Source of the DNA: Calditrichia bacterium
GTDB taxonomy: Bacteria > Calditrichota > Calditrichia > RBG-13-44-9 > J075
DNA length: 64,000 nucleotides
Assembly: GCA_050633245.1 (NCBI GenBank)
Contig: JBOEGD010000001.1
Coordinates: forward strand, 32,001-96,000
Reading direction: 5' to 3'
Shown: positions 1 through 64,000 of the stretch, one piece after another
Position numbering within the stretch: position 1 is the stretch's first letter
How the letters are laid out: each line of letters starts with the position of its first letter
The notes under the pieces: generated by a model
The model's database searches: none
What the model was told of the DNA's origin: nothing
Seen by the model: only the letters and a program-made list of their open reading frames with translations
Position numbers and translations under genes: made by a program

Positions 1-956
1 AGTTTGGAATCTATCATCCCGATGAGTTCAGTATTCTTATTCAATCGCTCTTGATGGATTCGCAAAAGGAAAAACTGTATTCCAATCGCAGTCTGGACCT
101 TTCTTATAGCACCCGAGCTGGTGAAGAGTTGTTGCGTTATAGAGCGAATATCTATTTTGAACTCGGTGGTCTTGCCCTAAGTATGCGCGCAATTAACCCG
201 CAAATTCGCCCCTATGCCAGTTATAATTTCCATCCCAGTCTGGATCAGCTTCTTAGCTTGAAATACAGCAAGGAAGGTCTGGTTCTTATTACCGGTATTA
301 GTGGTGCCGGAAAGAGCACTACAATGGATGCGATAATAGATATGAATAATCGCACAGTTGATGGCCACATAGTTTTGATAGCTTCACCTGTCGAATTTAT
401 TCATCCATCTAAACGTTGTGTTGTTCGCCACCGTGAAGTTGGAGTGGATACAATTTCTTTCAAAAGTGGCGCGATCGAAGCACTCAGACAAGACCCGGAT
501 ATCGTTGTAATTGGTGAGATGCGTGATCCGGAAACAATTCTTTCTACTCTTGAGGCCGCGGATAGTGGACACAAAGTATTCTCGACGCTGCACACATCCT
601 CAGCTATTGAAAGCGTTGAGCGTATTGTTGGTGAAGTGCCTTCGGAGGAACAAAACCGCGTTCGTCATCGTCTTGCAGACACGCTTCGTTGCGTAATCTC
701 TCAGAAACTGGTTCCCAGTCTCGATGGAAAACGCGTGTTGGCACGAGAGATTATGATTGTGACGCCATCGGTGAGAAGTGCGATTAAGAATAATAATGCC
801 AATGAGATCTACCAGATGATTAATGAGGGAAACCGCGACGGTATGATCACTATGGAACAAGATCTAAAACGTCTTTACCTGGAACGACGCATTTCCCGGG
901 AAGATGTCTATAATTTTGCTAACAACAAGCGAAGAGTGCAGCAGCTTCTTCAATAA
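1..956 (+). CDS. pilT: Type IV pilus retraction ATPase PilT/PilU family (5'-truncated by window edge)
   Basis: Frame is open from position 3. Walker A GISGAGKST, ALRQDPD-IVVIGEMRD Walker B region, STLHT His box, GMITMEQDL C-terminal motif. Confidence 0.9.
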   Translation, partial: FGIYHPDEFSILIQSLLMDSQKEKLYSNRSLDLSYSTRAGEELLRYRANIYFELGGLALSMRAINPQIRPYASYNFHPSLDQLLSLKYSKEGLVLITGISGAGKSTTMDAIIDMNNRTVDGHIVLIASPVEFIHPSKRCVVRHREVGVDTISFKSGAIEALRQDPDIVVIGEMRDPETILSTLEAADSGHKVFSTLHTSSAIESVERIVGEVPSEEQNRVRHRLADTLRCVISQKLVPSLDGKRVLAREIMIVTPSVRSAIKNNNANEIYQMINEGNRDGMITMEQDLKRLYLERRISREDVYNFANNKRRVQQLLQ

Positions 957-974
957 GTTGAGGATTTTTGATTA

Positions 975-2540
975 ATGGCGACAAAACCCCGCTACAGCAT
1001 TGGCATTTTCGATGAGGGTACCGTTCTGCAGGTTGTATGCCTGTTGAAAAAGGGTAACGATATAAAAGTCGTCGATGCGGAAGTATATAAACTTGCCGGA
1101 CGTCTCGAGTCTGTCGATGTCGGTGAAGATTCCATTCTGCATCACGCAAGTGTGATGACAGATATGTCTGAACCGGTAGAGCTGAATAACGCTGCCGCCG
1201 CAAATGGCAGTATTCAGATTGATAATTATCCGGACAACCTGGCCGACCAGAATCTGTTTATCCTGCGCGAAATTTTGAGTAAGTATTCGCACAAGAAATA
1301 CAATATCGCAATCAGCCTTTCCGAACCTCAAATTTACTATACCACCTTCACTGAAGATTGGGGTATGGATGGCGATGAGCTGGCCGACAAAGTTATCGAA
1401 GAACTTTCCGTTTCGCATCCCAATCGCCAGCGTCTTAAAGATGATGACTTTGAACTGTTGCGCATGTCTGATGGAAGACTGCTTACCATCATTCGCGACT
1501 CTACGCTGAAGGTAATTAATCTTCTTGAAAGCGTACAAAAAGGCATTGTTAAGAAGATCTCGTTCCTTGAAAGCGCTGAAATTTCGCTGGTCAATCTTGT
1601 AAAAGAAATCTATCGCTTTAAGCGTGGGCAAATAAGTTTGATTGTGTACGTTGGTCGCGATTATAGTCGACTGATTTTTATGCGTGGTAATCTGATTTAC
1701 AGCATATCGCATTTAATCGAAGCGGGCCTCGATTCAGGGAATATTGCAAATACGATTTATAGCCGGGTTCTGCTGGAGCAAGATAATCTGCAGCTTCCGA
1801 AAATCAACAATGTGATCCTGTCCGGTGAAGCGCACGAGGCCAATCTTGCAGACTTCCTGCGCCGCAATCTTTCCGGAAATATTCATATCGAATATATCAA
1901 TTTTCAGAAGTTTGGTGTTCCCGGTATGGAGTCGGTGCTTTCGCGCTTTAGTGTGGCTATCGGGTCGGCACTTCGTGCTCTGGAGACGGAGAATGAATTT
2001 TTCTATGACGTCGATTTAATGCCGCAAAAGCTGCATGATAGTCGTAAAGGCGGACGCTTTGGCGCATTGGGTTGGGTTGCGATGATCTTTATTGCCATCA
2101 TGACCTGCTTCGCAACCATTAGCGCACATAAGCAGCTTTCTGAACTGGGCGATATCCAAAAGAAGAATGAGTTTCAGCAGGCTGAACTCGATGAGCTCAA
2201 TCGCGTGGAAGAACGAATTAACACCGAAAAAGCAAAGCTCACAAACTACGATAAAGCGCTGGTTATTATCGACTCACTCATGATTGGGGCAAATACCTGG
2301 AGTAACTTCCTGGCCGACCTTACCGAGACCACGCAGAGAATTGGTGGCATTTGGGTATCTGAAGTCAGCTTTGAGCCTCAAAAAAGCAAGGTGAAATTAA
2401 AGGGATATTCAACCGGACGAGAACGAATTCCGCAATTTTCCAAAGCCTTTAATGACGCTACGCTAAAGGTGGTAGAGGTTAAAGAAAGAGACGGAAAACG
2501 GCTCTATTCCTTTCATGTAGAAACAATTATAAATAAGTAA
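975..2540 (+). CDS. Type IV pilus assembly protein, apparent PilM-PilN fusion
   Basis: N-terminal actin-like PilM features (LIVYVGRDYSRLIF, NVILSGEA, FSVAIGSALR, VDLMP), then a TM helix, a coiled coil and a PilN-like domain (WSNFLADL..IWVSEV..VKLKGYS). Lies between pilT and the secretin. Confidence 0.7.
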   Translation: MATKPRYSIGIFDEGTVLQVVCLLKKGNDIKVVDAEVYKLAGRLESVDVGEDSILHHASVMTDMSEPVELNNAAAANGSIQIDNYPDNLADQNLFILREILSKYSHKKYNIAISLSEPQIYYTTFTEDWGMDGDELADKVIEELSVSHPNRQRLKDDDFELLRMSDGRLLTIIRDSTLKVINLLESVQKGIVKKISFLESAEISLVNLVKEIYRFKRGQISLIVYVGRDYSRLIFMRGNLIYSISHLIEAGLDSGNIANTIYSRVLLEQDNLQLPKINNVILSGEAHEANLADFLRRNLSGNIHIEYINFQKFGVPGMESVLSRFSVAIGSALRALETENEFFYDVDLMPQKLHDSRKGGRFGALGWVAMIFIAIMTCFATISAHKQLSELGDIQKKNEFQQAELDELNRVEERINTEKAKLTNYDKALVIIDSLMIGANTWSNFLADLTETTQRIGGIWVSEVSFEPQKSKVKLKGYSTGRERIPQFSKAFNDATLKVVEVKERDGKRLYSFHVETIINK

Positions 2541-2555
2541 ACGGGAGATGAACGC

Positions 2556-3482
2556 GTGTTTTCTGAAATGACACCAAAGGTTAAAAATGCCGTGATTACC
2601 GGTGCTGTTCTGTTGTTGGTTACGCTGATTTGCGGCTATCTGGTCCTTTTTTATCTCCCGGGCAGAATCGATAATGCGCACTCGTTAAATGAGTCGCTGA
2701 AAACGAAGATCTCGTCGCTTCGCGAAATCGGTAAGGAATATTACCACGTTCAGGAGCTGCTGCAGCAAAAAGAAGAAAAGCTGCTGGTAATGAATAAGGT
2801 GATTAACAGTGAGGTTACACCCGCTGATACCTATGAATATCTAAACTCACTTCTCGATTATTCCGGATTTGTGGATTTCGATATGCGATTTCAGGGAAGC
2901 AAAGATTTACAAAGCTATGGCTATAATGTGTATCAGATCAAAGGCCAGGGAGATTTTGATCGTATCTATAAGTTCATCAGCTATATCGAACGAGGACCGC
3001 AGATATATCGCATTAAGAAAATGAGCCTGCGTGCCCGCAATGCCGACAAGTTTGTTGGCGAGGAACCGGAGATACCGTTTAACATGCAGGTTTGGGCATA
3101 TTATGCCAATCTGGAAGATCTTCCTGCGCCACGTATTAGTCTGGACGGCGTAACAATTGATCAGATTAAGAATCCGTTCAGCGCTTCAATGGCCGGTGTG
3201 CAAATAGCGCCGAGAAAGCGCAAACGCTCGGGGAACACCTCTCGAACACGACAGGCTCCCAAGGCTCCGGCTAACCCAAGAGGTTTGGTGGAAGTTGGTA
3301 AAGCCAAATTGAAGGCTGTTATGTTGGGTCGGGCGATGATTGAAGATCACAAGGGAAAAACGCATATGCTTCGTGAGGGTGATGAGGTGTTTTTGGGGGC
3401 AATTTCAAAAATCGACCAGACAAATAACAGGGTCGAAATTAAACTCAATGACGGCAGTAGTCACGTTCTGACTATGTATTAA
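2556..3482 (+). CDS. Type IV pilus assembly protein, apparent PilO-PilP fusion
   Basis: N-terminal TM and coiled coil, PilO-like YQIKGQGDFDRIYKFISYIE, then NPF and a PilP/GspC-HR-like C-terminus (LKAVM..RAMIED..GKTHMLREGDEV..GAISKI). Confidence 0.65.
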   Translation: MFSEMTPKVKNAVITGAVLLLVTLICGYLVLFYLPGRIDNAHSLNESLKTKISSLREIGKEYYHVQELLQQKEEKLLVMNKVINSEVTPADTYEYLNSLLDYSGFVDFDMRFQGSKDLQSYGYNVYQIKGQGDFDRIYKFISYIERGPQIYRIKKMSLRARNADKFVGEEPEIPFNMQVWAYYANLEDLPAPRISLDGVTIDQIKNPFSASMAGVQIAPRKRKRSGNTSRTRQAPKAPANPRGLVEVGKAKLKAVMLGRAMIEDHKGKTHMLREGDEVFLGAISKIDQTNNRVEIKLNDGSSHVLTMY

Positions 3483-3520
3483 GAAAGTCGTATTAACGCG
3501 CAATAGCAGAGAGTATCGCA

Positions 3521-4789
3521 ATGACACGTAAAGTACTGGTAGTTTTGATAGGTTTATTCTTGTTGATCTGCTCGCAAGGAGTTTGGGCGCAAAGTAATGA
3601 AAAAACTGTGCTTAGAAAAGCATATGCCAAGCCCGAAGAAATAGTCTCTTTCTCACGTTCAACGTCATTCAGACAGGTCATGCTTATCTTGAATGAGCTG
3701 AGCCAGAAGTTTATGGGCAAGGTTATTATTGATCCGGAAAATCGCAATGAAGCAATTGATGTCGATATCGATAAGATGCATTGGCTGACGGCTCTGGAAC
3801 TTATTCTTCGTACGAAAGGATTATGGTATGAAGAAAAACCGACCTACCTGCAAATTTTTGCAGTAAAGGATGGACCACAAAAGCAGGAACTAAGCAAGGA
3901 TGTTATTGCTGCTAAAGAGAAGTATGATTCGCGTGAAGTAATTATTTCAGCCTTATTTTTTGAGGCTGATGATACCAAGCTACGCCAGGCTGGAATGAGC
4001 TGGAATTTCACGCGAAATGATGATTTAAAGCCTACTATTATCAATCGCAGTGTCGATGAAACGGGTGGACTGTTTGAGTTTATGGTCGAACCATCCGGTA
4101 GCTTTGGTGAGTTGACAGCTGTTTTTAAAGCACTGGAAACCGACCAGGTGGGTGAAGTTGTTGCGAATCCGCAAGTTACTGTTCGCTCTGGTGAAGAAGG
4201 TCGTATTCAGGTTGGTAGCGATATCTCGGTAACCCTTCAGGATTTTGCCGGTAATGCAGTTACACAGTTCTTCTCAACAGGATCGATTATTAAGGTCGAG
4301 CCTGAGGTTGTTGTATATGATTCAATTGAGTTTATTCATATCGATCTGGAAATTGAGCGAAGTAGTTCTTCTTCCGGCGATGCGGGTATTGAAATTGCGA
4401 AGTCTCGTGCGGAAACGACTGTTATGCTGCTCGATGGGGAAGAAACACTGATTGGTGGACTCTTTATCAACGAAGAGGCAAACGAGCGAAGTGGAGTGCC
4501 ATTTTTAAAAGACCTGCCCTGGTGGTTCTTTGGCTTGCGTTATGTTTTCGGCTTTGAAAGGCAGAATCGAATTAAAAAAGAACTGCTGATTCTTATTAAG
4601 GCAGAGATGCTGCCTACAATTAAGGAACGTTTCGAACAAAAGCTACGTGGTGCTAAGCAGCGAAAAGTTCTTACTGAGGAACGTCGTAAGGGGCGCAAGC
4701 AGTTTGAAGAATATCAGCAGCAGAAGAAAAATGGTGAAAAGGATGCCAGTCCGCTTAAACGGAACACTGTTCCAAGGCGTCGTAAATAA
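3521..4789 (+). CDS. pilQ: Type IV pilus / T2SS secretin (PilQ-like, short form)
   Basis: Signal peptide; secretin motifs VVANPQVTVRSGEEGRIQVG, DGEETLIGGL, SGVPFLKDLP, ELLILI. Confidence 0.85.
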   Translation: MTRKVLVVLIGLFLLICSQGVWAQSNEKTVLRKAYAKPEEIVSFSRSTSFRQVMLILNELSQKFMGKVIIDPENRNEAIDVDIDKMHWLTALELILRTKGLWYEEKPTYLQIFAVKDGPQKQELSKDVIAAKEKYDSREVIISALFFEADDTKLRQAGMSWNFTRNDDLKPTIINRSVDETGGLFEFMVEPSGSFGELTAVFKALETDQVGEVVANPQVTVRSGEEGRIQVGSDISVTLQDFAGNAVTQFFSTGSIIKVEPEVVVYDSIEFIHIDLEIERSSSSSGDAGIEIAKSRAETTVMLLDGEETLIGGLFINEEANERSGVPFLKDLPWWFFGLRYVFGFERQNRIKKELLILIKAEMLPTIKERFEQKLRGAKQRKVLTEERRKGRKQFEEYQQQKKNGEKDASPLKRNTVPRRRK

Positions 4790-5075
4790 GAGTAATCTTT
4801 TGCTTTAAAGTAATGACAAGACTTACCGGGCAAGGCGCAATGTGGCGTCTTGCCAGTATACTTTTTTGACAATCTCTCCAGTGTATGGCAATCGTCTGGT
4901 TGTATTACGTTGATCCCACTCTAAATTTAGCAAGACTCGTTGTTGCGCAAAAAGGCGTAATGCCGAGTAAGTTTTTCCACTTGCCTATAAGTAGTGGGAT
5001 AAATTTATTCGATAAGTCATTTTTCTACAACCGAATGTCGAAGATTATACTGAAGACAAACAAAAGGATTTTGTT

Positions 5076-5513
5076 ATGGGACAGCAACAGCTTTTATTAA
5101 TCGTGCTTACAGTGATAGTGGTAGGTATTAGCGTTGCGGTAGGGATACAGGTGTTCAGAGGAAGTGCACAGGAATCAAATCGCGGTAACCTCATCTCGTA
5201 CTGCGTTACCCATGCTTCTCGGGCACAGCTCTATTTCCGAACGTCACGTGAGTTTGGTGGCGGTGCACAGAATTTTGATAAGTTTCACCTTAGTCCATAC
5301 GATACATCTAATGGATATGGGGCATATAGTGTCACAACAACTGTGCCGAGCGGGACTTCCCCCGTTCCCGGAAACGTGGCAGAGGTTACTGGTAGTTCCG
5401 GGACAATTTATGTTGTTGGAACTGGAATTGAAACAGGGGATGACGGGTCAAATCCGGTAAAGGCTTATGTGCGGGTAACTTCGGATAGCTTGCAAACAAT
5501 TGTTTTAAACTAA
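5076..5513 (+). CDS. Pilin-like protein with MGQQQLLLIV N-terminus
   Basis: Hydrophobic N-terminal helix right after MG, small globular C-terminal part, located directly after pilQ; AAGGA RBS upstream. Confidence 0.65.
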   Translation: MGQQQLLLIVLTVIVVGISVAVGIQVFRGSAQESNRGNLISYCVTHASRAQLYFRTSREFGGGAQNFDKFHLSPYDTSNGYGAYSVTTTVPSGTSPVPGNVAEVTGSSGTIYVVGTGIETGDDGSNPVKAYVRVTSDSLQTIVLN

Positions 5514-5553
5514 TGAATTGCGCCGGAGATAAGCTTTCCGGCGCAATTCATTA
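5511..5553. terminator. Perfect 17-bp hairpin between convergent genes, probably a bidirectional terminator
   Basis: TAATGAATTGCGCCGGA (5511-5527) / TCCGGCGCAATTCATTA (5537-5553), 9-nt loop. Confidence 0.75.
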
Positions 5554-5925
5554 CTATAGAGTGGCTCGCAGCTCGAAAGAAAGTCGTTTATTAGACTCAC
5601 TAAAACCGCTTTCCAACGAAATACCTTCAAACAAGTTCAGGTTGTTGAGTTGATATAAGTAGTTCTGCAGCATAATTGAAGCCCGCCTCGAACCACCTTC
5701 CGATATCTCGCCAACTATATTTACCGTATAACCTTTTCCATTAACAAGCGCTTTATTGTTGATTTCCTCTCCATTTGCTTTTTGAAACTGCATTTGTTTC
5801 AGCCGGATTGTCGATGGCGTTACAAAATTGAACAAATCGAGAACTTCCAACATTATCGGTCTTTTAAGATCCCTTTTGGGTTGTTCTGATACAGTCATTT
5901 CCTTGCTTCCATACAAGACTTCCAT
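5554..5925 (-). CDS. Stand-alone PilN/GspL-like domain protein without TM
   Basis: GGGAG RBS. Pattern LDLFNFVTPSTIRLKQM..VNIVGE..YLYQLNNLNLFEGISL..LSFELRA resembles the PilN ferredoxin-like fold. Confidence 0.55.
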   Translation of the reverse strand: MEVLYGSKEMTVSEQPKRDLKRPIMLEVLDLFNFVTPSTIRLKQMQFQKANGEEINNKALVNGKGYTVNIVGEISEGGSRRASIMLQNYLYQLNNLNLFEGISLESGFSESNKRLSFELRATL

Positions 5926-5988
5926 GTTACGACTCCCTTTATTAGATTCTTACTCTTCGTAAATCCCTATACTATTTTTAAAGCGAAC

Positions 5989-6918
5989 TTGAATATGTTA
6001 AAAAAAATAGAACGATTTAAGCTATTGCCTGTAAAGTCTGAGCGACTTGATGCACTGCTTCCTGCAATGCTTCCGGAATACTCCAGACGTTTTTTGCGCG
6101 CTCTTATCCTCCAGGGTGGAGTATATGTCGATAAAAAGCGCGTTCGCAAACAGGGCTATATGGTTAGAGCGAATCGCTCGGTTCATATAAAGATCTATAT
6201 TTTTGATGGTTCAACGATTGAGGCGCTTGCTAAAAAAGTTCTTTGGCAAGACACAATCCTGCACCAGGCAAATTCATTTGTTGCAGTTAATAAACCCTCC
6301 GGTATTCCAACAGCTCCAACTGAATCCTCATCTGTTCATAATCTTTATGCTTACCTCAACCGCTCGAAATTAGTACCGCCAACTGCATTTCCCGGCAACC
6401 GCTTGGATCGTTACACGAGTGGAGTGGTTATTATTCCACTAACCCGAAGATTTTCTGCAAAGCTCAATGAGCAACTTGCTAATCGTTCTATTCCCAAAAA
6501 ATACCTTGCACTGGTATCCGGATTACCTGAGAAAAATGAGTGGAAGATCGAAGGTTATATGAGCCGTTCGCAGCACGGAAAAATGATTCTACGTGCAGAT
6601 AAAAGGCACAATGCCCGATATTCCTGCAGCAGATTCTCAGTGCTGGCAACGAACCGTGAAAAAGAAGTTACATTAGTTGCTGCGATGCCTGAAACGGGAC
6701 GAACCCATCAGATTCGGGTTCATCTTCTTGAGAGTGGCCTGCCGATAATAGGGGATTCTCAGTATGGAAAGCGAAGATCGCTATCGATCGATGCCAGCCG
6801 GATGATGTTGCATTGCTATCAAATGGATCTAGCAGGTGTTGAAGAAGCCAACACCTTGATTGTAACTGAAATACCAGAGGAATTTACACGAATATTTAAC
6901 TCTGACATTAGTTTATAA
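5989..6918 (+). CDS. RluA/RluD-family RNA pseudouridine synthase with S4 domain
   Basis: S4-like RLDALL..SRR; VNKPSG; RLDRYTSG (catalytic Asp); TGRTHQIRVH; PIIGDSQYG; LH motif. Confidence 0.92.
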   Translation: MNMLKKIERFKLLPVKSERLDALLPAMLPEYSRRFLRALILQGGVYVDKKRVRKQGYMVRANRSVHIKIYIFDGSTIEALAKKVLWQDTILHQANSFVAVNKPSGIPTAPTESSSVHNLYAYLNRSKLVPPTAFPGNRLDRYTSGVVIIPLTRRFSAKLNEQLANRSIPKKYLALVSGLPEKNEWKIEGYMSRSQHGKMILRADKRHNARYSCSRFSVLATNREKEVTLVAAMPETGRTHQIRVHLLESGLPIIGDSQYGKRRSLSIDASRMMLHCYQMDLAGVEEANTLIVTEIPEEFTRIFNSDISL

Positions 6919-6982
6919 TCGGTCGGTAGGAGACGAACTTAAATGAGAATGAATATTTTTAGCAAATAATATGGTTTTAATC

Positions 6983-8380
6983 TCAGGAATTCTTTTTCTG
7001 CAAACGAACAGCATATGAGCCGTCGATATTGTGACGATGCGGGAAAGTTCTCAATGTGTAATTGTCCCATACGAATATTTCTGCCGGGAAATCGCTAACA
7101 GGTGTTGCAGTAAACTGCGAGTGGTTCGCGAGGAACTGTTCAACTACCCGCTCATTTTCGTCAGGGTCGATTGTGCAGGTGCTATAAACCAGAACGCCAT
7201 TGGGCTTTAGCAGCTCAGAGGCTTTTGCAAGGAGTTTTATTTGAAGCTCCTTCATTTCTTTTATATCCTCGATAGTGCGTTTCCAGCGCAAATCTACCCG
7301 CTTATTCAACACGCCAAACCCAGAGCATGGAGCATCTAGCAGAATACGATCGAAGCCTTCTGAGTCTTCGAACTTCAGGGCATTTACAACTTTGGTGTCT
7401 ACATTGGTAACACCAAGTCGGCTTAAATTCTCGCGCATGACAGCTGCACGCGCCTCATGTTTCTCAAGTGCTACAATACGTCCCGTATTATTCATTTTCT
7501 CTGCTATGTAGCCACATTTCCCACCCGGTGCAGCACACATGTCAAGAACCCGTTCACCGGGCTGTGGATCCAGCAAGTGAACCGGTATTCCGGTGCTGAT
7601 GTCCTGGACAGAGACGGCGCCGGATTGAATAAGCCCAAGTTTACGGAAATCGGAAAAATTTTCGATTCGATAAAAACCAGGCAATTCACCATTGTCCTGA
7701 AAGCCTATATCATTTTCTGTAAGCTGATTGACAAGACCAGGTATATCAGACTTTAAGTGATTTACCCTGACCGTCAGGAGCGGGCGGGAATTATTCGACT
7801 TGCATAAAGCAACCGTCTCATCTATTCCCCACTGTTCTATCCAGCGTTGGATCAGCCACTCGGGATGGCTATAGGTCACAGACATGCGTTCCATAAACTC
7901 GAGATTGAGCTCTGCATATTGTAGTTTCTTTTCTTGCCTGAGATAGTTCCGCAAGATGGCATTAACCAGATTTGCTGTTTTCTGATTAAACCGTTTCTTA
8001 GAAATTTCAACTGCTTCGTTTAGAACAGCATAGGGAGGAATGCGGTCGAGGAACATTAATTGGTATGCAGATGAACGCAGATTGTTTTTTACGTCGGGAA
8101 TCAGATTGTTATATTCTCCGACATAGAGCTGCTTCAAATACCAGTCTAGCCGATATTGCCAACGCAATACACCATTAACGGTTTCTGTTATCAACCGCTT
8201 ATCAGGATCGTTAAAAGAGTTCAACTCTTTCTCCAGAAGGCGGTCGGTATAGGACTGCCGTGTTTCTACCCGAGTTAATATCTCAATAATGCGAGTTCGG
8301 GCATTAATCTGAGAGTCAAAATCCTTGCCTGTTTTTGGATCCTTAGAAGAAAGAGGGTCTTTCGTTTTTTGCTTAGTCAT
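6983..8380 (-). CDS. rsmB: 16S rRNA m5C967 methyltransferase RsmB (NusB-like + SAM MTase)
   Basis: NusB-like N-terminus (YAVLNEAVEI, LVNAILR), SHPEWL, DMCAAPGGK, DAPCSG, YSTCT. Confidence 0.93.
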   Translation of the reverse strand: MTKQKTKDPLSSKDPKTGKDFDSQINARTRIIEILTRVETRQSYTDRLLEKELNSFNDPDKRLITETVNGVLRWQYRLDWYLKQLYVGEYNNLIPDVKNNLRSSAYQLMFLDRIPPYAVLNEAVEISKKRFNQKTANLVNAILRNYLRQEKKLQYAELNLEFMERMSVTYSHPEWLIQRWIEQWGIDETVALCKSNNSRPLLTVRVNHLKSDIPGLVNQLTENDIGFQDNGELPGFYRIENFSDFRKLGLIQSGAVSVQDISTGIPVHLLDPQPGERVLDMCAAPGGKCGYIAEKMNNTGRIVALEKHEARAAVMRENLSRLGVTNVDTKVVNALKFEDSEGFDRILLDAPCSGFGVLNKRVDLRWKRTIEDIKEMKELQIKLLAKASELLKPNGVLVYSTCTIDPDENERVVEQFLANHSQFTATPVSDFPAEIFVWDNYTLRTFPHRHNIDGSYAVRLQKKNS

Positions 8381-8540
8381 GTCTCTGTCAAAAAGGCTTT
8401 TTGGCTATTGGGTTAGCAGATCATTAATGATCTCAATAAATATAGCAAAAATTTGAAGAGAGTAAACCTGTTTTTAAGGAATTATTTTTTTAAGACTTAA
8501 GTCCAATAAAATCGCTTAATGGGCGTTTTGGGGAGGGGGA

Positions 8541-8568
8541 ATTTTCGGGGCCGCTTTGCCCCGAAAAT
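8541..8568. terminator. Hairpin just downstream of gltA
   Basis: ATTTTCGGGGC / GCCCCGAAAAT arms. No clear U-tract after the stem on the minus strand, so terminator function is uncertain. Confidence 0.45.
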
Positions 8569-8578
8569 CACTACGTTC

Positions 8579-9925
8579 TTAGGTTCTGTCGCTCAGGTTT
8601 TGATACGTTGCGGCTGTCGCAACACTCTTATAGCCGGGGCGAATAATTCTACCACCATTGATGATCTCATCAATTCGGTGTGAAGACCAGCCAACAACAC
8701 GAGCCATTGCAAATAGCGGTGTATAAATTTCAACCGGGAATTTCATCATATCATAAACGAAGCCTGAGAAAAAATCAACATTTGGCGAAATAACCTTTGT
8801 CGATTTTTTGATATCGCTAAAAAGGCCGGGCGTTAATTTCTCGATTGTAAGATATAAATTAAACTCATCCATTCGTCCGGTATCTTCAGCGAGTTGTTTC
8901 GCCTTCTTTTTAAGTACAACAGCACGTGGGTCGGATTTAGTATAGACTGCGTGACCCATTCCATATACAAGTCCGCTTTTATTATGAGCTTCTTTGCGAA
9001 TAATTTTAGCAAGATAGTCACTTACCTGGCCTTCATTACCCCAGTCCTTCACGTTGGACTTTATGTTATCCATCATATACATAACGTTGGAGTTTGCTGC
9101 ACCGTGCAGCGGACCTTTCAAAGCCCCGGTTGCCGCAGCAATAGCGCTGTAGGTATCGGTAAGGCTCGAACTAACAACGTGAGAAGTAAAAGACGAGTTG
9201 TTTCCGCCACCGTGTTCAGCATGCAGGATTAAAGCAAGATCAAGAATTTCCGCTTCCAGAGATGTGAACTGACTGTCCGGTCGTAGCATGTGCAGGAAAT
9301 TTTCTGCAATGTCGTATCCTTCTTTCGGCGGGTTAATGAAAAGGGATTCATCATTGTATTTATTTCGCATTGCGCGAAATGAGTAAGCAATAATCGCCGG
9401 AAACTTTGCGATTAACTCCATGCTTTGACGGATCAGGTTCTCAATATCTGTCGCGTCAGGATTTTCATCAAGAGTATAAAGCATCAGGGTCATACGCTGT
9501 AACGCGTTCATAACGTTTGCGCTGGTATACTGCAAAATTCCGGTGCCCACGAGACGTCGTGGAACGGCCATCATAGGATAAAGTGCGTTTTCGAATTCCT
9601 TTAGCTCGGCAGCCGTTGGCAGTTCACCGAAAAGTAAAAGATGGCTCACTTCAGCAAAGCCGTGGCGACCGTCGTTCTGAAATCCTGCAACCAATTCCTG
9701 TATATCAATTCCACGATACGAAAGCCTCCCATCTACAGGAACCAGTTTGTCATCGACTTTTTCCGACCCGATAACGCCTGAAATTCTGGTTAATCCGGCT
9801 AATACACCCGAACCATTTGCGTTACGTAATCCGCGCTTTACATCCAACTCGGTGTATAGCTCGCGGTCAATTTTGTTGTTTTCTATTACCTTCTCTGCTG
9901 CACGGTTGACGAAATTGCTGCTCAT
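8579..9925 (-). CDS. gltA: Citrate synthase
   Basis: LHAEHGGGNNSSF, GPLHGAAN, YGMGHAVY-KSDPRA, PNVDFFSG, ARVVGW motifs. Confidence 0.95.
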   Translation of the reverse strand: MSSNFVNRAAEKVIENNKIDRELYTELDVKRGLRNANGSGVLAGLTRISGVIGSEKVDDKLVPVDGRLSYRGIDIQELVAGFQNDGRHGFAEVSHLLLFGELPTAAELKEFENALYPMMAVPRRLVGTGILQYTSANVMNALQRMTLMLYTLDENPDATDIENLIRQSMELIAKFPAIIAYSFRAMRNKYNDESLFINPPKEGYDIAENFLHMLRPDSQFTSLEAEILDLALILHAEHGGGNNSSFTSHVVSSSLTDTYSAIAAATGALKGPLHGAANSNVMYMMDNIKSNVKDWGNEGQVSDYLAKIIRKEAHNKSGLVYGMGHAVYTKSDPRAVVLKKKAKQLAEDTGRMDEFNLYLTIEKLTPGLFSDIKKSTKVISPNVDFFSGFVYDMMKFPVEIYTPLFAMARVVGWSSHRIDEIINGGRIIRPGYKSVATAATYQNLSDRT

Positions 9926-10070
9926 ACGTACCTTTTCCTCTTCAGTTTTTAGCGTCGGTGGCCTGAATTTAACAAGCAGATCAAACTAGCGTATGCAGAA
10001 CACCCCCTCTTACGTTGATTGTAATGTAACTACTCAACAAAAAATTTGCCAGTAACGTTTCAAATAAAAA

Positions 10071-12038
10071 CTAATCTTCTTGAATCAATGTCAGGGCATC
10101 CTCTGCTTTTTCAAGCATGGCAGCAGCAGATATCTGCTCTCCAAGTGCTTTCTGCATCCAAACCTGCGGAGCAAGGCAGCCCAGTTTACACATTCGCTCC
10201 ATTTCCCGCGCCAGATTACGCTTTTTCAAATAACTTTCAATTTGAAAAGCAATAATATGACCAATTGCATAGTCTGGTATATACATACCGCAGTAAAGTA
10301 TGTGAGAATAGATCGCGAGAATATGTTGGTTCTTCGAACCAAAAAGCGGGGTAAAATAGGTGTTCCAAATGTCCGCTGAAAGCATAAGAACCGCCTCTTT
10401 AAGTGCTTCAGGTCCAGCTTCTGGATTCTCGTACATCCAGCGCCAAATTCGCATGTCGAGCAGTGAAACGCCTGCAATTTCCAGGGTTTGCCATACAGTG
10501 TGCAACGTTTCAGATGCTTCTGATAGTACATCGTCTTTTGATAAGCCAAGTACCTGTAGATCTCTGCCTTGAAACACAAAGGCAAAGGCCTCAGTGAATG
10601 CGGTGTTTGGTACCCCCTCCAGCGTATAATAATCAATGTCGTTCATTGAAAAAACCTGCTCAACACTATGACCCAGCTCGTGCATGGCGGTATTAAACCC
10701 CTTGTAGTCCATTCCGGAACTCGGCACTCTCGTTCGTAAATGAGCGGTATCCTTACGCATTTGCGCTCCCAGGGCATGGCCAGCTCCCCTGGCGGCGTCT
10801 ACTTTAATGTAGCGTTGAAGGTAGGTGGATTTGCGCTTTGAGAAACCCAGCCCATGAAGAATATCAGACAGGCCTTTTTCAAAAGACTTTGTGTCGGAAA
10901 ATGCTTTCTGCACTTGGGCATCCAATTCTAATTCTGATGTACTTCCACTTGCGGCAAACCCGGAATACCAGATGTCAAAAGGTTCCAGTTTACGCCCCAT
11001 GCGTTTTCGAATCAAATCTGCAATTCGAGATAAGACCGGCGCATCCAGCACGCTGTGCAATAGCGCCTCAACGTTCTTTTCAGAAATCTCGCGGTTTTGC
11101 TTAAAACGACGATCTATCAAAGAAGGGGCCGAGGGCGTGAACGCATCCAGTTGTCGTTCAGCTTCAAAGGTAGACCATAAACAGGAATAACGGCGATTTT
11201 TCTCCGGGGAATCGTCTGCTGTGTGTCCCTGGTGCGGAGAAAGTTTATTTGAGTCGGGCTGCCAGTCTGCATTGGGATTGTTAATTGCCCCCTGTGGAAT
11301 TTCCTGTGAAATAATACGCTGCATGACTTTCTCAATCAGCTTTTGCTTTTCAAGTCCGTCCGGCTCAGCATACTGAGCCTTGATCTCGTCTCGCAGTCCC
11401 CAGTGACTAATTAGTTTCATCTCTTTCGGGAAAACACGTTTTCCGGATTTGTTAAGCAAATTGTGCATGTAAATATTATAGGAGTACACGTAGTCTTCTG
11501 CTGCTGCGTAAATGCTGGTGCGATGTTGTTTCACATGGCCGGGAATTCGTTCATCGAATCGGTCGGCCAATCTGGCATCGGCCCAAACATGTCGCTCCCA
11601 GGTCAAACCATCGCGATTTTTCTCTTCCAGCGTATAAAGTGGAAAGTTTAGAAGAGCAACAAATGCCAGGCGGGCTTTGAATAAATCTTCCTGGATATGT
11701 GCAAATACATCGAAATTGGCGAAAAGAGAATCTACTGGCTGCATCTCACCGGTGTCGACATGTAGTGCCCAGTTTAGTTCGCGATAGGTGCGGTGAAAGT
11801 TGCCGTATATCGACTCCAGATGTGACTGAAATCGATCGCGTAATCGGGTTAGCTTTTCCGAGTCGGAAATGAAATGCTGTTGGCAAAACTCATCGAATGT
11901 TTGATTATCTCCATCATCATCAGACCAGCGTGCTGCGACCTGACGAACGCCGCGATCTATTCGTGATTTCTGCCCTTTACCATGTGTGTTGATCAGTGAC
12001 TCTATTGTCTGGCGGGTGGCTGCAACAATACTGCTCAT
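10071..12038 (-). CDS. Uncharacterised M3/M32-like zinc metallopeptidase (gluzincin)
   Basis: HELGH zinc motif, downstream TEAFA glutamate, and H..Y.PDYAIG. Start placed at MSSIV (GAGG RBS). Confidence 0.65.
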   Translation of the reverse strand: MSSIVAATRQTIESLINTHGKGQKSRIDRGVRQVAARWSDDDGDNQTFDEFCQQHFISDSEKLTRLRDRFQSHLESIYGNFHRTYRELNWALHVDTGEMQPVDSLFANFDVFAHIQEDLFKARLAFVALLNFPLYTLEEKNRDGLTWERHVWADARLADRFDERIPGHVKQHRTSIYAAAEDYVYSYNIYMHNLLNKSGKRVFPKEMKLISHWGLRDEIKAQYAEPDGLEKQKLIEKVMQRIISQEIPQGAINNPNADWQPDSNKLSPHQGHTADDSPEKNRRYSCLWSTFEAERQLDAFTPSAPSLIDRRFKQNREISEKNVEALLHSVLDAPVLSRIADLIRKRMGRKLEPFDIWYSGFAASGSTSELELDAQVQKAFSDTKSFEKGLSDILHGLGFSKRKSTYLQRYIKVDAARGAGHALGAQMRKDTAHLRTRVPSSGMDYKGFNTAMHELGHSVEQVFSMNDIDYYTLEGVPNTAFTEAFAFVFQGRDLQVLGLSKDDVLSEASETLHTVWQTLEIAGVSLLDMRIWRWMYENPEAGPEALKEAVLMLSADIWNTYFTPLFGSKNQHILAIYSHILYCGMYIPDYAIGHIIAFQIESYLKKRNLAREMERMCKLGCLAPQVWMQKALGEQISAAAMLEKAEDALTLIQED

Positions 12039-12140
12039 ATTTTTCCTCACTTCCGTCGTCTGGTAGGCGCTATGCAGCGCCATTCTAACATTCCATGTTT
12101 CGTTCCATTTTCTTCATTTAAATGTATAACGGAAGTGGGG

Positions 12141-12197
12141 AAGTTTGGAGCAGTTTTAAAAGTAATTTGGAGCAGTTTTCAAAACTGCTCCAAACTT
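12141..12197. repeat. REP-like palindrome, TTGGAGCAGTTTT family (two left arms, one right arm)
   Basis: AAGTTTGGAGCAGTTTT (12141-12157) and TTTGGAGCAGTTTT (12166-12179) are both complementary to AAAACTGCTCCAAACTT (12181-12197). Confidence 0.7.
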
Positions 12198-12205
12198 AAG
12201 CCTGA

Positions 12206-12970
12206 TCAATTTACGACTCTCGCGCGCACCCCAAAATTTACGTTGTCCTTCAGCCACGAGAAAAAACGCTGCTGCGATTTTAGTGGGGTTTCCGGCATAA
12301 ATATATCCGGATCCTTCCAGGTTCGCATCACTTCCGCATCCTGCGTCCAAACCTTAACGCGCTTGCGCTTCACCTCTGTCTGCCAACGTGTAGCGACAAC
12401 CGCATCGGTATAAAGCAGCCTCAACGTTACGTTTCTGGAAAGAGTTTCAAGAGGCTTTACGGCAACGCTTTCGTAGGGAGTTGCCCCCTCCTTGCTGATA
12501 TCGGGAATGCCATCACTTAGCATAACGATAGAGATTGGCCGCAGTAACAGGTTCTTATTCTTTATATGAAGCGCGATTTGCTCGAAAAAAGCGTTGTAAT
12601 CAGTAAATCGGTTTACCTTTCCTCTGGGAAATATCTCTCGCAGGCGTTCTCTTATTTCATCTACAGACTTGTTTTGAAAGGTCTGAATCGGGTAAAATGT
12701 TTTCGGTTCGTCCGCGGTGGCACCACCTATTGAGCTGACAAATAGCTTCTGCGGTGTTTCGAGCTCGCCCAGTTTGTTGAGATGGCTATAAATATAATGA
12801 GCGAGAAAATCCAGTGAGTCTTCAAAGTATGGGCTCTTGGCAAAGGAGCCGCTAATGTCGACTCCTACAAACATGCAGAGCCTGGGTTTCTTCTCGCCGG
12901 TTGTAAGACAGCTGATCGTAAAGAAGGATAATAAAAGCAATATAATGGCGAAATATTTATGTCTATTCAT
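12206..12970 (-). CDS. vWA-domain lipoprotein
   Basis: Lipobox-like FTISC; MIDAS motif VDISGS, conserved T (FTDY) and LSDG. Confidence 0.75.
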   Translation of the reverse strand: MNRHKYFAIILLLLSFFTISCLTTGEKKPRLCMFVGVDISGSFAKSPYFEDSLDFLAHYIYSHLNKLGELETPQKLFVSSIGGATADEPKTFYPIQTFQNKSVDEIRERLREIFPRGKVNRFTDYNAFFEQIALHIKNKNLLLRPISIVMLSDGIPDISKEGATPYESVAVKPLETLSRNVTLRLLYTDAVVATRWQTEVKRKRVKVWTQDAEVMRTWKDPDIFMPETPLKSQQRFFSWLKDNVNFGVRARVVN

Positions 12971-13011
12971 GATGTATTCTCTCTCTTAATCTATTTTTCA
13001 ACCCCTTTTGG

Positions 13012-14247
13012 CTAGGCGTCGCGTAGCGATTGTTCTTTTCTATCCATTTTTTTCATGAGTGTGTTCGCGCTGCCGATTTCGCTGATGCTCTTGAAGGGAA
13101 GCTCAAACAAGTGCTTACCGTTAATAAGTAGAGCACAAAAGTTTATCGCTGCGGCGACTATCTGGAGTGGGGGAAGCATAAATGTAGATAGTAGATGTTC
13201 ACCCTTATCCTCAACCCAACTAATATCGGAGCGGATTTTAGCCAAAAATGAAGAGAACACTTCCGTATAAGATGGCTTAGGTTCTGGCGCTTTCTTGGCA
13301 TTTTTCTCAGATCCTGTTTCCTGTTCTTCAACACCGCGCCCCTGAATCATTGAGAGAATGACAGGGGTGCCATGTGCTGCAAACAGAAACCACGACAGGC
13401 TTCGAATACCAAACCAGGCAAGTGCAGCAATGGCAAGGGTCGAAAATAATCCGAGTTCAAAATTGTCTGAATATTGCGCGAACCATGGAACCAGCGCATC
13501 AACAAACTCGCGATACAGAAACAACACCTCAACCATAAGTACCACAACCTCAATTACAAGAACGCCCAAAATTGCCGGAATATTTTTACTCTTCACTACC
13601 TCAAGAAAATTTGCCAATACGGCGTAACTCCCCAAAATTACCAGTAGCATAAAGATGAAGAGTGGAATACGAATCATTGTCTCGCTGAGTTGTTCACCAG
13701 TAATATTAGAGAAGGTGTCTATCACCAACGGAGTGGTTACATAGGTAAAGATAATGGCTTCGATAAAACACCAGAAGAGAGTCAGGACAACAGCAACCCA
13801 CGGGACGCTGGATTTTAATACGTGCTGGCCACCCTGTCGTAAAACTCTGAACGGCAGTAATATTGTATCATGCAGAATGGAGAGTATTCCCATCACGGTA
13901 ATTTTGATGAGGCCTACCAGTGCTGCAACCAGATAGAGCAGGAAACGCACAACCCCACCCCAAAATGCCACAATAGATTTCCCCATGTCCCACCACGTAA
14001 TGAAGATGAGCGTAATAAATTGCTGTCGGTTTTGCCGAACCAGCACCGTTAACATGCATGCTACGGTTAACCAGCAGGCAAAAATAATTGCTGCGACAGG
14101 AAGTAGAAGCAAGCAGCGTTTTGCAAGCATAATCCACATGTCGTCTGAACTTCCCCAGGCAAACGCCAGGAAGGAATCCTGAAAGAAGGTTGGGAAGAAT
14201 AGTATTGCTACAAGCATTTTAATTAAGGCGCTGTTATCAGAAAGCAT
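13012..14247 (-). CDS. Polytopic membrane protein of unknown function, co-oriented upstream of the vWA lipoprotein
   Basis: About 8-9 hydrophobic segments. Start placed at MLSDNS (GAGGGG RBS). Confidence 0.7.
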   Translation of the reverse strand: MLSDNSALIKMLVAILFFPTFFQDSFLAFAWGSSDDMWIMLAKRCLLLLPVAAIIFACWLTVACMLTVLVRQNRQQFITLIFITWWDMGKSIVAFWGGVVRFLLYLVAALVGLIKITVMGILSILHDTILLPFRVLRQGGQHVLKSSVPWVAVVLTLFWCFIEAIIFTYVTTPLVIDTFSNITGEQLSETMIRIPLFIFMLLVILGSYAVLANFLEVVKSKNIPAILGVLVIEVVVLMVEVLFLYREFVDALVPWFAQYSDNFELGLFSTLAIAALAWFGIRSLSWFLFAAHGTPVILSMIQGRGVEEQETGSEKNAKKAPEPKPSYTEVFSSFLAKIRSDISWVEDKGEHLLSTFMLPPLQIVAAAINFCALLINGKHLFELPFKSISEIGSANTLMKKMDRKEQSLRDA

Positions 14248-14613
14248 AATTAACCCCTCGGTTTTAATTCCCGTTGGTGGGAAAATGTGATACACGTCAA
14301 AAATTTGACTGCTTTTGTAAAAATACTGCACAGCCTGACAGGCTCCCTTTTGAGCCCCGCAAGAACGATATCCCTTTATTACCTGCTGATAATGCGACAC
14401 TTACCTATGGCGCGATGAGGGTTATACGAGTTTTACAGGTGTAAATTGCCCGTATCAACGTTCTGAATAAGGCAATTTGCATACCTGAAAATTAAAAAGG
14501 GGTTTTGGTAAGACATGTTGGAGAAAATATGAAGCGGAGATAACCCTTGATATCGAGGTGTCGAATTTTTAGAATATAGCTTCTGTTCGAAACTCATTCG
14601 AGAAAGGTTAAAT

Positions 14614-15342
14614 ATGAAAGTTTTAGGTGTTGACGTTGGTGGATCAGGAATAAAAGGAGCAATTGTTGATACGAATACGGGGGTACTGCTTGAAGAACGT
14701 TTTCGTTTGGATACTCCGCAGCCGGCGCATCCTGATGTCGTTGCAGAAACCGTAAACAAAGTAGTAAAACATTTTGATTGGAAGGGGCCGGTTGGCTGTG
14801 GATTTCCTGCTGTTGTTCGCAATGGATTAGTTAAGACAGCGTCAAACATTTCTAAAAAATGGATTAATGTGTCTGCTGAAAAGCTGTTCTCCAAGACTAC
14901 TGGCTGCGAGGTTCGGGTCATGAATGATGCCGATGTTGCTGGTCTTGCCGAAATGAAGTTTGGGGCAGGCAAGGGTAATATGGGGAGTATTGTCATGATT
15001 ACAATCGGAACCGGATTGGGCAGTGCGCTGTTTCGAAACGGTATTTTATTCCCCAATACCGAGTTTGGGCATTTCAAGCTAAAGGGCGATATTGCTGAAC
15101 ACTATGCGGCAAACTCGGTGCGGAAAAAAGAAGACCTCAGCTGGAAAAAGTGGGGAAAACGCTTCAATCACTATCTGGAAGAGGTTGAGTTACTTGTTGC
15201 ACCGGACCTGATAATTCTTGGTGGTGGGGCCAGTAAAAAAATTGATCGTTTTGAAGACGAAATTGAAATTGAAACAGAAGTCGTTACCGCTACGTTATTA
15301 AACGAAGCGGGAATTGTTGGTGCTGCCCTATCAATTTTATAA
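14614..15342 (+). CDS. ppgK: Polyphosphate glucokinase (ROK family)
   Basis: GVDVGGSGIKGA, NDADVAGLAEM, GTGLGSALF, PNTEFGH, NEAGIVGAA. Confidence 0.9.
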   Translation: MKVLGVDVGGSGIKGAIVDTNTGVLLEERFRLDTPQPAHPDVVAETVNKVVKHFDWKGPVGCGFPAVVRNGLVKTASNISKKWINVSAEKLFSKTTGCEVRVMNDADVAGLAEMKFGAGKGNMGSIVMITIGTGLGSALFRNGILFPNTEFGHFKLKGDIAEHYAANSVRKKEDLSWKKWGKRFNHYLEEVELLVAPDLIILGGGASKKIDRFEDEIEIETEVVTATLLNEAGIVGAALSIL

Positions 15343-15351
15343 CTAACGACA

Positions 15352-16152
15352 ATGGAGATGAATATGCGTTCTCATGAAGTGGACTATGAAGTATTTGGTG
15401 ATGATTTGCAGGTAGTCGAAGTAGAGCTGGATCCCGGAGAAACAGTAATTGCAGAAGCCGGTGCAATGAACTGGATGGAAGAGAATATTGAGTTTGAGGC
15501 GCGAATGGGCGATGGTTCGACCGCTGAACAGGGACTTCTTGGAAAACTCATGAATGTAGGTAAACGCGTATTAACCGGCGAATCGATTTTTATGACGCAC
15601 TTTACAAACAGTGGCTCTGGCAAACGGCGAGTTGCTTTTGGTGCACCGTATCCCGGAAAGATAATGCCCATTGATTTGGATGAAGTAAATGGAGAGTTAC
15701 TCTGTCAAAAAGATGCATTCTTATGTGCAGCATTAGGTACACAGGTAACAATTGCGTTTAATAAGCGCCTTGGCTCTGGTTTCTTCGGCGGTGAAGGTTT
15801 TATTCTACAGCGCCTGAAAGGCGATGGTATGACTTTTATACACGCCGGAGGAACGGTCATCAAGAAGGAGCTGAGAGGAGAAACCCTGCGGGTAGATACC
15901 GGTTGTCTTGTCGCGTTTACTAAAGGAGTCGATTATAATATTCAAGCAGCGGGCGGATTAAAATCTATGTTCTTTGGTGGCGAGGGCATTTTTCTGGCCA
16001 CTTTAAAAGGACATGGAACGGTTTATTTACAGAGCCTTCCGTTTTCAAGACTTGCCGACCGCGTGCTGCAACACGCCCCTTCTGTTACCGGTAGAAGTAA
16101 GGGAGAAGGCTCGGTTTTGGGATCGCTCGGAGGCATGATCTCCGGTGATTAG
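15352..16152 (+). CDS. TIGR00266/AIM24 family protein
   Basis: [41 protein letters not shown]. Confidence 0.9.
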
Positions 16153-16249
16153 ATTAAAGAAATACCATCAACTGATTCTAAATACATCCTTATCACAATG
16201 CAGGAAACCATCCTGCGATATTACCTATGTCATGACATTGAGGCCAATT

Positions 16250-18037
16250 ATGAAAAGAGCAATTTTCACCGCATTTCTTGCCGCGTTCGTTGCATGCGCT
16301 GCGCCCGATTCGCTAAGTCAAAAAACCGTTCAGACTTTTTTAGACGATTATAACACTGAATTCCAGAGTTTGTATTATGCCTCGGCAGAAGCAGAATGGA
16401 AGTCTAATACTTACATAGTTGAAGGCGATGAAGAAACAGAGGCTGCAACAAAATCTGCTAATGAAGCATTTGCCTCGTTTACCGGAAGCAAAGAAAACAT
16501 AGAGAAAGCTACGATTTTTCTAAAGGCCAGAAAGGAGTTGACTCCGCTTCAGGTTAAGCAGCTTGAGAGTATCCTGTATACCGCCGCAAATAATCCGCAA
16601 ACTGTTCCAGCGCTGGTTAAGCAGCGCATTGAGGCAGAGGCTAAGCAAACCAGCAAGCTATATGGCTTTCCGTTTAAGTTAAATGAAAAAGATATCACAA
16701 CAGGCGGACTCGACCGCATACTCCGCGAAGGCAAAAAGCTTGATGAGCGTCTCGCGGCGTGGGAAGCAAGCAAAGAAGTTGGAACTGTGCTAAAAGACGG
16801 CTTACAGAATTTGCGCAAGCTGCGTAATGAAACGGTAAAAGCTCTGGGCTATAGTGACTACTTCAGCTATCAGGTTTCAGACTATGGAATGACAACTAAA
16901 GAAATGATGGAAATGAATCAGCGTTTTCTTCAGGAAATTCGTCCGCTTTTTCGCGAACTCCATACCTATGCGAGATATGAATTAGCGAAGCGCTACGGTG
17001 CTCAGGAGGTGCCGGAGTATCTCCCGGCACATTGGCTGCCAAACCGCTGGGGGCAGGATTGGAGCTCGATGATCACTGTAGAAGGCCTGGATCTCAACGG
17101 TGCGCTTAAAGACAAAAGTCCCGAATGGATTGTTCGTGAAGGCGAAGAATTTTACAAAAGCATTGGGCTGGGGCCATTACCAAAAAGCTTCTATGAGAAG
17201 TCTGATATGTATCCGCTTCCAGAAGGCACAGACTATAAGAAAAATAATCATGCTTCGGCATGGCACATGAATTTGGAAAATGATATTCGTTGTTTGATGA
17301 GCGTCGAGCCGACAGCGGATTATTATGAAACGGTTCATCACGAGTTGGGACATATTTATTACTATATCGCATATACCAATCCGGATGTGCCACTGTTACT
17401 GCGTGGTGGTGCGAATCGCGCGTATCATGAAGGTGTTGGAAGCTTGCTTGGCTTGGCAGCAATGCAAAAGCCGTTTTTGGTTGGACGTGGTTTAATTGCT
17501 GAGGATAGTAAGACCGATGAACTACGCACTTTGTTGCGTGAGGCGTTAAACTATATCGTATTTATGCCATTCTCATCAGGTGTAATGACAGAATTTGAGT
17601 ACGAGCTTTACTCCAATAATCTTCCAGTTGATCAATACAATGCGAAGTGGTGGGAGCTGAAGAAGAAACATCAGGGAATTGTAGCGCCTTCTGGTCGTGG
17701 AGAGGAATATTGTGATGCCGCCTCGAAAACACACATCAACAACGACGCTGCGCAATATTATGACTATGCGCTTTCCTATGTGTTGTTGTTTCAGTTACAC
17801 GATCATATCTCGCGCAATATTTTAAAAAGCAACCCACGCGCAACCAACTATTATGGAAATAAAGAAGTTGGTTCCTTCCTGCAGTCTATTCTTTCAAAGG
17901 GTGCTAGTGAGGATTGGCGCGAGTTGATGAAGGAGACTCTTGGTGAAGAACTAAGTGCCAGTGCAATGCTTACCTATTTCGAGCCGTTGACTGAATATCT
18001 TAAAGAGCAAAATAAGGGTCGTAAGCATACCCTGTAA
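16250..18037 (+). CDS. M2-family peptidyl-dipeptidase (ACE-like), probable lipoprotein
   Basis: PAHWLPNRWGQDW, HASAW, HHELGH, GAN.AYHEGVG. Start MKRAIF..FVAC with lipobox. Confidence 0.88.
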   Translation: MKRAIFTAFLAAFVACAAPDSLSQKTVQTFLDDYNTEFQSLYYASAEAEWKSNTYIVEGDEETEAATKSANEAFASFTGSKENIEKATIFLKARKELTPLQVKQLESILYTAANNPQTVPALVKQRIEAEAKQTSKLYGFPFKLNEKDITTGGLDRILREGKKLDERLAAWEASKEVGTVLKDGLQNLRKLRNETVKALGYSDYFSYQVSDYGMTTKEMMEMNQRFLQEIRPLFRELHTYARYELAKRYGAQEVPEYLPAHWLPNRWGQDWSSMITVEGLDLNGALKDKSPEWIVREGEEFYKSIGLGPLPKSFYEKSDMYPLPEGTDYKKNNHASAWHMNLENDIRCLMSVEPTADYYETVHHELGHIYYYIAYTNPDVPLLLRGGANRAYHEGVGSLLGLAAMQKPFLVGRGLIAEDSKTDELRTLLREALNYIVFMPFSSGVMTEFEYELYSNNLPVDQYNAKWWELKKKHQGIVAPSGRGEEYCDAASKTHINNDAAQYYDYALSYVLLFQLHDHISRNILKSNPRATNYYGNKEVGSFLQSILSKGASEDWRELMKETLGEELSASAMLTYFEPLTEYLKEQNKGRKHTL

Positions 18038-18059
18038 GTTGCAATATAGCTAAAATCGT

Positions 18060-18117
18060 AAAGCCCCGGCCAGCTCTGAATCGGATTACTCCGTCAGATT
18101 GACCGGGGCTTTTTTTT
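18060..18117. terminator. Rho-independent terminator between convergent operons
   Basis: AAAGCCCCGG...CCGGGGCTTT long hairpin followed by a T-run. Confidence 0.8.
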
Positions 18118-18152
18118 GCCCTTAGCAATTCAACAGGTTGGAAGGCAGCTAA

Positions 18153-18566
18153 TTACGAAATACTCCTTTCGACGGACCTCGGCACTTCCTGTGAATAGAT
18201 GCCAATCGCGTTACCTTCCGGATCTTCAAACACTGCAAAATATCCCAAGTCTTTATGTAGAGCAGTAATAGGTGTAATTATTCTGCCACCGTGCTCTATA
18301 ATTCGGTTCAACAACACGTCCAGATCAGAACCAACAGAGATGTAAATAAGTGCCGGGTTTATCGGTTGCAGCAATCCCGATCGAAATAAGAGGGTTCCCA
18401 CATATCCTGAACGTTGAGTATGTGGAACCAGTGCTAAATGAAAGTTTCCATGCTGTTCGATTGACAATCGCCTCTGAAAAATACGAGAATAAAAGTCCAC
18501 TGCTTCATGAAAGCGTGAGACCGGAATCTCGAACCAGTGTTGTTGGCTATTCTTCTGCGTTAGCAA
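18153..18566 (-). CDS. VOC/glyoxalase-bleomycin resistance family protein
   Basis: HWFEIPV..AVDFYSRIF, LIYISV, GG.II.P, GYFAVFEDPEGNAIGI. TTG start with AAGGAA RBS. Confidence 0.85.
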   Translation of the reverse strand: MLTQKNSQQHWFEIPVSRFHEAVDFYSRIFQRRLSIEQHGNFHLALVPHTQRSGYVGTLLFRSGLLQPINPALIYISVGSDLDVLLNRIIEHGGRIITPITALHKDLGYFAVFEDPEGNAIGIYSQEVPRSVERSIS

Positions 18567-18623
18567 GTTGTATCTTCCTTCATAGCTATCCAGGTGATTA
18601 GGTTGCTCTAAGCAACGACGACA

Positions 18624-19625
18624 TTATTGTGTAGAAAGCACGGCCGGGCTTTTCTCCACCAGCTCGCGAGGATTGACTTTTTGTGCCCCAATCAGCTCTG
18701 ACTTAATGCGTTGACGGATTTGTTCTTGCCGCATGGCGACTGTTTCTTCAGCTTCGACCTTTAATGCTTCGGCACTTAGTGGCTGTTCCATGCTGGCAAT
18801 GGCATCCTGCTCACAGAAGTAGGTAGCACGCAATACGTCTGCCATGCGTCCATACGGGCCGCGAATATCGGCTTGCTGTAGATATTTCTCGATCAGACTT
18901 TGCGCATATCGCTTCGTCATTCTTCGCGCACCATAGCGACCGTTAACGAGAAATAAGTCTGAGCCCTTTTGCTTACGCTTTTCCAGGTAGAGGCTCAACA
19001 GCGTGAGAACATTATCACTGAGAACGACTTCAGTGTCGGTGCGCCCAATAGCCGAAACGTCTATTTTAATAGATCCGCTTTCCAGTTTAAAACTACCGCA
19101 GGCTCGCGATTCAGTTAGCGAAGTAATGCTGCCGTCAGCAGAAACCGTAAGATCGACGGCTTCGCTGATAGAGCATCCGGTATCGAGAAGGAACTGCACC
19201 AACAGTGCAGAGGCGCGCTGTGTATCGTTGCGAACATTCTTGGCAATGAATTCATCTAGTGTCTCACGCTCGGGAGCGGAAAGTCCCTGAAGGCGTTCGA
19301 ATGGTGATTCTTCAAGTTTTATGATATCTGACAAACCAGGCTCAATAGAAAACCGGGCATCTTCCAGATAACGAAGAAAACTTTTGAGAGCTGGCAGGTA
19401 GCCTTTCTGAGCAGACTCGGAAAGACGAATACCTTCGTCAGTTTGCTCCCAGCGACTGTAGCGCCATTCATGGGCAATCTTCTCGGCATTGATTTGCTCA
19501 ATTTCCTTAATCTTGAGATTGCGGAAAATCATCGGAATATTTCCCATATAAGTAATGACACTATCCCGCGGTAGGCGTCGGTCCGTCTCCAGGTAACTTT
19601 TATATGCTTTTAAAACATCATACAT
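18624..19625 (-). CDS. Tyrosine-recombinase (XerC/D-like) fold protein lacking catalytic residues
   Basis: SAM-like N-domain (ALKSFLRYL). Box I reads DTGCSISE (Arg replaced by Ser); HxxR reads DVLR; no GH..T..Y box. Intact ORF with AAGGAG RBS. Confidence 0.75.
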   Translation of the reverse strand: MYDVLKAYKSYLETDRRLPRDSVITYMGNIPMIFRNLKIKEIEQINAEKIAHEWRYSRWEQTDEGIRLSESAQKGYLPALKSFLRYLEDARFSIEPGLSDIIKLEESPFERLQGLSAPERETLDEFIAKNVRNDTQRASALLVQFLLDTGCSISEAVDLTVSADGSITSLTESRACGSFKLESGSIKIDVSAIGRTDTEVVLSDNVLTLLSLYLEKRKQKGSDLFLVNGRYGARRMTKRYAQSLIEKYLQQADIRGPYGRMADVLRATYFCEQDAIASMEQPLSAEALKVEAEETVAMRQEQIRQRIKSELIGAQKVNPRELVEKSPAVLSTQ

Positions 19626-19646
19626 GAGAAAGCTCCTTTCCGTGGG

Positions 19647-20378
19647 TTAGTTGGCGCTGAACTTGGATTCGTGTCTGGCAAATTTTTCAGCATGGCCGAT
19701 TTCATTTAAATAGCTGCGAACGGTTTTAGAAGTAACGCCAACTGCGGATGCCATTTCCGTAAGAGTTGCATCCGGATGCGTTTGAATAAAGCGTTTGAGT
19801 TGACGCAGACGCTGCTCTTTGTTGCGGCTCTTTGTGGCATTGGCTGCACTGAGAGCGGGCTTGGATGCGCGAGGTGCATTGCGCGCGCCGCGCAGTTCAC
19901 CATATTGCGGCATTGGCATACGCATATTGCCACGACGCAGCTCCATGAGATTTCGGGTACCAATGGTATCGCACATAACGTAGGCGAGTACCGGAAAAAT
20001 AATCGTTCCGGCCAGCCACTGAACCCAGGTTAGTGGATCGAGCGTCATTAAAGCGCTATAGGTGAGCTGGATGTCGTAGGCAGACTTAAATCCCTCAGAC
20101 ATATTGGCAATACCCGAAGCAAAAAGAACGATACATGTAACCATGCGAACCATCCATCCGAGTTCACCATCCTGGATAAGCTCGTCTTTAAAGATGGACA
20201 TAGCAACAACACCCGCATCCACCGCAAATGCTGCTACTGCACCGAGAATTAAGCTATCGTAAAAGAACTGCGCCATAAAGGTTGTAGAATGCAGAAAGGT
20301 AGCACTGAGAATGCCGATGAGGCAGAGGGCACCGGCACGATATTTTACGAGTTCGCGAAAGCTAAACTTCGTTTGCAT
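19647..20378 (-). CDS. Membrane protein (DUF2637-like, 4 TM) with C-terminal HTH
   Basis: Four hydrophobic helices carrying AVD, S..AN and P motifs; basic linker; HTH ATLTEMASAVGVTSKTVRSYL. GGAGG RBS. Confidence 0.65.
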   Translation of the reverse strand: MQTKFSFRELVKYRAGALCLIGILSATFLHSTTFMAQFFYDSLILGAVAAFAVDAGVVAMSIFKDELIQDGELGWMVRMVTCIVLFASGIANMSEGFKSAYDIQLTYSALMTLDPLTWVQWLAGTIIFPVLAYVMCDTIGTRNLMELRRGNMRMPMPQYGELRGARNAPRASKPALSAANATKSRNKEQRLRQLKRFIQTHPDATLTEMASAVGVTSKTVRSYLNEIGHAEKFARHESKFSAN

Positions 20379-20622
20379 GCCGTCCTCCTTCCCTTCGGTT
20401 TAAACGCAGGTGCCGGGTTGCGGAATTATTAGCTCGGGGGAAAGGACAGCGATCGGCCTTAAAGCTGCGTGAGCGCGCAAACCCAAGCTGTAATAACAAC
20501 TCTTTGGGATCTATTGCCTGGCAGTCATCATTCTTCAAAATGCCCTTCTGGCTGTCAACCGACATGGATTGAATAAACTTTTGGGCCAGTGAACCGGTGT
20601 CCATAATTTGGATCTGTTGCAT
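20362..20622 (-). CDS. Small hypothetical protein, first gene of the putative SOS cassette
   Basis: ATG at 20622 with AAGGAG RBS; overlaps the start of the next gene. No recognisable family. Confidence 0.5.
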   Translation of the reverse strand: MQQIQIMDTGSLAQKFIQSMSVDSQKGILKNDDCQAIDPKELLLQLGFARSRSFKADRCPFPRANNSATRHLRLNRREGGRHANEV

Positions 20623-20683
20623 GATACACTCCTTGTGTTGTTGTGGGATACTGCATACCTGTGAATGCTTGCGTGGCAGAATA

Positions 20684-20765
20684 GTGAACAAACATTCACT
20701 TCTATCTTACGCAGGGAGTGGTTGGAATGCAAGAAAATTATTAAAAAATGTATACGTTTGTTCAC
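20684..20765 (-). promoter_or_regulatory. Sigma70-type promoter flanked by two putative LexA operators
   Basis: Minus-strand TTGCAT (20732-20727), 17 bp, TAAGAT (20709-20704). Boxes GTGAAC-AAAC-ATTCAC (20684-20699) and GTATAC-GTTT-GTTCAC (20750-20765). Same layout as the lexA promoter. Confidence 0.7.
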
Positions 20766-21164
20766 TATTTTTAAATGACTAAACTAAGTAGCTATTTTTA
20801 CTGTTTTTATAAGAATTGGCTTTGCGATTATGTTCACCTGTTTTATACAAGGAGCTCAAAAAAAGCCTATTTTTCCAGATGCTGCTTAAAAAACGAATCC
20901 TGGGAAAAAGGAGTATTCTCGATTTACACAAAGCAGCTGATTTCGTTGAATTGTACAGTAATTTCTTTGCGTTGATTTATTTGATTTCCGGCACGCAGTG
21001 CGGACTTAGAAAGCACTTAATTTATAGCGGACAGTAGGGAAGCTTTGTCCAAAGGAAGTAGACCGAAATGACCGTTTTCTTCTACGTATTTATGTCTTTT
21101 TCCTCATGACTACCGCATCATACAGGCATGTAATAAGCGTCTGTCAGCTGTATCTGCCGTACTG

Positions 21165-21284
21165 TGTCAGAATTATTTGCTTTAAATCGGACATTCTGAC
21201 ATGAAATCAATTTCAACAAAAAAACCGTTTGTTAAATAAAAACAAGAAGTTAAGTTTGTTTTTGATTGTGGCATCATTTTTGTC
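21165..21284 (+). promoter_or_regulatory. Possible sigma54-type promoter with upstream inverted repeat, serving the lon-dnaJ operon
   Basis: TGGCATCATTTTTGT at 21269-21283 (-12 element GT instead of GC). Inverted repeat TGTCAGAAT (21165-21173) / ATTCTGACA (21193-21201). Confidence 0.4.
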
Positions 21285-21319
21285 CTGTTTATCCGTGCAT
21301 GATAACAAGGAGGATGGAA

Positions 21320-21544
21320 ATGAATTTTGGAAGCTGGAGGAATGAAACGATAAATACTGCCGGGCGAGGAGTTTTGCTCTTTGGGCTGGCGTTGATGTTT
21401 ACCGGATTAGTTGTGTGGTTGGTACCGGAAATTCTGGTCGCCTTTATAGCAGCCTGTTTTTTTCTTGCCGGAGGCGCTTTGGCAATCTTCGGATGGCAGC
21501 TGCGTCGACAAAACAAACACAATATCCGGATTCATATACTGTAG
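21320..21544 (+). CDS. Small two-TM membrane protein preceding lon
   Basis: AAGGAGG RBS, two hydrophobic helices, 15 bp before lon. Confidence 0.7.
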   Translation: MNFGSWRNETINTAGRGVLLFGLALMFTGLVVWLVPEILVAFIAACFFLAGGALAIFGWQLRRQNKHNIRIHIL

Positions 21545-21559
21545 AAAGGATTAACCTTT

Positions 21560-23983
21560 ATGTCTATAAATGCAAAGCAGCTTAGCAGCATTGAAGTGCC
21601 AGACGAGCTGCCGATAATTTCTGTCAGGAATACGGTTTTTTTTCCAAACCAGTTTATTCCACTGGCCGTGGGAAGACCAAAGTCTCTGCGCCTGTTGGAA
21701 CACGCGATGGAAGAAGATCTTCTGGTAGGAATTCTTACTCAGGAAGATGGTTCTGTTGACGATCCGGATTCTGATGAACTCTATCAGATCGGTACTGTTG
21801 CAAAGGTGCTGAAAGTTATTGATCTGCCTGATGGCAGCAAGAGCGCCTTTATTCAGGGAATCTGTCGTTTTGAGATCGAAGAGTTTACGCAGGTCTCGCC
21901 ATTTTTTACCGCCAAGGTTCATCGCCTAGACGATGTAACACCGGATGATGAACTGAAGGTTCAGGCAATGGCTACAAATCTGCGCAATCTATTTCAGAAG
22001 GCATCTGATCTTGCTCCGGAAATAACTAATGAGCATCAAACGATGATTTCGAACCTGCACGACCCCGGAACGATCTGCGATCTTATTCTGGCATTTTCAA
22101 ACATCCATATGTATGAGAAGCAGGAAATTCTTGAGATTCTCGACGTTGAAGAGCGCTTGAAGCGTGGCACATATATTTTTAATAATTATCTGCAAACGCT
22201 GGAGCTTGGTAAAAAAATTCAGTCTGAAGTTCAGGACGAAATCAGCAAAGGTCAGCGCGAAATGTATTTGCGTCAGCAGCTGAAGGCGATCCAAAAAGAA
22301 CTGGGTGATACTGACGACGCTTCTGATATTAGCGAGTTGCGTAAACGTGTAGATGATGCGGAGCTGCCGGAAGAAGTGTTGAAGGTGACCGACAAAGAAA
22401 TCGATCGACTCGCTCGCATGCATCCTGCTTCTGCGGAATATACCGTAGCCCGCACCTATTTGGATTGGATTCTCGATCTGCCTTGGATGAAGAGCACTGA
22501 AGACAATCTGAATATCGATAGCGTAAGCGATCATCTCGAAGAAGATCATTTCGGCCTTGAAAAGGTGAAGAAGCGCGTTCTGGAATATCTGGCTGTTCGC
22601 AAGTTGAAAAATGATATGCGCGGACCCATTCTGTGTTTTGTTGGCCCTCCCGGAGTTGGTAAGACTTCGCTGGGACGCTCCATTGCGGATGCGCTGGGAC
22701 GTGGTTTCGTTCGCATGTCGCTTGGTGGCGTACGCGATGAAGCAGAAATTCGCGGTCATCGTCGTACCTATATTGGCGCGCTGCCAGGCCGGGTTATTCA
22801 GGGCATCAAACGTTCAAATTCTAATAATCCGGTATTTATGCTGGACGAGATTGATAAAATTGGTCAGGATTTTCGTGGTGATCCATCATCAGCCCTTCTT
22901 GAGGTGCTCGATCCGGAACAGAATAACTCGTTCAGCGATCACTATCTCGAAGTGCCGTTCGACCTGAGCAAGGTGATGTTTATCGCAACCGCAAATATGC
23001 AGGATACGATTATTCCGGCACTGCGCGATCGTATGGAAATCATAGATATTCCCAGCTACATTGAAGATGAGAAAGTTGCTATAGCCAAACGCTTTCTGCT
23101 ACCGAAGCAAATTGCAGAGCATGGTTTAACGGAAGAGTCCTTAATAATTTCTGATAAAGTGCTGCGTAAGGTGGTTAATTCGTATACTCGCGAAGCAGGT
23201 GTTCGTAATCTTGAAAGACAGATTGCAACCATCTGCCGAAGCGTTGCGAAGAAGGTCGCATCAGGAAAAACAACATCCACGCGCATTTCTCTGGATAACC
23301 TGGCTGAAATTCTCGGACCTATTCGCTTTTACAGCGACGTTGCCGAGCGGACAGATGAGCCGGGTATCGCAACCGGATTGTCGTGGACACCGATGGGCGG
23401 AGAGATTCTCTTCATTGAAGCGAATAAAATGCCCGGCAAAGGAAATCTGGTTCTGACTGGTCATCTTGGTGATGTAATGAAAGAGTCTGCTCGTGCTGCG
23501 CTCAGCTATATTCGCGCACGTGCCCATGAGTTTAATCTTGAGCCGGACTTTTATGATAAACATGATATTCACTTACACGTACCGGCTGGTGCGATTCCAA
23601 AGGATGGTCCTTCTGCCGGTGTAACGATATTCTCCGCATTGTTAAGCTTATTTACCGGGCAGAAAGTCTGCAATGATCTGGCAATGACGGGTGAGATTTC
23701 ACTACGTGGTAAGGTATTACCCGTAGGTGGAGTGAAGGAAAAAGTTCTCGCTGCTCATCGCGCTGGAATTAAGAAGGTTATTCTTCCGGAAAAGAACAAT
23801 GCTGATCTTGCAGAAGTTCCGCAGGCGGTGAAGGATGAGCTGGAATTTGTGTATGTGAAAAATATGAGAGAATTACTAAAGCACGCGCTCTGCGATGCTG
23901 AAGATACGCCAAAGAAAAGCGGTCCCAAGCGTTCATGGAATGATGATGCAATTAAAAAGGAAGTTGAAGACGAGGTGCGTTAA
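21560..23983 (+). CDS. lon: ATP-dependent protease La (Lon)
   Basis: LON N-domain, [23 protein letters not shown] (catalytic Ser), GGVKEK (Lys). Confidence 0.97.
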
Positions 23984-23985
23984 GT

Positions 23986-24954
23986 ATGGGGCCACAACCC
24001 GATTACTATAGCGTCCTGGGCGTTGCTGAAAACGCCTCTCAGGATGAAGTAAAAAAGGTCTATCGCCAGCTGGCTAAGAAGTATCACCCTGATTCACGTG
24101 GGGGAGATAAAGCTGCTGAAGAGAAGTTCAAGCAAATTAGCGAGGCGTATAGCGTTCTCAGTGATCCGCAAAAACGACGTGAATACGATCTTACGCGTCG
24201 TGGAGGGTTTATGGGGGGCGGTAATAGCGGCTTTGGAGGCGGGCCCGGTTCTTACCAGGTTCACTTTGGAGACGATTCCTTTGAAAATATACAGGATGTT
24301 TTCAGCAATCTTTTTGGTGGATTTAACGGTCGTGGACGTCAGGCTCCCTTTAATCAGGGAGCCAGTGGTTTTAACGATTTATTCAACCAGGGACAGGGTG
24401 GACAGCCGCAGCAGGGACCGCAGCAAGCCCAATCTTCCCGTGGCGCCGATATGGAATCGGTTATTACCATTCCATTCGAGTTAGGCGTAAATGGCGGTGA
24501 GACAATTGTCAAAACCGGTAGCGGTAAGAAGGTGAAGATTAAAATTCCGCCGGGTACCGAAACGGGTAAGAAAATCCGTATTCGTGGTCAGGGGGCGCCG
24601 GGACCGAATCGCACTGCACCGGGAGATCTCTACATTACGATTCGCGTGTCGAACCATATGGAGTTTGAACGTCGTGGTCAGGATATTCATTCCAATGTCT
24701 ATATCAATGTGGCTGAAGCAATTTTGGGTGCCGAAATTCAGGTGAAAACCATTAGCAGTAAAATGGTGAAGCTGAAGATTCCAGCCGGAACCAGCAGCGC
24801 TAAGTTTTTTCGCCTTCCCGGTATGGGCGTAAATCTGGACGGCAAAAAGGGTGACCACTACGTACGTGTAGAAATTGACGTGCCGCAGAATCTCACTTTG
24901 AACCAGAAGCGCGAATTCCGTAATTGGGCACGCAAATTAGGTCTGATTGATTAA
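23986..24954 (+). CDS. Class II J-domain chaperone (DnaJ/CbpA-like, no zinc finger)
   Basis: [11 protein letters not shown] motif, G/F-rich linker, two C-terminal domains; no CxxCxGxG repeats. Confidence 0.92.
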
Positions 24955-24977
24955 TCGCATTTTGCAATACATTATTT

Positions 24978-25020
24978 AAATGCAGTAGAGCCACAATACT
25001 ATTGTGGCTCTACTGCATTT
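24978..25020. repeat. Perfect 21-bp palindrome (GTAG-type REP-like; probably also terminates lon-dnaJ)
   Basis: AAATGCAGTAGAGCCACAATA-C-TATTGTGGCTCTACTGCATTT, followed by further Ts. Confidence 0.75.
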
Positions 25021-25108
25021 TTCACATCCCGCTTGAACTACCGACCATTCCGGCTGTATAATGTACGATTGAAATGATTGTGATACATGCAGCTCAAAAG
25101 GGACCGGA

Positions 25109-26584
25109 ATGCTCGTATTTCTAAAACGAATTTTATACATCTTTATAACACTGTCAATTTTTTCTACGGCAGTTCAAAGCCAGACGCTTGATTCACTAAA
25201 GGCCGATGCTTTTTTAAAGGCACTGGTTACGCACGATTCCTCACTGACGAAATGGGTATTGCGTTCAGAACTTGATAAGTCTCGTCGACTGGGGATAGAT
25301 TTTCGAACACCGTTCAACAAGTTCTTTATTCAATACGATATTGCAGATAACATTCGTCGTATCATAACGCGAGGAAGAGTAAAGTATCAGTTCGAGATCG
25401 ATACGCTGGAAAAAGACTTCAGTAAGCTGACGTTTAAACTAAAAGCACGTGATTATGACATGGCGTTTTATTTTAAAGGCTCCAGTCTGATTTCCCCTTA
25501 TTATTATCATACGCGAGATTGGAAAGAATTTGTCACTAAATACTTTCGCATACGCACCTCCAATCCGCGTCTGTTTGCCAGCACTGCAGCCGATCAACTC
25601 GATGCTTTTGTGGATGAGATGATAGCCCTTCTTCAAATTGGCCCGGAAAAGGCTGCTGTGCTCCGTCAGCAAAAAATTGACTATCTGCTTTGCGAATCCA
25701 CCGATGAAATCGAGACCATCAGTGGATTTAATACCCGAGGTGTCACAATATTGGCAACTGATCGGGTGATAACAACATTTCCGCTGCACAAGCATGAGGT
25801 TGCGCACGTGTTGATAAATATGGTACTGGAAAACCCACCGCTTTTTGTGCATCCGTTTATGCAGGAGGGATTTGCTACCGCAACGGGCGGGCGCGGTGGA
25901 AAAGTCGAACCGGTTATCCGGGAAATTGGCACCTTTTTGCAAAAAAGCGCCTTTATGACAGTTGCTGAAATTCTCGGTCGAAAAGAGTTCCGCAATAGCG
26001 ATGCCTCGCTTAGTTATCCGCTCAGTGGTGTTTACAATGCTTTTTTGCTTCAGCATTGGCCGCTGGAACGTTATTTGAATCTGTATCAGGCGATGGGTGC
26101 AGTGTCCTCCAAAACTGTTCCCCATAAAGTACCGACTGATTCTCTTCCAAAGGATTCGCTGTTTAACGCTTATGTTGAAGGTCTCACCAACAGTCAAATG
26201 GTGACGTTCCCGACAGCGCAGCCGGATATCAATCCACTTATTGATGCCCATTGGGGAAAAATATGGGAACAGGAAGATCGCTATGTATTTACAATCCGCG
26301 GAGGTATTCAGCTAACGCCACCGCAGCCTGTTAAGCAGCTGGTCAGCAGTGAATTCCGGGCCATTTTCCCCGACATTCGCTATAGCGGTCAGCAGTTCTT
26401 TCTGGAAGTAACAAAGGGTGAAGTAAAGCTATTCAATTTTTATACGGCAAATCTGGATGCCTTTTACAGCACCGGCTTAACGATGAACCCTGTTGAAGTG
26501 CAGCGGGAAGACGGTAACTTTCACTTTACCCTACCGAAAAGCGTATTTTCGTATCCGATTGAGCAAATGACTATTACCCAGTAG
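25109..26584 (+). CDS. Secreted protein with HExxH gluzincin-like motif (peptidase MA-like)
   Basis: Signal peptide; HEVAH followed by FMQEGFA and a later SYPLSG motif. Confidence 0.6.
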   Translation: MLVFLKRILYIFITLSIFSTAVQSQTLDSLKADAFLKALVTHDSSLTKWVLRSELDKSRRLGIDFRTPFNKFFIQYDIADNIRRIITRGRVKYQFEIDTLEKDFSKLTFKLKARDYDMAFYFKGSSLISPYYYHTRDWKEFVTKYFRIRTSNPRLFASTAADQLDAFVDEMIALLQIGPEKAAVLRQQKIDYLLCESTDEIETISGFNTRGVTILATDRVITTFPLHKHEVAHVLINMVLENPPLFVHPFMQEGFATATGGRGGKVEPVIREIGTFLQKSAFMTVAEILGRKEFRNSDASLSYPLSGVYNAFLLQHWPLERYLNLYQAMGAVSSKTVPHKVPTDSLPKDSLFNAYVEGLTNSQMVTFPTAQPDINPLIDAHWGKIWEQEDRYVFTIRGGIQLTPPQPVKQLVSSEFRAIFPDIRYSGQQFFLEVTKGEVKLFNFYTANLDAFYSTGLTMNPVEVQREDGNFHFTLPKSVFSYPIEQMTITQ

Positions 26585-26601
26585 ACTGGAGAATTTCAGA
26601 A

Positions 26602-29253
26602 ATGAAGTTTAAACCACCCTTCCCGGCGCTGTCGAAATTGCGCAGCGACTATATTCGTTCCGACTCTGCCTACATGCGCGGCAGGCAATTATTTGAAATG
26701 GATATGGTGTCTTTGCTCGATCAACAAAAGGATGAGTTTACCTTTCAGGTAGAAGATCGCTTTGAGGACTTTTTAGTCTCGGTTTCTTTGAAAGACAATA
26801 CCATCTCACACAATTGCAGTTCAAACTCCGTTCAAAAATGCAGTCCTTACGCCGCTGCGGCACTTATTTGGCTTTACGAACGCTTTGAAGGTGAGAAGAT
26901 GCGTCGCTACACGGGGCAGGGGGAAACGTATACGCGGGCTGAAATGATCGATCGCGTAATGAAAGAGCGCGAAGCACGTGCCAAAAGCGAAAGCTACGAG
27001 ATTCTGTTCTCAGAGAATGTTTATGGTATTCACACGCTGAAATCGGCCTCTGGTCGTGTTTATGGACTCACTATACGCGATTTTAAGGCTGGTAGTGGTT
27101 ATTGCACCTGCCCGGATTACAAAACCAATAAGCTGGCGACCTGCAAGCATCTGATGTTTCTACTGCGCGATATTCAACACAAGCGACCGGTAGAAAAAAT
27201 GATTGAGACGCAGCCATATCCATTTGTTGAAATCTATTGCGATCCCCAAAACGACTATCACGTTACCTATTTCTATCAAGGCAAGATAAGTTTGGGCGCG
27301 GCCTCACTGTTAGGCAAATACTTCAGCGGCGACAAATATATCTATCCCGAACGTTATGAAGAACTTTTTGAACTGCTGACTTCTGCTGAAGACGTGAAGC
27401 AGATTTTGATACGTCCGGAAGTAGTAACGCGCATTGAAAAGCATTTTGAAGCGCTTAGCTATGAACAGCTCAGCCGCAATACGAAGGTGGACTTCTCGGA
27501 ACTGAAAGTTCCTCTTTTTCCGTATCAGGAGGAGGGGGTAAGATTCTCTCTCTACAAGCCGGGCGTAATTATCGCTGATGAGATGGGTTTGGGGAAAACG
27601 ATTCAGGCCATCGCGACTGCTGTTTTGAAGAAGCAGATTTACGGATTGAATCGAACGTTGATTATTTGTCCGGCTTCGCTAAAATATCAGTGGAAGGAAG
27701 AGATTGAGAAGGCGACTTCCGAGCGGGTCGAGGTTGTGAGCGGTAGTCGCGAAGAACGAGAAGCAATCTATCGGTCTTCAACGGCTTATTTTTTGATCAC
27801 CAATTATGAAGCTGCTGTTCGCGATGTGATTGTGCTGCAAAATCATGCTCCTGATATGATTATCCTGGATGAAGCGCAGCGCATTAAGAATTACGAGACC
27901 AAGACATCCTACGCGGTAAAGGCTATTCCCAAAAAACATTCGCTGGTGCTAACCGGAACACCAATTGAGAATCGACTCGGCGATTTGTATTCGATTATGA
28001 ATTTTATTGACCCGGAGATATTGGCGCCGCTGTGGGAATTCTCGATGAGCCACTGTTCATTCGATAAAACGCGTCATGAGCGCATTACCGGATATCATAA
28101 TTTGCAGGAGCTAAAAAAACGTCTACGTCCGTGGGTACTGCGTCGCCGTAAGGAAGACGTGCTTGAGCAGCTGCCTAAACTAGCGGAAATTACCGTGCCG
28201 GTTGCCCTGCATCCCAAACAGCAGGAGGCACATGCCCGTCTCGCTAAAAGTTTGATGCCCTTACTTTATAAAAAGATCAAAACAGGTTATGATGTCCAGC
28301 GAATGCAGCGTATTCTTGCCAGCATGCGTATGGTTTGCGATTCTACCTATTTACTCGATCGTCAGCTGAATTACTCTGCTAAGCTTGCAGAGCTTGAAGC
28401 CATATTGATCGACAAACTGGATATTGTTTCCAGCAAAAAGAAGGTTGTCATTTTTTCTGAGTGGAAGGGAATGCTGCGCCTGATTGATAATATGTTGCAA
28501 TCTCATGGTGTGCGCTCGGTTATGCTAACCGGTGACGTGCCTGTTGAAAAACGTCCGGACTTGATCAAAAAATTTGCTGAGGAAGAGGATTGTCAGATCT
28601 TTCTCTCCAGCGAGGCAGGGGGCAGTGGCCTGAATCTGCAGTGCGCTGACACCGTTATTAACATGGAGCTGCCCTGGAATCCGGCAAAAAAAAATCAGCG
28701 TATCGGACGAATTCATCGCATCGGTCAGAAAAGCGATCGCATCACAGCAATTACCTTAGTGGCGCGTAATTCTATCGAGGAACGTATTCAGAACGGTATA
28801 GAGCTCAAGGAATCACTGTTTGAAGCGGTCCTGACCAAGAATAGCGTGATTGATAGCGTAGATTTCTCCAGTGCCGGACATGGGCAATTTGTTGAGACGC
28901 TGCAGCAATTGGTAAAGCCGTTTGAAAATGCTCCGGAAGTTGAGTCGCCTTCACTGGTAACCACCAATAAAAAAAGTGGAGAGCTTCCCGGCGCAGAGCA
29001 GCTGCTCCTCTTTGGTTCGGATCCGGAGGAACATCAAGCTCCTGCCGCACCAGTGCAGACGACCGCCGAAACCACCGGCGTGGCAGATGCAAAACAGCTG
29101 GAACAGACATTGAATCAGGGAATGCAGTTCTTGCGTGGATTGATGAGTATGGCTACCGGACAGGAGTTGAGCACGGATAATCAGTCTATTCAGATTGATA
29201 AGGAAACCGGTGAGGTGGTGTTACGCTTTCGCTTGCCGAAGGAAGAAAAGTAA
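26602..29253 (+). CDS. SWIM zinc finger + SNF2-family helicase
   Basis: CTCPD..CKH SWIM; ADEMGLGKT, DEAQRIKN, LTGTPIEN, GLNLQ, WNPA..QRIGRIHRIGQ. Confidence 0.92.
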   Translation: MKFKPPFPALSKLRSDYIRSDSAYMRGRQLFEMDMVSLLDQQKDEFTFQVEDRFEDFLVSVSLKDNTISHNCSSNSVQKCSPYAAAALIWLYERFEGEKMRRYTGQGETYTRAEMIDRVMKEREARAKSESYEILFSENVYGIHTLKSASGRVYGLTIRDFKAGSGYCTCPDYKTNKLATCKHLMFLLRDIQHKRPVEKMIETQPYPFVEIYCDPQNDYHVTYFYQGKISLGAASLLGKYFSGDKYIYPERYEELFELLTSAEDVKQILIRPEVVTRIEKHFEALSYEQLSRNTKVDFSELKVPLFPYQEEGVRFSLYKPGVIIADEMGLGKTIQAIATAVLKKQIYGLNRTLIICPASLKYQWKEEIEKATSERVEVVSGSREEREAIYRSSTAYFLITNYEAAVRDVIVLQNHAPDMIILDEAQRIKNYETKTSYAVKAIPKKHSLVLTGTPIENRLGDLYSIMNFIDPEILAPLWEFSMSHCSFDKTRHERITGYHNLQELKKRLRPWVLRRRKEDVLEQLPKLAEITVPVALHPKQQEAHARLAKSLMPLLYKKIKTGYDVQRMQRILASMRMVCDSTYLLDRQLNYSAKLAELEAILIDKLDIVSSKKKVVIFSEWKGMLRLIDNMLQSHGVRSVMLTGDVPVEKRPDLIKKFAEEEDCQIFLSSEAGGSGLNLQCADTVINMELPWNPAKKNQRIGRIHRIGQKSDRITAITLVARNSIEERIQNGIELKESLFEAVLTKNSVIDSVDFSSAGHGQFVETLQQLVKPFENAPEVESPSLVTTNKKSGELPGAEQLLLFGSDPEEHQAPAAPVQTTAETTGVADAKQLEQTLNQGMQFLRGLMSMATGQELSTDNQSIQIDKETGEVVLRFRLPKEEK

Positions 29254-29265
29254 GCTGGCTAAGGC

Positions 29266-29853
29266 TTATGACCTTACAAAGTTCAGCAATAGACTTAAAT
29301 CGTGATTATCTGCTGCGCGCAGGGCCGCAATATAATTCTGTCTGGTTTCAGTTGCTGTAACCAAGCATTTTTGACCCCAGCTAAAACGTTCCTCGCCGTG
29401 ATGCGTCAATAAGAGATCTGCCGCCAGTCGTGCATGACGCCCATTGCCATTTGGGAACGGATGGATCAGAACCAGGCGATGATGGAATCTTGCCGTGATT
29501 TCATCAATGGAGTAGGTGTTGTTGGCGATCCAGAAATTGCAGTCTTCGAGCAGCTGTTGTAGCTCCGGACGAATGAGGTGCGGTGCCACGCCGATATTAC
29601 GCTCACTCGCTCGAAACTTTCCTGCCCACTTCCAAACGTTATCAAACATCTTTTTATGAAGATTTTCCAGAAAACGCTGATCTAGTACGTCTCTTTTACG
29701 GTTATAAGCCCAGAGCTCGGCATCAAGAATATTAGCCTGTTCTGATTCATTCAACTCCGCTCTGGACGAAATGTAAGAAGGGATAAGATCATCTTTTTCT
29801 TCTTCAGAAAGCGGTGTTGCATTCTCATCTTGTCTGAATATCGAGAGGCTCAT
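29266..29853 (-). CDS. Mobile mystery protein B (Fic domain)
   Basis: ATPL, ELNESEQANI, WKWAGKFR, Fic motif HPFPNGNGRHAR, YIAALRAAD. Confidence 0.9.
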   Translation of the reverse strand: MSLSIFRQDENATPLSEEEKDDLIPSYISSRAELNESEQANILDAELWAYNRKRDVLDQRFLENLHKKMFDNVWKWAGKFRASERNIGVAPHLIRPELQQLLEDCNFWIANNTYSIDEITARFHHRLVLIHPFPNGNGRHARLAADLLLTHHGEERFSWGQKCLVTATETRQNYIAALRAADNHDLSLLLNFVRS

Positions 29854-30317
29854 TCAATCTCCCAAAGATTTGACCCGGCTTTCTCGAGAATTTTCTTCGT
29901 CAGTTGATGCATTTGTTCCTCGGCCTTTTCTGCATCAACGCTTTGTGCTTCCAGGGCCATGGTATGTTCAGTTCTGCGGAGCTGTTTCTTTGCAGCTTCC
30001 TGCACACGAGCGTCAATTATGTCGCTAAGCGGTTCTCTTGGAACCAGTGCATATACCAACTCACATCCCAGTGCATTTGCTGCGCGCTCAAGAGATTGCA
30101 GGGTAATCGCCTTGCGTGCTTCTGACTGTTCCATCTTAATCACCTGCGGTTGACTAACGCCGATACGCTGTCCTAACTGTTTGGTTGTCATTCCTAATGC
30201 TTCGCGAATGGCTTTGACCCACCCTTTTACAGGAACTGCTTTTAGATCGCTATCCCGGAATAGTTTCAGGCGTTTATCGAGTTTCTCGCGGGCAAGTTCA
30301 CGGTCTCTGACTTTCAT
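29850..30317 (-). CDS. Mobile mystery protein A (XRE HTH)
   Basis: PVKGWVKAIREALGMT..QL..R.GVSQ, LGCELVYALVP, HTMALEAQ. 4-bp overlap with protein B. Confidence 0.9.
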   Translation of the reverse strand: MKVRDRELAREKLDKRLKLFRDSDLKAVPVKGWVKAIREALGMTTKQLGQRIGVSQPQVIKMEQSEARKAITLQSLERAANALGCELVYALVPREPLSDIIDARVQEAAKKQLRRTEHTMALEAQSVDAEKAEEQMHQLTKKILEKAGSNLWEIE

Positions 30318-30320
30318 AAG

Positions 30321-30400
30321 ATATCCTAAAAGTTATTATTTAAAAATGGAAAATAACTTAAAAGATATTATTTGTCAAGAAAAAATAACATAAAAGCTAT
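30321..30400 (-). promoter_or_regulatory. Promoter of mobile mystery A/B with three operator-like palindromes at 32-bp spacing
   Basis: ATATC-CTAAAA-GTTAT (30321), ATAAC-TTAAAA-GATAT (30353), ATAAC-ATAAAA-GCTAT (30385). Minus-strand TTGACA (30378-30373), 17 bp, TATTTT. Confidence 0.65.
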
Positions 30401-30420
30401 ATTTTCCCTGTATGGATTCT

Positions 30421-30585
30421 AAACGTGAAACGTAAGAAGTGAAACGTGAAATGTGAATAAGGCGATGAGGCAATGAGGCAATGAGGCAATGAGGCAATTT
30501 CTGTTCTTTTTCCCCCACTCACCAGCACATTTTCCTGAGTCCTGAGTCCTGAGTCCTGAGTCCTGAGTTCTGAGTTCTGAGTTCT
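30421..30585. repeat. Cluster of short tandem repeats (7-mer, 8-mer, 7-mer)
   Basis: AAACGTG-like x~5, GAGGCAAT x~5, CCTGAGT x5 plus TCTGAGT x2. Confidence 0.9.
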
Positions 30586-31056
30586 CTATGGTATGGACGT
30601 CAGGATGCCGCGCATGCTTGCCCAGTGTCCGGGAAAAGTGCAAAGGTAGGGATAATCGCCGGGAGGTGGTGCGGTAAACTGAATCATAACGGTTCCACCG
30701 GGCTTGGATAGCGCGGTGTGAGCGAGGATCGCATCACTCTGGGGGATATAACCACTTTTCTCAGTGGCCTTATTGGCCAGTCTGCCGAAGCTTTTAAAGT
30801 CGGTGCCTTTTTGCAGCAGTACGAAATTATGTCGCATGGCTTCGCTTTCAGAAGTGTTTTCGAGAATGACACGCACTTTGGTTCCAGCTTTTACGGTTAG
30901 CCGGGCGGTATCATAGCGCATCAAATTACCGACTGGTCGAATGATGTATTGATAGACGCCATCCGGTCCGGGCTCAGGCATTTCGGCTGTCTCATTTGAG
31001 CAGGAAAGAAAGGCAACTGCGCATAGTAGGAGCAGAATCATTAAGTATCGCGGCAT
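30586..31056 (-). CDS. Azurin/auracyanin-like blue copper lipoprotein
   Basis: Lipobox FLSC; type-1 Cu ligands HN..CTFPGHWASM. Confidence 0.85.
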   Translation of the reverse strand: MPRYLMILLLLCAVAFLSCSNETAEMPEPGPDGVYQYIIRPVGNLMRYDTARLTVKAGTKVRVILENTSESEAMRHNFVLLQKGTDFKSFGRLANKATEKSGYIPQSDAILAHTALSKPGGTVMIQFTAPPPGDYPYLCTFPGHWASMRGILTSIP

Positions 31057-31097
31057 ATTGTTCTCTATAACTTTTTTGTCAGTTAATTCATAACTCA

Positions 31098-31571
31098 TCA
31101 CTTAACCGATTTCATAACGCCTTTCATCAGCGTCCAATGACCGGGGTAGGTGCACACAAATGGGTAATCACCTGCCGGAGGCGCAGTAAAGGTTACCTCG
31201 CTACGTTCACCCGGTTTGGCCTGGGGTGTTGTAAAGAGCAAGTCTTCGTGTTCCGGGATATAGTCTTTTTCTGCACCTGCCGCAAGTGCCGCCATGCCCA
31301 CGTCATTTACTTTGGCACCTGGCTTAAGGATCGCTACATTGTGCACCATATTTTCCATGGTTGCAATATTGTCCATAACGATGCGCACTTTGGTACCGGC
31401 CTTGACGATGATCTCGGTTGTTGCATATCGCATCTGATTGCCAACAGGCTGAATTACGATCGTCTGGACGCCATCGGTCGAAACGGAACCAGCTGGTGGT
31501 GGTGTGTGATCATTTTTTTCGGTGCATGCAAACAGCAGGAAAAACAGTAGGGGGAATAATCTTAATAGCAT
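31098..31571 (-). CDS. Azurin/auracyanin-like blue copper lipoprotein (paralog)
   Basis: Lipobox LFAC; HN..CTYPGHWTLM. GGAGA RBS before MLLRL. Confidence 0.87.
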   Translation of the reverse strand: MLLRLFPLLFFLLFACTEKNDHTPPPAGSVSTDGVQTIVIQPVGNQMRYATTEIIVKAGTKVRIVMDNIATMENMVHNVAILKPGAKVNDVGMAALAAGAEKDYIPEHEDLLFTTPQAKPGERSEVTFTAPPAGDYPFVCTYPGHWTLMKGVMKSVK

Positions 31572-31662
31572 CTTGTCTCCATATTGATATCGATTTGGGT
31601 TATTAATATAGGCTTTTCTCTTTGGGATAAGCAAGATGCTTTGATCGGCCACCGATCCAACA

Positions 31663-31890
31663 CTGGAGCATTGTCAGAATGGAGCAGTCTTGTGAGCTTG
31701 AGGGGCTACCTTTAATTAGAAAAAAAGACCCGGATTTTGAAAACTAATTGAACACCACTACAACTGGAGCATTCTTACAATGCTCCAGTTGTAGTGGCAA
31801 AAAAACAATTCCAAAATTTCGCTCTTTTTTTCTAAGATAGTACATAACGTTCTAAGATCCCAAAATTGGAGCATTGTGAGAATGCTCCAA
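31663..31890. repeat. Nested palindromic element (REP/REPIN/MITE-like) with TGGAGCATT cores
   Basis: Perfect 19-bp arms CCACTACAACTGGAGCATT (31755-31773) / AATGCTCCAGTTGTAGTGG (31779-31797) inside an imperfect IR 31716-31835. Further cores at ~31663 and 31866-31890. Confidence 0.75.
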
Positions 31891-32070
31891 TATCAGAGAT
31901 AAAACGACGTTAATCAGCCATGCCCACAAAAACGACCCGAGTGAGCGGGCGCAACGTTGAAATCGAAAAGAATTGGCATAATTATGTGGGATGAATAATG
32001 ATCAACAGCCATATCCTTTGGCCGTATCACTTACAACACATAGAAAATATGCTTTTTTGGAGGCCTTACA

Positions 32071-33387
32071 ATGAACCGTTGTGTACTAACCTTTTTATTT
32101 GCCTTCCTGTTCCAATCACTACTTTTTGCTCAGGCTTTCAATGGCAACTATAGTTTGCAAGGTAATCAACTTATGCTCAGCCAATCAGGGCAAACAGTTA
32201 CCGGCACGTTACAAACTACAGATGGCGGACGCTTTACGATCCAAAGTGAGATTGCCGGAGGCGAAGCACTGGGAAGTTTAACCGGCCCCGAAAGCACAGA
32301 GTTTTTTGGCGCATACTTTGAAGGCGGTGGTCTTACAGTTATCATCGCCCCATTGGTTTTGGGCATCCCCGACTTAGAAAGTGGTCAGCTGTTTCAATTT
32401 CAGCGTTCTGCGGCACCGGCAGCTGATCCGCCAGCTGCGAATTCAGCAAAGCCCGCTTCTGCTCAGTCTACGCCTGAAGTCGCTGCGACGCCTTCTACTC
32501 CCGTTAAGCCGCTACGAGAAAATGGCACGGCTGGACTTAAAGCAGGCGAACGATATTCTTCCGGCACGCGTGTAAGGGACTCGGGATCAGGTGTTTCATT
32601 TGTCTTGCCCGAAGATTGGTTTGGCGGCGTTCCGGCGAACAGCGATGGTTTTCTACTTGGCTCAAATACCATTGCCGGGGTTGGTATTGTCTACATGCGT
32701 CAGCAAACAACCCTGCAGCTTGCCGAGCAGCTATTAAATGCACCGCAGGATTTAGGAGATGGCGTTATTCTCCAGCCTACCGGAGAGGTGAAGCGCAGCA
32801 TGAATCGCATTGAGATTGAGTACTCAAATGGTACTTACTTCGGAAAGGCCATTGCACGGGTTGGGAAGTTTGGCAATGGAGCTGCTGCTTTCTGGGCAGG
32901 TCCAATTGCAGATAAACAGCGCTATGCCAAGCTTACCGGACAGGTTGCAGGCTCATTCAAATTTTTAAAGCCAACGAAAAGCAGTGCAGCAGTAGAGTGG
33001 GACAGTTGGCTGCGCGGCACTATGCTCAGGCAGCTCAGCAGCAGTTCCAGTAGTGGGTATGGTGATGGCAGTTATTCCGGTTCCAGTTCATCAACTACGC
33101 TGCATCTATGTAGTAATGGACGCTATTCTTACTCGAGCAGCTCCAGTTTTTCTGTGGATGCCGGTGATGCTGGATTTGGCTACAGCGGCGGCGGTGCCTA
33201 TGGACAGAGTGGAGACAGCGATTCAGGAACCTGGAAAGTGCAGGGAAGTAGCGGGCAGGTGGTGCTCGTTTTAACAAGTGATGAGGGGGGCGAAGCCGGT
33301 ACTTATGTCTTAAGCAGCAACAGTGAAAACCATACTTTGGTTAACGGCGAACGCTATTTTCGCGTAGATAGCGATTGGTGCGAATAA
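32071..33387 (+). CDS. Secreted multidomain hypothetical protein (Pro/Ala linker, Ser/Gly-rich C-domain)
   Basis: GGAGG RBS, signal peptide, long ORF; family not recognised. Confidence 0.7.
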   Translation: MNRCVLTFLFAFLFQSLLFAQAFNGNYSLQGNQLMLSQSGQTVTGTLQTTDGGRFTIQSEIAGGEALGSLTGPESTEFFGAYFEGGGLTVIIAPLVLGIPDLESGQLFQFQRSAAPAADPPAANSAKPASAQSTPEVAATPSTPVKPLRENGTAGLKAGERYSSGTRVRDSGSGVSFVLPEDWFGGVPANSDGFLLGSNTIAGVGIVYMRQQTTLQLAEQLLNAPQDLGDGVILQPTGEVKRSMNRIEIEYSNGTYFGKAIARVGKFGNGAAAFWAGPIADKQRYAKLTGQVAGSFKFLKPTKSSAAVEWDSWLRGTMLRQLSSSSSSGYGDGSYSGSSSSTTLHLCSNGRYSYSSSSSFSVDAGDAGFGYSGGGAYGQSGDSDSGTWKVQGSSGQVVLVLTSDEGGEAGTYVLSSNSENHTLVNGERYFRVDSDWCE

Positions 33388-33649
33388 TAAAGTTGTTGGC
33401 AGATTGCGCAATCTGTTTCAGAAAATGTAATCCGGCTAACTTTACAGTTGCATATTCGGCCGAAATTTAGTATTTATTGGGTGTTAGACAAGGAAGTCTA
33501 AACACATAAATGCAATGAGGTCATTATTCTACAAAATCACCGCAAAGCGCGATCGATCATTATCGCCACCTTCCGGGATGAAGCAAAATCGTGGATGTCT
33601 TGTTTTTGCGATTCATCAATTAAAACTCCCAACTCTTTAGCTATTTGCT

Positions 33650-34138
33650 ATGCGAAAAATAAGCGATAAGATTGTGTCTCGGCATGAGCTCAATGAAGCT
33701 CGCGCGATGCTGAAGGCAAACGGGAAAAAGGTGGTTTTTACAAATGGGTGCTTCGATATTCTTCATCGTGGACATGTTGAGTACCTGCAGGATGCCGCGG
33801 CTCTTGGTGACGTGCTGGTTATTGGCTTGAATGACGATGCGTCTGTGCGCCGCTTGAAGTCGGCCGATCGACCAATTGTTGCAGAAGAGGATCGTGCTTT
33901 TTTATTGGCTGCTCTGGAAATGGTAGATTATGTTACTCTGTTCACGGATGATACACCGCTCTCATTAATTACGTCTTTGCTGCCGGATGTGCTGGTAAAA
34001 GGTGGCGATTATAATCGCAACACCATTGTTGGCGCTGATGTGGTTGAAAAAAATGGTGGGCAGATTTGCGTAATACCTCTAACTCCCGGACGTTCTACGA
34101 CCGGTATAGTTGAGCGGATTAAAAAACGAATTAAATAA
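33650..34138 (+). CDS. rfaE2: D-glycero-beta-D-manno-heptose 1-phosphate adenylyltransferase
   Basis: VFTNGCFDILHRGH, GLNDD.SVRRLK, PDVLVKGGDY, STT. Confidence 0.92.
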   Translation: MRKISDKIVSRHELNEARAMLKANGKKVVFTNGCFDILHRGHVEYLQDAAALGDVLVIGLNDDASVRRLKSADRPIVAEEDRAFLLAALEMVDYVTLFTDDTPLSLITSLLPDVLVKGGDYNRNTIVGADVVEKNGGQICVIPLTPGRSTTGIVERIKKRIK

Positions 34139-34161
34139 CTGTCTTGGAGATTCAAACATCT

Positions 34162-36030
34162 ATGAAGTTTATCACCGCCTCGATATGTATTCTGTTATTC
34201 GCAAGTGGCTGTAGCCAATTTTTAAATAAAAACAAAGAAGCGATCACACCGGAAGCCAAGCGACAAATGACGTTGCAAAAAGAGCTGAACATTGTGGACG
34301 TTTATTATAATCTTGCCGTTAGTAATCAGGCCGAGCAGGATACGCTTGATGCCGAGTATTGCTATCAGTTCGCACTGAGCCTCCTGGACAGCCTTGCCGA
34401 AAACTACGATCAGGACTCTACCTTTCTCGCCATGCAGCACACGGTTAGCTTGTCTTACGATCGTTATCTCGACGAACTCAATACTTTCTCGGAAGACTCA
34501 CTCGAAGCAAGTGCGATTTTAGCTGACTTGGCTAAGCTTTATTCCGAGAGCAATGACAGTTCCTATCGTCCAACCGGACGGGCAGAAGGTGACATGCCGC
34601 TGGTTCTGAATCGCAAGGTTGAGAATGCTATAAAATATTTTACTAAAACGCGCAAGGGGCGCCGCGTTATGAATACGTGGTTAACGCGCGCCGGGCGTTA
34701 TGAGAAACTTGTCAAAAGTTCATTGCACGAATTGGGCGCTCCAACCGATTTATTTTATCTCGCGATGATTGAAAGTGGCTTTCGTCCTACTGCGCGCTCT
34801 TGGGCTCGTGCTGTTGGCATGTGGCAGTTTATCTCAGCTACCGGACGAGCCTATGGCCTTAAACACAGCTGGTGGTACGATCATCGGCGTGATCCCGTTT
34901 TGGCAACCAATGCCGCCGGGCGACATCTGCTCGATCTGAAGAAACGGTTTGGCGACTGGTATTTAGCAATTGCCGGATACAATTTTAGTCCGGGAAAAAT
35001 CGCTCGTAGACTACGACAAAAGAGTATCAACGAGTTTTGGGATTTGCCAAGACTACCGCGTGAGACTCGCAATTATGTGCCTACTTATCTTGCTGCCGTG
35101 ACAATTGCGCATGACCCGCCTGCTTATGGATTTGAAATTACCCCCGCAGAGCCGCTGGTTTTTGATACCGTTACTGTAAAGGAATGTGTTGATCTGAACG
35201 TTGTCGCTGATATCATTGGAAGCACATTTAAAGAGCTAAAAAATCTGAACCCGGCACTGTTGCGCTGGTGTACGCCTCCGGATGTCAACAGCTGGGTGCT
35301 AAACCTGCCGGTTGGCAGCCGCGAACTTTTCACTGCAAAATATGCCGACATCCCCAAAGGTCAAAAAGTGAAGTGGCTGCACCATCGTGTGCGTAATGGT
35401 GAGGCTCTTTCTACTATCTCACGACGCTATGGCGTGGCAATGAGTGAAATAAAGCGATTCAACAAAATCCGTGGTACGCTGATTCGCGTCGGGCAAAACC
35501 TGGTAATTCCCGTACCGCAGAACAAGCCGTACTACAACAAATATGTAGCCTCTACGCAGACGAGAAAAAAGGCAAAAAAGACCAGAAAAAAGACACCATT
35601 AAAGCACATTAAAACTGTTGATGGTAAGGAAAAGAACCATTATCGCGTGCGTAAGGGCGATTCTCTATGGGAAATTGCCAAGGACTATAATGTCTCTGTA
35701 ACCGATATACGTCAATGGAATGGCATGGGACGTTCTCGTCTTATCAAGCCAGGGCAGGATCTGGTTATCTGGCTAGAGCCAGGGGGCAAGAAGCCGGCAA
35801 AGACGACCAAGCCGGTACTCATCGACTTAACGCCTGAGAAAAAGGCTACAGATACGCGGATTGCAGCATCTGGCAGTACTGGAAAGATGGCTACCCATAA
35901 AGTTCGCAGTGGTGATACGCTTTGGGACATCGCACAGGCTTATAACGTTTCAATCGCAGACATTAAACGCTGGAACGGAATGCGGTCGAACAAGATCAAG
36001 CCTGGGCTTGAACTGAAGATCTACAAATAA
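34162..36030 (+). CDS. mltD: Membrane-bound lytic murein transglycosylase D (SLT + 3 LysM)
   Basis: Lipobox ASGC; LAMIESGF, AVGMWQF, LAIAGYN, PRETRNYVP; three LysM repeats. Confidence 0.9.
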   Translation: MKFITASICILLFASGCSQFLNKNKEAITPEAKRQMTLQKELNIVDVYYNLAVSNQAEQDTLDAEYCYQFALSLLDSLAENYDQDSTFLAMQHTVSLSYDRYLDELNTFSEDSLEASAILADLAKLYSESNDSSYRPTGRAEGDMPLVLNRKVENAIKYFTKTRKGRRVMNTWLTRAGRYEKLVKSSLHELGAPTDLFYLAMIESGFRPTARSWARAVGMWQFISATGRAYGLKHSWWYDHRRDPVLATNAAGRHLLDLKKRFGDWYLAIAGYNFSPGKIARRLRQKSINEFWDLPRLPRETRNYVPTYLAAVTIAHDPPAYGFEITPAEPLVFDTVTVKECVDLNVVADIIGSTFKELKNLNPALLRWCTPPDVNSWVLNLPVGSRELFTAKYADIPKGQKVKWLHHRVRNGEALSTISRRYGVAMSEIKRFNKIRGTLIRVGQNLVIPVPQNKPYYNKYVASTQTRKKAKKTRKKTPLKHIKTVDGKEKNHYRVRKGDSLWEIAKDYNVSVTDIRQWNGMGRSRLIKPGQDLVIWLEPGGKKPAKTTKPVLIDLTPEKKATDTRIAASGSTGKMATHKVRSGDTLWDIAQAYNVSIADIKRWNGMRSNKIKPGLELKIYK

Positions 36031-36063
36031 GACCAATGCTTGAAAAGACTGTTACTATAGATT

Positions 36064-36236
36064 GAACAGGCTGCCTTGCGTAGCCTTACCCGTGAGCCTA
36101 TGGCCCTCTGAATCTGTCAATTCTGGCGTAGGCTTATCCTTCCACAGACATAGATCCGCTTCGAGCTCGGTATTTCCGTTGTAAGGAGGGTATATGCCTC
36201 ATCGCATTCGTCCAGTTTAGTATTCACCTGATTTCC
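36064..36236 (-). ncRNA. Putative structured ncRNA resembling an IS110 left-end/bridge-RNA region (orphan)
   Basis: Five nested helices found by eye; TATAAT at 36248-36243 upstream; CAGGTGAATAC...GAATGCGA...GCCTG framework. Family assignment is from recollection and unverified. Confidence 0.5.
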
Positions 36237-36483
36237 GAACGAATTATATAGTGCAGAACTATATCCATTGAAAAAAGCACACCACACATAACTCACGCCA
36301 CATAGTAACCCACGACTTAAGTCCTGCGCTGCTCGTTGACAATGAGCCCAAATAGGCTATTGAACAAATCAGCTTTTTTCGCTACATTAGAATGTGACAA
36401 AATTTCTCACCGTTTCAATCAAGTACAAAAATAAAAACAACTTCCGACAATAGAACCGCATCAGGCACAGGAGAAGGACAAAT

Positions 36484-37458
36484 ATGAAGAAAATCGGCAT
36501 ACTCTTCGGTAAGGAAAACACCTTTCCACACGCATTTGTAGAGCGTGTAAATTCAAAGAAAGTTAAAGGCATTGAAGCCGAATTCGTCAATATTGACAAA
36601 GTTATGCAGGGCGTTTGTGATGAATATGCCGTGATCATCGACCGTATCTCACAGGACATTCCGTTTTACCGCGGCTACCTGAAAAATGCCGCCTCCGCTG
36701 GTGTCGCGGTCATTAACAACCCGTTCTGGTGGAGTGCTGACGATAAATTCTTCAATAATGCGCTTGCCCAAATGGTTGGCGTGAAGGTGCCGAAAACGGT
36801 GCTATTGCCATCCAATCAACATCCGCCGGATACCGATCAGATGTCGATGCGTAACTTGGCGTATCCGCTAAATTGGGATGCAATTTTTGAGTATATCGGT
36901 TGGCCAGCCTTCTTTAAGCCCTTCTCCGGCGGTGGCTGGAAGAATGTGTACAAGTGCGATGATCGCGATGCATTTTTTAAGGCTTATCACGAAACCGGTC
37001 AACTTGTAATGATGCTGCAGGAAGAAATTGACTTTACGGATTATTACCGCTGTTACTGCCTTGGACGCAAGGAAGTCCGCCTGATGGAATATAATCCCAA
37101 GCAACCGTATCATTTGCAGTATGTTAAAAATCCTGCACCAATACAGGCCAAGATGAAAAAAACACTGGAAGATGCCGTATTAAAGCTTTGTATTGGACTT
37201 GGTTACGATTTCAATACGGTTGAGCTTGCAATTCGTGACGGCGTTCCATATGCCATCGACTTCGGTAATCCGGCCCCGGATGCAGACTACTATTCCGTTG
37301 GTGAAGAAAATTTCGAATGGGTTGTTGAAAACGCAGCAAACATGGCTATCGAGCGGGCAAAAGCTCACAACCCGAAAGGCATGAATCTGACCTGGGGGGC
37401 ATATGTATCCGCCGCGGTCAATAATTCTCGAATCAACAGCCGATCCATCAAAAAGTGA
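36484..37458 (+). CDS. ATP-grasp peptide ligase (RimK/glutathione synthetase-like)
   Basis: INNPFWWSADDKFF, KVPKT, FFKPFSGGGWKNV, MLQEEIDF, FNTVELA..PYAIDF.NPAPD. Confidence 0.85.
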   Translation: MKKIGILFGKENTFPHAFVERVNSKKVKGIEAEFVNIDKVMQGVCDEYAVIIDRISQDIPFYRGYLKNAASAGVAVINNPFWWSADDKFFNNALAQMVGVKVPKTVLLPSNQHPPDTDQMSMRNLAYPLNWDAIFEYIGWPAFFKPFSGGGWKNVYKCDDRDAFFKAYHETGQLVMMLQEEIDFTDYYRCYCLGRKEVRLMEYNPKQPYHLQYVKNPAPIQAKMKKTLEDAVLKLCIGLGYDFNTVELAIRDGVPYAIDFGNPAPDADYYSVGEENFEWVVENAANMAIERAKAHNPKGMNLTWGAYVSAAVNNSRINSRSIKK

Positions 37459-37462
37459 GAAC

Positions 37463-38590
37463 ATGTATATGGCAGAAGAGAAACTGTTTACACTGGGAAT
37501 AGAAGAAGAGTTTCAGATCGTAGATCCGGAATCCCGGGAGCTGCGATCTCATATTCAACAGATCATTAAAAGCACGAGTGCTCCGAGACTTGCAGAGCAG
37601 CTTAAACCTGAAATGCATCAGTCCGTGGTAGAGATTGGAACACACGTTTGTCAGGATATCAATGACGCGCGTGAAGATCTCCACGAGCTTCGCCATGAAT
37701 TGGCTAAAACGGCCATCGAAAATGGCATGCGCATCGCTGCTTCAGGAACGCATCCCTTTTCTCACTGGAAAGACCAGCTAATTACCGAGCATCCACGCTA
37801 TCGTACGATTGTCAAGGATATGCAAATGGTCGCTCGTGGTAATCTAATATTTGGTCTTCATGTACATGTTGGAATAAAGGATCGCGAAAAAGCAATCCAT
37901 ATTATGAATACGGCCCGTTACTTTTTACCACATATTCTGGCACTGTCTTCGAACTCTCCGTTTTGGATTGGCCGAAATACCGGCTTTAAGTCGTATCGTG
38001 TAAAGGTTTTTGATCGTTTTCCCCGCACCGGAATCCCGGATTATTTCAGCAGTCTGGCAGAATATGAGAGCTATTTAAAACTACTTGTTAAGACCAACTG
38101 TATTGAAGACGGGAAAAAAATCTGGTGGGATTGTAGACTGCATCCGGTTTTTGATACGCTTGAATTTCGTATCTGTGATGTGCCCATGCGCGCCGATGAG
38201 AGTCTTGCCATCGCTGCGGTGTTTCAGGCTATTGTTGCCAAACTTCACCTACTGCAAAAGCAAAATCTGGATTTCCGGCTTTATCGTCGCAACTTACTTA
38301 TGGAAAACAAGTGGCGTGCCTGTCGTTATGGGCTCGATGGTAAACTCATTGATTTTGGTAAGCAGGAAGAAGTCGATTGCCGCGCACTTATCGATGAGAT
38401 CCTCGAATTTGTAGATGAAGTTGTAGATGACCTTGGAACAAGAAACGAGATGAACTACATCAAGCAAATGATGGAAACGGGTAGTGGTGCAGACCGACAG
38501 CTGGCTATCTTCGAGCAGTCGAATGATCACAAGAGAGTTGTTGACTATATTATCAATGAAACGCACTATGGCCTTGGTTTGGATGCCTGA
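37463..38590 (+). CDS. ybdK: Carboxylate-amine ligase YbdK (glutamate-cysteine ligase family 2)
   Basis: TLGIEEEFQ, EMHQSVVEIGT, GTHPF, FGLHVHVG, LALSSNSPF, WWDCR, TLEFRICD. Confidence 0.9.
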   Translation: MYMAEEKLFTLGIEEEFQIVDPESRELRSHIQQIIKSTSAPRLAEQLKPEMHQSVVEIGTHVCQDINDAREDLHELRHELAKTAIENGMRIAASGTHPFSHWKDQLITEHPRYRTIVKDMQMVARGNLIFGLHVHVGIKDREKAIHIMNTARYFLPHILALSSNSPFWIGRNTGFKSYRVKVFDRFPRTGIPDYFSSLAEYESYLKLLVKTNCIEDGKKIWWDCRLHPVFDTLEFRICDVPMRADESLAIAAVFQAIVAKLHLLQKQNLDFRLYRRNLLMENKWRACRYGLDGKLIDFGKQEEVDCRALIDEILEFVDEVVDDLGTRNEMNYIKQMMETGSGADRQLAIFEQSNDHKRVVDYIINETHYGLGLDA

Positions 38591-38668
38591 TAATCCGCTA
38601 GCTTATTACAATGTTGCCCTCAGCATAGAGGGCAGCTTCATCGACGACCTGAATAACGGATAAACTTC

Positions 38669-39853
38669 ATGATTGAATCGATTCGTCAGGCATTTATCGA
38701 TGCCTTCGACCCCGCCGTTTATAATCAATTTATTAAAGACATTCACACGAGTAATCAGGAAAGTTTGGTGTTCAGGGTATCTGAATCCCCTCTGTTCTTA
38801 TCCGATGAACTGACGAAGAAACTGATTTCTGCCTCTAAGGATGTGCTGGAAGTCTTGCGTCAGCCGGGCTACTCGGCTCAGGTTGAAAATGCCATTCCAC
38901 CCGGAATGCATGTTGCAGGCGAAACGAAGCACACCAATTTCCTTCAGGTAGATTTTGCTATTTGCCGAGACGCAAATGGCGAGCTCTCCCCACAGCTTAT
39001 CGAATTACAGGGCTTTCCCTCTCTGTATAGCTTCCAATGTTATCTGGACGATAAAATCAGACAATATTTTGATATTCCTGCCGGATTCACCCCATTCTTT
39101 AGCGGCCTCGATTCTGTAGCGTATCATCAGCATTTCTCGAAGCTGTTGCTGGGAGATAGTGATCCTGAAAACGTGGTGGTGCTCGAAATTGATCCATATA
39201 AGCAAAAAACGCGTATCGATTTTTATCTTACAGAATCATTCTACGGCGTCAAAAGCGTTTGTCTGAGCGATATTATTCAGCGTGGTAGAAAACTCTTTTA
39301 CAAACGTGACAATCGTGAAGTACCGATTGAACGCCTCTATCACCGCTTCATATTCGACGAGTTGGAAAAACGAAAAGATATAACGTGTGGATTTAATTTT
39401 GAAGATGATTTGGATGTAACCTGGGTTGGGCATCCGAACTGGTTTTTTAAAATCAGTAAATATACGATGCCATTTATAAACAGCCCATATTGCCCGGAAT
39501 GTAACTTTTTAAGTGATTTGGAAACCTGGCCTGATGATTTGGAGAACTATGTATTAAAGCCGCTTTTTTCTTTTGCCGGAAGTGGAGTTATTGTAGATGT
39601 CGATCGGAAAACCCTGGATAGTATTACGGATCGACAAAACTTTATTCTGCAAAAGAAGGTTGAATATGAACCCTTTATGAAAACACCTGATGAGCCAGCC
39701 AGGGCAGAAGTGCGTATGATGTTCCTGTGGGATGACGAGCCAATTTTAGTGAATAATCTGCTTCGCCTTAGCAAAGGCAAGATGATGGGTGTCGATTATA
39801 ATCAAAATAAGACCTGGGTCGGTTCATCACTTGCATATCATCACCCGGTATAG
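38669..39853 (+). CDS. Circularly permuted ATP-grasp / glutathionylspermidine-synthase-like ligase
   Basis: QVDFAI..PQLIELQGFPS early in the chain; YVLKPLFSFAGSGV and FILQKKVEY late (permuted order). Confidence 0.7.
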   Translation: MIESIRQAFIDAFDPAVYNQFIKDIHTSNQESLVFRVSESPLFLSDELTKKLISASKDVLEVLRQPGYSAQVENAIPPGMHVAGETKHTNFLQVDFAICRDANGELSPQLIELQGFPSLYSFQCYLDDKIRQYFDIPAGFTPFFSGLDSVAYHQHFSKLLLGDSDPENVVVLEIDPYKQKTRIDFYLTESFYGVKSVCLSDIIQRGRKLFYKRDNREVPIERLYHRFIFDELEKRKDITCGFNFEDDLDVTWVGHPNWFFKISKYTMPFINSPYCPECNFLSDLETWPDDLENYVLKPLFSFAGSGVIVDVDRKTLDSITDRQNFILQKKVEYEPFMKTPDEPARAEVRMMFLWDDEPILVNNLLRLSKGKMMGVDYNQNKTWVGSSLAYHHPV

Positions 39854-39861
39854 TTCGCTCT

Positions 39862-40872
39862 ATGAATGAAAAGCTCAACTTCGATCCTGAATTACGAGAA
39901 GGTGCCTCAAATGCTGTGCATGTGTGTCTGCAAATTCAGCCGCATGAACGCGTTACCATTATCGGGGGGCATGAGTGTAGTGAAATAGTAGCTGCTCTGG
40001 TCGAGCAACTGGGACAACTTGAAGCCCGCTATCACATTATGTTTCTCGAAGATTATTGCAAACGACCATGTACGCGGCTCCCTCAAGAGTTCTTCGCCGA
40101 TCTCGCCACGTCTCAGGTAAGTATTTATGCTGCCGCCGCCCGTCCGGGAGAGTTGGCCGCTCGCTGTCAATTAACTGCATTTGTCAACGAGCACAGTATT
40201 CGTCATGCACACATGGTGAATATTACCCGTCAAATTATGCTACAGGGCATGCGGGCAGACTTTTTAAAGGTCGATAAGTTGAGTGCCGACCTCATCGCCA
40301 AAGCACGCAGAGCCGAAAAAATATATGCAAAGACCGCTGCCGGAACGGATATCGAAGCTCAGTTTATCCCTGAGCTCAAATGGGTTAAGACCAGCGGGAT
40401 AATTTCTGTCCAGAAATGGGGGAATTTGCCTGGCGGAGAGATCCTGACATCGCCGGCAAGAGTTGATGGCGTGTTTGTCGTAGATGGTGTGGTCGGTGAT
40501 TTTCTTTGCGAACAATATGGCGATCTAAACGAATATCCTCTGAGAATTGAGATCGAGAACTCCCGGATTCGGAATGTTGAGTGCAAAAACAATGAGCTAC
40601 TGCGAGACTTCAACGCTTATACGACAACAGACGAAAACAGCAATCGCGTCGGTGAATTTGCGATCGGAACCAACATCGCGATAACAGAACTGATTGGCAA
40701 TATTTTACAGGATGAAAAAATACCGGGAATTCACATTGCTTTTGGGGACCCCTACGGTGAGCATACCGGGCAAAACTGGCAATCTAAAACACATATTGAC
40801 TGCGTTGGTCGCAATTTCGATATTTGGCTGGAGCAAGAAAAGGTAATGGAAGACGGAGCATTTATTTTCTAA
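39862..40872 (+). CDS. M29-family (aminopeptidase T-like) aminopeptidase
   Basis: NLPGGE, GEFAIGTN, LQDEKIPGIHIAFG, HID metal-ligand motifs. Confidence 0.85.
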   Translation: MNEKLNFDPELREGASNAVHVCLQIQPHERVTIIGGHECSEIVAALVEQLGQLEARYHIMFLEDYCKRPCTRLPQEFFADLATSQVSIYAAAARPGELAARCQLTAFVNEHSIRHAHMVNITRQIMLQGMRADFLKVDKLSADLIAKARRAEKIYAKTAAGTDIEAQFIPELKWVKTSGIISVQKWGNLPGGEILTSPARVDGVFVVDGVVGDFLCEQYGDLNEYPLRIEIENSRIRNVECKNNELLRDFNAYTTTDENSNRVGEFAIGTNIAITELIGNILQDEKIPGIHIAFGDPYGEHTGQNWQSKTHIDCVGRNFDIWLEQEKVMEDGAFIF

Positions 40873-40888
40873 CAGCTGCCAAATCAGA

Positions 40889-42109
40889 CTATTCCCGGCC
40901 ACTTTTGCTTAGTGGAATAACTCGAACCTCAGTACCGGCCTTTAACATCTCCCCTGCATTTACGCGAATAAATCCGGATGCACCGCTGATCGAGCTAATC
41001 ATATGCGAGCCCTGTCGCGCGAGCGGGCTTATTTCCGGCAGCGCGTTGTCCACATGCTGAATAGCGACCCTCATTAAGTGCGCGCGATCCATTGTATTGT
41101 GAATGTCTTCTGCTAAACATCCGATAAAACCATCCTGCTTAAAGGGATGTCCACAAAGATAGCGTATCACCGGATGAACGTAGACCATGTAGCTCATGTA
41201 GGACGATACCGGATTGCCGGGGAGTCCAAACAATAAAGTATCACCTCTTTGCGCGAAAAATAGCGGCTTACCCGGCTTCTGCCTGACTCGCCAAAAGATT
41301 TCATTGAATCCACATTCTGCGGCGGCGTCTTTTACCAGATCGTGCGGACCGACTGAAACACCACCTGAAAATAGAATGATACCGGCATTCGATGCCGCAT
41401 CTTCAATCGATTTAACAGTGTCAGAATAGTTGTCTGAAACATGCGAGCTAAGCCCGATAGTGCCACCAGAATCGGTGACGGCACATGAAAGCATTAGTCT
41501 GTTCGAGTCACGAATCTGACCGGGAGCCGGCTTTTCGTGAAAAGGTACCAGTTCGGTGCCTGTGGCGATCACCGAAACGGAAGGTGCTTTAAAGGTAGAG
41601 ACCTTAGTGATTCCCTGAGAGGCGAGGATTGCCAACTGGGGTGGTCCCAAAACACAACCCGCCAGCAGCAGCTTCTCTCCTGCGGTAAATTCTTCGCCCT
41701 CATTGCGAATATGCTGATGAGGCTTGTTTACCTTCAACACATTAATTGTGGTCTCTGTTTCATGAATCACCTCAATGGGAATTACTGTATCAGCGCCGGG
41801 CATGAGCCGCGCACCCGTGCTTATTCGCGCTGCATAACCAGAGGTTAACACCTCATTCATCGGGATACCGGCCTGACTTTCACCAGCGATATGTAATGTT
41901 ATGGGGGTTTCAGGTGTTGCATCTTTCACATCTTCCCATTTTGTAGCATAACCATCCATCGCACTATTGGTAAAAAGTGGGGCGGGCTCTACAGCCACAA
42001 TATCTTCGGCAAGAAGATAACCGGAGCAGTTTGCAATATCTCTTTCTTCCAACAAAGGTTTTGGAAGGGCATCCTGAATTTGTTGAAGTGCCTGCTCAAT
42101 CGTCAGCAT
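40889..42109 (-). CDS. moeA: Molybdopterin molybdenumtransferase MoeA
   Basis: SAMDGYA, ISTGA..GAD, TGTEL, SGGVSVG, KPGKP, GLPGNPVS. Confidence 0.93.
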   Translation of the reverse strand: MLTIEQALQQIQDALPKPLLEERDIANCSGYLLAEDIVAVEPAPLFTNSAMDGYATKWEDVKDATPETPITLHIAGESQAGIPMNEVLTSGYAARISTGARLMPGADTVIPIEVIHETETTINVLKVNKPHQHIRNEGEEFTAGEKLLLAGCVLGPPQLAILASQGITKVSTFKAPSVSVIATGTELVPFHEKPAPGQIRDSNRLMLSCAVTDSGGTIGLSSHVSDNYSDTVKSIEDAASNAGIILFSGGVSVGPHDLVKDAAAECGFNEIFWRVRQKPGKPLFFAQRGDTLLFGLPGNPVSSYMSYMVYVHPVIRYLCGHPFKQDGFIGCLAEDIHNTMDRAHLMRVAIQHVDNALPEISPLARQGSHMISSISGASGFIRVNAGEMLKAGTEVRVIPLSKSGRE

Positions 42110-42581
42110 CTAAACCTCCTTTTATGGAATCGGGCACCGGGCCTTTCAATATACGCTGCATTAACAGTGCGTCTTCACCATTTTTGTAATATCGTGGTCG
42201 AACCCGAACGGTACTGAAACCGAATTTACGATAAAGGGCGATAGCTGCATGATTGCTTTTACGAACTTCCAGGAGAGCAATCTCGGAATCAAAGGCTTCA
42301 TTCAACAGCTGCGTCATAAAGTAGCTGCCCCAGCCCTGTCCCTGGTATTCCGGAAAGATTGCAAACGTGGCAATATGAAATTCTTCATAGAGCTTCCAGA
42401 TTACCGAGTAGCCTATCATAACATGATCTTTTGTAATTACTACCGGGAGAGAAAAGCGATTCCTTGATACTTCAAACTCATAACTTCTTCGAGACCAGGG
42501 GTCAGTAAAAAGTTCAACCTCGCGGGGCATGATATAATCGAGATCGTCCAACGTCATTCGTCGGATATGGACTTTGGCCAT
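42096..42581 (-). CDS. rimI: Ribosomal-protein-alanine N-acetyltransferase RimI
   Basis: PWS, QGQGWG, LEVRKSN..AI.LY.KFGF, R.RYY..GEDA; follows tsaB. Confidence 0.9.
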   Translation of the reverse strand: MAKVHIRRMTLDDLDYIMPREVELFTDPWSRRSYEFEVSRNRFSLPVVITKDHVMIGYSVIWKLYEEFHIATFAIFPEYQGQGWGSYFMTQLLNEAFDSEIALLEVRKSNHAAIALYRKFGFSTVRVRPRYYKNGEDALLMQRILKGPVPDSIKGGLDADD

Positions 42582-43303
42582 TACATAATCCCTTGAAAGG
42601 GTCTCATGTAATGCGGTTCGCATTCTGCTACATCAGAAAAGGTAGATGTGGAGAAGGACGTATGCGCAAGCTTGGCCAAAACGGATGCATGAGGAACCTG
42701 CGAGGAAGAGCGGAGTATTTCCGATCCCTCTGGAAGAGCAGGGGCTAGTACTTCCTGCAGTGAGCTTGCTGCTCCTCCGATGCAGGAGACCGGTTCAGAA
42801 ATAAATGTTGTAATATCAGCTATGGCAAGAATCTGCGGTGGTTTAATCGAAATCAACTTCTCTTGTTCGTTTCGATATAGCGCAGTATAGATATCGCCTC
42901 TGCGTGCATCAACCACGGGCATCATTATCCTTTTGGAGGATGTATACTCACTGGCCCAAAGCTGAAGCGTCGGTATTTCGATGATAGGAAGGTTTGCGGC
43001 ATGAGCCAGACCCTTGGCATAGCTATAGCCAATTCGCAGCCCGGTGAATGAACCTGGGCCCGCTGAAAGGGCAATTGCTTCAATGTCATGGACAGTATTG
43101 TTGAAAAGTTGTAACAGATGGTCAACTATTCCGGCAAGATGTTCGGAGTGACCATTCGATATGGCAAGTGTTGTCTCGGCTAATAACGTTTCGCCGCGTG
43201 AAAGACCACATACACATGTTGGTGTGCTGGTGTCCAGCAGCAGCAGAAGCGGCTGACTGGACAATTCCAAGGCTTGTTTTGCTCTTCTCTTCATTAGACC
43301 CAA
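42581..43303 (-). CDS. tsaB: tRNA threonylcarbamoyladenosine biosynthesis protein TsaB
   Basis: LDTST, HSEHL, GPGSFTGLRIG, DARRGDIY, EPHY. Confidence 0.93.
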   Translation of the reverse strand: MGLMKRRAKQALELSSQPLLLLLDTSTPTCVCGLSRGETLLAETTLAISNGHSEHLAGIVDHLLQLFNNTVHDIEAIALSAGPGSFTGLRIGYSYAKGLAHAANLPIIEIPTLQLWASEYTSSKRIMMPVVDARRGDIYTALYRNEQEKLISIKPPQILAIADITTFISEPVSCIGGAASSLQEVLAPALPEGSEILRSSSQVPHASVLAKLAHTSFSTSTFSDVAECEPHYMRPFQGIM

Positions 43304-43305
43304 CT

Positions 43306-45126
43306 CTAGCCAAATTCATGTAGCGGCTTGTTCTGACGTGCGCGTTTCCTGTCGTTTTCGTCAAGATAAATCTTGCGTAGTCGAATTGATTCTGGCGTAA
43401 TCTCAACCAGTTCGTCGTTATTAATATACTCAAGAGCTTCTTCAAGTGAAAAAATCACCGGAGGAGCAACCTTTACTGCTTTATCGCTTCCCGATGCGCG
43501 CATATTCGTCAACTTCTTAGAACGCTGAATATTAACTTCAAGATCATTGTCTTTGTTGTTTTCACCAATTACCTGTCCTTTATAAACCACATCACCCGGT
43601 TTGATAAAGAATGTGCCGCGATCCTGCAGAGCATCAATGGCGTAGGGGGTAGATGGCCCGGCAGCCATTGAGATAAGCGCACCGTTAACTCGCTGCGGAA
43701 TTTCTCCACGATGCGGTCCGTAGGCGTGGAAGCGATGGTGCATTACTGCTTCACCGGCGGTTGCTGTAAGCAGCCGATTTCGAAGTCCCATCAACCCTCG
43801 TGAAGGAATTAGAAATTCAAGGTGCTGCATATTGCCTTTGCTGTTCATCTCGCGTAGCTCGCCACGTCGCTGCCCGGCAAGCTCTATAACCTTACCGGAA
43901 TAATCGGCGGGTACATCTACGACCAGTACTTCAATTGGCTCATGCTTTTTGCCATCAACATCGCGGAAGATTACCTGAGGTTGACCAACCTGAAGTTCGT
44001 ATCCCTGACGTCGCATATTTTCCATGAAAATAGAAAGATGTAGAATTCCACGACCATAGACCTTAAAGCGATCTGGTGAACCGGTTTCTTCAACGCGTAA
44101 CGCCACGTCGATTTGCATTTCTTTTTCCAGTCGCTCACGAAGTTGACGAGACGTTACAAACTGGCCTTCTTTGCCAAAGAATGGTGAATTGTTCACCATA
44201 AACATCATGCTTATCGTTGGTTCGTCAATGGTCATGCGACCAAGTGCTTCCGGAGTTTCCGGATCGGCAAGAGTATCGCCGATTTCTATTCCTTCAACAC
44301 CCACAATCGCGCAGATATCGCCATTGTTAACGTGCTCTACAGTTTCTCGTCCAATCCCTTCAAAGCTCTGCAGCTTTTTTACCGAGACGGCCTGCGACTT
44401 ACCATTCTGTTTCAGAATGACAAGCGGTTGGTTTTGACGAACGTCTCCGCGATGCACGCGGCCGATGCCGACACGACCAATATAGTCATTATAATCGATG
44501 CTGGTAATCTGCATTTGTGTCGGCCCCTCAATAAATTTCGGTGCCGGGACTTTTTCAATAATCGTGTCGAAAAGAGCTTCCAGGTTATCGGTGCGCTCAT
44601 CAGCTTCATTGGCTGCCCAGCCATCGCGTCCACTTGCATATATGGTTGGGAAGTCCAGCTGATCGTCGTTGGCATCAAGCTCAACAAACAGATCAAATAC
44701 TTCCTCTAGCACTTCTTCCGGGCGGCTGTCAGGGCGATCAATCTTATTGATTACTACCAGTGGCTTTAGACCCAGCAGTAGTGCTTTTTGCAGAACGAAG
44801 CGAGTCTGTGGCATAACGCCTTCAAAGGCATCAACAAGAAGTAAGATTCCGTCAGCCATTTTAAGAACGCGTTCTACCTCGCCACCGAAATCGGCGTGAC
44901 CCGGGGTATCTATCAGATTAATCTTATACGATTTATATTTAACCGAGATGTTTTTTGACAGGATAGTAATTCCACGTTCGCGTTCCAGGTCATTGGAATC
45001 TAGAAAACGTTCTTGTACAACCTGATTGTCTCTGAAGATGCTACACTGTTTTAACATCTGATCAACGAGCGTCGTTTTGCCATGATCAACGTGGGCAACG
45101 ATTGCTACGTTTCGTAAATTTGACAT
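43306..45126 (-). CDS. typA: Translational GTPase TypA/BipA
   Basis: [55 protein letters not shown]. Start placed at MSNLRN. Confidence 0.96.
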
Positions 45127-45513
45127 AGTATTTCCGATCTTATAAGTAAATATTAACTGGCAGAAAAAATAGCATTCAAAGCCGGAAGTCAAGTAAAATA
45201 AACTTTAGTTGAGAACGACGTAACAACGGACACATCGTATTTGAGAGTGAATTTACGAGAAAGATTGAAAATTATTCTTCAGGTGTTGAAATATCAATGC
45301 TTGCAAAGCAGGTAGTAACAAATTACATTTTAATTCGTAAACTGAAACCAAGCTCATATTTTTACGCTAGATAGATGCCTCGAAAGTTAAGATTTCGCAC
45401 CAAACGGCCGCGTTTCAGATGGATTTCTAAATAGATATGTTCGATATAAACATCAGCTGCATTCTGTAACCGAACGCACCTTACTCGCCTTCTTGGCAAC
45501 TCGGGAATGACTT

Positions 45514-48330
45514 ATGTCTTACCAGAAAAGACATTCACAGTTTTTCAGGATCATTTTTGCTACCGTTGTGGCAATTTTACTGATCGTTGTTATCCGCTCG
45601 CTTTATTTTAAGGCTAGCACACCGGATGATGAAAACCTGTTTCGCACCACTCCCGGAAGTGTTTTGGTTACTGAGCCAATCACTGGACGACCTGCCCCTG
45701 ATGATTCAGAAGATCCGGACGAATCGGTTTCCATTGAAACAATGATTTTGCCCGGAGAGGTCATTCGCTCTGTCGACGGTGAACTTTTTCGACAGCTATC
45801 AACTCTTGAAGCTTATTTGACCGGCCTGGACAGCCTGGACGAATTGAACTTTGAGGTGTTCGATCCCAGAGATGCCTCAACTCGCAATGTATTAATATAC
45901 TACGGGGATCTTCCGGCAAATGGTTTTCGCGGTCTTTCGTCGAGTGTGTATGTTATTACTGTGTTCGAGGATGGTGCTTCCGATCGTGCCGGGCTGCGTG
46001 TTGGCGACTTGATTGTTAGCATAAATGAACAGTTCTTCAAGAATATGCACGATGCAGATCGGATTCTTAAGGAAGCCCGTTCAGACAAAAAAATTGAATA
46101 TCAGGTTATACGTGGTAATGAAGACATTACCTTTGATATTGTTCTTGCTACGGTTGGCCTGCACCTTCCGGTTTTACTCTTCTTTTTCTGCGGTATGTTT
46201 ATGATTTTGACCGGGGCTTTTATAGGTCTTGCGCGCCCCCAATTTCGGGCAGCTCGTTACCTGGGGGTCGGATTTGTCATAACCGGCTTTTTTATCGCAT
46301 TTTTGGAAGCGACCAGAACTATAAAAGATGAGTTTATTGAGGTTCGGGCTTTTGTCCTTGTCGCTACCATTTTATTTAGCTTGCCATTATGGCTTCACAT
46401 TGCACATTACTTTCCGTTAAAGCATCAAGCCATGCTCGATCGCCGTTGGATTCGGACGACCGGCTATGTTATTGCAGCGGTTGGAGTTCTTGCCATATTG
46501 ATCATAGATGAAGCTTTCTTTGGCTTCTTTTTGTTGGTATTGATTCTCTACAATGCCATTGTTCAGTTTATGTATAGAAAAAAAGCTTCGCCGGAATACA
46601 CTGAAATTTCCAAAGTGCTCAAGCGTTTTAATATTTTAGCTGTCTCTGGTATTGCCCTTACCCTGGGTTTTATTGTTTATACGCATTGGGGAACATTTGA
46701 TATTGGTGGAAATAAGTTCGGGTATATCGGAATTCCTTTGCTGCTTTATCCTCTATCTACCTTATTTGTTATTGGTCGCTATAATCTTATCGATCTGGAC
46801 CTTCGCGTTAAGAGAAACATCCAGTACAGTGCCTTTTCTACAATGTTAGGCGTTCTTGCAGTCCTTGCTTTGGGATGGATGCTGATGAATCTTCCACAAA
46901 TGGAGTTGCCCTTGCCCAATATCCAGTTTCAGGGCAGTTTTATTGAGATAAGCGATGAGCCCATGCTTGGGAAAACCCGTCAAACTATGGAAAAAGGCGT
47001 TTTGATGTTTCTGGCAATTTTGTTGAGTTTTCTAATTGTTAGAGCACGTCGTAAGGGGCAGGCTTTTATCGATAAGAAGTTTTTCCGTGGAAGTTATGAT
47101 TACAGATTGGCATCCCGTGAGCTTGCTGAAGTAATGTCTAGTGAATTGAACATGAAGGGCCTGGCGGAGGGCATTGTTCAGAAGCTGACTCAATTGATGA
47201 AAGTGAAGCAAGCCGGAATACTCTTTTACCGCAATGAATCAGAATGTAGTGCCTCCGAGTCCGCTGGTTTGACTGCGGATCGTTGGCAGTCTTTTGTTAG
47301 TGGAATACAAAACTCTTTTACTGACGTGTTGAAAAGTGATGTCGAAGAACTGCATTTCAGTGTTGAATACTTACCTAGTTCTCTGCGAGAGCACTTCTCA
47401 GAACATGGTTTTCGGCATATTATCGCGATCCGTTCGAAGGACAAATTTGTTGGAACACTTTTGATTGGTGAAAAACTTTCTGAGTCGCCTTTCCACAATG
47501 AAGACCTGCTGTTTTTAACTTCGATTTCTAAACAGGCTTCTGTTTCTATCGAAAACTCTTTCTTGTATGATGAGCTGGCAGAACGTGAGCGTATGAAACA
47601 CGAATTGGCCATTGCCAGAAGAATTCAGCTGGCTTCCTTACCGCAACATACTCCTGTCGTTGCAGGGCTGGATATTGCCGGAATATCCGTGCCTGCTCTT
47701 GAGGTAGGCGGAGACTACTTCGATTATCTAAACGGCAATCCGGACGATTTGACGATTATCGTTGGTGACGTCAGCGGAAAAGGAACCTCTGCTGCTCTTT
47801 ATATGTCTAAGGTGCAGGGGATAATGCGATCCCTGTATGATTTTGGCTTATCCCCGCGCGATCTGTTTATCAGGGCAAATCAATTACTCATCGACAGCAT
47901 AGAAAAGCAGTCTTTTATTACAGCACTTGGCGTGTCGATTAATCCATCCACACGACAGCTTCGTCTTGCCAGAGCAGGGCATGCACCGCTATATCATTAT
48001 CAATCTAAAAGCAAGCGTGTGGAAGAGTGGTTGCCAAAGGGAATAGGTATGGGACTTGCCAATTCTGAGAAATTTGCCGTGGAGATTGAAGAGACGACAC
48101 TTAGTTTTGATGAGGGTGATATTTTCTTGCTGATTACGGACGGGATTACCGAGGCTCAAAGCGATGGTGGTGAAGAGTATGGCGAGGAGGGGCTGGAGGC
48201 CATTCTTGCTGAAGCAAACGGTGCCAGTGCAAAGAAAATTCGCGATAGTATCGTTGCTTCTGTTAATCAGTTTACCGGCGATATGCCCCAACATGACGAT
48301 CTGACGATTGTCGTCGTGAAGGCGGTTTAA
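45514..48330 (+). CDS. Membrane sensor PP2C/SpoIIE (RsbU-like) phosphatase with PDZ and GAF domains
   Basis: N-terminal TM; two PDZ-like segments (GASDRAGLRVGDLIVSIN); ~8 further TMs; GAF; VGGDYFD, GDVSGKG, TDGITEA, DDLT. Confidence 0.88.
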   Translation: MSYQKRHSQFFRIIFATVVAILLIVVIRSLYFKASTPDDENLFRTTPGSVLVTEPITGRPAPDDSEDPDESVSIETMILPGEVIRSVDGELFRQLSTLEAYLTGLDSLDELNFEVFDPRDASTRNVLIYYGDLPANGFRGLSSSVYVITVFEDGASDRAGLRVGDLIVSINEQFFKNMHDADRILKEARSDKKIEYQVIRGNEDITFDIVLATVGLHLPVLLFFFCGMFMILTGAFIGLARPQFRAARYLGVGFVITGFFIAFLEATRTIKDEFIEVRAFVLVATILFSLPLWLHIAHYFPLKHQAMLDRRWIRTTGYVIAAVGVLAILIIDEAFFGFFLLVLILYNAIVQFMYRKKASPEYTEISKVLKRFNILAVSGIALTLGFIVYTHWGTFDIGGNKFGYIGIPLLLYPLSTLFVIGRYNLIDLDLRVKRNIQYSAFSTMLGVLAVLALGWMLMNLPQMELPLPNIQFQGSFIEISDEPMLGKTRQTMEKGVLMFLAILLSFLIVRARRKGQAFIDKKFFRGSYDYRLASRELAEVMSSELNMKGLAEGIVQKLTQLMKVKQAGILFYRNESECSASESAGLTADRWQSFVSGIQNSFTDVLKSDVEELHFSVEYLPSSLREHFSEHGFRHIIAIRSKDKFVGTLLIGEKLSESPFHNEDLLFLTSISKQASVSIENSFLYDELAERERMKHELAIARRIQLASLPQHTPVVAGLDIAGISVPALEVGGDYFDYLNGNPDDLTIIVGDVSGKGTSAALYMSKVQGIMRSLYDFGLSPRDLFIRANQLLIDSIEKQSFITALGVSINPSTRQLRLARAGHAPLYHYQSKSKRVEEWLPKGIGMGLANSEKFAVEIEETTLSFDEGDIFLLITDGITEAQSDGGEEYGEEGLEAILAEANGASAKKIRDSIVASVNQFTGDMPQHDDLTIVVVKAV

Positions 48331-48893
48331 AGAGTCTTTACTTCATTATAGCGAAAGCAGTCGGTAACGTGGTCGTTAACCATACCCACTGCCTGCATAA
48401 ACGCGTAACAAATTGTAGACCCCACGAATTTAAATCCGCGCTTTTTTAATACCTTGCTCATTTTATCAGACACGTCTGTTGTTGCCGGAACGTTGGATAA
48501 TAGTTGGTAGTTGTTCTGTATTGGTTTTCCATCAACGAACTGCCAGATATAATCTTTAAAGCTGCCAAACTCCTCTTGAACCTCCAGGAAGAGCTTGGCA
48601 TTTGTTACAGCTGCATTCACTTTAAGCTTATTTCGGACGATTCCGGGATTTGAAAGAAGTTCTTCAATCTTGTGATCGTCGTATTGGGCGATTTTAACAG
48701 GATTGAAGTTATCGAAGGCTTTCCGATAATTTTCTCTCTTCTGTAGAATTGTAATCCAGCTTAGACCGGCCTGAGCTCCTTCGAGAATCAGAAACTCAAA
48801 TAGCATCCGGTCGTCATACACCGGAACTCCCCATTCTTTGTCGTGATAGTCTTTGTAGATTTGTTTATCACCACACCACCCACATCGCTTCAT
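48327..48893 (-). CDS. tag: DNA-3-methyladenine glycosylase I
   Basis: RCGW, YHDKEWG, LEGAQAGLSW, GFKFVGSTI, GMVNDH..C. Confidence 0.95.
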   Translation of the reverse strand: MKRCGWCGDKQIYKDYHDKEWGVPVYDDRMLFEFLILEGAQAGLSWITILQKRENYRKAFDNFNPVKIAQYDDHKIEELLSNPGIVRNKLKVNAAVTNAKLFLEVQEEFGSFKDYIWQFVDGKPIQNNYQLLSNVPATTDVSDKMSKVLKKRGFKFVGSTICYAFMQAVGMVNDHVTDCFRYNEVKTL

Positions 48894-48923
48894 TCGTTTT
48901 CTCCGAAATAAGTCAGGTTTGTT

Positions 48924-49382
48924 CTAGTTGTTTGTGCCACCAAACAGTTCATTAGCACGTCGCTGCATTTCCTCATCGGATAGCTCTTCCAATAGTTGAG
49001 AAAGAACCCAGATATGCCCGAATGGGTCTTTCAGCCGCCCGGAGCGATAACCATAAAACTGATCGGCAACGGGAAACAATACTTCTGCGCCGGCTTCTTC
49101 CGCAGTTTTTGCTACAGCATCTGCGTCCTCAACATTAAGATTAAGCACGACCGGCGTGCCGCCCAGAGTCTCTGGAGAAGTATTACCAAACTCAGGCATC
49201 TCATCTGCAAGCATGATAACGGAATCGCCAATGGTCAGCTCTGCATGCATAACTCGTCCCGCAGAATCAGTCATACGTCCGGCTGTTTCTTTAGCTGCAA
49301 AAGCTTTTTCGTAAAACGCAATAGCTTCGGCAGTGTTCTTAACGGTAATGTACGGATTTAATGCGGGTCTGTTCCTGGACAT
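48924..49382 (-). CDS. VOC family protein (PhnB-like)
   Basis: PYI, AIAFY, MHAEL.IGDS.IML.DE, DQFYGYRSG.LKDPFGH.W. Confidence 0.9.
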   Translation of the reverse strand: MSRNRPALNPYITVKNTAEAIAFYEKAFAAKETAGRMTDSAGRVMHAELTIGDSVIMLADEMPEFGNTSPETLGGTPVVLNLNVEDADAVAKTAEEAGAEVLFPVADQFYGYRSGRLKDPFGHIWVLSQLLEELSDEEMQRRANELFGGTNN

Positions 49383-49428
49383 TGTGGATCCTCCCTTTTT
49401 TCAAACATTTAATGATACATCCCAACTA

Positions 49429-50448
49429 TTAAATAGCAACTCGGAGATAGTGTGCCCAGTATCCCTGCCAGCGATTGTATTGATTAGCAATTAGTGAGAT
49501 ACGTTTGGGCAGACTGTCTCCGTAAAAATGTGTTGCTGCTGTTATAAGTCCTCTATCGGTTATGGGGGCGCGTTCCATTCGGCCGAGGCCCTGCAACAGA
49601 ATAAAGCTGGCTGCCCAGGTATCAAGGCCGTCGAGGCGCTGCAGCCAATCGCTTACATCGTCATAAGGTGCCTTAGTCAAAAACTCATCATCTATTTCGT
49701 GAAATGCGCGTGCTGCTGCAAGGAGTTGATTTGCCGCCCCATCATTAAATAAAAATGACGTGAGCTCTTTTGCCGATGTATAGGCCAGGGCGTCTGCTTC
49801 TGGGAAGGCGTAATATCGACGATTTTCCATATGAATTTGTCGACCAAAATGTCTCATAAGCCTGCGTTTTATCAGGCGAGCTTCAGCAACGCTGGTGTTA
49901 CCGGCAAGCAGCGCCCAGCAGGCACTCTCGAATGGCGTTAGGAACTTAACCTGATGAAAGCCATACAGCCGTTGGATAATCGGCTGAAAGTGAGGATCGC
50001 TATAGCCAATGCGATAAAAGGAGTTGAGATCATCCGTAAGGCTAAGAAAAAAGCGAATTCTATCTAGTGCCAGATGCCGTGTATTCTGAGAGATTGCTTT
50101 TTCTGAGAACAGCGTATACGATAAGAGCGGAGAATCCACCGTACCGGCTGAGGATACTTGAAAGAGAATAGCCTGATTATTTATGGAAATTGCTTTTAAC
50201 AGCGCTTTTCTTTCGGCGGACGTTTCCGAAAGTGCCAAACCGAGATAGGCCATAGATTGCTTAATATCGAATGGGGGAGTGGGGTAAAGGTTGCCGGTTT
50301 GTGAAAACAAAGGCTGAAGCGAGGTATGAAGCGAATCGCCATCGGCTGTTTGGTTGCCGACAGATGTGTTTACCTCGTTGTTTACGGCAGCAGCCCGTGC
50401 TGAGACAAGATTCAAGGTGGTCTGCTCATTCACAGAGCGTGTGCCCAT
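49429..50448 (-). CDS. alkA: DNA-3-methyladenine glycosylase II (AlkA/YfjP-like, HhH-GPD)
   Basis: PPFD, PFE..CWALL, HhH LDGLDTWAA, PITD aspartate, WQGYWAHYL. Confidence 0.8.
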   Translation of the reverse strand: MGTRSVNEQTTLNLVSARAAAVNNEVNTSVGNQTADGDSLHTSLQPLFSQTGNLYPTPPFDIKQSMAYLGLALSETSAERKALLKAISINNQAILFQVSSAGTVDSPLLSYTLFSEKAISQNTRHLALDRIRFFLSLTDDLNSFYRIGYSDPHFQPIIQRLYGFHQVKFLTPFESACWALLAGNTSVAEARLIKRRLMRHFGRQIHMENRRYYAFPEADALAYTSAKELTSFLFNDGAANQLLAAARAFHEIDDEFLTKAPYDDVSDWLQRLDGLDTWAASFILLQGLGRMERAPITDRGLITAATHFYGDSLPKRISLIANQYNRWQGYWAHYLRVAI

Positions 50449-50912
50449 CAGCTAATCTCCCGAATAACCTGTATAACCTTTCCGAGAACGGTAAAACCCG
50501 GTGTCTCGGGATCGATAATAAGAATGCGATCGGGTTCGTCCGTGCTTTCAAGGCGTATTCTGTTGTGGCTGTTTGAGTAGCGGCGTATCAGTACTTTCTC
50601 TCCCAACGTAACTGCAACAACATCACCATCAACGATATGCTCTCGCGATGCAATAACAGCATTGTCGCCTTTACAGAGCCCGGCGCCTTTCATGCTATTG
50701 TCTGAAACCAGCATGCTAAAACGCTTAAGCGACTCCAGACGATTGACGATATGTTTCGCCAAATCACCGGGAGTTCCATCCGTCTGTTCCATTAAAAATT
50801 CCACCCGAGGCAGCTGCAGAAATTCTTCATTCTGCACATCTGCCTGTTTTGGTGTCATTTTTTTCTTAGTGACCGGCGTTCCGGCCTTTGCTGAACGTTT
50901 AGTTAACCACAT
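50448..50912 (-). CDS. S24 (LexA/UmuD C-terminal) domain protein, probably protease-inactive
   Basis: VSDNSM.GAGL..GD, DGDVVAV, LIRRY (Lys replaced by Arg), VLGKV. No HTH and no Ala-Gly cleavage site. Confidence 0.75.
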   Translation of the reverse strand: MWLTKRSAKAGTPVTKKKMTPKQADVQNEEFLQLPRVEFLMEQTDGTPGDLAKHIVNRLESLKRFSMLVSDNSMKGAGLCKGDNAVIASREHIVDGDVVAVTLGEKVLIRRYSNSHNRIRLESTDEPDRILIIDPETPGFTVLGKVIQVIREIS

Positions 50913-51522
50913 TGCGAATCAATCCAACCACTTTGCCCTGAATATTCCAGTCGCCCTGCGGACGAATGTCTTCATAAGCCGGGTTTTCAGCTTTCAGATA
51001 GCGCTGGCCACCATCGTCAATTAGCCGTTTTACAGTAACTTCACCGTCAATTAATGCCACAACAATTTGGTTGGCTTCAGAAACGTTGGCAGACTTTACA
51101 ATGACCAAATCGCCATCCATAATACCGGCGTTGATCATAGAATCTCCACGAACGCGCAGCGTAAAGTAGTTACCTTCTGTCTTAATCAGATTACGCGGAA
51201 TACTTACATATTCATCAATGTTTTGTTCTGCAAGAATCGGGTGACCGGCAGACACCTGACCGATTAACGGCAGATTAATAATACTGCCCGGAGGTGGTGC
51301 CTGGTAGCGTTTATCTACAATGCGCAGACTGCGTGCCGTGGTTCCAGTCTTTTCGAGATAACCTTTGCGAATGAGCGCTTCAAGATGGCGAACAACACCA
51401 TGCTTGGATGCGATACCAAAATTATCTGCTATTTCCTGATAGCTCGGTGGATAGCCATACTCTGAAAGATATTCGGAAATAAATTTCAGCACTTCCTCCT
51501 GCCGATTGGTCAGGCCCTTCAT
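50899..51522 (-). CDS. lexA: SOS repressor LexA
   Basis: LTNRQEEVL, GYPPSYQEIA, HL.AL..KGY wHTH; VSAG cleavage site; GDSM Ser; TVKR Lys. GAAAGGA RBS before ATG at 51522. Confidence 0.95.
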   Translation of the reverse strand: MKGLTNRQEEVLKFISEYLSEYGYPPSYQEIADNFGIASKHGVVRHLEALIRKGYLEKTGTTARSLRIVDKRYQAPPPGSIINLPLIGQVSAGHPILAEQNIDEYVSIPRNLIKTEGNYFTLRVRGDSMINAGIMDGDLVIVKSANVSEANQIVVALIDGEVTVKRLIDDGGQRYLKAENPAYEDIRPQGDWNIQGKVVGLIRNVVN

Positions 51523-51592
51523 ATGTTGTGTCCTTTCGAATATTGCACATAGTGTATCGCCAGGCTGATAAAGTCCGTTGTTGGCAGCGGGC

Positions 51593-51675
51593 GTATACAT
51601 AAGTTCACTTTAACAATACAACGTAAAATAGGTATTGTCAAGAAAAAAAGTCAAAAAAGATGTAGATTTGTTCAC
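51593..51675 (-). promoter_or_regulatory. lexA promoter with putative SOS boxes
   Basis: Minus-strand TTGACA (51641-51636), 17 bp, TATTGT (51618-51613). GTATAC-ATAA-GTTCAC (51593-51608) lies over the predicted start site; weaker ATGTAG-ATTT-GTTCAC at 51660-51675. Confidence 0.75.
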
Positions 51676-51776
51676 TATTCTTGGCTGTGGAGTAAAAAAG
51701 AACGAAATAACGTATTTTATTGAAGTTAGCACTGGACTTAAAGCTGTTGATATTTGCATGGGGTTATCGTAATTTC

Positions 51777-51930
51777 AGAAGCGAGATGCAAGAAGCGAGA
51801 TGCAAGAAGCGAGATGCAAGAAGCAAGATGCAAGAGGTAAGAACCCGGAACCATTATTTTTCACTGTTCACTTTTCACTGTTCACTGTTCACTGTCATTC
51901 ATAATTCATCAATAATAACTCATCAATCAC
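51777..51930. repeat. Short tandem repeat cluster (7-bp-based units)
   Basis: AGAAGCGAGATGCA x4 (one variant), TTCACTG-like x5, degenerate TCATAAT-like units. Confidence 0.9.
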
Positions 51931-51931
51931 A

Positions 51932-52702
51932 ATGTCTTTATACGTTCAAATACTCGGTAGTGGAACATCAATGGGCGTGCCAATGGCCGGCTGCACCTGT
52001 GCAACATGCCTGTCAGAAGATCCCAAGGATAAACGTTTGCGAACCAGTGCACTTATTCGTGCCAATGATAAACAAGTGCTCATCGATACCTCTGTCGACT
52101 ATCGTCAGCAGATGATTCGCGCCAAAGTGAAGCACCTCGATGCCGTCGTTTATACCCACCATCATGTCGATCATATATTAGGTATGGATGATTTGCGCAG
52201 TTTTATGCTGCTGAACAAGACAGATATGCCGCTTTACGCCATGGCCGAAACGACAGAGAATATTAAGCGCGTGTTTAGCTACGCTTTTCAAACAACTAAC
52301 TATGGTTCGCTTCCACAGCTTAAGTTGAATCTCATCGATGAAGCACCATTCGAAGCAGCAGGCATTCCGTTTATGCCGGTTCCGCTGATGCACGGCAAGA
52401 TGCCGGTGATGGGCTACCGAATCGGTAATTTTGCTTATTGTACAGACGTCAGCTTTATTCCGGAATCTTCTTTTGCTCTTCTTAAAAACCTTGATGTGTT
52501 GATATTAGATGCTCTGCGATACAAAACGCATCCTACACATTTTAGCGTGGACGAAGCAATCGCCGCAGCTAAACGTATCGGAGCAAAAAATACCTACTTT
52601 ACCCACATTTCGCATGATATTCAGCATGCCACGGCGGAATTACCGGAATCGATCCATCTCGCTTACGACGGCCTTTCCTTCGAGCTGGATTCTTTATTAT
52701 GA
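51932..52702 (+). CDS. MBL-fold metallohydrolase, PhnP family
   Basis: LGSGTS.GVP..GC.C..C, R.RTS, THHHVDHILG.DD, HG, YCTD, HF, THISH, AYDG. Confidence 0.9.
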   Translation: MSLYVQILGSGTSMGVPMAGCTCATCLSEDPKDKRLRTSALIRANDKQVLIDTSVDYRQQMIRAKVKHLDAVVYTHHHVDHILGMDDLRSFMLLNKTDMPLYAMAETTENIKRVFSYAFQTTNYGSLPQLKLNLIDEAPFEAAGIPFMPVPLMHGKMPVMGYRIGNFAYCTDVSFIPESSFALLKNLDVLILDALRYKTHPTHFSVDEAIAAAKRIGAKNTYFTHISHDIQHATAELPESIHLAYDGLSFELDSLL

Positions 52703-52812
52703 CAGCCAACGCTAAAAAATCCACTTTGTTTTCCACAGCGCGGATCAATTTACCAACCACTTGGTTTCAGTATATTGATTTACATTTTATTATAGCTCGG
52801 AAAGCTTTTGGG

Positions 52813-54207
52813 ATGCGATTACTTCTATTTCCACTTTTAACCATTTTGCCGATGTGGGCGCAAACAAGCGCAACTCTCAGTACCGCTCAATATCGCGCGA
52901 TCTACAGTGCGGCGCAGCTCATCGAGGCAGCTGATGCATGTGAGCTCGACTGGAAACCCTACCATGAAGCGTTTGTTAATGCACAGAAAAAGAAGGCATT
53001 GGCTGAAGGCTGGTCTTTGGGAACTCAGGCACGAGCCACACTGCAATTGCGGGAAATACGCGAGGGGTTAGCTGCTCAGCTGTCTGCGGCGTGTTCGCAA
53101 GAACGACAAGATTCGCTTTCGATTCGCCTGGAAGTTGAAAAAGAACGGCTTACGGCTGAGGCAGATCCGGGTGATGACAATTGGGTGTTGAAGCCACGGG
53201 GAAAAAATTGGCTGCATATTTCAGGAACACAGCCCGTGGTTGATGAAGCTGTCTATAGCCTGGATGGCTCGGAAATAAGCGGCAATTTTAAGAAATTACC
53301 CTTAGGTAGCGCCCTGCGTCAAAATGGTCGCATCACCTGGATTGAAAATCCTGTTGGAGCAGAAAAAACCTATGCTCGGAGATGGATTGCTCCCAATGAT
53401 CTAAAAAGTGTCGCGCCAGAGTTTCTTAACCTCAGACCACTGTTCTATTACGATGAAGATCTTGAAGTATTAGCAACTCAGGCAAGATTAGACCACAGCG
53501 TTTTTGAAAAAGCTCTCAATGCCTATCAATCAGGTGACATTGAAAAAGCACGCAGACACCTTGAAGAGGTGGAAGAGGATACTTTCGTGCGTAGCTCAAC
53601 TGAATTCTGGTTGTTGCGGGCATATATAGAAAATCAAAAGGGGCGAACTTCAAAAGCTCGTAGCTATGTTAGCAGTTTATCTGAAAGCATAAACCGAAAC
53701 TCTCGTACAGAGTTATTGATGCGTAATTTGTTATTCGAACTCGGCGGGAAATCTTTCGATCTTGGCGGGAGCTCTAATGGGACGACCGAGAGTCGATCGA
53801 ATTATAACGCGATTATACTTGAAATAGCCCGCAATGATTCCATTGAAGTGTTGGGCATCTATTCTGACGGAGCAGTTATGCTGGCCTTTAGCGAAAGTGG
53901 TGGGATTGTTCTGGAACGATATCATAGAGAGCGGCTGATTTGGGATGTTCAACTTGCGGCAATTACTCTTGTGAGAAAAGGCTCGTTGCTTGAGTTTGGA
54001 GTTCGTAATAATATGTCCGGCAGGAAAAATTTGAAGCTTCCGGAACAGGGCTCGGTTAAAATGACGTTGCTGAATGGGCGGACTCAAAACTCCAAAGTGT
54101 TCCCAATCCGGATGCTTGATGAGAGTATTGACATACTGTGGTTCAAGGTCCGCGGTCTATTAAATGTTTTGAAAGACACGTATTATATTGCCGAAATAGA
54201 TCGCTAA
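52813..54207 (+). CDS. Secreted hypothetical protein with TPR-like helices
   Basis: Signal-peptide-like start MRLLLFPLL; helical repeat region (ALNAYQSGDIEKARRHL). Start is uncertain (ORF track gives 52699). Confidence 0.6.
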   Translation: MRLLLFPLLTILPMWAQTSATLSTAQYRAIYSAAQLIEAADACELDWKPYHEAFVNAQKKKALAEGWSLGTQARATLQLREIREGLAAQLSAACSQERQDSLSIRLEVEKERLTAEADPGDDNWVLKPRGKNWLHISGTQPVVDEAVYSLDGSEISGNFKKLPLGSALRQNGRITWIENPVGAEKTYARRWIAPNDLKSVAPEFLNLRPLFYYDEDLEVLATQARLDHSVFEKALNAYQSGDIEKARRHLEEVEEDTFVRSSTEFWLLRAYIENQKGRTSKARSYVSSLSESINRNSRTELLMRNLLFELGGKSFDLGGSSNGTTESRSNYNAIILEIARNDSIEVLGIYSDGAVMLAFSESGGIVLERYHRERLIWDVQLAAITLVRKGSLLEFGVRNNMSGRKNLKLPEQGSVKMTLLNGRTQNSKVFPIRMLDESIDILWFKVRGLLNVLKDTYYIAEIDR

Positions 54208-54217
54208 AGGATTCTCA

Positions 54218-55672
54218 TTGAGCATTGCAAAACAAATTTCCCGGCTGGCGCAGCACTCGGCAATCTACGCGATCAGCACGGCTATCCAGAAGCTGGCAGG
54301 CTTTATCTTACTGCCGGTTTATACCAATACCGCATATATCGCTTCACGCAGTGAATTCAGTGACTACGCAACCATCTTTGCGTTTACTGCCTTCATGCAT
54401 TATTTCTACGCTTACGGTATGGATAGTGCGCTGCTGCGTTACTTCTTCATCGGTGAACGCGATCGCAAAACCGTCTTTTCCACCACATTCTTTGTCTTGA
54501 TTGTCAGTAGCCTTGCCACGACAAGTATTCTTTTGTTCTTCAGCGAATCTGTTGCAAGCATGCTCTTTGGAAGCGGTTCATATGTCCTTTTTGTGCAGCT
54601 TGCTGCTGCCACGCTATTTTTTGACGTGCTGGGAAATATGCCCTATCTGGTGCTGCGAGCAGAAGAAAAACCGCTTCAATATACCGCCTTTCGCGTGCTG
54701 CGCTTTGCGCTGGAGCTCGGATTAAATATCTACTTTGTGGTCTTCCTGCGAACCGGTGTCATTGGTATAATGTATACCATCCTCATTGCTTCCATTGTGA
54801 ACTTCCTGGTGACGCTGCCGGTAACACTGCGATATTTACGCGCCGTTTTCGATACCGCACTCTGCAAGGAAATGCTTGCCTTTGCGCTTCCATTTCTGCC
54901 AAATGGAATTGCCTTTACGATGATCGAGTTAATTGATCGCTTTATCATTCCGGCAGTATTAGACAAAGATGCGCTGGGACTGTATTCAGCCAACTATAAG
55001 TTTGGAACGATTCTGCTGCTATTGGTAATTGCATTTCGCAACGCCTGGCAGCCCTTTTTTTTGAAAGTTGCCAAGCAGGAAAATGCCAAATCTATTTATT
55101 CTCGCGTACTGACCTATTTTTGCCTCGGAGCCGGGATTATTGTCATTGGCGGAACGTTTTTTATTGATGACCTGCTAACGACCGAGTTTGCCGGTCGATC
55201 TTTTCTCGGTAAAGCCTATTGGGATGCCACCGGTTTAATTCCTATCATCTTACTCTCATATTTGTTTTTTGGGATGTATGTTATTTTTACTCCGGGCTTC
55301 TATATCGAGAAGAAAAGTCGCTACATGGTCATATTCACTGGAAGTGGTGCAGCAGTTAATATTATTGCGAATCTAATTCTCTTGCCAAAGATTGGCGTGT
55401 TTGGCGCCGCCTGGGCCACCGTCTTTAGCTATGCCACCATGGCACTTACCATATATATTGCCACTCAACGCATTTATCCCATCCCCATCGAATGGGGTCG
55501 CATATTGAAATGCTTTCTGCTAATTGCTGCAGCTATGTCAGTTCACTATCTCTTTCCCATGGCGTTGTTATGGCGAATTCTGCTGTTTATAGTTGTCGGA
55601 ATAGCCTTTTTGGGTATTCTGGAACGCTCGGAGCGTTCCGTCGTTAAATCGGTTATCACTAAGTTTTTTTAA
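54218..55672 (+). CDS. Polysaccharide flippase (Wzx/MOP superfamily)
   Basis: HSAIYAIS, LLPVYT, YGMDSALLRY, IDRF, GLYSANYK, LLPKIGVFGAAWAT; 12-14 TMs. Confidence 0.88.
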   Translation: MSIAKQISRLAQHSAIYAISTAIQKLAGFILLPVYTNTAYIASRSEFSDYATIFAFTAFMHYFYAYGMDSALLRYFFIGERDRKTVFSTTFFVLIVSSLATTSILLFFSESVASMLFGSGSYVLFVQLAAATLFFDVLGNMPYLVLRAEEKPLQYTAFRVLRFALELGLNIYFVVFLRTGVIGIMYTILIASIVNFLVTLPVTLRYLRAVFDTALCKEMLAFALPFLPNGIAFTMIELIDRFIIPAVLDKDALGLYSANYKFGTILLLLVIAFRNAWQPFFLKVAKQENAKSIYSRVLTYFCLGAGIIVIGGTFFIDDLLTTEFAGRSFLGKAYWDATGLIPIILLSYLFFGMYVIFTPGFYIEKKSRYMVIFTGSGAAVNIIANLILLPKIGVFGAAWATVFSYATMALTIYIATQRIYPIPIEWGRILKCFLLIAAAMSVHYLFPMALLWRILLFIVVGIAFLGILERSERSVVKSVITKFF

Positions 55673-55721
55673 CAGGTGGTCGAAGATTTAAAGAGGAAAA
55701 CCTAATAAAGCAGGAATAAGG

Positions 55722-56126
55722 ATGAAACACAGTCGCCCCAACTTGTTCTGGAATATACTCTTTTGGCTCTACGCTATTGCCCTTTTTGTGGTGATCTTCT
55801 TAGCTTATCACGGTATTATTCCGCTGCGCATTACCGGTATTCCCAACTACGACCTTTACTTGCACTTCTCTTTAATGGGGATGCTGGCCTTCCTTGGACA
55901 TCGAGCGTTAAACCGCCGCTATACCGGATTATTTCGCTTTGCTGTTCCGCTGGCTCCTTTTCTTGTCTCTCTGTTTTCTGTGGTCGAAGAGTTCCTACAG
56001 CTACTTTCTGCAATGCGTATTTTTGAGTTTAGCGATATGATGGCAAATCTGGGCGGGGTCTGGTGTTTTTATCTGCTGGATCGGCTTTGGCAGGTTCTAA
56101 CAGAAAACCGCCGTCACCTGACGTAA
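55722..56126 (+). CDS. VanZ-family membrane protein
   Basis: D..LHF, EEFLQ, R.F..SDM.AN..G. Confidence 0.8.
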   Translation: MKHSRPNLFWNILFWLYAIALFVVIFLAYHGIIPLRITGIPNYDLYLHFSLMGMLAFLGHRALNRRYTGLFRFAVPLAPFLVSLFSVVEEFLQLLSAMRIFEFSDMMANLGGVWCFYLLDRLWQVLTENRRHLT

Positions 56127-56225
56127 TTCTTCATTGCATCCTGACCCACTTCGGCTTAAGTTATTGCGCAGCACGTCATCAGCTAAAATCTGATCAGGCA
56201 TATTTTTTAGGCACTGCCTGCGAAC

Positions 56226-58385
56226 ATGCAAGACCCCGGATCATACATGTCTGAAAATACTCTGCGCATTGCCTTTCTATGGCATTTCCATCAGCCGAAC
56301 TATAAAAATGCACGTGGGTTTTATCACCTGCCGTGGTTGCGTTTTCATGCCACAAAAGATTATCTGAATTTTGCTCTCCTGTTTAAGTCTTTCCCGAAGC
56401 TAAAACAGAACGTAAACATTGTGCCGTCTCTGTTAATTCAGCTGGAGGACTATATTCAGAATAATGCCCGGGACAATATCTGGTTGCTCAGCGAGAAACC
56501 GGCTGATGAGCTGGATGCTGCGACGCGACAGTCTATTCTGGAACACTTTTTTGTGGCAGATGAAGAGCGTATGATTCGCCCTTACCCGCGCTACCATGCA
56601 TTATATCGGCGCTATGCCGAAGAGCTCTCGCAACTGGAGCCTCGGGAACGCGTAATTCATTTTGATACGCAGGACTATCTCGATCTGCAAATTTGGTATA
56701 ATCTAATCTGGTTTGGAGAAGTTGTGCGCGAACGTCCGGGTATTGCCGGCTTATTCGACAAGGCACAGCGCTTTTCTGAGAAAGACAAAGATATTCTTTT
56801 TACAGAAACGGTCGCGGTGCTTTCGGAAGTAACGGATGCCTTTCGCGAACTGTGGGAATCCGGGCAGATTGAGCTCTCTACGTCACCTCTTTTTCATCCT
56901 GTTTTACCTCTGCTGATAGACAATACCATTGCTCTGGAAACCAATCAGGATATTGTGCTTCCCAAGACGCCGCAACGCTTGCCAGACGATGCGGAGAACC
57001 AACTCGTTGAGGGTATGGCTAAATTTACAGACGTGTTTGGTGCGGCACCGGCCGGAATCTGGCCTCCTGAAGGTGGAGTGTCTGCCGAAGCGATGCGTAT
57101 GATTGCGCTACAGAACGTTCGCTGGAGTGCAACGGATGAAATTATTTTAAAGCGCAGTCTGGACGTCAAGCGTTTAGGAAGTCAGCTTTATCAGCCACAT
57201 CGTTACAAGGCCGGTGGAAGAGAAATCTCGATGTTCTTTCGCGATCACTATTTATCCGATACTATTGGCTATGTGTACTGCAATTGGGATAGTGCGCGTG
57301 CGGTAAATGATTTTATCAGCAGATTGAGACATATTCGCAATTTAATCCTTGCTGAAAAAGGTGGGAAGAAGCTCAAGGACCATTTAGTGACGATCATCCT
57401 GGATGGCGAAAACTCATGGGAGCACTACCCGGAAAACGGCCATCGCTTTTTGACTGAGCTGTTTACGCGCTTGTCGACTGAGAGTGAGCTGGAAACCATC
57501 TGCTTTTCAGACTTCCTCGATAGTGAGCCCGTTCTGCCTGAACTTCCCGAGTTAAAACCAGGCAGCTGGATATACGCCAGTTTCGACTATTGGATAGGCA
57601 CACCGGAAGAAAATAAAGCATTGGAATTGCTAACGCAAACCCGACAGTTTTTGAAGGAGACTGAAGAGCGTGGCGTTATTCCGGCCAATGATCTTGCTGC
57701 TGCCTGGAGACATATTCATTCTGCGCAGGGTTCAGACTGGTGCTGGTGGTACGGAGATGATAAGGCTTCCTTTCAGGCGCTGGCGTTCGATCAGCTGTTC
57801 AGAGAGCAGCTGATGTGCGTATATGAGCTATGCAATGGTGAAGCGCCAACCGAATTGTTTCAGCCTATCAAACGCACGCAACATGATGAGTTTAATCTTG
57901 TAGGAACGCGACAGCCTATTTCACCAGTTATTGGAGAGGCGACAGCCAAGGATTGGGAAGGGGCGGCTGTTTACGATTGTAGTAGGGATGCCCATGATGC
58001 GATGCGGCGAACGGCACGTATTCTGGAGCGCTTATATATTGGTTTTGATGATGAGATGCTTTATCTTCGTGTCGATTTTTCTCGCAAACTTGAACTGCTG
58101 TTTGAATTTGTTCTGGGAATAAAAATGCCTTCTAAAATAACGTTGGTGCTTTCTCCCCTTCGCGGCGTAGTTGAGCGTTTTGAAACGATTGGCAAGGTGA
58201 AGCAAAAGACGGTTTTAGCGCCAAGGTTTTCGGTTGGTGATTCGTTTGAAGCGGCCATTGCATTGAAGGATATTGGCCTGCAACCGGGCGAGCCATTTGG
58301 ATTTCAATTCCTGGTAAAATTAAATCGCCAGCATATTGAAGTGTTTCCTCAGAATAAACTGCTGGAATTGGAACTACCGTTGTAA
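56226..58385 (+). CDS. Glycoside hydrolase family 57 (amylopullulanase-like)
   Basis: FLWHFHQP, PWLRFHA.KDY, GIWPPEG (nucleophile Glu), ILDGENSWEHY (acid/base Asp), GSDW.WW. Start may be 56247. Confidence 0.9.
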   Translation: MQDPGSYMSENTLRIAFLWHFHQPNYKNARGFYHLPWLRFHATKDYLNFALLFKSFPKLKQNVNIVPSLLIQLEDYIQNNARDNIWLLSEKPADELDAATRQSILEHFFVADEERMIRPYPRYHALYRRYAEELSQLEPRERVIHFDTQDYLDLQIWYNLIWFGEVVRERPGIAGLFDKAQRFSEKDKDILFTETVAVLSEVTDAFRELWESGQIELSTSPLFHPVLPLLIDNTIALETNQDIVLPKTPQRLPDDAENQLVEGMAKFTDVFGAAPAGIWPPEGGVSAEAMRMIALQNVRWSATDEIILKRSLDVKRLGSQLYQPHRYKAGGREISMFFRDHYLSDTIGYVYCNWDSARAVNDFISRLRHIRNLILAEKGGKKLKDHLVTIILDGENSWEHYPENGHRFLTELFTRLSTESELETICFSDFLDSEPVLPELPELKPGSWIYASFDYWIGTPEENKALELLTQTRQFLKETEERGVIPANDLAAAWRHIHSAQGSDWCWWYGDDKASFQALAFDQLFREQLMCVYELCNGEAPTELFQPIKRTQHDEFNLVGTRQPISPVIGEATAKDWEGAAVYDCSRDAHDAMRRTARILERLYIGFDDEMLYLRVDFSRKLELLFEFVLGIKMPSKITLVLSPLRGVVERFETIGKVKQKTVLAPRFSVGDSFEAAIALKDIGLQPGEPFGFQFLVKLNRQHIEVFPQNKLLELELPL

Positions 58386-58513
58386 TTGATGAATGATGAG
58401 TTATGATTGACAATTGACAATTGACCAATATGGTTCCGATTTCCGATTTCCGATTTCCGATATCCGATTTCCGATTTCCGATATCCGATTTCCGATTTCC
58501 GATTTCCGATTTC
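58385..58513. repeat. Heptamer tandem repeats
   Basis: (T/A)TCCGAT x11 at 58434-58510, preceded by degenerate TGATGAA/TGACAAT units. Confidence 0.92.
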
Positions 58514-58564
58514 TAAATAGACACAAAAAAATTACTATTTGCTTAAATAATACAGGATATACTT

Positions 58565-58891
58565 ATGCCAAAGAAAGAAATTGTGTTTAGCATTGAGTTG
58601 GACGATAATAAAATGCCAAAGTCTATTGAATGGCAAGCAACTGATGCACCATTTAAAGGAAAAAAGGCCTGCTCAGCCATGATGATTTACCTATGGGACC
58701 GCGATAATGAAGCGCCGATGAGCATGGACTTATGGACAAACGAAATGATGATCCATCACATGAACGGTATGGTGTTCAATAATATGATGAGTATGGCCGA
58801 TACCTATCAACGGGCCACACGGAACGATGATGGTGCCAACGCCATGCGCGAGTTTGCCAAGCAGTTCGCCGAAAAATCCAAGAACAAGTAA
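58565..58891 (+). CDS. gldC: Gliding motility protein GldC homolog
   Basis: EIVFSIELDDNKMPKSIEW.ATD, WD, MDLWT.EM, MADTY.RAT. Confidence 0.85.
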   Translation: MPKKEIVFSIELDDNKMPKSIEWQATDAPFKGKKACSAMMIYLWDRDNEAPMSMDLWTNEMMIHHMNGMVFNNMMSMADTYQRATRNDDGANAMREFAKQFAEKSKNK

Positions 58892-58944
58892 AAACAGGGC
58901 AATCGTCGTATTTACCAATCGCGATTGCCGATTTATGGTAACAT

Positions 58945-61881
58945 ATGTCAAATTTGAAATTAGCTGACTTTTTTGCAGACCTGACAAGAATCACCGAGGG
59001 AGAAGTGCGTACCGATGACTATACCCGCCTTCTTTACAGTACCGATGCGAGTATGTATCAGGTTATGCCGCATGGCGTCTTTTTCCCGCGCCATGTGGAA
59101 GATATTCATGCGGCCATGGAGCTGGCACATTCCTATCGCGTCCCCGTTCTACCCCGTACTGCCGGGAGTAGTTTAGCAGGACAAGCAGTGAATGAGGCGT
59201 TGATAATCGATGTAACTCGTCATCTTGATTCCATTGTTGAAGTAAACGTCGAAGAAAAATGGGTGCGCGTACAGCCCGGCGTAGTACTCGATCACCTCAA
59301 CTCACATTTGTCAGCTTATGGCCTGAAGTTTGGCCCGGATCCTGCGAGCGCAAATCGTGCGGGAATGGGTGGAATTGTTGGGAATAACTCAACAGGCTCT
59401 CACTCTATTTTGTATGGGATGACGGCCGATCATGTGCTGGAAACCGGCGGTGTGCTAAGCGATGGTAACGGATTTCATTTCAAGCCTATCGATGCAGATA
59501 TGCTGCGTCAAAAGGCAAGCCAAAGTGGATTGGAAGCGTCAATCTATCGCGGAATGTCTGAGATTCTCATGCAGGATGCAAATCGCGCTGCAATAAGTGC
59601 CGGGACCGCCAAACACTGGCGTCGCTGTGGCGGTTATAATTTGGATCGGTTTGTGGAATCCGATCTGAGTTATGGCTATCCGCGTCGGGATACACGCTTT
59701 AATTTGTCCAGCCTTATTTGCGGTTCGGAAGGTACTCTCGGTGTTATGACCGACATTAAAGTGGGGCTCGTTGATGTGCCGAAGTCCACGGGCTTTGTGT
59801 TGTTGATGTTTAACGAGCTGAAAGCAGCGCTTGCCGCTGTGCCGACAATCCTCGAAGCAAACCCGTCGGCCATTGAACTGATCGATCATGTTTCACTGCG
59901 CATGTGTCGTCAGATGCCCGAACTTGCACGAATGCTGCGAAGTTTTGCCGACGATAGTGTTTACTGCATCCTGGCTACGGAGTTCTATGGGGCAACGGAG
60001 TCAGAGATTCAAGGCAGTGTCGCCAATCTGCGAAAGAGGCTCGCCGGTGCATCCATTAAATGCGATTTTAAACAGCTTAAAGATCCAAGACTCCAACAAA
60101 ATGTCTGGGCAGTGCGCAAGGCAGGACTTGGTTTGTTAATGAGCGTACGAGGCGATTATAAGCCAGTGCCGTTTATTGAAGACTCTGCTGTTCCACCGGA
60201 AAATCTCGTTGAATATGTGTCAGGAATTGAGAACTTCTGTAAGGATCTCGGTACAGATGTTATTTACTACGCTCATGCGTCTGCCGGTTGCCTGCATATT
60301 CGCCCGATGATAAATGCCAAACTGGGAAGTGAAGTCGAAAAACTCCCGAAGATTTCGCAATTTGCGGTGAAGATGATTCGTCAATATGGCGGAGTTGTCT
60401 CCAGTGAACATGGAGACGGCAAAGCGCGCAGCTGGCTGAATGAATCGTTTTACGGGCCTGAACTGTATGGGATTTTTAAGCAGGTTAAAGGTCTGTTCGA
60501 TCCACATAATTTGATGAACCCCGGTAATGTGGTCGATGCACCTGCAATGACAGAGAACCTGCGCTATGGGGATGGATATTCTTCCCTTCCGGTAGAAACC
60601 CATTTCGATTTTTCGGATCAAGAGGGGTTTGAGCGTGCGGTGGAGATGTGTAATGGCGCCGGTGTTTGTCGTAAGTTAAAGGGGGGCACGATGTGTCCCA
60701 GCTTTATGGCAACGCGCGATGAAGAACACAGTACGCGTGGACGAGCCAATGCGTTGCGTGGTGTGCTTTCCGGTCGGCTTGATGCTGGCGAGCTCACCAG
60801 CGCACGCATGTATAAGGTGATGGAACTTTGCATTGGTTGCAAGGGCTGTAAGGCCGAATGTCCTTCGTCAGTTGATATGGCGCGCATAAAGTCTGAATTT
60901 ATGGCAGCTTATAATAAGCGGCATGGGCTTTCTCTGCGTAGCCGTCTGATGGGTGGCATCGCGCAAACGAGTCGACTTACCGCCGGTTTGCTGGCACCGC
61001 TGGCAAATGGTATGATGAAGTTGTCGTTCAGCAAACTTATGCTGGATAAAATGCTCGGTATCTCATCACGCAGAAGCCTACCAACCTTCGCCAGACAGTC
61101 CTATCTACAGTGGTATAAGAAGCGTCGGCCTGCTGCCGGCTCCGCCGGGCGTGTCGTGCTCTTTCACGATACGTTTAATACCTACAACGATCCGCATATC
61201 GCCATAGCCGCGACTGAAATTCTTGAAGCAGCAGGTTATGAAATCGTTTTGCCCGGCCATCGCTGCTGTGGGCGACCTATGATTTCACTCGGCATGCTGG
61301 ACGAGGCAAAAGCTCTGGCGGAAGACACCGTTTCTAAACTTGCCGGCTATGCACGCGAGGGATTACCGATTGTTGGTCTCGAACCGAGCTGCTTATTGAC
61401 GCTGCGAGATGAGTATTTGCACTTGCTACCGAATAATGCTGATGCCCGACTGGTTGCGGAAAAAAGCATGCTGTTTGATGAGTTCTTTTTACAGATGAAG
61501 GAATCAAATACCCTGCCTCAGTTTACACAGCAAGAGCGCGAAGCAGTAACGATTCACGGGCACTGTCATCAAAAGGCGCTATGCGGGATGAAAGAGCAGA
61601 CTCAGATGTTAACAGCTGCCGGTTACGATTGTCATTTGCTTGACACCGGTTGTTGCGGAATGGCCGGTGCTTTTGGCTACGAATCGGAACATGTCGATAT
61701 CTCGCTAAAAATGGCCGAGCTTAATTTGTTACCTGCCCTGCGTGAGTTAAAGCCGGATGCTCTCATTGCCGCAAGCGGAACGAGCTGTCGTCATCAAATT
61801 ACCGATGGCTGTGGCAAATATGCCCTACACCCTGTTGAACTGGTAAAGCGTCGCCTGAAGAGTGGCGACCAAGAAAAGTAG
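58945..61881 (+). CDS. FAD-binding, Fe-S-containing 2-hydroxyacid oxidoreductase (GlcD + GlpC/CCG fusion, YdiJ-like)
   Basis: YSTDAS, GSSLAGQA, GSEGTLG, HASAGCLH, SEHGDG, CNGAGVC, CIGCKGCKAECP, two CCG motifs. Confidence 0.9.
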   Translation: MSNLKLADFFADLTRITEGEVRTDDYTRLLYSTDASMYQVMPHGVFFPRHVEDIHAAMELAHSYRVPVLPRTAGSSLAGQAVNEALIIDVTRHLDSIVEVNVEEKWVRVQPGVVLDHLNSHLSAYGLKFGPDPASANRAGMGGIVGNNSTGSHSILYGMTADHVLETGGVLSDGNGFHFKPIDADMLRQKASQSGLEASIYRGMSEILMQDANRAAISAGTAKHWRRCGGYNLDRFVESDLSYGYPRRDTRFNLSSLICGSEGTLGVMTDIKVGLVDVPKSTGFVLLMFNELKAALAAVPTILEANPSAIELIDHVSLRMCRQMPELARMLRSFADDSVYCILATEFYGATESEIQGSVANLRKRLAGASIKCDFKQLKDPRLQQNVWAVRKAGLGLLMSVRGDYKPVPFIEDSAVPPENLVEYVSGIENFCKDLGTDVIYYAHASAGCLHIRPMINAKLGSEVEKLPKISQFAVKMIRQYGGVVSSEHGDGKARSWLNESFYGPELYGIFKQVKGLFDPHNLMNPGNVVDAPAMTENLRYGDGYSSLPVETHFDFSDQEGFERAVEMCNGAGVCRKLKGGTMCPSFMATRDEEHSTRGRANALRGVLSGRLDAGELTSARMYKVMELCIGCKGCKAECPSSVDMARIKSEFMAAYNKRHGLSLRSRLMGGIAQTSRLTAGLLAPLANGMMKLSFSKLMLDKMLGISSRRSLPTFARQSYLQWYKKRRPAAGSAGRVVLFHDTFNTYNDPHIAIAATEILEAAGYEIVLPGHRCCGRPMISLGMLDEAKALAEDTVSKLAGYAREGLPIVGLEPSCLLTLRDEYLHLLPNNADARLVAEKSMLFDEFFLQMKESNTLPQFTQQEREAVTIHGHCHQKALCGMKEQTQMLTAAGYDCHLLDTGCCGMAGAFGYESEHVDISLKMAELNLLPALRELKPDALIAASGTSCRHQITDGCGKYALHPVELVKRRLKSGDQEK

Positions 61882-61952
61882 AGATTTCTGCCTAATCTGA
61901 CCGTATATTATCCTCTTATAAACTTACTGAACGAATAAAAGGAAATACTCTC

Positions 61953-62576
61953 ATGTTGTCGTTTCAAGAGATGATAACGTATGCTCCGGTTGCAACTCTG
62001 GTTCTAATCTCTACCATCGCTATCAGCCTACATGCCCTATATAACGATCAGCAGTTGCTGTATCGCATGATGCTGCATCCTTACAGTGTCTTTCGCAACA
62101 AGCAGTATGAACTACTGGTGACGCACGGTTTTATACATGCAGACATTGCGCATCTGGCGTTTAATATGTTCACATTCTACTTCTTTGGTATCGCACTGGA
62201 ACTTCACGTGGGACATATTGGCTTCATCATTGTCTATTTTGGGTCGATGTTGGCGAGTGCCTTAATAACCTCCTGGCAGCGAAAAAACAATGAGGAACAT
62301 CGTAGCCTTGGTGCTTCGGGTGCTGTATCCGGCGCCTTGTTGGGGTTTATCCTCTTCCAACCAACGGCATCACTTTACATGATGTTTATTCCGATACCGA
62401 TTCCGGCCTGGCTGTTCGCAATTGCATATATTGGTTATAGTTATTATGCGTCTCAAAATCAGCGTTCGAGGATTGATCATGCAGCGCATTTGTGGGGGGC
62501 GGTAGCTGGTGTGGTACTTACTTTGTTAATAAAGCCGTCAGCGCTCGGCACCTTTATAAGTCAGATGTTTGGTTAA
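61953..62576 (+). CDS. Rhomboid intramembrane serine protease
   Basis: THGFIHAD..HL.FNM, GASGA (Ser), HAAHLWG (His). Confidence 0.92.
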   Translation: MLSFQEMITYAPVATLVLISTIAISLHALYNDQQLLYRMMLHPYSVFRNKQYELLVTHGFIHADIAHLAFNMFTFYFFGIALELHVGHIGFIIVYFGSMLASALITSWQRKNNEEHRSLGASGAVSGALLGFILFQPTASLYMMFIPIPIPAWLFAIAYIGYSYYASQNQRSRIDHAAHLWGAVAGVVLTLLIKPSALGTFISQMFG

Positions 62577-62587
62577 AACATCTGACT

Positions 62588-62893
62588 TTATCGTTCGATG
62601 GGAAAAAGCTGATACAGCTTGATATAGTGAAACAGTTCATAAATCTGATCATTTATTCCCTTCACACGCATCTTTCTTCCTTTGGACAGACAGTCCTTGA
62701 AGAATACAATTAGCTTGCCGATTGCAGAGCTGGCGATAAATGTTACGAAGGACATGTTAAAAACCACCTCAGTATAATCAAGCGCCAACAATTCCTGCAG
62801 ATTCTCCCGTAGTTCATCAGACATTTCATTGCCGATGGCACCAGTCATGGTTACATGAAGAATATTACTTTCCTGTTGAAATGAAAACTGCAT
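62588..62893 (-). CDS. STAS-domain anti-sigma factor antagonist
   Basis: VVFNMSFVTFIASSAIG (phospho-Ser motif); AAGGA RBS before MQFSF. Confidence 0.85.
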   Translation of the reverse strand: MQFSFQQESNILHVTMTGAIGNEMSDELRENLQELLALDYTEVVFNMSFVTFIASSAIGKLIVFFKDCLSKGRKMRVKGINDQIYELFHYIKLYQLFPIER

Positions 62894-63193
62894 CTTTGCT
62901 ATCCTTTTTGCTATGAAGACTTTTGTTTGTATTGAAATCTTCGACCGATTCAGTACTTCCGTTAGCACAAATATTCAACTAAGCCGCTCGCCTGAATTTG
63001 CTCTTTGCTACATCTTGTTGTATTAAAAGGATCGGCATGAATTGTGGCGGGTTAATAAAATAGTAAAGAGAATATTCACGACTGAATAGACTTCCTGCTT
63101 TTGTTTGTAACGATAGAAGAAAAGAAAAAGCCGCTCGCAAATAAATGATGACGGCTCTATCAGAAGGCAGGAAAAATAAGCGGGGAAATGCAG

Positions 63194-64000
63194 CTAGTTA
63201 CCGCCTGGAAAAACGGGGTCTGGAATTCCGGGTGTTGTATCGCCTGGATCACCACCACTATCGGCCGGATTAGCCAATAGAAAATATGCCGCAGCTCCTG
63301 CTACGACAGCTCCACCACCTGCAACAAATAGCCATACTTTTTTGCCATTTCCTTGCTGCGCTTCTTCGAGCACTATCGGCTCTGCTGGTTCTTTAACTAC
63401 CGATTTGCTTCGTTGAAGCACGACATAAAGAGATTTCGATTCACCGGGGTTTAAGCGAATAAGGTTTTCATAAGCTTCATAACCCTTCTTTTGCACACGA
63501 ATACGATAGGTAGCAGCAGGCAGCCGCCGATTTTGCTGCACCGAAAGGTCTACCAACTCATCATTGATATATACCAGTGCATCCTCCGGCACCATTTTTA
63601 GATTCAATTCAGACAATGCTTCTGAGCCTGTAGAGCGATCGCTGCTGCCAAGAATGTCCGCGCGATAGGCTTTTACTTCCTTGGGTTTAAAAAAGATGCG
63701 TTTGGCAACCGCAACGAATCCCTTTGCTCGAATGGTGATACGATGCGTTCCCGGAGCCAATACGATGTGCCAAGTGCCCGGACTGCGCTGCTCGGTAGAG
63801 TAGATCTGATTATTGGTCTCGAAGCTGAGATCAGGGATTTGCGATGTAACAATAAGTAATGCCCGTTCTGGATTACGAATAATTGTAGTTCGCATCTCCT
63901 GAGACTCACTAATATCTTTCAGCGCCATCTTACCCAAAATTTGCTGCGCGTAGAGCGTGGAAGACAAACACAATCCCAATGAAATGAGGAATAAGAAACG
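63194..64000 (-). CDS. PEGA-domain protein (5' end lies beyond the window)
   Basis: Frame open to the window edge. PEGA-like P.DA.VYIND..Y.I.V.K.GY and PGTHRITIRAKGF; C-terminal TM. Confidence 0.75.
   Translation of the reverse strand, partial: RFLFLISLGLCLSSTLYAQQILGKMALKDISESQEMRTTIIRNPERALLIVTSQIPDLSFETNNQIYSTEQRSPGTWHIVLAPGTHRITIRAKGFVAVAKRIFFKPKEVKAYRADILGSSDRSTGSEALSELNLKMVPEDALVYINDELVDLSVQQNRRLPAATYRIRVQKKGYEAYENLIRLNPGESKSLYVVLQRSKSVVKEPAEPIVLEEAQQGNGKKVWLFVAGGGAVVAGAAAYFLLANPADSGGDPGDTTPGIPDPVFPGGN

Follow-up and report, generated by a model that had tools for sequence, protein, structure and literature searches.

The Calditrichaceae carry a chromosomal gene whose product has the fold of a tyrosine recombinase and has lost the catalytic residues, and which is held under selection as the last gene of a three-gene operon with LexA-type boxes on both sides of its promoter. 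We analyzed this gene and its product, P0001, in a window of 64,000 nt (the whole stretch of DNA under study) from Calditrichia bacterium (GCA_050633245.1, contig JBOEGD010000001.1, positions 32,001–96,000 of the forward strand); all coordinates given here are window positions. The best explanation of its origin is that P0001 is catalytically dead and derives from a tyrosine recombinase of the phage type (Cre/Xer-like), which became a fixed chromosomal gene in an ancestor of the Calditrichaceae. The explanation that best covers all of the results, and that we think on balance probable as a whole, is that this dead phage-type recombinase is under selection, belongs to a LexA-controlled operon, and acts non-catalytically after DNA damage.

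The P0001 gene (18624–19625, minus strand) is an ORF of 333 aa with an ATG start. The ATG lies 21 nt past the stop of the preceding gene, which encodes a membrane protein, and the 21 nt spacer (19626–19646, minus strand), read directly, holds the RBS AAGGAG 7 nt 5' of the ATG, in keeping with the intact frame and strong RBS noted in the preliminary description. The protein comprises a core-binding domain (residues ~1–110), a remnant catalytic domain (~111–262), and a long charged helical tail (263–333). In Pfam, Phage_int_SAM_1 (PF02899) matched residues 5–89 above its cut-off (23.7 bits, cut-off 22.3), and Phage_integrase (PF00589) fell short of its own (19.6 bits, cut-off 27.1) and covered profile positions 20–124 of 172. 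Matches to the NCBIfam models of XerD, XerC, and XerA were weak (3e-10 to 3e-7), with the XerD match ending at profile position 231 of 290, and P0001 fell below the Xer equivalog level (XerD, 36 bits, cut-off 329.6; XerC, 29.9 bits, cut-off 335). A single-sequence search of the PDB with P0001 returned only two chance matches (E 0.15 and 0.51); a profile built from alignment A1 matched the XerC-like 4a8e at 9.7e-30, and the Protein Atlas placed P0001 among integrase-type clusters.

The AlphaFold2 model of P0001 has a mean pLDDT of 91.9. Foldseek found 47 PDB matches to the model at E ≤ 1e-3, headed by XerA, XerH, IntI, and XerD, with a probability of 1.00 for XerA, XerH, and XerD. VIA superposed the model on XerH with Z 16.0 and on the catalytic domain of XerD, the comparison that had been proposed beforehand, with Z 14.4 and an rmsd of 2.7 over 146 residues. 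As modeled, P0001 is a confident two-domain tyrosine-recombinase fold, with the intact core-binding domain that had been claimed from the sequence. Judged as a member of the tyrosine recombinase/phage integrase family (PF00589, PF02899), P0001 has the two-domain fold and lacks the catalytic set.

The catalytic positions of P0001 were mapped through alignment A1, the profile of which lines up with the XerD motifs ATGLRVSE, GKGNKER, HVLRHAF, LLGHSD, and QIYTHV; six of the 42 representatives, which are fragments of 97–242 aa, were left out of the alignment and the tree. In the A1 columns, the Arg-I position is occupied by Ser152 (TGCSISE), the GKGxKxR β-hairpin that carries the Lys reads AIGRTDTE, the His-II position is Asp263, the His/Trp-III column holds Val, and the column of the Tyr nucleophile is a gap. 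Arg-II is retained as Arg266, and the next position, a His in recombinases, is Ala267. A related protein, P0028, still reads GKGK in the hairpin. Five of the six catalytic positions are thus lost and only Arg-II is left, and all four motif calls made earlier (R to S in TGCSISE, loss of the hairpin, H to D with R kept, and replacement of GH..T..Y) agree with these columns. The model has a single long helix at residues 261–315, and no GHS...Y remnant was found downstream in any frame.

The same losses are found throughout a group of related proteins, clade A, which forms a single, monophyletic branch of the tree (support 98/97). Among its 20 representatives, the Tyr, His-II, and His/Trp-III are each present in 0/20, Arg-I in 1/20, and Arg-II in 14/20; the 12 representatives of the sister clade B have the Tyr, His-II, Arg-I, and Arg-II in 12/12 and His/Trp-III in 7/12. 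The residues that are invariant in clade A are M1, W59, G65, I66, E119, F225, and A241, and none of the lost residues is replaced in the clade by a conserved Tyr, Ser, Lys, or His. The only clade-B gene with a known context is part of a prophage, with replication genes on one side and terminase/portal genes on the other. A 10-8-10 palindrome (L029 10996–11023) lies downstream of a gene for a clade-B prophage recombinase. In its own genome the pseudo-recombinase query gave two matches, both from clade A, and no clade-B recombinase. Paralogues of the pseudo-recombinase are present in several genomes, and the P0001 genome has six separate Phage_integrase genes above the cut-off, two of them Xer-sized (306 and 311 aa).

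Principal copies of the pseudo-recombinase gene are intact in 14 of the 15 other Calditrichaceae genomes, and four close orthologue pairs gave dN/dS values of 0.12, 0.11, 0.12, and 0.04. Between P0001 and an orthologue with 78% identity, for which dS is saturated and dN only can be read, dN was 0.049 in the core-binding domain, 0.164 in the catalytic remnant, and 0.481 in the tail, so that constraint is strongest in the core-binding domain. The pseudo-recombinase evolves much faster than its neighbors (identity of about 40%, compared with 62–75% for the neighbor genes). Because the catalytic losses are common to all 20 clade-A representatives and fall in one clade, dN/dS is low in every pair, and the gene is intact in nearly all genomes of the family, these results support retention as a pseudo-enzyme rather than random decay, the view taken in the preliminary description. 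The gene appears to be chromosomal and vertically inherited across one bacterial family.

P0001 is surrounded by housekeeping genes in a conserved order: Lon, a small ORF, the membrane protein with a helix-turn-helix, the pseudo-recombinase, and an M2 peptidase. The three central genes form a conserved operon, present in 14 of the 15 other Calditrichaceae genomes, of which the pseudo-recombinase gene is the last. The membrane protein, P0002 (19647–20378, minus strand; 243 aa), has approximately four TM helices, a variable linker, and a C-terminal winged helix-turn-helix that would be cytoplasmic. Pfam matches to HTH_24, HTH_11, and DeoR-type domains at residues 190–236 were weak and all under the cut-off, and PHROG gave a DNA-binding match (7.5e-5). 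A 13-row alignment of this protein has a mean column identity of 70%, with many invariant polar residues in the membrane domain. The gene adjoins the pseudo-recombinase gene at 11 other loci, and the protein was found in 14/15 other Calditrichaceae genomes versus 0/45 genomes outside the family. Its structure model (mean pLDDT 58.3) was too poor for a fold search, the Protein Atlas gave only leads at or below 0.90 (DUF2637/SpdB-like and phage HTH proteins), and a complex prediction with P0001 gave no answer (scores of 0.00 and 0.00), which speaks neither way. The small ORF (20362–20622, minus strand; 86 aa) has its ATG at 20622 with AAGGAG upstream, and its 3' end runs into the 5' end of the P0002 gene. 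In all 11 of the 11 upstream regions examined, the same place is taken by a counterpart whose N-terminus follows M..(F/I)Q(I/M)(L/M)D, and the dN/dS of the small ORF was 0.17–0.24 in three close pairs. No Pfam family was found for the small ORF, and an Rfam scan of 18000–21700 at E ≤ 1 gave no match. A search for sequencing runs listed no RNA run, and its best DNA run had a word share of 0.20.

The operon has a sigma-70-type promoter (20704–20732, minus strand) with TTGCAT (20732–20727) and TAAGAT (20709–20704) separated by 17 nt. The upstream LexA-type box, TAGTGAACAAACGTATAC (20750–20767, minus strand; own-genome matrix score 25.3), lies about 17–20 nt 5' of the −35 hexamer. The downstream box, TAGTGAACAAACATTCAC (20682–20699, plus strand; score 24.7), starts 4 nt past the −10 on the opposite strand, overlies the predicted transcription start, and is one arm of a perfect 14 nt inverted repeat that flanks the promoter. 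In 6.35 Mb there are just two copies of the exact 14-mer, both at the operon promoter. With one mismatch allowed per arm, three further sites are candidates for paired boxes. The arrangement of box, −35, 17 nt, −10, 14–15 nt, and box fits 10 of 12 genomes; among these ten the −35 is the consensus TTGACA in nine and the spacer is always 17 nt. The two genomes outside the full architecture have matrix scores of 20.9 and 16.6, so that a box scoring at least 16 is present in 12/12 genomes and two boxes in 10/12.

The lexA gene of the window (50899–51677, minus strand; LexA_DNA_bind 1.6e-21, Peptidase_S24 4e-35) has boxes of its own at 51593–51610 and 51660–51677, in the same two-box promoter layout as the operon. 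The listed ORF probably begins some 25 codons ahead of the true start; orthologues align from residue 14–27 onward. Of 13 other Calditrichaceae genomes, 11 also have boxes upstream of lexA, and the same box type is found at recA, uvrA, a UvrD-family helicase gene, and a DnaE-type polymerase gene. Related boxes also accompany a pseudo-recombinase that has no membrane partner (loci L002 and L013), and others are found where the arrangement is the reverse (L022, L026, and L027). An independent matrix, made from 17 sites taken solely from the lexA promoters of other genomes, gave 56 hits in the P0001 genome: the lexA boxes ranked 1 and 2, the upstream box of the operon 3, uvrA 4, a paralogous pseudo-recombinase 5, and recA 10. 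The downstream box of the operon scored a modest 13.5 (rank 28). As the independent matrix puts the upstream box at rank 3, LexA explains the boxes without a further factor. The idea that the boxes are operators of the pseudo-recombinase itself, or an invertible or RNA element, was dropped because the same motif and layout occur at the lexA, recA, uvrA, UvrD-family, and DnaE-type genes. A motif defined by lexA thus lies over the operon promoter and is conserved across species, as is expected of a member of the SOS regulon. From these sequence patterns we infer that the operon is under LexA control, LexA being the presumed trans-acting repressor, and that the pseudo-recombinase is SOS-regulated. 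A full-text literature search combining "Calditrichaeota" and "LexA" found no paper.

We propose that in an undamaged cell, LexA would keep the three-gene operon off, and that DNA damage would lead through RecA-stimulated cleavage of LexA to its expression together with lexA, recA, uvrA, and the genes for the UvrD-family helicase and the DnaE-type polymerase. The pseudo-recombinase, which most likely has a new, non-cutting job, would then act without chemistry; by analogy, its core-binding domain and the remaining half of the clamp may grip either DNA, at a site or as a branched intermediate, or a partner recombinase. Its predicted DNA binding is weakened, because the clade is less basic than its active relatives: P0001 is acidic (pI 5.6), and clade A, clade B, and Xer-like proteins have mean net charges of −1.7, +2.5, and +7.4, respectively, in the core-binding domain and of +3.5, +7.9, and +9.4 in the catalytic domain or its remnant. 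Most orthologues end in ...(V/I/A)A, a tail that might serve as a degron and mark the pseudo-recombinase for later removal. In P0001 and its two nearest orthologues the ...VA tail is missing and the C-termini read STQ, PVS, and LVS, and therefore proteolytic reset in this form cannot apply to the P0001 copy.

Other explanations for the gene were weighed against this one. Weak sequence matches in the catalytic domain and evolution faster than that of the neighboring genes are what one would expect of a decaying integrase pseudogene or of an active recombinase with a rebuilt active site, but the intact frame in principal copies across 14 of the 15 other family genomes, dN/dS values of 0.04–0.12, the confident model (pLDDT 91.9), and the lack of a conserved replacement Tyr, Ser, Lys, or His in clade A make either of these highly improbable. 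P0001 might instead be a sequence-specific transcription factor that, like MrpR, represses its own operon and its paralogues through the inverted boxes at the promoter. Phage repressors with a recombinase fold are described (PMC10516654), VIA aligned the P0001 model with SroF (Z 12.7), YopR (Z 11.5), and MrpR (Z 11.3), the exact 14-mer is confined to the operon, and related boxes accompany the loci with no membrane partner and those with the reverse arrangement. We nevertheless consider this quite unlikely, because the motif and its two-box layout are shared with lexA and the motif is also present at the other genes named above, a matrix trained on lexA promoters of other genomes ranks the upstream box third, and LexA, not the pseudo-recombinase, accounts for the only cis-elements conserved at the locus. 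The acidity of P0001 and the reduced basicity of its clade argue in the same direction, against a DNA-binding regulator.

A dead copy induced by the SOS response could also act in a dominant-negative manner, as a decoy that co-assembles or competes with phage-type recombinases or with XerCD. Cyclization or resolution of a phage genome would then be blocked, or resolution of chromosome dimers delayed. The catalytically intact sister clade, whose sole member with context sits in a prophage, the coincidence of SOS timing with prophage induction, the fast evolution between genera with a highly variable C-terminal tail, and the paralogues in several genomes are all consistent with such a role. The P0001 genome, however, yielded no clade-B recombinase to the pseudo-recombinase query, and the region after Arg-II, which is the trans-contact segment of active recombinases, is exactly what was replaced; we regard this role as unlikely. 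The partner genes suggest, by analogy, a checkpoint or membrane-tethering module of the SOS response, in which the membrane protein and the small ORF would act at the envelope to delay division or segregation while the pseudo-recombinase holds DNA there. The three cistrons are overlapping or closely spaced and conserved in 11/11 regions, invariant polar residues are numerous in the membrane domain, and SOS checkpoints by small membrane proteins with a protease reset are documented (PMC6051672). This proposal leans on the analogy with Bacillus subtilis YneA/YneB, although the fold of YneB is unrelated, and paralogous pseudo-recombinases with no membrane partner still keep the LexA box, so we assign it a low probability.

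The closest precedents of the pseudo-recombinase are MrpR/YopR/SroF and TnsF. MrpR (YopR) of phage SPbeta is described as a recombinase fold in a non-catalytic role (PMC10516654), as is SroF of phage phi3T, whose antirepressor Sar is reported to be LexA-controlled (10.1101/2025.11.27.690993). P0001 resembles these proteins in its two-domain fold with substituted catalytic residues (Z 11.3–12.7 over ~226–230 residues) and in its link to the SOS response, which in the phage runs through Sar. However, the single-sequence search of the PDB detected no sequence similarity between P0001 and MrpR or SroF, and true recombinases score higher (Z 14–16). MrpR and SroF are master repressors encoded by phages, constitutive until the SOS response inactivates them, whereas the P0001 gene is chromosomal and itself lies behind LexA boxes. 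Unlike them, P0001 lacks the whole C-terminal third of the fold and has membrane-protein and small-ORF partners, and its conserved chromosomal position between lon and the M2 peptidase gene is not that of an SPbeta-like prophage repressor. TnsF of Tn6022-like Tn7 elements, for which a non-catalytic use of the fold is likewise described (PMC10293859), is transposon-borne, carries zinc fingers at its N-terminus and core-binding domains in tandem, and has comM as its target. None of these features is seen for P0001: Pfam found no zinc-finger domain, and there are no Tn7-like (TnsABC/TniQ) neighbors. [quoted passage not shown]

XerC/XerD, XerA, XerH, and Cre are the best structural and profile matches of P0001 and share with it the core-binding domain and the scaffold up to the Arg-II helix; P0001 differs from them in the five missing catalytic positions and in the replacement of the Tyr-bearing C-terminal segment. 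Among SOS operons with a membrane protein and other small proteins, yneA-yneB-ynzC offers a functional analogy with no homology to the genes described here. YneB is a resolvase homologue with a serine-recombinase fold, and ynzC is the third gene of the yneA-yneB operon. In B. subtilis, YneB is reported to be SOS-induced in an operon with YneA (PMC6051672).

Few cases are known in which dead tyrosine recombinases have been re-used for DNA recognition, namely phage repressors and one transposon target selector. The pseudo-recombinase differs from these in three ways: it is chromosomal and apparently inherited vertically, it has two dedicated partners, and it is associated with one of the strongest LexA-type sites of its genome. 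If our explanation is correct, a pseudo-enzyme would join the core response to DNA damage in a phylum that has been little studied, the Calditrichaceae would gain a candidate LexA motif and a first set of SOS genes, and the system would offer a tractable means of studying a recombinase scaffold without chemistry. More tentatively, and with only a small chance of being right, the protein may be an SOS-timed non-catalytic effector that poisons or competes with phage-type (Cre-like) recombinases at the time of prophage induction, or that serves as a DNA-damage checkpoint by clamping recombination intermediates, or sites on the chromosome, at the membrane; if so, SOS functions would include a hitherto unknown class that relies on a pseudo-enzyme.

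The 333-aa pseudo-recombinase is encoded at 18624..19625 on the minus strand, exactly where the preliminary description placed it, and its ATG lies 7 nt after an AAGGAG ribosome-binding site and only 21 nt after the stop codon of the upstream gene. Its N-terminal SAM-like core-binding domain scores above the Pfam cut-off (23.7 versus 22.3 bits). The catalytic domain falls below its own (19.6 versus 27.1 bits; profile positions 20–124 of 172), and only the first two thirds of this domain are visible to sequence profiles. NCBIfam Xer models match weakly, the XerD match stopping at profile position 231 of 290, and NCBI annotates the orthologs as "hypothetical protein." An AlphaFold2 model built with a 37-row alignment as input is confident (pLDDT 91.9, pTM 0.77), and its best structural neighbors are true recombinases: Foldseek returned XerA, XerH, IntI, and XerD with a probability of 1.00, and VIA gave Z scores of 16.0 for XerH and 14.9 for XerA. 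The XerD catalytic domain superimposed on the model over 146 residues (VIA Z 14.4, rmsd 2.7), which bears out the recombinase fold previously proposed.

An exhaustive search of 1.84 billion representatives yielded only 42 relatives at E ≤ 1e-3. We aligned 36 of these with the query (alignment A1), leaving out six fragments of 97–242 aa. The A1 profile agrees column for column with the XerD motifs ATGLRVSE, GKGNKER, HVLRHAF, LLGHSD, and QIYTHV, which pins down the catalytic columns. Three groups of rows can be told apart: clade A (20 rows, comprising the query and its catalytically dead relatives), clade B (12 rows, a sister clade that keeps catalytic residues), and a Xer-like group (5 rows). 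All 12 clade B proteins retain Arg-I, His-II, Arg-II, and Tyr, and 7 of them retain His/Trp-III. Within clade A, His-II, His/Trp-III, and Tyr are retained in 0/20 rows, Arg-I in 1/20, and Arg-II in 14/20, so the losses of the query recur across the clade. At the catalytic positions the query itself has S152, the degenerate hairpin AIGRTDTE, D263, R266, A267, Val, and a gap, and residues 261–315 form a single long helix in the model; every motif call of the preliminary description was correct. The stretch that links the Arg-I helix to the hairpin carries an insertion, h.dG.I...SGdF, in both clade A and clade B. One clade A lineage (A1 row P0028; also locus L025, 2323-3234) still carries GKGK in the β-hairpin but lacks Arg-I, His-II, and Tyr; it may represent an intermediate stage of an active site lost step by step.

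In a maximum-likelihood tree, clade A forms one branch (support 98/97), clade B is its sister (97/92), and the two together split from the Xer-like rows (98/99); as the groups were defined beforehand by their catalytic residues, the tree tests their clustering and not their independence. The gene is present without an internal stop in 14 of the 15 other Calditrichaceae genomes, and a relative was found in 1 of 45 genomes from other families of the class, that one being a clade B gene. In the four close pairs that could be measured, dN/dS (NG86) was 0.12, 0.11, 0.12, and 0.04. Against a 78%-identical ortholog, for which dS is saturated and dN alone is given, dN rose from 0.049 in the core-binding domain to 0.164 in the catalytic remnant and 0.481 in the tail. 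Identity between genera is ~40% for the pseudo-recombinase, compared with 75% for Lon, 67% for the M2 peptidase, and 62% for the membrane protein encoded beside it. Judged by these comparisons, the protein is evolving rapidly yet under constraint, and it is retained rather than decaying. The earlier proposal of a retained pseudoenzyme, as opposed to random decay, thus stands on the losses common to clade A, the intact frame, and the low dN/dS among orthologs (0.04–0.12).

Directly upstream on the same strand is the membrane protein gene (19647-20378, 243 aa), whose product contains roughly four transmembrane helices, followed at the C-terminus by a winged helix that is recognized by weak HTH Pfam matches and a PHROG DNA-binding match (7.5e-5). 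Conservation of the membrane part is very high and includes many invariant polar residues, and most orthologs end in the conserved motif (F/I/Y)S(A/K/R/S)N-COOH (alignment A4). This protein occurs in 14 of 15 other genomes of the family but in none of the 45 from other families, and its gene adjoins the pseudo-recombinase gene in 11 further loci. A small ORF (20362-20622, minus strand, 86 aa) with its own AAGGAG overlaps the start of the membrane gene; a counterpart with a conserved N-terminus occurs in 11 of 11 regions examined (dN/dS 0.17–0.24). The three genes form a unit that in different genera keeps its place between lon and an M2 peptidase gene. Extra or split copies occur in some genomes; one has the membrane and pseudo-recombinase genes at separate loci, and the query's own genome has a lone pseudo-recombinase paralog between glnA and a glnE-like gene. 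In locus L028 (G007:C14:66500-75000), two more membrane winged-helix genes lie near primase-like, XRE-type HTH, and phage-type integrase genes, with no LexA-type box scoring ≥14; the membrane protein family seems also to circulate on mobile elements. Shorter paralogs (209–215 aa) at L026 (G003:C52) and L027 (G011:C3) lack the winged helix but have the transmembrane part plus a basic tail, adjoin a 513–521-aa membrane transporter-like gene, and have a LexA-type box just upstream with high scores (24.2 and 23.5). Beyond the operon's upstream box, ~500 nt of A+T-rich DNA (20770-21265; G+C 0.35–0.38) with no convincing ORF leads to a 92-aa transmembrane ORF (21266-21544) that precedes lon.

The operon promoter (TTGCAT-17-TAAGAT) is flanked by inverted boxes, downstream at 20682..20699 (+) and upstream at 20750..20767 (−), which contain TAGTGAACAAAC... 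in a perfect 14-nt inverted repeat whose arms are 62 nt apart. The full box-promoter architecture is found in 10 of 12 genomes, 9 of which have the consensus TTGACA at −35, followed by a 17-nt spacer. The 14-mer has no other occurrence in the 6.35-Mb genome. A first reading of the boxes as the pseudo-recombinase's own operators was dropped because they fit lexA/recA/uvrA-type sites. As a degenerate search had matched the uvrA promoter, LexA was put to the test. The lexA gene (50899-51600, within the window) has a promoter with the operon's layout (box, TTGACA, 17 nt, TATTGT, box), and recA has two boxes. A matrix from eight sites in the same genome also finds genes for a UvrD-family helicase and a DnaE-type polymerase, neither in the training set. 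Of 13 other family genomes, 11 have boxes ahead of lexA, the two misses being in the genus with the most divergent operon boxes. To avoid circularity, an independent matrix was built from 17 sites, all in lexA promoters of other genomes. Among its 56 matches in the query's genome, the lexA boxes ranked 1 and 2, the operon's upstream box 3, uvrA 4, the paralogous pseudo-recombinase 5, recA 10, the operon's downstream box 28, the DnaE-type polymerase gene 33, and the UvrD-family helicase gene 34. Given the motif and layout at lexA, recA, uvrA, and the other genes, together with the independent ranks, the boxes are, on comparative grounds, best read as LexA operators, which would make the operon part of the SOS regulon. 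A literature search for LexA in this phylum returned no paper, and the available part of a paper on LexA in Bacteroidetes (PMC8565304) says nothing about it. Around lexA (49429-51931), genes for a second, shorter Peptidase_S24 protein of 154 aa and a 339-aa protein that matches no Pfam family follow on the same strand; upstream of its boxes are ~five tandem CAGTGAA heptamers (near 51860-51900) and a 14-nt CTTGCATCTCGCTT-type tandem array.

The sole clade B gene with known context, G038, is inside a prophage: genes for a replication protein, a DnaB-type helicase, and another small recombinase lie to one side of it, and the other side has terminase, portal, and head genes. The simplest history is that a Cre/Xer-like phage recombinase was domesticated in the family ancestor and then lost catalysis. 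In the same prophage (L029), ~130 nt 3′ of the active recombinase gene and immediately ahead of the terminase genes, a near-perfect palindrome at 10996-11023, TGTTCCGATTATA-GA-TATAAACGGAACA (alternatively 10-8-10), is a candidate lox/dif-like site for the clade B enzyme. The query's genome has six separate Phage_integrase genes above the cut-off, two of them Xer-sized, and so the pseudo-recombinase is not the cell's Xer. The same genome encodes, outside the window, two 190-aa tyrosine recombinases (C20:169341-169949 and C2:40478-41086) that differ at one of their first 80 residues and show the R and GKGNK motifs. Each has a perfect GAAC-AAAA-GTTC palindrome 22–39 nt upstream of its start and an 11-nt inverted repeat around its promoter; they may be SOS controlled or invertible elements.

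The query has the tyrosine recombinase fold but fails the family's defining catalytic test. In its way of working it would be closest to recombinase scaffolds exapted for other roles, although it belongs to none of these by homology or context. DNA binding is the activity known for dead proteins with this fold: according to the portions of the reports available, MrpR recognizes a repeated 15-bp element and acts as a repressor (PMC10516654), SroF uses its integrase-like fold to bind DNA and loses activity through an antirepressor that LexA controls (10.1101/2025.11.27.690993), and TnsF selects the transposon target (PMC10293859). The strongest constraint, on the core-binding domain, fits a binding role. 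Much of the positive charge of the active relatives is gone from clade A, and the query has a pI of 5.6, which argues against simple DNA binding. A C-terminal Ala, mostly as ...(V/I/A)A, ends 16/20 clade A proteins, compared with 0/12 in clade B and 0/5 in the Xer-like group; in the query and its two nearest orthologs a longer charged helix replaces this tail. The Ala-ending tail resembles ClpX-type C-terminal degrons, and such a degron would suit a transient SOS effector. We infer that the pseudo-recombinase is induced in the SOS response and, without catalysis, binds DNA or a recombinase partner, acting with its two operon partners; rival versions of its role would make it an autoregulator, a decoy, or a checkpoint. 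What is new is the combination: a gene that is chromosomal and found throughout the family, partnered by a membrane winged-helix protein and a small ORF and under putative LexA-type control.
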